The notes under the pieces: generated by a model
Databases searched by the model: none
Seen by the model: the letters and a program-made list of their open reading frames with translations, nothing else
What the model was told of the DNA's origin: nothing
Made by a program: the position numbers and the translations under genes
Assembly (NCBI GenBank): GCA_039096225.1
Contig: JBBPEB010000009.1
Location: forward strand, 806,001-870,000
Reading direction: 5' to 3'
DNA length: 64,000 nt
Origin: Blastocystis sp. Blastoise
Lineage: Eukaryota; Protista; Bigyra: Opalinata
In this document: in pieces, positions 1 through 64,000 of the stretch
Numbering within the stretch: position 1 is the first letter of the stretch
How the letters are laid out: each line of letters opens with the position of its first letter

Positions 1-1135
1 GAACGTATAAATAAATCAAATGATTTTCGACATAAATTACATTCTGATAAATTTATTTCTTTTATATTATGAAAATCACTTAAATCAATCATTTTAAATA
101 ATTCAACTAAGCCATTTCCATCATTTGTTTTTAATGTAAAATAAGCTAATATATTCTTTATACTTCCAGATAATGCTTCTGAAACTGATTTTGCAGTTAA
201 CTTTCGAAATGTTTGTGATTTTATACATATACCTAAATCTTGTACATAACTAGTTAAAAAAGAAGGAGAATTCTGTTTACTAATTAAATAAGCAAATTTT
301 AATTCTAAAGCATTACAAATATCAATTAAAGCAACTTCACCTATTTCATCTAAAGTAAGATAAGATAAATCAGGTAAACAATTAAATTTAATTAATGATA
401 TAAATGATAATGTATCTTCTGCTGTTAATAATCCATTTAAGGATAATTTCTTTAAATAAGGACTTGCACGTAATAATTCTAACCAATCTTCTTCAGTTAC
501 ATCAACATCAAGTACTGTTCTAGAAGTATCAATAAGTTTTGCAAAATATTCACACGAATCATGAATACATACTTTTGTAGAATCATCACAATAAGAAAAG
601 ATTTCAGATAATGAAGATAAAGTTAATTTAGCAACATCACTAGTATTCTCTATACAAGCAACAGATAATCTTCTTAAACGACGAATTGTTCGTGTCATAG
701 CTCTTGTCTCAATAGCCATTTGAATTTCAGGTGAAGTATCATCCTTTATTTGGCCTATTCTATCATCTAAAAAAAATATAAAATAAGATATAAATTCATA
801 AAAACTATATGAAAACAAATAAAACATTCAAAAGAAAACACATAATGAAAAACACATAAAAAAAGTATCTTTTGATGGCTTTTTGGTTAAAAAGATGATA
901 AATATATACTTGTTTCTTTCAAAATTTCATTTTCATCATCTGGAGTAGGAGTCATGTTTGGTGTGATTTGATCTAATTCAGAATTTAAAGCTAAAATCAT
1001 AGGAACATCTTGACAATCTTGTGAAAAACAAAATCTATCCATATCCAGAGATGGTGCATTAAATATAGATTCCACTCGATGTCGTACAACTTGTGGTTCA
1101 TCTGTGTTTCTCATAGATGATTCTTGAGCACCCAT
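1..1135 (-). CDS. Partial gene (runs off the window start): putative N-myristoylated leucine-rich/RNI-like protein
   Basis: Exon 1 MGAQESS... (MGxxxS myristoylation pattern), GT-AG intron at about 767-909, then an open exon 2 to the window edge with LRR-like spacing (ASPYLKKLSLNG, LPDLSYLTLDEIG, KEINLSECNL). Confidence 0.6.
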
Positions 1136-2115
1136 TTCTTGTAATTATTTTAAATCTAATATACGTATAATACGATGTTACAACGAAGAATACCTTAAAA
1201 AATAAAATGAATATATGACTAAAGGATATTTTTAAAAATAAAAAACTAATATTTTTTTGAATACATACGATTTCTGACAATCATTTTTTTAGCCACAACT
1301 CTTTCAAGAAGGAAACAAAATATTGCATTAACAACGAGAGAAAAGGGATAACAAATGCGTAATACGAAGAAATGAAAATATTATTTTTTACCTATAATTT
1401 GGAAATAAACAAGGGGATTTTCTACAGAATTGAATTGTGTCAATGACGAATATCTTTTTGTGATCCATTTCATCCAATAATATCGTGAAAAGACCGTTTT
1501 GTCATCAATAGCCATTATTTAACGGAACAAATTTGATCCCAAGAAATGAATTTTTGTCTAGAGTCCTCCATCTGATTGGATCGCAGTTCTCTATAACCAA
1601 AAAGTTTCCCCTTTTTACTAAGTTGCTTAATTCACTAGTTTCCCCAGTTATTTTTATTTGGTTTTTCCCTTAAAATTTTTCTCAGTTTTATCGTTTAGAA
1701 TTCTCTTTAAAAATTACTTTTTTAATGGTTATTATTTCTTGTGCTGTTCTAAAAGAAGTCAGTCTTCTTTTATTACAAAAAATAGAGTCCTTTATTATAG
1801 TTGTTTGTCGGATTCATAAAAAAGGGATTTTAAAGATCAGCTATGAAGATTTCAAATAAATCATAAGTACTAAAGACAGTGAGACAATCATGAAGGTATC
1901 TTTCTGAAGAAGTATAACAAAGAACTCGAATAAGTTTAAATAATGTAAATAAGGACAAATTAAAACATAGAGAAATAAATAGTTGAATAAATGAGGAATT
2001 AATGTAAAAAGAAATGAAAATATTAGTTAAAAAAAAATGAGTGGTGAATATTATGAAATGAGACTTATAATTAATAATATATACATATATAAAGAAAATA
2101 TTAATGAAAAAATTA

Positions 2116-7230
<5,115 letters not shown>

Positions 7231-7726
7231 AATGGATCTAACAAGAGACAAAACATTCCTAAAAGATCCAGATCTAAAAGAACAAAAACGCTTCTGTTGA
7301 TTCAGATCGAATCATCAATGCTTTTTATTTCTGAAAACACATAGTCTTCATCTTGAATTATTATGATAAATGAAAAGTCAAGGGTAATTTATTTATTTTG
7401 AAAGGGTAGAGTGACTGAGTGCATCATAGAAAATTGGTTATATTTTTAAAATGAAAATGAGAAAGAGATTGGAATTCTTATTATTTAGTTTTGAGTTTCC
7501 TTACATGCTATAAATCTAAAATTCATTTTTTTTTTCTATCTTAGTTGCGAAAATAATTTTAAATGCTTTGTAATTAATGAAAATTCTTTTTCTTTAAATA
7601 AGAATTAATGCAATAAATGACATCACACTTCCTCCAATCTTTCAATAAATATATTTTTTTAATTTTTATTAATTCAAAAACATTCAATACTTGAGAAGAA
7701 ATGAAAATAAAAATTATTTTTTTACA

Positions 7727-10112
7727 ATGAGGAACGTCACTATTTATGTTGCTTTTGTGTTTATCATTGTATTTTTGGTGATTGGGGAAGTATTCACAAT
7801 CAGAATATCGAAAAAAGATGATTCATGTCAAACCAATAATCACATTGTCTACGTTGTTGAGAATCCAAGAATCAAGGAGATCAGTAAAGTGAATGATTTC
7901 ATCAAAAAGTCGCGTAATACTCCAAAACGTTCCTTCAATTTCCTTACAGACACTATACAAACACCAGAGGATATCATTGATCATTCTTCAGATGGTGAGA
8001 GACTTAGATTCTCTACAGACGAGATTTCTTTCAGTCATCAGAATTGGTATATATCTAGGATCATTGATATTCAACTGTTTTTTTATATTTATTAAATATG
8101 AATTTATATAATTGATTATAGGGAAGAGGATTCCAATCGTTATTTTGCTTCCTTACAACAAAAAAAGTATTCTTTTTATAATAGTAATTCTGATATTATT
8201 ATAGGTCTAAAGAAGAACAATCAATCAATATAAATAAGTAATTCAATATTGTTTATATTGTTTATATGATATATTATGTATACATAATTTATAGAAATCA
8301 TTTTTCTTCTTATTCTTATATTCAGTCACATTCAAATCCATCTTATTTTAAATTCAGTAATATTTGTATTAACATTAAGAATCTAGCAATTAATTATTAT
8401 CCTAATGGAAATGAAGATATTTCATCACTTGTTGAACACTGTATGTAATATATTATAATACATAAGTATGATTAGTAAGATATTATAAAAATAAGTTTTA
8501 ATCAATGGAATTATTTATTATTGGAATATTTATTAGATATATATAGTATAATAAATAAATTCTAATACATGAAAATATATATAATAATAATATATAGTAT
8601 CTGGTATTGGTTTGGCAGAATCATCTCTACATATTATCTCTTCACAATATCCTGTCAATAATGATAATTATGCATACACAAATACGCAATATAATTGGCT
8701 CTTGATGACACATCCTGAAGACACAATGGAACAGTATTTCAGTACACTATCAAGTCTGAATTTTATTATTTCTCGACAAGATTTCTATTCTCCAGTATAC
8801 ATATATATGTAATTGATTTCCACATAACTTATTCATAGATATTCTAATCTATTTACATCATTTCAATTCTTATATATGTATATATAGTTACAAACATTAT
8901 TTATCCCTTATGGATGTGATCAAAAAGGTATTGTTTCTAGTCTACTTAATATTCATCATGTCCTCTATAATCAATTGAATTCTACAACATTCTATTGCGA
9001 TAAAGATATTGATAAATTCTTTAAATTAAATATCTTATGCTTTTCACAATTAGTATGTTATTTTATAAATGAAAGTTAAAGTAGTTATACTATTGTTTAT
9101 ATTATTTATATTATTTATATTATTTATATTATATATATTATTTATATTATTTATATTATTTATATTATTTATATTATTTATATTATTTATATTATTTATA
9201 TTTTTTTATTATTTCATCTATAATTCTATATATATAATTTCATCTATAATTCTATATATATAATTTCATCTATATCTCTAGAACATTCCAGCTATATCTC
9301 CTCGTCTATATGGTTCCTTTTCTTCTTCTATTTCCTTTTCAAACCTTATTCGATCTTCTCTATATAAATTAAATCATGCGAATCCTTATAAATCTTATTC
9401 TACGTTTATAAAATCATTAGAACTACAAAATTCACTTCCACAATTATCTTTATTATTTATGAATCCACAAGAAAAACAAGGTTTTTATCGAAAATATTAT
9501 TTAAATTATAGAGAACTCTATTCTATGCTTCTCTATGATAAAGTATATATATATATAATAATAATATTTATAATATTACTTTTATTTATAGTCTATAATA
9601 GTATTGATTATTTTTTTAGTAATTATATTAATAATTATATTCTATAGGTTCATTATAAAACTTCTATAGTAAAATTCAATGGAAAAGGTGAATTTGCAAA
9701 TTTAAATCAATTTATATATACTGATCTCTTAGTTACTTATTTACGTGCAGACTTTCTTTTATATTCAATATATTTACAACCATATTCAACTATTATAGCA
9801 GTACATCTTCCTTATCAAAAGAATACGTTCATTTCTAATTATTGTATGTCTATTGGATTAACCTATATACCTATATTCTCAACAACAAAAGAATCTATTT
9901 TACAATCTACAAAATATGATGAATCTGATATTAATAAATGTAAAACTCTTCTTTATGATGAACATGGCATTCCTAAAAATAATGATTGTAAAGATGTTAT
10001 GGAACATATTGGAAATCATGATTTCCATATGAATATTATTTCCGTATTATGGACAATTGATCAAGCAAGATACTCTGTTTATATAAATAAATATCATATT
10101 CAACAACTATAA
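7727..10112 (+). CDS. Type II membrane protein, probable glycosyltransferase (GT61/DUF563-like, divergent)
   Basis: N-terminal signal anchor MRNVTIYVAFVFIIVFLVIG. Seven GT-AG introns join in frame. The C-terminal NQFIYTDLLVTYLRADFLLYSIYLQPYSTIIAVHLP resembles the GT61 core but lacks the HGA motif. Confidence 0.55.
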
Positions 10113-10670
10113 ATTTTTATTATCGTGTTTTCTATGCATTTTTAAATGATCATTCCATTTTCTTTTATCTTTTCCAAAGTTTTCATTGCTCTATTTTTTC
10201 TATCTAGTATTATATTTTCCATTGTCATGTTATTTTGTGTATAATCTTATGGTTTTATTATTTTATTTTGCTTTATTAAGTTTTTTAATCAATTTTATAA
10301 TCATTTCATACACATCTAAAACAAAATATCTTAATAATAGACATAATTTTATGAAATTTCGGAAAAAACTACACATATTTATGATATTATGTTAGTAGAT
10401 ATATTCTACAATTCAATTATTTAGTATACATGTAATAAAGTTCTAGAAATACTTCATATTTGATAAAACAAATGAGAAAAACTAATCAGATGAAAAACGG
10501 AAGTCAAGAGATATAATCACGGAAATTCATGTTTTTTAGCTCAAGAAATAAAAAATCTCATAAATTGGTTAAAAATAAGATACTTCCAGAAAAAACAAGA
10601 AGAAGACAAACACATTTATTGTTCAAACAAAATTAATTTAAGTTATCTATTGTATTTGCTGAATAAGGAA

Positions 10671-12860
<2,190 letters not shown>

Positions 12861-13201
12861 AGTTATCTGTCAAAATTTTCTATATATTATTATTAATCAA
12901 AATTTAACCTTTGTTTCTACTCATTTTCTTTATTTTTCCAAATCAAGTATATTTTTCTATATACATTTTATTTCCCTTCTAAATCTGATTGTTTACCATT
13001 TTTTGTTCTTTGGTATTAATAATAATAGAAAATGTATAATAATATCACTGATAATAACAAAAAACTTTCCAAACTACACATTTATAACAAAACAAATAAT
13101 ATTATTTGCAACAATTATAACAAAACAATTAAATTTATATTCAGAACACTGAATACATTAGTTTAAAAAAAGAATAATAACATATAATTATATCCATGAG
13201 T

Positions 13202-14818
13202 TTATTCGATTTGAATAGTATTTGTAACATAAGCATCAACTACTTGTTGTGGTGTCATATCTATACTATTTTGTTCTTCTTTTTTAATTTTATAATAATG
13301 TATACAATAGCAAATAGATAATGTAAGAAGAAGAAGTAATAGAATACAACAAAGAATAATCCATGCATTCCATAATGTATAGCATGATACTATATATCCA
13401 ATAAATACAAATAAACTAATCACTAACATATAAGGTATTTGTGATTGAATATGTTCAGAAATGACACATCCTGTTGACGCACAAGTCATCACAGTTGTGT
13501 CACTAATAGGAGAACATTGATCCCCCAAAACAGCTCCTCCTAAACATGATGCTAATCCAATAGATAATAATGTTTCATCTGTTTCTTTAAATATACGAAT
13601 AACAATAGGTATAAATATACCAAATGTACCCCAAGCATTTCCTAAAGAAAATGTAAGTAATGCTGATATTATATATATAACACAAGGTACTAATTGAATA
13701 GGTAAATGAGAATGTTTTATGATATGACCAAGAAAATGACCTGTTCCTAATAAAGATTCTGTAACTGATGCCATAGTCCATGCCATTATTAATATTAGTA
13801 ATGTTGGAAGCATATCCTGCATACCTTTAGTAAAAGAAGACATAAATTCTTTAAAAGATAATAATTTTCTTGGTATATATAATAAAGCTGTAATAAAGAA
13901 TATAAGAATAACAGAAAGAGATAATGCTTTTATAGAATCAGTATGATTAAAAGAATCTATTAAAGAAGAACCATTAAAGAATCCACCAAAATAAAGCATA
14001 AATACTATAGCAATTGTTATTAATGAAATAATAGGAATAAGAAGATCAAATAAATGGGCATGCTTTTCTTCTATAATACTCTCTGTTGTAATTAAAGGAA
14101 TATGAACTTGTTGAAGACTTTCACGAAAAAAAGCCATATCTTGAAATTTTTTCATTGGTCCATATTCATATCCTGTAAATATACAAAATAAAATATGAAG
14201 AAAAACTAAAAATGAAAAGAAATTATAAGGAATTGATTGAATAAACAATGTTAATGGATTTTGAATTTCTCCTTTCGTTATTTCTGATATAATTGCAGCA
14301 GCCCAACTAGTGATAGGTATTAGAACACATACATTAGAAGCAACAACATGAACAATTTGTGCTTGTTTCTGAATTGAAACATGATTGAATTTACATACTG
14401 AATGCATCACATTTCCATTCGTTAATGCATTAAAGTAATCATCAATAAAAAGAACAAAACCAAAGAGAAAGGTCATTAATTGAGCACTCATCTTAGAATG
14501 AACAACCTTCTGTATGCTTGATGCAAATGCTATAGATCCTCCAGCAGAATTAATAATTTCAACAAGAGCTCCCATCATCATAATAAAAATAAGTAAATGA
14601 GCATTTGTTTCTACTTTTTTAATTATAAATTCCAATAAAATGGTAATAAAATCAATGAATCCAAGACTAGCTGATACACAGAAAATAAGAACACCAATAG
14701 AAACTCCAATGAAAATAGAAAAGAAAACTTGCTTTGTTAATATGGCTAATGCCAATGTAGCAAGAGGAGGAACGATAGACCACCATCCAAGATCATTAGA
14801 ATTATTAACAGATAACAT
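13202..14818 (-). CDS. NhaC/MleN-family Na+/H+ antiporter-like transporter, intronless, bacterial-type
   Basis: WWSIVPPLATLALAILTKQV, LFIDDYFNALTNG, FSLGNAWGTFGIFIPI, GAVLGDQCSPISDTTVMT and many TM segments. First ATG at 14818. Confidence 0.88.
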   Translation of the reverse strand: MLSVNNSNDLGWWSIVPPLATLALAILTKQVFFSIFIGVSIGVLIFCVSASLGFIDFITILLEFIIKKVETNAHLLIFIMMMGALVEIINSAGGSIAFASSIQKVVHSKMSAQLMTFLFGFVLFIDDYFNALTNGNVMHSVCKFNHVSIQKQAQIVHVVASNVCVLIPITSWAAAIISEITKGEIQNPLTLFIQSIPYNFFSFLVFLHILFCIFTGYEYGPMKKFQDMAFFRESLQQVHIPLITTESIIEEKHAHLFDLLIPIISLITIAIVFMLYFGGFFNGSSLIDSFNHTDSIKALSLSVILIFFITALLYIPRKLLSFKEFMSSFTKGMQDMLPTLLILIMAWTMASVTESLLGTGHFLGHIIKHSHLPIQLVPCVIYIISALLTFSLGNAWGTFGIFIPIVIRIFKETDETLLSIGLASCLGGAVLGDQCSPISDTTVMTCASTGCVISEHIQSQIPYMLVISLFVFIGYIVSCYTLWNAWIILCCILLLLLLTLSICYCIHYYKIKKEEQNSIDMTPQQVVDAYVTNTIQIE

Positions 14819-16427
14819 AAGAGAGTTCAATTAAATTGGATGAATCAAGGATTATATGAAAATATTCTAAGAAATCAGAAAAGAAAAGGAGAAACCGGAA
14901 TCATAAACAGGTGAAAAAAGAGAAAAAAAATATTAAGTTCCGTGGGAAATCACCAAAACATAATTAAAAAAATAAAATTTTCAGAAAAAAATTCTTCATG
15001 TATCAAAACAAAGATCGAAATCGGATACTTTTTATTTCATTGTTATTTCAATAGAAACTCAATATGTTTATTATTTGATGTATGTATTGTGATCCAGATA
15101 TTGTTTGACGTATTTGGTATAGATTTATATATAAATAGAATCATAATGTGCCCAGAGTGATTCCATAATAATTATTTTTTACCTTTAAGAATATGGTTAT
15201 GAATTTAAAATATTGTCTGGAATTAATCGCTTGTAATAATGTTCGATATGAAGAAAGTTTTGTTCATGGATGGTTAGAAATGATGCAGAAAAGATATTCT
15301 AATTGCTTTTGAGATACTTTCTGATTCTATATATTCTGTGTTTGACTTTCAGATTATTAGAATTCCATTTAATTTCCTTTTCCTGTTAATCAAGTGTAAT
15401 TATATGAAATCTTATTGAAATAACTAATTATATAGTATTGTATATTTTAGTTTGTTCTGAAAAGAATTATATAGTATATATGATATAAAATGATACCCTA
15501 TAAATATACTATTATTTATTGTTGCTATATTCTATCTAAAAAAGAATAACAACCTCAAAAAATATGTATCCATATACATATTAGTTTTTACTATATTGTA
15601 AATAAAGTAATTCAATATATATTTAGATAAATTATATAGTAAACATGCTAATAAAAAATAGTATACAGAATTTATGTTATATAAGTAGTGACTTTCTTTG
15701 TGTCCGGAAACAATATATACCCTTTTCAAAAATATTTAAAGCCATATTTTATTAAATAATCAATGTATATCTCTATTCATAACTGAAGGAAATAAAGTTT
15801 AAAAAATAGTTTATTAGTATTTTCAATTCACTTCAAATAGTATTTTAGATCATCTTCACAATTATTTTATTTGGATAGAATTATAGTATCACATGTATAC
15901 AATATATCTTGTTATTACAAATACAGAAAAAGTTGAAAAAGACACGAAAAAAACTAATTTTATCATAAATACTTTTTTTAATATTTTTTACAAATCATAT
16001 TATTATTCTTTGAACCTTATATATTTCATCATAAACTAATAAAAGAAATACATTTTTGTCTTTATGACTAACTCATTTCTATTCAAAATATAATTTTTTA
16101 AATAGTAAATTTCTCAATTTCTAGTAATTTAGATATAGTATTCTTGTTTTTAGAAAAAAAAATAAATGGTTGACTTGAATCAAATTGTAAATTAACTAGA
16201 AAACATAGAAATAACTAGTCAATTGATGTTTTAGAAAACTATGTTTAGATATAAGAATTAGAATCATGGGAATAGTTGTAATATCTGAGAAAAAAGAGAT
16301 ATTATCAGGTTTTTTATTTTTTGGAATTCGAGTTTTTCCAATAACTCTGTGTTTCAGTCGAGTTAAATTAAAAAAAAACTATGATCATAAAAATTCATTT
16401 AGATCATTAACAATTATTTGTCATACA

Positions 16428-32517
<16,090 letters not shown>

Positions 32518-34092
32518 ATACTTGATATTAAACTGATTTATATAATTTTTTAATTTTATTTTCTTTATTTTTTATTTATTAAATATTTATATTTTATAAT
32601 TCTATATATGTATATTTTTATTTTTATTTTCTTTTCTATATATTTTTTTATTTATTAACTAATTATATTTTATAATTCTATATTTTTTTATGAAAACTTT
32701 TAACTTTTTTATATTATCGTTTATTGCTTAAATGATTATTTTTATTCTATTGCATTGTTGTTGTTACTATTCTTTTCTTTTCATGATTAATGAATATGTT
32801 TATGTTGTAAAATCAATGAATCCTTTTATCATCCTATTTTATATATAGCTCAATATATAATCTAATCCATCCTTCAATAACATATCATAAGTTATTGTTA
32901 ATATATGATAACATACTATATCAGGACCAAGTCAATAAAACATTTTAAGATTCATGTCTATATTTAATCTTTATTATATATATAAACCATATCTTCTTTA
33001 GTTTTTGAAACTACTGTTACTCGAACTATAATAAAACCATATGAATTTGAACACTGTAGTAATCATGACGGAGTGAAATATAGGGATAAGTGCATATGAA
33101 ATAAAATAGCATATAGTTACATAAATATATATAAAAGCATATATAATTCTTAATTATTTTTTATGCAATTGAGATATGTAGAAGATAATAAATAACCTAT
33201 AATAGCAATAATTGAATGGAGAAATAAAGCACATAAAAATGTAAGCTAGCACATAAACATACATAAAAAAACAATAAATGCCAAAAAGTGTTTGTTATTA
33301 AAAATAAATACTGAGAAGCATCTAATTAAATCGTTTAATTTCTAATAATATATTTAAAATAAAAGGATTATAAAATTCAAATAAAAAGTAGTCGTAATTG
33401 TTTTTTGTCAATGAATATAATGTTTCAATTTATTATATCAATTAATAATTAATTTGTCAACAAGACATTTTCAAGGCAATCAAACAATTAATAATAATAA
33501 ATACTTTTTACAGGAAATTACATTTTTATATTTCAATATCATTTCTCATTTATCTTTATATATCTCTACATAATCATTGTAAGCTTTTAAGATCGCTAAT
33601 TCTTCATAACTACAAATAAAAAGAATGAATTTCACTTTTCTATTCCTAATATTGTTTCTTACAAAAGTATCTATTTAATTATATTCTATACTGCTTCAAT
33701 AATAGCGTAACAAAAAAAATAAAACTATTGTTCCCCTACTTGCATAGAAGAAATACTAGATAAAAAAAAATTCAAGAAGACTTTCTTGGAATGGAGACAA
33801 TAAAACTGTCTCTATGATTTTTAGGGCAGATTATTGGTAGAATTATCAAAATAAGCAAATCAAAGATCATAAAATTATGAAACACAAAACGTTGTAATAG
33901 AATTCTAGGAGCTCCTCTGTCAATGATTAACGGAAGCTCCCGTGGGAATTACAAAAAAAAGATAGATAGACCCACTCATTTCATAATAAGCAAAAGAAAC
34001 GATAAATTCTTGCATTTATACGAGAGTAGTAGTTTATTTGGCTTAAGTATATTATTTGCGTCGTTGCGAGAGTTGAGTAAGAATAGAAAAGA

Positions 34093-34902
34093 ATGGATTC
34101 TCCAGTAATTAATAGAATTCCGTTAGTAAGGAAAACAATTCTTGGGTGGATAGTTTTATTTATAACATATATACTTATTGTCTTGTTCACTTCTTTACAA
34201 AGTAATACTATACCAAAGACAATTTCTATTGGATGGAATGAAAGTCACGAACCTATTGCTTATGCATCTTCTGTATTTTTGATATGTGTTACGATTATTC
34301 CTTCGACAGTTATCACTATACTATCCGCTGGTTTAGCATTGATGCCATTATACAATAATAAATTAGCTCTTATTCCTTATAAAGAGTTCTGGCTATCAAT
34401 TGTCAATGTAGAAAAGACTTCATTCATTTTAATATGGCTTTCTTTATTAATTGGAATAGCTTCTAATATATTATCCTTCTCTTTATTCTATCCTATTTGG
34501 CATTTCAATATGAAGATATCCTATTATATTATATTATATTATATTTATTATGTTCATTATTAGTTTATGTTTATTATTATTAGTTTTTGTTTATTATTAT
34601 TAGTTTTTGTTTATTATTATTAGTTTTTGTTTATTATTATTAGTTTATGTTTATTATTATTAGTTTATGTTTATTATTATTGATATGTTTATTATTATAT
34701 TTATTATGTTTACTATTATTGTTTATGTTTACTATTGATATGTTTTCTTAATTGATCACTGTATGGACATTAGTATAGAACAATGTTCGGGTAATTATCT
34801 CTATATTCCTCAAATCATCATATATCTGGTTAATATTATATGCTACTTTGTCATCATTAACTTATATTTCTTTAGCCCTCCACAGTATATATATATATAT
34901 AT

Positions 34903-34937
<35 letters not shown>

Positions 34938-34942
34938 TTTGT

Positions 34943-35009
<67 letters not shown>

Positions 35010-35275
35010 TTTTATATAAAATAATGGTTATATATATATATAGAAAAGAGGGTAAGTTATTAGAGAGTGGAGATTTAGAAGAAGAAGGAGGATGGAAACG
35101 AGAAGTACTCTATTTTAACCCTTTTAATCCAGTTTTATTCCTTCATAAGCGCTTAGGAATGGGATGGACATGTAATCTTGGGAATCCGTGGATTACAGTC
35201 TTTGCCATGGGAATAATCATGATTATTGCGGCTATGTGTCTTTTTGTTTGTGTATTTGTTCCATTACATTATTAA
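34093..35275 (+). CDS. Bacterial-type DUF1648 + DUF5808 membrane protein, 3 exons
   Basis: TM followed by LQSNTIPKTISIGWN (DUF1648-like). C-terminal LYFNPFNPVLFLHKRLGMGWTCNLGNPW (DUF5808-like). AT-AC intron 34516-34759 and GT-AG intron 34885-35043 both join in frame. Confidence 0.8.
34516..34759 (+). other. U12-type AT-AC intron
   Basis: 5' end ATATCCTAT, 3' end TTCTTAATTGATCAC. Phase-0 join NMK|CMDIS. The interior is a 20-nt tandem repeat. Confidence 0.88.
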
Positions 35276-35999
35276 ATTATATATATTCATATATCAATAT
35301 ATATATAATTATAGTATATCATATATCATTATTTATTTATATTGTTCATTTCTCTACATAATTATTATGTGTACAAAGAACAACCCATTTCTTTTTATTT
35401 TATTCCTTATCTTCCCTTTTATAGATATTTATATATCATTATTTCTTCTTTATCATTAATTCTATATATATATATATAATACATATATATATGATGCTTC
35501 TCTATATATTAATTTCCATACACTTTCATTTCCTTCTTGTCGTATTCATTATATTCCTCTAATTTTTATTATATATATATTTATTTATATATTTTATTTA
35601 TTTATTGTATTTTTATTGTTATTTCTTGTTATTGAATTATCAATTAATATTCTTTTTATATATATATATTTTTTGATAATTCATGTATATATATTTATTG
35701 TTTCTTCTTTTCTTATTCATGTTTTCTACTTTTTTCATTCATTTTCATTACTTATGTTTTTTTCAAAAGATCCATCTCTAAACTATTTGTTATATAAAAC
35801 ATCATTTCATGTCTTTATTTTTATCGTTGTATCATTCTTGTTGATTGTCTCTCATTTATTAATTAATTTGTTTTAATTATTTTGTTTTGTTTCATACAGA
35901 GTTTTATTAGCATATATTGATCTTATATATAAAGGTATTCAACTTTCAAATAAAATATATGTTGTTTAAATATTGAAATACATTTTTTTTTTAATTTCC

Positions 36000-38656
36000 A
36001 TGGTTGTTAGCAAGGAAGATATTAAAACCTTTATCACATTAGAACAATATGATGATGGTATATATTCATAGATATCTAAAGATTAATTTCATAAAGCATT
36101 GTTTTACTGTGAGACACTATATGATATCAATCATGATGCTGAATACTTGTATTTTATTGGTTCCGTATACCTACATCAGAAAATGTATCAAAGAGCGATT
36201 AAAGCGTTTCAATCATGTAACATGTCCGAAGCAAAGTATGATTTTGTTCACATATTTGTTTCCTTGATGTTTTAAATATTTATCTTTGTAGATTCCTGAT
36301 GGCAAAAGCGTATTATATGTTAGAACAATATGATGAGGCAGAATTAATTCTGCTTGAAGAGCCTGTAAGTCATAATTTTTATTCATTATTATTTTATATA
36401 GAGTATTCCATGTGGTGGAAATGGTTGTGGATTGTTAGGAGATATATACAGAGTTACAAATCGTCAGAAATTAGCCTGTCAAACATATCAGAAAGGAATC
36501 AATATAGATCCTCAACTCTGGTCATTAAAACATAAATTGCATATGCTTTATGAAGGTATTTATGATTATATTTGTTAGAATATTTTCATCATGTTTATTC
36601 CTCAATTATTTTATATATCTATAGAAGAATCCAATCAAGTAATTTATTAGTTCATCTATTGTTTCTCAATATTATATACAATTATACTCTATATTATAAA
36701 GAATAAAATAGCATATTTATAATAAGAATATATATATATAGGATTCTAATAATGAAATAGGAAAAGAAGATGATTTGGGTATTCTATTTATATATATTTT
36801 CTTTATTATTTATTATATATATATATGTTAATGTTTTATATATATAGTTACAATGTCTATTAATATATATAACAAACTCGATATGCTTGTAGAAAAGTAA
36901 TTTTGTTATTATATATCATTTATTATTTATATATATATTTATTATAATAAATACATATGTATATATTTATTATATAAAAATAGTCCTGTTATATATAATA
37001 ATATAACTATTTATAATTAGAAATAAATGTTCAGAAGCCTTGTCTATAATACATTCCTTACCTTCTAACAGTGCATTTATTCATATATATAATACTGCAC
37101 GTTTAGATTATTATACTGCTTCTATATATACAAAATTAGGTTATTATTCAAAAGCAAGAGCATTATTAGATCGATGTATATTGAAATCCCCGTGGAATTC
37201 GGAGTATTGGGTATTATACTGTAATGTTCTTTGGCATTTAAAAGATATTAAAGAATTGACAAGAAATGGAAACTATTTCTTTATTAATGATCGTCTATCG
37301 TATTATGTAAATATATATATAGTTTATAAATTATTAGGATATTATTTTTGTTAAATTATAATTTATTATTATATATTGTACAAACATTATATATATATAT
37401 ATATTCTATTATAACTATTCTATATATTTTTCAATATCGGTTTTTTATATAATAACATCTATATAAATCATTAACATATATAAATACATACATATAATAA
37501 TGAACATATTATATATATATATAAATCATTAACATATATATATATCATGCATATAATAATGAACATATAATATATATATATAAATCATTAACATATATAA
37601 ATACATACATATAATAATAAACATATTATATATATATATATATATATATCTCATTAACATATATAAATACATACATATAATAATAAACATATTATATATA
37701 TATATATCTCATTAACATATATATATACTAGACATGGATCGCTATAGCGAATTCTCTTTCTTTATCCGACAACCATATTAACGCTATAGAATGTCTTCAG
37801 CGTGCAAATCAACTTGAAAAGAATAATTCTCATATATTAGGTCTAATTGCATTTGAATATTTATCTATAAAGAATTATGAAGAAGCTACCAAATATTATC
37901 GTTATGCATTATTACTTAATGAAAACAATTATAAAGTCTGGGAATGTCTTGCATTTATTTATGCTACCTCTGTATATATAGTTCTATTTATATAATATTT
38001 TTATATTTTTTTTTCTATAAAACTTCACTATATAATTTATTATATATTTTCTTTATAAAATTCACAATATTATATATAATCCTATATCTATTACACTTAT
38101 TTTCTTTAATAGGAACAATATAAAGTATCTGTAACATTCTATAAGAAAGCTATCGAATTATTTCCTGAAAATCCTCAACTATATATTAATATATGTAAAT
38201 TATTTCTTTAATTATTAGTTATTATATTATAAATAGCAAATATATATCAAAAACTCAATAAAAATGATATTGCCATTCAATATCTAATGAAATATAATAA
38301 ATTTAATCCAACAAATCCACAAGTATATCCATTTATTTATCTTTATTATAATTTTTCTTTATTTTATGTAGATATTAACAAATTTAGCCTTATTATATCA
38401 ATCTATGAAGATGCCTAAGGAATCATTATACTATTTTGAGCAATCCTTCCAAATAGAACCTCCTAATGAATCACATTTCTTTCAAATTGGAAAATCTTAT
38501 TATGATGTAAACCAATATTTTAATGCTTCTATCTACCTTAACAAAGCATTATTAACAAATCCACCAAATATTGAAGAAATACAGGTATTCATTAATCACT
38601 TTATTTAATTTAAAATTTTATAGAAACTTTTAAAATCAATGAAAGAAAAAACATAG
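36000..38656 (+). CDS. CDC27: TPR protein, APC/C subunit CDC27/APC3-like
   Basis: Spliced exons give TWIAIANSLSLSDNHINAIECLQRANQL..LGLIAFEY..YRYALLLNENNYKVW, matching the CDC27 TPR pattern. N-terminal LLGDIY..IDPQLW. Includes a 14-nt microexon. Confidence 0.7.
37461..37727 (+). repeat. Intronic minisatellite, about 5 copies of a ~55-65 nt unit
   Basis: TCATTAACATATA..CATATAATAAT(G/A)AACAT recurs, with variable (TA)n. Confidence 0.8.
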
Positions 38657-38907
38657 TCAAATTTTTATATTGTAACTATTCTGTTGTGTTTTTAAAAAAA
38701 AATTAAAATGTTTTAAATCAAGTATATCTAGTTTTGTTTTTTGTGTTGTTTAATAGAACAAACAAATATATATATTATAATTCACAAATATTAATATATT
38801 ATAAGTTACGTTAAAACCAAATCAAAAGAGAAAAACTAAAATTAAAAAAGTAAATATATAAGAAATAATCAACTCCGAATTATTTAATGTTTACTTCAGT
38901 AATTGAT

Positions 38908-39948
38908 TTAGTTTTCCTTGGGGGCTTCTTCAGTCTTAGGAGCTTCTTCGATCTTAGCAGCAGCAGCAGCTTGTTCAGCAAGATGAGCCTTTAATTCTTC
39001 AGGAGTCCAGAATTGGTTAATACCTTCCTTGGGGATTGGTTTCCAAGCAGAAGTAGTGTAACCGTTCTTGTGTAAGTAGTAGTTCTTACAGATTTCATTG
39101 AACCAGAACATAAGACCAGCATAAGGAGTAACCTTAACTAAGTTAGCAACGGTACCTTTCCAGAGACCGAGAACACCCTTAGCCTTAATGGTTTTAGCAA
39201 AACAATCCCAGAGACCATTGAATTCAACATCAGCCTTAGGACCATCCATAGCACAAGATTGAGCTTGCATCTTCTTACGGACAGTATCGAAGGGGAAAGA
39301 GAAAGTTTGAGCAAAAGCACCAGCTAAACAACCATTAACGAAATTTTGCCAACCAGAAAGTTCATTACGAGGTTTACCCCACATAACAGCAAGAACTTCA
39401 TAACCCATGAAAGTAGCACCAGAGAAAGGAATAACACCGAGAATAGAAGCAAGCATACCCTTGTAGAAAGCGAGGAAACCTTCTTCTTTGTAAATCTTCT
39501 TGAAAGCATCAACAATACCGTTATATTTAGGATTGACCTTAGATTGAATGGTAAGACGAGTCTTGACCATATCAAGAGGATAGACGGAACAGGTAGCAAT
39601 GATACCACCAGTAGAACCAGCAATAGCAGCGTTAGTAGCAGACATCTTACCAGTCTTAGCATCAGTGAACATAATCTTAAGAGAATTGAAGGCAGCAAAT
39701 TGAATAGCATTGTAAGGGAAAAGTCTTAAACAAGCAACGAAGTTACCTTTCCAAAGACCCTTCCAACCTTCTTCTTGAATAATATTCTTGAAGGTACCAA
39801 TGAATCCCTTGTGTTGAGCGGAACCGACTTGAGCGATAATCTTGACGACATCAAGAGGAGAGGTGAAAGTTCTAGAACCAGCACCAGCGATACCACCAGA
39901 GATGAATTGTTGCCAGAAAGTTAAACGACGATCCTTCTTTGAACCCAT
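38908..39948 (-). CDS. Mitochondrial carrier (SLC25 family, SLC25A43-like), intronless
   Basis: Three PxDxxK/R repeats (PLDVVK, PLDMVK, PFDTVR) and EGxxGLWKG motifs. The N-terminus KKDRRLT..AQVG resembles SLC25A43. Confidence 0.92.
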   Translation of the reverse strand: MGSKKDRRLTFWQQFISGGIAGAGSRTFTSPLDVVKIIAQVGSAQHKGFIGTFKNIIQEEGWKGLWKGNFVACLRLFPYNAIQFAAFNSLKIMFTDAKTGKMSATNAAIAGSTGGIIATCSVYPLDMVKTRLTIQSKVNPKYNGIVDAFKKIYKEEGFLAFYKGMLASILGVIPFSGATFMGYEVLAVMWGKPRNELSGWQNFVNGCLAGAFAQTFSFPFDTVRKKMQAQSCAMDGPKADVEFNGLWDCFAKTIKAKGVLGLWKGTVANLVKVTPYAGLMFWFNEICKNYYLHKNGYTTSAWKPIPKEGINQFWTPEELKAHLAEQAAAAAKIEEAPKTEEAPKEN

Positions 39949-40671
39949 AGTTATTTTGGAGTTGGAAAATAATTATTTGTGAAAAGACTTTTCACTCATA
40001 ATGATAAATAGCACATCGGATCCATTGAGAGGGAGAAATTAATAGGGGTTTATATAATTATTCAGAGTAGTTATTCTAACGTGAAACCATAAACCAATCA
40101 AAAACAGCGATCATTCATGGGGGTATAATCATTTTGACAAATAAACAAAGTTTTTTCATACATCTACGCCAAATTGGTTTTTACCCCATAGAATGCTTCC
40201 TGTCCAAGAACATTATAATCCAATAAAATGAAAGATTACTCTTTTTGAGGTTCTCGATTTCTTTTACTTCTAGTCAAAATTTCGTAAAACCGTTGCCATT
40301 TCTATTATCCTGTTTCCTTCCATAAGTTTATTCAAAGATCCTTTTTTTCCTTTAGATATCTTAAAGAAAGAATGACTTATCAGTTTCTTATAGAAAATTG
40401 ATATCCTTATTCAATTTAAGTCATTCTAAAATCAATTTATTTCTCTAGTTCCTAGAATTTTTCAAACTCTACATTTTTCAAATCAAAATATGAACTACAG
40501 TTCATTAATCAATAATGAATATAACAAAATAAGCAACATAACAATGTAATGAAAAAAAAAGAACAAAAGATATTGAGCATTTAATGCAAAGACAATTTAT
40601 GAATTCTAGTAATACTACAAAATAATGAATTTAGGTTTTTGATTGATATTATTTTTAAAAAATGTTATCAT

Positions 40672-41914
40672 TTAACAACACTTCTTTTTCTCTTGAGGAG
40701 CTACACCTAATTGGCTAATAGTATTTTGTGGAGCTGCAGAAACAAGAGGTAAACGTTCAGCTAAATATATATATATATTATTCGTATATTTGTATAAATT
40801 TAATTGAGAAAACAAATATATATACCTATTTGAATAAAAAGTTCATGAATATTTTGTGCTGTTTTAGCCTATGTAATACATATTATTATAACAAAATATA
40901 TATATTTATAATTAAAAAATACAGAAGTTTCCATATAAATAACACCACTTTCTTTGGCATATTCTTGTGCTAATTCAACAGGTACTTCTCTCTATATAAA
41001 AATATATATATTATATAGATTAATTATAAATAATGTATATATATATAGAGAAACATACAGATTGTTCTAAATCACATTTATTACCTGCAAGACCAATAAC
41101 CATATCAGGATTTCCCGCTATAAATATATATATCATATTATTATTATCGTTTTATAATATTTATTTAAAATAAAATATATTTAATGATAAATATATTTAT
41201 AATTATAAATATATAATATTAATTTAAAATAAAATATATTTAATTATAAATATATAATATTAACTTAAATAAAATATATTTAATTATAAATATATAATAT
41301 AATTATAAATATAGAAATACAGTTTTGTTGTAATTCAGCAACCCAATTTTTAGCTCTATTAAATGTAATCTAAATAAATATAAATAGTGTATAATAAGTA
41401 TAAGATACATATCATACTCTACTAGTAATATCATAAACAACAAGTGCAGCCTTAGCACCTCTATAATACATAGGAGCAAGACTATGATATCTATATACAT
41501 ATATTATAAACTATCATAAAAATAGCACATAACTACAACATAATTATCACATGATTTTATATTTTTAATAGTGAACTAAGATAATAAAAGCAAAACAAAC
41601 ATCATTAAAAACTATTTTTTAAGAAAAAAAAACAAATTGAAGATAAGTATTTACCTTTCTTGACCAGCAGTATCCCAAATATCAAATTGAACAATGCCCT
41701 TTTCTAAAGGAACTGTTTGAGTAAGAAAAGCAGCACCAATAGTACTCTCTTGGTTATCAAGAAATTTGTCCTTTACATATCTTTGAACAATACTTGATTT
41801 ACCAACAGCAGTTTCACCAAGTAAAACCTAAATTGAATATATTTCTTTAATTATTTCTATTCATTATAATAATACAAGCTTGAATTTATATTTTGGAAGA
41901 TTTTGATTTTCCAT
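40672..41914 (-). CDS. RAB5: Rab5-family small GTPase
   Basis: [57 protein letters not shown] and a C-terminal KKKCC prenylation motif. Seven GT-AG introns. Confidence 0.95.
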
Positions 41915-42194
41915 ATTGAAAATGATCACAACAAACAAAAGAAAACAATAGATATCAATTCCTGTTTTTTTTCCTTCCTCTATTGATCAACATGCCTTGA
42001 GTCTTCTCTTAGACATTCCTTTATTAAAAATCCTTTATTTTCACGGTTATATTGTGTTTTTCATTTTTTTAAATGTTATTTGTGTTATATCCCTATGGAT
42101 GTGATCTTATTCTTTTGAAAAGACTTATTATGATATATATAACTATAGATCAATATGATACTGGCATAGAATAATATTATTTTGACATTTAAAA

Positions 42195-42809
42195 ATGAAT
42201 TTTTCAGAAAGAATTAAAGATATTCAACAGTGTGAAAATCTAGCAAGTCTTGTAAATGTCGAAGAAGTTCAAGTATCTAAAAAAAACTATATTCTAACAT
42301 AATAAAAAACTGATGTCCTCTAGGAAATCGGTGGAAAGCATTATGAAGAAGATGAATCGATTAAAGAATTGTTTCAATCAATTATGCAAGAATGTAATGA
42401 TAATATAAGCATAATTGAAAAAGAAATTGGCTCATTTGATCCAAAAGTATTTTATTTAAAGTAATAGTTATCTTTTTTCTATTTATCTTTTTCTATTATA
42501 AGACAAGTATCAAAATTATGAGATCAGCATTACATCAACTAAAAGGATTGTCTTTCATCGACAAAGTAAGAACATCTGCTGCAGCACTCCATGAGTGTAT
42601 TCATGAATTTGAAGATGAATGTATGTGTTTTTATATAATTTTTCAATCATTTATATCATGTAATCCATATAAATCACATAGTAACCAAAGAAGAAGACCT
42701 CCAACATGTCATAGACCTCTATATGGGTCAGGTGAAATGTCTCTTTGTTAATTTAAAAACAACATATAAAGAAACTATCAATATTCTAACAATTATCAAA
42801 CTTTTATAG
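42195..42809 (+). CDS. Stand-alone histidine phosphotransfer (HPt, Ypd1/AHP-like) protein, 4 exons
   Basis: Spliced all-helical product of about 150 aa with IMRSALHQLKGLS (HPt consensus HQLKGSS) and an N-terminal LVNVEEVQEIG..IKELFQSIMQECNDNISII segment. Confidence 0.72.
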
Positions 42810-43402
42810 AAAAATATAATAGAAATCTATTGCTTTGATAAGTTTACGAATTTTTGTTTTGTTAATTTTATTCAATACATTTTTATTTTACAAATAATAA
42901 TAAAAAAACATTATTTATATATCTTATTATAAGAAGAACATTTTTATGTATATAGAAAGGTAAATAATTGACATGATGTAGTTAGAAAAACCAACATGAT
43001 TCTAGAAACGCATATATTTTTTCTTAAATCATTTCTAAAGACCATGAACATATAATACAACAAACAAATTTTGTTAAATTTAATTCTTGTAGTGATTAGT
43101 CGACACCCAATCTGTTTATTTATATACATTAATTTATATTCTTTCTCAGTTGAAACATCTATATCATATAAATATGATTGCTAAAAGAAATGTTTAAGAT
43201 TAACAGTAAATGACGTCAACTAGTGTTTATTTATTATAAATAAAATGAGAATCGAACTTATACAATGGAAGAGAAGAATTAATTTTAATACTTGATCTTT
43301 GTATATATCAAAAACATCGGGTTATCAGTAAAGATCTCTTTAAAAACTATTGTTTTTCTGTATTTTTTGTTCGTTTTCGTATATTATTATTTAAAACTTA
43401 TT

Positions 43403-43681
43403 ATGGATACTACTTTGATTATTTACGGAGTTTGTGCTGTCGCTGTTGTTGCATTAATCTTCATTTATTGCTGTTGTTGTAAATCCAAACAGAAATATTC
43501 TAAAGTTGAAGCTCATGATGAAAAAGAAATAGAAAGTTTCGTTAACAAATCTCAAGATGGTATTATTGCTATAAATCTTTCGAAAGCTAAGGAATCTGAT
43601 AATGGATCTCGTCTTAAGAACTTAAAAGGTGGTGCTAAACCTTTCTTAGAATCCGATTCTGATAAAGAAGAACAACTCTAA
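43403..43681 (+). CDS. Small single-pass membrane protein with a juxtamembrane CCCC
   Basis: MDTTLIIYGVCAVAVVALIFIYCCCCKSKQKYSKV... 92 aa, with coding-like codon use. Confidence 0.75.
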   Translation: MDTTLIIYGVCAVAVVALIFIYCCCCKSKQKYSKVEAHDEKEIESFVNKSQDGIIAINLSKAKESDNGSRLKNLKGGAKPFLESDSDKEEQL

Positions 43682-43971
43682 ATGTTCTCACTATATAAGC
43701 TATTCATTTTATTATTAAAAAAAAAAACTTATTCTCGCTTGTCTACATTTATTATTGTATTATTTGTTGTTTTTATTATAAATAAATATATATGATATAA
43801 TACAAACAAGTTAATATAAAAAAACATGCGCAACATCTTTTACTATTATAAATAATGATAAAAAATGTAATTATGATAAAAAAGAGACTATTGGAAAAGT
43901 AAATTGGATGAACTTGAAATATATTCTATAATTCTATATATAAAAAGATAGTATACATATATGTAAATAGA

Positions 43972-48327
<4,356 letters not shown>

Positions 48328-48662
48328 ATTCAATATAAAAAACTAACTTAAAATAATTTAAAAACTTCAATTGTTTTAAAAAAAAGAAAAAAAATTAAGC
48401 TACGTTTGAAAAGTTATTCGAATTGGATTTCTTTCTTATTGTTTTTATATATGGAAAATATCACTATACAGCAAAACATTAATAATTTCCACGGTAATGA
48501 CAACAGAATTTTATTTGTGTTTACATCAATTTCTATCCTATTTATTTACGTTTATGAAATTACAATTATATGTCCAATATATACATAACAATAAAAACAA
48601 AATATAATAAAAAAAAATTAGAATGAGACACAAGAAAAAAAAATATAATAATGAGAAAAATT

Positions 48663-48733
48663 TGCACCAGCCGGGAATCGAACCCGGGTCTGTTCCGTGG
48701 CAGGGAACTATCTTACCACTGGACCACTGGTGC
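48663..48733 (-). tRNA. tRNA-Gly (GCC)
   Basis: GCACCAG/CTGGTGC acceptor stem, GTTCC-CTGCCAC-GGAAC anticodon arm, GGTTCGATTCCC T-arm and a downstream T-run. Confidence 0.97.
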
Positions 48734-48966
48734 ATGGAATTGTTTTTCTATCATAGACATTCGAATAACTAAAAACTCTCCCAGATTATCATTAATCAGT
48801 AATATTTCTATTTTTAAGTAGAATCTATTGGCATTCCCGTAAATAGAATTAACACGATTCTTTCAAAAGTATTCGGTTCTTTTTTTGGTTGGATTTCTAT
48901 AAAGGATTCTTGATTATATTGAAGTGTTTTTATGCTCTGAGTGGTTGACATTTTTATATTCCTGTG

Positions 48967-50280
48967 ATGATTCCAAAATGTTGGCTTACTAATAAGCATC
49001 CATTAGGGTGGTTTTTCTTTATTCTTGGACTCATTCAGTTCTTCTTTGTATTGAGTACAACTATTTTTTATGCAATTATCCCTGAGTTCGGAAACTCTAT
49101 GATTGGCAAACTTCAAATCTTTTTTATTTCTCTATGTACTCTTATGGCACTCTGGTGTGAATTAGCTACTTCTTTCACAAATCCAGGAACACCACTCACT
49201 GATCTGAAGTTAAGTGAGAGTGAAATGGTTGATGCAATCCATAATGATAGACTAGTCTGTTTGTATATATATATGAATATATCAAAATATTAAGATATTA
49301 ACTTTCTGCTTTTTTCACTCTTATTATGATTTTTTGTGATTTGATTATGTTTTTATTCTTCTTCTTATTAAATCTATACTATTTGTCTTTAGTAAATGCA
49401 AGTCTCTTCGACCTATTCGTGCTTATCATTGTGACCTTTGTGGCTGTTGTATTCTCAAACAAGATCACCATTGTTAGTATGTTTTTATTTTATTTATTTT
49501 ATTTATTTTAATTATTTTAATTATTTTAATTATTTTAATTATTTAAATTATTTTAATTATTTTAATTATTTAAATTATATAAATTATTTGATTATATAAA
49601 TTATTTGATTATCTATATTATATAAATTATTTGATTATCTATATACATTAATCTATAGTTGGGTTAATAATTGTATTGGTGCAAGAAATCAAAAGTACTT
49701 TTTATTGTTTGTAATCTATGCAATTATTGGACAGTTATACTCTTTGATTATTGGGTCTATTCGACTTTCTAAATATTACCGTTATCTCTTTACTGTATAT
49801 ATTAAATAATTCTAGGATATCGTTAATTTTTTTAAATATCAAAATCATTGAGATATTATTCTTTTATAATATGAATATATTATTCTTTTATAATATGAAT
49901 ACTAATTATACTTGATTTTGATATTTTAATATTATGATATCTTGTGTATCTGTGCATGTAACAACTTAATCATGAGGTAAATTTATATATATACATATTA
50001 TTATTTAAAATGGTTGTAGCTAATGTATTTTCTATATATAGATGAGAAATATTGCTTGGATTCCTTTAGTACGTGCATTCCCAGGATTATCTCTGATTCC
50101 TTCTTTAGTTAATCAACATTATATGTATCCTATATTTAATTGGAAAGCACTTCCTCTACTTCTTCTCTTTGTCAATATCTTATCATGCTGTTTCTTTCTT
50201 TTTTTCCTCTTCTTTCAACTTATTGAACAAGTATATATATATATATATTTATTATATATATTATATATATATATTATTAT

Positions 50281-50317
<37 letters not shown>

Positions 50318-50725
50318 TAAGGTTTATTAAAGAATCATTACATAGTGCAACTTATCTTCGTCAAAAGGGATATATGAATAAAGAAATATATATAATATAT
50401 ATATATATCTTTTTATGAAATAATAATTGATGAATATATAATTATAATAACTTCTATCATTGTCAGTAATTATATAAATATATATTTCTTTCTTTAGACA
50501 TGTATTCGTGATTGTATTATTAATACTATGGGTGAATCCTTCTGTTGGAATTGGTTTTTACCTCGAGAAGGGTCTCTCATGAACACCATTTTACTTTCAT
50601 ATTCATCAGAATGTCCAAATAATCTTGTTAATGAATATCAAACAATACATACTATTCATGACACGAATGAATATATTCCAAAGAAACAATATATAATTGA
50701 AGAAGAACTTAAAAAAATGAAATGA
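48967..50725 (+). CDS. DHHC palmitoyltransferase
   Basis: TNPG; [44 protein letters not shown]; C-terminal MGESFCWNWFLP. The last intron is non-canonical as assembled. Confidence 0.92.
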
Positions 50726-50959
50726 TTTCCTTTTTTTGAAATATTTTTTTTCATAATATTCTATATTTTAATTTTTCTAAAATAATTGTACACTTTTTCA
50801 TTTCTTGTTCTCTTTTAAAAATACATAATTTCTTTATATTATTGTTTTGTATACCAATGTTTTACATCTAAATGAAAATGACTATAAAAAATCCAGTTTT
50901 TTTTTCTGTTTGAAAAGCCGCCAAATTTTATTTATTTGTAACACATCAAATATAGTCTA

Positions 50960-51268
50960 ATGAGTGAAATGGAATATTCAGGGGATACATGTCCCAAAAG
51001 TTGTCCAGGAAGAAAGTGTCCATGTCTCTGTTGCTCAATACATTCGTCCATGTCACCTGCTGATCGTCAAAAGATGATGCAAAAAATGTGCTTAGATGAT
51101 CCCAAGGCAGTCAAAGAACGATATTTATCTGAGAATCCAGATGCTGAAATTGTTCCAAATATATTTGTCAAACAATATGATCAAGAACAGAACCTTTCAG
51201 ATCGAAGTGCTAAGGAAATATTATTATTTAAATTATTAACTGGTCAACAAGATATACTTAACTCGTAA
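50960..51268 (+). CDS. Small Cys-rich protein of unknown function (102 aa)
   Basis: Intronless ORF with higher GC than its flanks and CPKSCPGRKCPCLCCSIH. Confidence 0.7.
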   Translation: MSEMEYSGDTCPKSCPGRKCPCLCCSIHSSMSPADRQKMMQKMCLDDPKAVKERYLSENPDAEIVPNIFVKQYDQEQNLSDRSAKEILLFKLLTGQQDILNS

Positions 51269-51624
51269 TTATATTATATGTAGAGTATGTTGTGTTAACA
51301 ATTATTTGAGATTTAAGATTGATATATAAGCACAATAAATAATAATAATTATATGTTTTTTATTAATATAAACAACACTCTGTCAAGAAAATAGATAACA
51401 TGTATACATTGTGATCACAAAATATAAAAATATATAATAAAATATATAATAAAATATATAATAAAATATATAATAAAATATATAATAAAATATACTAAAA
51501 AAAATAATATAAAAAATAAAATATAAAATAAAATATATATTAAAATATATATTAAAATATACATCAACTACACATATACGAATAGAATTTCATTTAATTT
51601 TTGTTACTAACAATTATTATATAT

Positions 51625-53199
51625 TTATTTCAGTACTGTATCTATATGTGTTTCATCTTGAATAGAAGACGCTCTATGGTAGTCTTTTTGTCTGTCTTTG
51701 GATCCATCAAGATCTTTACGATAGCAGAAAAAGACTATAATACCAAGAATAGCAGATAAGAAATCCGATATAGGATAAGCAATAAAACAACCCCAGTAAT
51801 CATGTCGAATTTCACATACTATGACTTGAATAACAATATAGAAAACACATTGTTTACAGACAATTAAGATAGCAGCTGTTATTCCATATCCACAACATTG
51901 TAATGTAGGGTACATAATTAACACAAATGGACAAAATACAAGACCTGATGTCACATATCTCATTGCTGGAGTAAATACATTTAAGAAACCTTCACTACCT
52001 CCAAAAGCTTTACCAATATATTCTGCTGAAAAGAATCCTATAATTGTAAGAAGAAGAGCTAACGTAATTGAGCATAAGAAAGCTACTTTCATACAATTCA
52101 TATGTCTAGTATATAATTTAGCACCTCTACAATAGGATAAAATAGGCATCATTCCCGTAGAAATAGATAACATAGGAAGAAAACAAAAATATGTAATTTT
52201 TCCAATAGCTCCTGAAACAGCGATAGCTTCTGTAGTTTCAATACTATCAGAACCATAAGGAGAATAATATAAAATCAATCGATTCGTTACACTATTTAAT
52301 ACCGCTGTTGAGAAAGCAGAACAAAAGCCAGAAATACCTATATTTAATACAGGTTTCATTAATTTCCAATGAGGACGAATCTCTTTGAATTTCAAAGTTA
52401 CAGCTGATTTTTTAAGTATAAAATAAAATAAACAACATAATGCAGAAAGACCATAACCACTTATAGTAGCAATAGCAGCTCCTGTAACTCCCATCTTAGC
52501 TATTCCTATTAATAAAGGATCTAAGACAATATTCACAATAAACCCAGTAATAAGAATACAAGCACTAAATAATGCAGATCCTTCATTTCGAATAATAGTA
52601 CTTCCTCCTATACTAAATATATAAAATAATATACCAGAACTTATGATAATAAAGTAAATCTGTGAAGATTGAAGAGTATTTGTTTTTTCAGAAGCACCAA
52701 GGAGACGTAAAAGAGGATTCGATATTCCCCAATAAACAAAAGGAATAATAATACCTGTACATAAACATAATATGAAGAAATTATAAATAACTGATTTTGC
52801 ATCTTCAAGACAACCTTTTCCTAATGATCGAGAATACATTGCACCGGAACCAATACTATAAAATAAACATATACCAAAAATAAGTCCTTGAACAAGGGGA
52901 GTCGCATATGAAATAGATGCTAAGGCTGCATTTCTTTCTTCTTCTGTATCTCCTGCTAAATTACCTATGAACATACTATCTACAACAGAATAAGCAGCTT
53001 CTGCTAATTTCTCAACAAGATCTGGGTACGTGAGAATCCACATTGTATAGAGAAGAGGAGAATCTCCAAGGAAACTTGTTTTTGAAGCCTTTTTAGTCTC
53101 TTCAGACATCGTATTAATCTCTGGATTTTCTTTTTCAGGATCAACCGTCATCGGACTGTTGGCTGGAGTTATAGTTGTATCCTTTTCATCAAAAGACAT
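51625..53199 (-). CDS. MATE-family efflux transporter (bacterial MepA-like), intronless
   Basis: YSVVDSMFIG, IRNEGSA, NIVLDPLLI..MGVTGAAIAT, GMMPILSYCRGAK and about 12 TM segments. Confidence 0.92.
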   Translation of the reverse strand: MSFDEKDTTITPANSPMTVDPEKENPEINTMSEETKKASKTSFLGDSPLLYTMWILTYPDLVEKLAEAAYSVVDSMFIGNLAGDTEEERNAALASISYATPLVQGLIFGICLFYSIGSGAMYSRSLGKGCLEDAKSVIYNFFILCLCTGIIIPFVYWGISNPLLRLLGASEKTNTLQSSQIYFIIISSGILFYIFSIGGSTIIRNEGSALFSACILITGFIVNIVLDPLLIGIAKMGVTGAAIATISGYGLSALCCLFYFILKKSAVTLKFKEIRPHWKLMKPVLNIGISGFCSAFSTAVLNSVTNRLILYYSPYGSDSIETTEAIAVSGAIGKITYFCFLPMLSISTGMMPILSYCRGAKLYTRHMNCMKVAFLCSITLALLLTIIGFFSAEYIGKAFGGSEGFLNVFTPAMRYVTSGLVFCPFVLIMYPTLQCCGYGITAAILIVCKQCVFYIVIQVIVCEIRHDYWGCFIAYPISDFLSAILGIIVFFCYRKDLDGSKDRQKDYHRASSIQDETHIDTVLK

Positions 53200-53798
53200 G
53201 ATAGAATAACCTATACCTAGGATTAAGATGAATATTTATGAACTCATACACGAGATATATGGATAAAAATAGAAAATGTAGAAAGAGAGAAGTTAATAAA
53301 GGTCTGGTTTTATAATTGTGATTATTTTCCAAATAACGCTTGCTAATTAGAATTTTCACGAAATCAAATGAAAAGATGAAAAAGAGAAATTTTATTAGTG
53401 TTTCATGTTAAATTTCTTGTTGAATAACGAGAGATCAGTTAAATTATTCCAATTACTTGACAAAAACTTGATTGCTCTATGTTGGTATAATTATTTAATT
53501 AATAAAGTCGAAATTGAATTCAATTATGTATTGAATAACAAATTTTTATGATGGATCAAGTCAATCAATGGGTAAAAACATTGAGAATGATCTGAAATAA
53601 TAAAAATTAAATGAATAAAATAGTATTTTTTGTAATAAAAATAATTTTAAAGAAGAATTCGTTATTTCAAATGAAATAAAAAGGAAAATATATGTTAAAA
53701 ACTAACAACTAATTAAATGAATGTACATAGATTTTTAAATAACAAATTAATAAAACAAATAAAACGGATCTAATATAAAAGTTGAGCAAGAACAAAAA

Positions 53799-57030
<3,232 letters not shown>

Positions 57031-57615
57031 AGTTTGTAGAAGCAAGCTATACTAAATATAAGTTGTAATTATCTGAGTGTAGGAAATACTTTTCGAATAT
57101 TTTTGTGTGGTTTGTTTTTTATTTTTGTTTTCTGTTATCATGTCCCTATTCTTGTTTATTTTCATTTTATTGTATTGCTACCGGTGAATATGTGAAATGA
57201 TACAATTCAATATTTGGCTATATTGTTCCTTTATTGCATTTGACTTGTGAATGTATACTTATTATACAAAATAAAAGTTCTAAAAATGTTGAAACTTGTG
57301 CTTTCAGTAATTATGAATGATGTAGAAGTTGCTATTATTGTGATGATTCATTTACATTTGTTATGAAAATAAAATAGTGCTATTTTAATGTTGCTATAAA
57401 TTGAAACAAATGTGCTCTATTAAATATATAATATAAGCTATTGACTAACTGTCATAAACAATGTTTTGTGTGTGAAATGTAAGATGTACATAGCAAAGCA
57501 ATATTTTAACCTTAATATATATAGTTAAAAAAAAATATAATCAAATAAAAACTAACAATTATTAATAATAAAAAGCCATAAACAAAATAATAAAAAAAAA
57601 AATCTATATATATAA

Positions 57616-58413
57616 TTATTCATTTTCATCATTTGATTCTTCCCCTATATATTCTTCTTCTTCTTCTTCTTCTTCTTCTTTATTATTTTCTTTATCAATA
57701 TCGATAATAACATTATTTGTTCCATAAACTTCTATTTCATCTATTGTAAATAATGATTGTGTTTTACCGTTTCCAGTTCCCGTGAATAATTTCATTCCAT
57801 ATTCTGTTGGATTTGGAAATGAACGTTTTCCTGTAAAACTAGAATATCCCGTTTTCTTTTCATTTATTATATTATTTGTATTCACACAAAGATCATAATT
57901 ATTTTCATCTTCCTTAAATCCAAATACAGGACCATTTAAGCGTCGATTAATATGACTGAATTCTGATTTATATGCTTTATATTTTGAAGGAGAGATACGA
58001 TATGGGTTTTTTAATGTGAATAAAAATGCTTTTGGATCTTGAACTGGCTTATTCACTATATATAATAAATATATATTATTTATAATATATATATTTATTA
58101 TATATAATAAATATATATATTATATATAATAAATATATATATTGTTTATAATAAATATATATATTATATATAATAAATATAACAATATATATGTATTTTA
58201 TCATTTATATATAAATATAACTATATAATTAGTTATATACATGCATTAGTCCAAGAAACAGACGTATAACCTCCAAAAATACATTTACTATTATTATCTT
58301 TGCTTCGAATGAAAACGATAGTTTCCCCGCGATTATCGCAACAACGATGAAAATCACTAGCATTAAATCCGTCTTTTGAACCTCTATATATAATTAATAA
58401 TAAGAATATCTGC

Positions 58414-58444
<31 letters not shown>

Positions 58445-59563
58445 TTAGATAGAAAGAAAAGTATATAGTAAAATAATATATAAATAAATAAATATGTATA
58501 TCCTAAATAAAAAAAATAATATTTATAATATATATCTATTTAATAATAACAAACTTCTAATATATATATACCTATATAATAAAATCCATTGTTTTTGAAA
58601 TCCTAACCATTCAGCGACTATATATGCAAAAGAATCATTCATTATTTTAGATCGTGGAAACTGATAATTATAATACACAATTTTATTCATTTCTTGTTGG
58701 TTATGAAGTATATTAAATATATGAAATTCTTCTCTTATTAATTTTAATTTCTCAAGTGTACGATCTTGATTCTCTATATATATATTACCTTCAGATATAT
58801 AATTCGATATATATTTAAAAAAATGAATATTTTTTGAAAGTAATAATTCATCTGTATCAACATCATATTTCATACGCTTCGATAGTGTATCACAAAATTG
58901 ATCTATTGATATATTTCGTTTATGAATATCAACTTTTGAAATAGAATAACATTTTTGCATATCAAATATATCTATTGATTTTTTCTTCATTTTATTCTTT
59001 ATTACATCAACTAAACTGTGTTTCTCTAGCACAAAAGGAGGATCAATAGCGTAGAAGGAATATTCATTATATAAGTCATATTTCTGTTGTTCTTTCAATG
59101 TAGAAATATCGATTTGTTTTCCTAACATCGTTTCATATATATATTGAAAGTATAGTTCTGAGTGATCTATATATATAGTTCCATCATTATTTTTAGCATC
59201 CTTATCAAGATATAATGTACAAAGTAATGAAGATGGGAATTTGAGCAGTGTACTTTTAGGAATACTCCATTGATTCTTATTCTCCTGAAAAACAAATAAT
59301 CCATCAGAGTTATCTGAATATTCAATTCGCTTCATAATGATGAATTGTGAAGGACTTGTTTGAAGATCATGAAGAGATTGCTTTATTGATAGCTTTATTG
59401 AATCTAGCTCAGTATCTATACTATTCTGAATATCATCATTATTTTGAATATTAAATGTAATCGAGTGATCAATCATTTGTTCAAGTGATTTCAGCTTCTT
59501 AATATATTTATTGAAATCACTATGAACACATTCAATTAATTCTTCTTTCTTTACAGGTTCCAT
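57616..59563 (-). CDS. BTB/POZ (KCTD-like) + TLDc domain protein, 3 exons
   Basis: TLLKFPSSLL..DGTIYID..YFQYI (BTB). WILLYRGSKDGFNASDFHRCCDNRGET..IFGGYTSVSW, AFLFTL, GPVFG and EIEVY (TLDc). Confidence 0.9.
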
Positions 59564-60055
59564 CAATCTCTAGAGAAATTTTTATGAATTCAAAAAATAT
59601 ATATTTCTTTGATAAGAATAATGTTGTTTCTATAAATGTGTTGCCAGACAAAACAATTATTTTACAGATAAACGATTATATATTAGACTATATCAGAAAA
59701 ACATGGAGATACTATTATCTTGAGATAAAAAAATATTATATAGAAAAAATAGTAATAGGACAATTATTGTTGAATCAAATAATGAAAATAGAAAAACTAA
59801 TAGTATAAATATAAAAATCATTTAAAAGTATTAACATTACAATATATATTAAAATACATAAAAAATAATTTACTTTTTAAGGTAATATATATTGTATATA
59901 CTTAATTGTATAAAAGAAAAATAAATTATGAAAATGATAGATAAAAACACACAAAAACAACTGTAAATAAAAGAGTTTGTAGATTAGATTATGAAATAAT
60001 TCTATTTATATAGTATATATACTAATCATATTTAAATAGATTCTGAAGAATACGT

Positions 60056-62616
<2,561 letters not shown>

Positions 62617-63389
62617 TGTGAATGTGTAATAAAGAATAAATGTTTAGAAAACAGTAATCTCGTTTATAAAATTCCATCCAAAGAAAAATAAAAGGAGAAA
62701 CTCATCAAAATGGGAAATCATCCCATTTACAATTCTACTTTGCATTTCTCCCATGAAAATCCCTTTTCTACTCATTCTGCGTCATTTGATTGGCTAACCA
62801 AACGAAAAACCATACAAAGGGATTTGTGTGCTATTTGTATTTCTCATTTCGTTAAAAAAATAAGAATTGTTGTGTATGTTTTCTTTTTGGTTTATAGAAG
62901 TTTTTATGATAAATAAGATCATGGATCTTTGGTGATAGCTAATAATCACATATATAAATATGTTGAGCGTATATTTGGTGAAAAACATGCATACTATTTT
63001 ATATTTAAATTAGTATAATTGTGACCATTTAAACTGTTTTTGTGTGTTAAGAATATATGTAAATAGTTCATTATTTTATTTAAAAAAAAATGAGAATGAA
63101 CAATAGAGAGATTAATCCAGTATTTTAAAATAAAAAAAAAATGTTAAATATAAGTTTTCTTTATGTTAATAATATACTTTTATAGAACTAAACAATAAAT
63201 AAAAACTAAAATATTTCATTACATATAAAAAGCAATGAAATACAAATAGAAGCAAGGGAAAAAAATAGGAAAAAGAATATATTAAAATACAAAAAGTAGT
63301 AGTTTATAAAAATATATAAATTGATTTGAAATAATGTCACAAGTGTATTTAATAAATTGTATAATAGTTATTGATCAATAATATTTTCT

Positions 63390-63477
63390 TTATATACGAG
63401 TAATATAAGCACCAGAACGACTTACATAACGTAAATACTTTTGACTAGATAATAAAGATAATAAAGATAATAATAAT

Positions 63478-63533
<56 letters not shown>

Positions 63534-64000
63534 TTGATAGGAGTCATCATTGGAAGTGACTTCAAGACCATTAATACGAAGTTGAGATAAATTATAATTT
63601 AACATAACATAAGTGACATTAATAGGACTCATTTCCTTGATAGTAAAAGCATCCGAAGGTTTCGTTAAATTGATAATAATATGTAAATAATGTTCATTAG
63701 GAGCAGTATATCCCTTTATATACCATAAAATCTTCTTCTTTATCTCACTATATTCAGCAACCTATATATATATGTTATTACTATCTCCATATTTTATAAT
63801 GAATATACTCTTTAAAGAAATATTTTTATATAATTAACAAATATTTAATATAAATAATAATAATAATATAATAATAATATAATAACAATATATATATATA
63901 TATATACTTGTCCTTGAATATCTTTCGGTAATTCTACTTTACAACCAGAGAGAGTAGAAGGAACATTCATACTTATTGCTATTTCACGAATCTTAGTTTC
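63390..64000 (-). CDS. 3' end of an adaptor-protein complex mu subunit (AP-4 mu-like), partial
   Basis: AEYSEIKKKILWYIK, SPINVTYVMLNYNLSQLRINGL, KYLRYVSRSGAYITRI-stop match the mu-homology-domain C-terminus. Confidence 0.75.

Follow-up and report, generated by a model that had tools for sequence, protein, structure and literature searches.

An AT-AC intron of apparent U12 type in a Blastocystis membrane-protein gene of likely bacterial ancestry

Organization of the Locus

The DNA analyzed here, referred to as the window, is a 64,000-nucleotide stretch of the genome of Blastocystis sp. Rus-B ('Blastoise'), C3:806001-870000, taken from an assembly of 33.3 Mb in 34 contigs with ~23% GC. Rus-B is an isolate from a Russian tortoise, and its published description gives 33.3 Mb, 33 contigs, and 23.1% GC (PMC10690189). 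Between positions 34093 and 35275, the window carries a gene for a 259-residue multi-pass membrane protein. The gene is built by three exons, which sum to 780 nt and are separated by one AT-AC and one GT-AG intron (Table 1).

Table 1. Coordinates of the gene, its parts, and related loci. Positions without a contig or locus label are those of the window.
Feature	Location	Strand	Description
Exon 1	34093..34515	+	141 codons, open reading frame; residues 1-141 of NCBI protein WA158_000642 (P0001); N-terminal transmembrane helices and a degenerate DUF1648-like motif, aligning with the DUF1648 region of paralogues and bacterial proteins
Intron 1	34516..34759	+	AT-AC, apparent U12 type, 244 nt, phase 0; donor ATATCCTAT at 34516-34524, branch-like TTCTTAAT at 34745-34752, AC at 34758-34759; absent from spliced P0001
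Minisatellite	34556..34736	+	Tandem Repeats Finder: period 20 nt, 9.1 copies, 90% matches; occupies most of intron 1
Exon 2	34760..34884	+	125 nt; Cys-containing loop and fourth transmembrane helix; P0001 residues 142-183
Intron 2	34885..35043	+	GT-AG, phase 2, 159 nt, almost wholly (TATT)n, with (TATT) x31 at 34888-35012; absent from P0001
Exon 3	35044..35275	+	DUF5808 motif (about 35135-35191), last transmembrane helix, TAA stop (35273-35275)
Carrier gene	38911-39972	-	GC-elevated; syntenic counterpart at L016:11499-12458
Donor-like site	46570		perfect ATATCCTTTT
Orthologue in the 43% GC relative	L010:3001-4050		eight exons
U6atac gene	C21:544821-544937 (L003:1501-1617)	-	cmscan alignment
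AT-AC intron of UxaA-like gene	L113:1774-1894 (C25 about 478173-478293)	-	121 nt
Multicopy element, copies 1-6	C13:1011307, C13:1168237, C13:1254110, C17:779114, C20:1054483, C23:350157		with copies 7-12, loci L100-L111, position 801 onward after orientation
Multicopy element, copies 7-12	C8:2334441, C14:76028, C14:1269854, C16:2108818, C30:22717, C31:1327841		as copies 1-6

Taken alone, exon 1 has no match in Pfam. Exon 3 encodes a conserved YxNP...KRxGxGWTxN block that is also present in aligned bacterial proteins. As a side observation, the whole segment from the start of exon 2 to the stop codon (34760-35275) forms a single open frame that includes intron 2, so that retention of this intron would preserve the frame and add ~53 residues of an LFIY repeat; the same repeat frame draws dozens of spurious low-complexity matches in database searches.

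The gene belongs to the eukaryotic genome and is not a contaminant, because its GC content (22%) is like that of the host, it contains two spliceosomal introns, its neighbors are eukaryotic genes, and its synteny is conserved in a relative of 43% GC, described below.

Splice Model and Motifs of the AT-AC Intron

An earlier note on this DNA, made from the letters alone, had described a donor, a branch-like motif followed by 7 nt to the 3' end, an AC terminus, and an in-frame join. All of these lie where it had placed them, and the deposited protein P0001 (259 residues) has the same join, reading ...HFNMK/CMDIS... at the first junction and ...SPPQ/KEGK... at the second, in residue-for-residue agreement with the three-exon model. 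P0001, recorded as a hypothetical protein of Blastocystis sp. Blastoise, is the sole database match that covers the gene in full length. The intron 1 junction cannot slide, since the bases flanking each boundary differ. Use of the 34515/34760 junction in mRNA has indirect support from this protein together with the way in which it was annotated, as the depositors' pipeline demanded RNA-seq support and kept only introns with at least three RNA-seq junction reads (PMC10690189).

The motifs themselves are close to the U12 type without matching it fully. The donor agrees with the extended U12 consensus ATATCCTT at seven of eight positions, while TTCTTAAT departs twice from the branch consensus TCCTTAAC, each time by a C-to-T change; these two departures, and the position of the branch motif near the 3' end (8-9 nt), were counted against a U12 assignment. 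In a genome of 23% GC, such motifs are weak evidence by themselves. For instance, the window contains 30 occurrences of the donor heptamer RTATCCT, with 31 expected, and a loose donor-branch-AC pattern has 349 matches genome-wide, fewer than the 390 of the reversed pattern, which served as a control. Neither is enriched over chance, and both were dropped as evidence. A tight U12 pattern is enriched fourfold (67 occurrences in the genome, 16 in the control), and among the tight-pattern matches listed, the branch motif and the AC are commonly 7-8 nt apart, as they are in intron 1.

These counts bear directly on a competing explanation, in which intron 1 is a U2-type AT-AC intron, or some other non-canonical intron, removed by the major spliceosome and owing its U12 likeness to the AT-rich background. 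The loose motif being no commoner than chance, the imperfect donor and branch motifs of the window, and the short distance from branch to 3' end all fit such an intron, but the fourfold excess of the tight pattern in the genome does not. What carries the case for the U12-type AT-AC intron is not the motifs but the splice model of the deposited protein, the occurrence of this intron in an orthologue, and paralogues that run through the site uninterrupted.

Elsewhere in the window, at position 46570, a perfect donor-like site lies between open frames on either side, and the sole branch-like motif with an AC is ~605 nt downstream; this site may mark another U12 intron or may be a chance occurrence.

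Genes for the Minor Spliceosome

The genome encodes the minor-spliceosome snRNAs U11, U12, and U6atac, with a weak candidate for U4atac. In a search of the whole genome, U11 (62.9 bits) and U6atac (63.8 bits) both score above their Rfam cut-offs. The U12 candidate is full length and has an intact branch-binding box, with a score of 46.8 bits, under the Rfam cut-off of 53, and the U4atac candidate (29.7 bits) has a k-turn and an Sm site. The U11 and U12 genes proposed as a check in the earlier note are thus both found, the second below threshold. In human U6atac, one box pairs with the 5' splice site; its consensus is GAAAGGAGAGA, and the Rus-B gene reads GAGCCGAGAGA at this box, a departure that was counted against removal of intron 1 by the minor spliceosome.

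The presence of minor snRNA genes is a further point against removal of intron 1 by the major spliceosome. In the splicing route that we propose, the minor spliceosome would excise intron 1, with U11 recognizing the ATATCC donor and U12 pairing with TTCTTAAT at 8-9 nt from the 3' end; judging from the sequences of the two partners, the U12 box would still form G-U pairs at the two C-to-T changes of the branch motif.

A Syntenic Orthologue in a Relative of 43% GC

A search of protein representatives returned three fragments of an orthologue (P0088, P0094, and P0097). They come from contigs of ~43% GC (L009-L017), which include NCBI assembly GCA_019973095.1 and match the window collinearly across three genes, i.e., the gene described here, a downstream TPR gene, and a carrier gene. 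The carrier gene stands out in the window by its elevated GC; its syntenic counterpart is 87.5% identical, and on this comparison it is a conserved gene of the lineage and not an orphan.

The orthologue consists of eight exons with the same total length as in Rus-B, 780 nt, and its exon 6 has the size of Rus-B exon 2 (125 nt). Six of its seven introns are GT-AG introns of 33-39 nt. The remaining one is an AT-AC intron at the identical codon boundary and in the identical phase as intron 1, so that the search for the intron in relatives, which had been suggested as a check, gave a positive result across L009-L017. The donor of this intron is ATATCCTT in all 10 loci, and TCCTTCAT is followed by 9 nt that close with AC. 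Its length is 50, 51, 52, 53, 54, or 59 nt depending on the sample, owing to a T-run that varies between two constant ends. Because this variation is out of frame, the segment is non-coding, and GT-AG splicing of it was ruled out, as there is no AG inside.

A complete ATATCCTT donor and a branch motif of the TCCTT type that stay constant among strains despite the varying T-run, in a genome of 43% GC, are difficult to ascribe to AT-rich background. With this and the evidence given above, we regard a U2-type or otherwise non-canonical intron as very unlikely, and on comparative grounds we take intron 1 to be a genuine U12-type AT-AC intron.

Two other features of the intron's history can be read from this comparison. 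Firstly, since the orthologous intron measures only 50-59 nt, the extra length of the Rus-B intron is the product of repeat expansion; in the tortoise lineage, the AT-rich 20-nt minisatellite expanded and lengthened the intron about fivefold, from some 50 nt to 244 nt. Secondly, we infer that the intron is older than the deep split that separates the AT-rich tortoise lineage from the 43% GC relative; how deep this split is was judged by GC content, by the size of introns, and by the identity of proteins. Within the same 780-nt coding sequence, the Rus-B gene has two introns and the relative has seven, which points to heavy intron turnover in this gene.

Paralogues and the Age of the Intron

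Rus-B contains two paralogues of the gene, P0091 on contig C31 and P0090 on contig C32, and the three copies are ~25% identical to one another. Both paralogues run uninterrupted over the AT-AC site (WKYN-x-V-C...), and because they align across it without a gap, the AT-AC intron appears to have neither added to nor removed from the protein. The other introns are distributed differently. The position and phase of intron 2 are common to both paralogues and the orthologue, and a phase-0 intron after YYN-x-x is present in both paralogues and in the 43% GC orthologue and absent from the Rus-B gene. The AT-AC intron is confined to the orthologue group of the window gene and is found in neither P0090 nor P0091. 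Its distribution is consistent with either a gain on the branch leading to the orthologue group or an earlier gain followed by a single loss in the paralogue branch.

The earlier note had read the intron as a sign of ongoing minor-intron creation in this lineage. A recent gain, confined to the tortoise lineage and with minor introns still being created there, would agree with the lack of the intron in both paralogues of the same genome, and recent gain has been suggested for the minor introns of Blastocystis (PMC10639083). It is extremely unlikely for this intron, because the syntenic orthologue has it at the identical codon boundary and in the identical phase, in a relative whose GC differs by 20 points and whose introns measure 33-39 nt. 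This makes it an old intron common to both lineages, and because it predates the split from that relative, it says nothing on present-day creation.

Protein Family and Bacterial Relatives

Assignment of the gene to a DUF1648/DUF5808 family, as proposed in the earlier note, is partly confirmed by Pfam. Pfam DUF5808 (PF19124) is matched by exon 3 alone with 30.3 bits and by P0001 with 27.1 bits, against a cut-off of 26.3. Pfam DUF1648 (PF07853) is not matched by P0001 even at E-values up to 10; it is detected only in the two paralogues, P0091 (40.7 bits) and P0090 (45 bits), both of which also have the DUF5808 block. Since only the paralogues match this profile, DUF1648 membership of the window gene rests on its homology to them. 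In NCBIfam, none of the three copies has a family match.

The claim that the family is typically prokaryotic agrees with what the searches recovered, in that the recognized members outside this lineage are all bacterial. The Rus-B protein aligns collinearly with bacterial proteins over its full length, and relatives occur in at least 582 bacterial species (counted with one genome per prokaryotic species), among Bacillota, Acidobacteriota, Verrucomicrobiota, and others. The Atlas clusters nearest to the protein carry the label 'Bacteria 100%', the named matches are Binataceae and Sphaerobacter, and the short matches inspected look bacterial. Among the matches inspected, eukaryotic relatives come from the Blastocystis lineage only. 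In a search of 1.84 billion representatives, the single match below 1e-30 was the protein itself, and a word-index protein search with P0001 likewise returned no match besides the query; with exon 1 as the query, the word index, whose length limit leaves out proteins as long as P0001, gave no match.

A phylogenetic tree unites the three Blastocystis copies in a single clade (SH-aLRT 96), within which P0090 and P0091 are sisters (83). The attachment of this clade among the bacteria has only 18% support, with long branches and odd composition, and the nesting within bacteria that the earlier note had proposed to test by a protein phylogeny did not emerge. Because the clade sits on a long branch with such support, no donor can be named. 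Lateral transfer of the gene from bacteria is nevertheless the likely origin, as judged from the distribution of its relatives.

The unsettled place of this long-branched clade among bacteria leaves some room for a different origin, by which the gene is an ancient eukaryotic one, inherited vertically and lost in nearly all other eukaryotes, and the AT-AC intron could be ancestral. The low identity among the three paralogues, only about 25%, means that the family is old in this lineage and agrees with such a history. Yet, among the matches inspected, every recognizable one outside the Blastocystis lineage is bacterial, no representative other than the protein itself came below the threshold given above, and the paralogues lack the intron. 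We consider vertical descent unlikely, and lateral transfer followed by gain of the intron remains the preferred account.

Proposed History of the Intron

Bacteria have no spliceosomal introns. Because of this, and because the other family members seen are bacterial, the intron was most probably inserted after the gene entered the Blastocystis lineage, into a reading frame that was continuous, and before the AT-rich tortoise lineage parted from the short-intron relative of 43% GC. Both the transfer and the direction of change, i.e., gain and not loss, are deduced from comparison. The idea in the earlier note that the intron arose after lateral transfer holds up as the most economical reading, given a bacterial family; nesting in a bacterial clade is not supported by the tree. 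We place the probability that the AT-AC intron was gained after a bacterial gene transfer, and is old and shared and not a product of ongoing creation, at roughly 0.7.

An AT-AC intron in a bacteria-derived gene cannot predate the transfer; it would therefore amount to direct, datable evidence of gain. Taken singly, the present case is of limited value, for it concerns an old intron held in common with a relative and a deduced transfer for which the tree places no donor, and the general phenomenon is already published.

Other AT-AC Introns in the Genome

A second candidate of the same kind lies in a UxaA-like gene on contig C25, whose AT-AC intron of 121 nt begins with ATATCCTAT, the same donor as in intron 1. 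The exons on its two sides match positions 149-172 and 173-232 of the Pfam GD_AH_C profile, and the exon join appears seamless because profile positions 172 and 173 adjoin. The UxaA-like (D-galactarate/altronate dehydratase) family is typically bacterial. A better-than-even case can be made that the Blastocystis lineage has made U12-type AT-AC introns de novo in bacteria-derived genes at least twice, once in the DUF1648-DUF5808 gene and once in the UxaA-like gene.

The genome also contains a multicopy gene or dispersed repeat, present in at least 12 copies, all of which have one and the same U12-like AT-AC intron; this measures 75-84 nt, with a length that differs between copies. The exon sequence is nearly identical among them over 60 nt or more on either side, and the upstream exon encodes an unrecognized protein. 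Introners are intron-generating transposable elements and represent one possible way of making introns in bulk (PMC12130899). The 12-copy sequence was rejected as an introner, because its exon flanks are identical too, as expected of a multicopy gene. Among unrelated genes, no family of similar intron sequences was found.

Comparison with Known Systems

Minor (U12-type) introns are usually viewed as relics of early eukaryotes that have been lost and almost never gained. The premise that they are unexpected in an organism such as this one is out of date. Blastocystis ST1 was reported to contain 346 U12-type introns (PMC5608401, Gentekaki et al. 2017) and, in a later analysis, 253, of which 77% belong to the AT-AC subtype and 49% lie in phase 0, with recent gain offered as a possible reason (PMC10639083, Larue and Roy 2023). 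The same work describes significant minor-intron gain as extremely rare (PMC10639083). Intron 1 of Rus-B resembles the ST1 introns in its genus, the AT-AC subtype, the phase-0 bias, the accompanying minor snRNA genes, and the recent or lineage-specific gain already proposed for them. It differs in being 244 nt long, where the ST1 median is about 39 nt, and in belonging to an AT-rich tortoise lineage. Unlike introns in core eukaryotic genes, it lies in a host gene with bacterial relatives, which gives it a maximum age. Intron 1 is thus a new example inside a published phenomenon, and the bacterial character of its host gene is what makes this maximum age useful. In the literature, we found no paper that connects U12 introns with laterally acquired genes.

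The bacterial DUF1648-DUF5808 proteins (PF07853, PF19124) share with the Rus-B protein the order of transmembrane helices, the C-terminal YYNP...KRxGxGWTxN block, and collinearity over the full length, and their N-terminal P-x-x-I-P-x-H-W-N motif is clear in the Rus-B paralogues. In contrast to them, the Rus-B gene has introns, occurs as three diverged paralogues, carries a DUF1648 motif that has decayed below detection by Pfam, and encodes a Cys-containing loop insert where the AT-AC intron sits.

A known parallel is Physarum polycephalum, a case of lineage-specific creation of U12-type introns with massive expansion (reference 20 of PMC10639083), which the literature presents as the one clear exception to the rule that minor introns are almost never gained. 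The scale and the argument are different in Rus-B, with one intron and a second in the UxaA-like gene, and with gain argued from the bacterial ancestry of the host genes and not from counts. If the two gains are real, laterally acquired genes could act as time-stamped substrates on which minor-intron gain is proved and dated, and Blastocystis would follow Physarum as the second clear case in which minor introns have been created.
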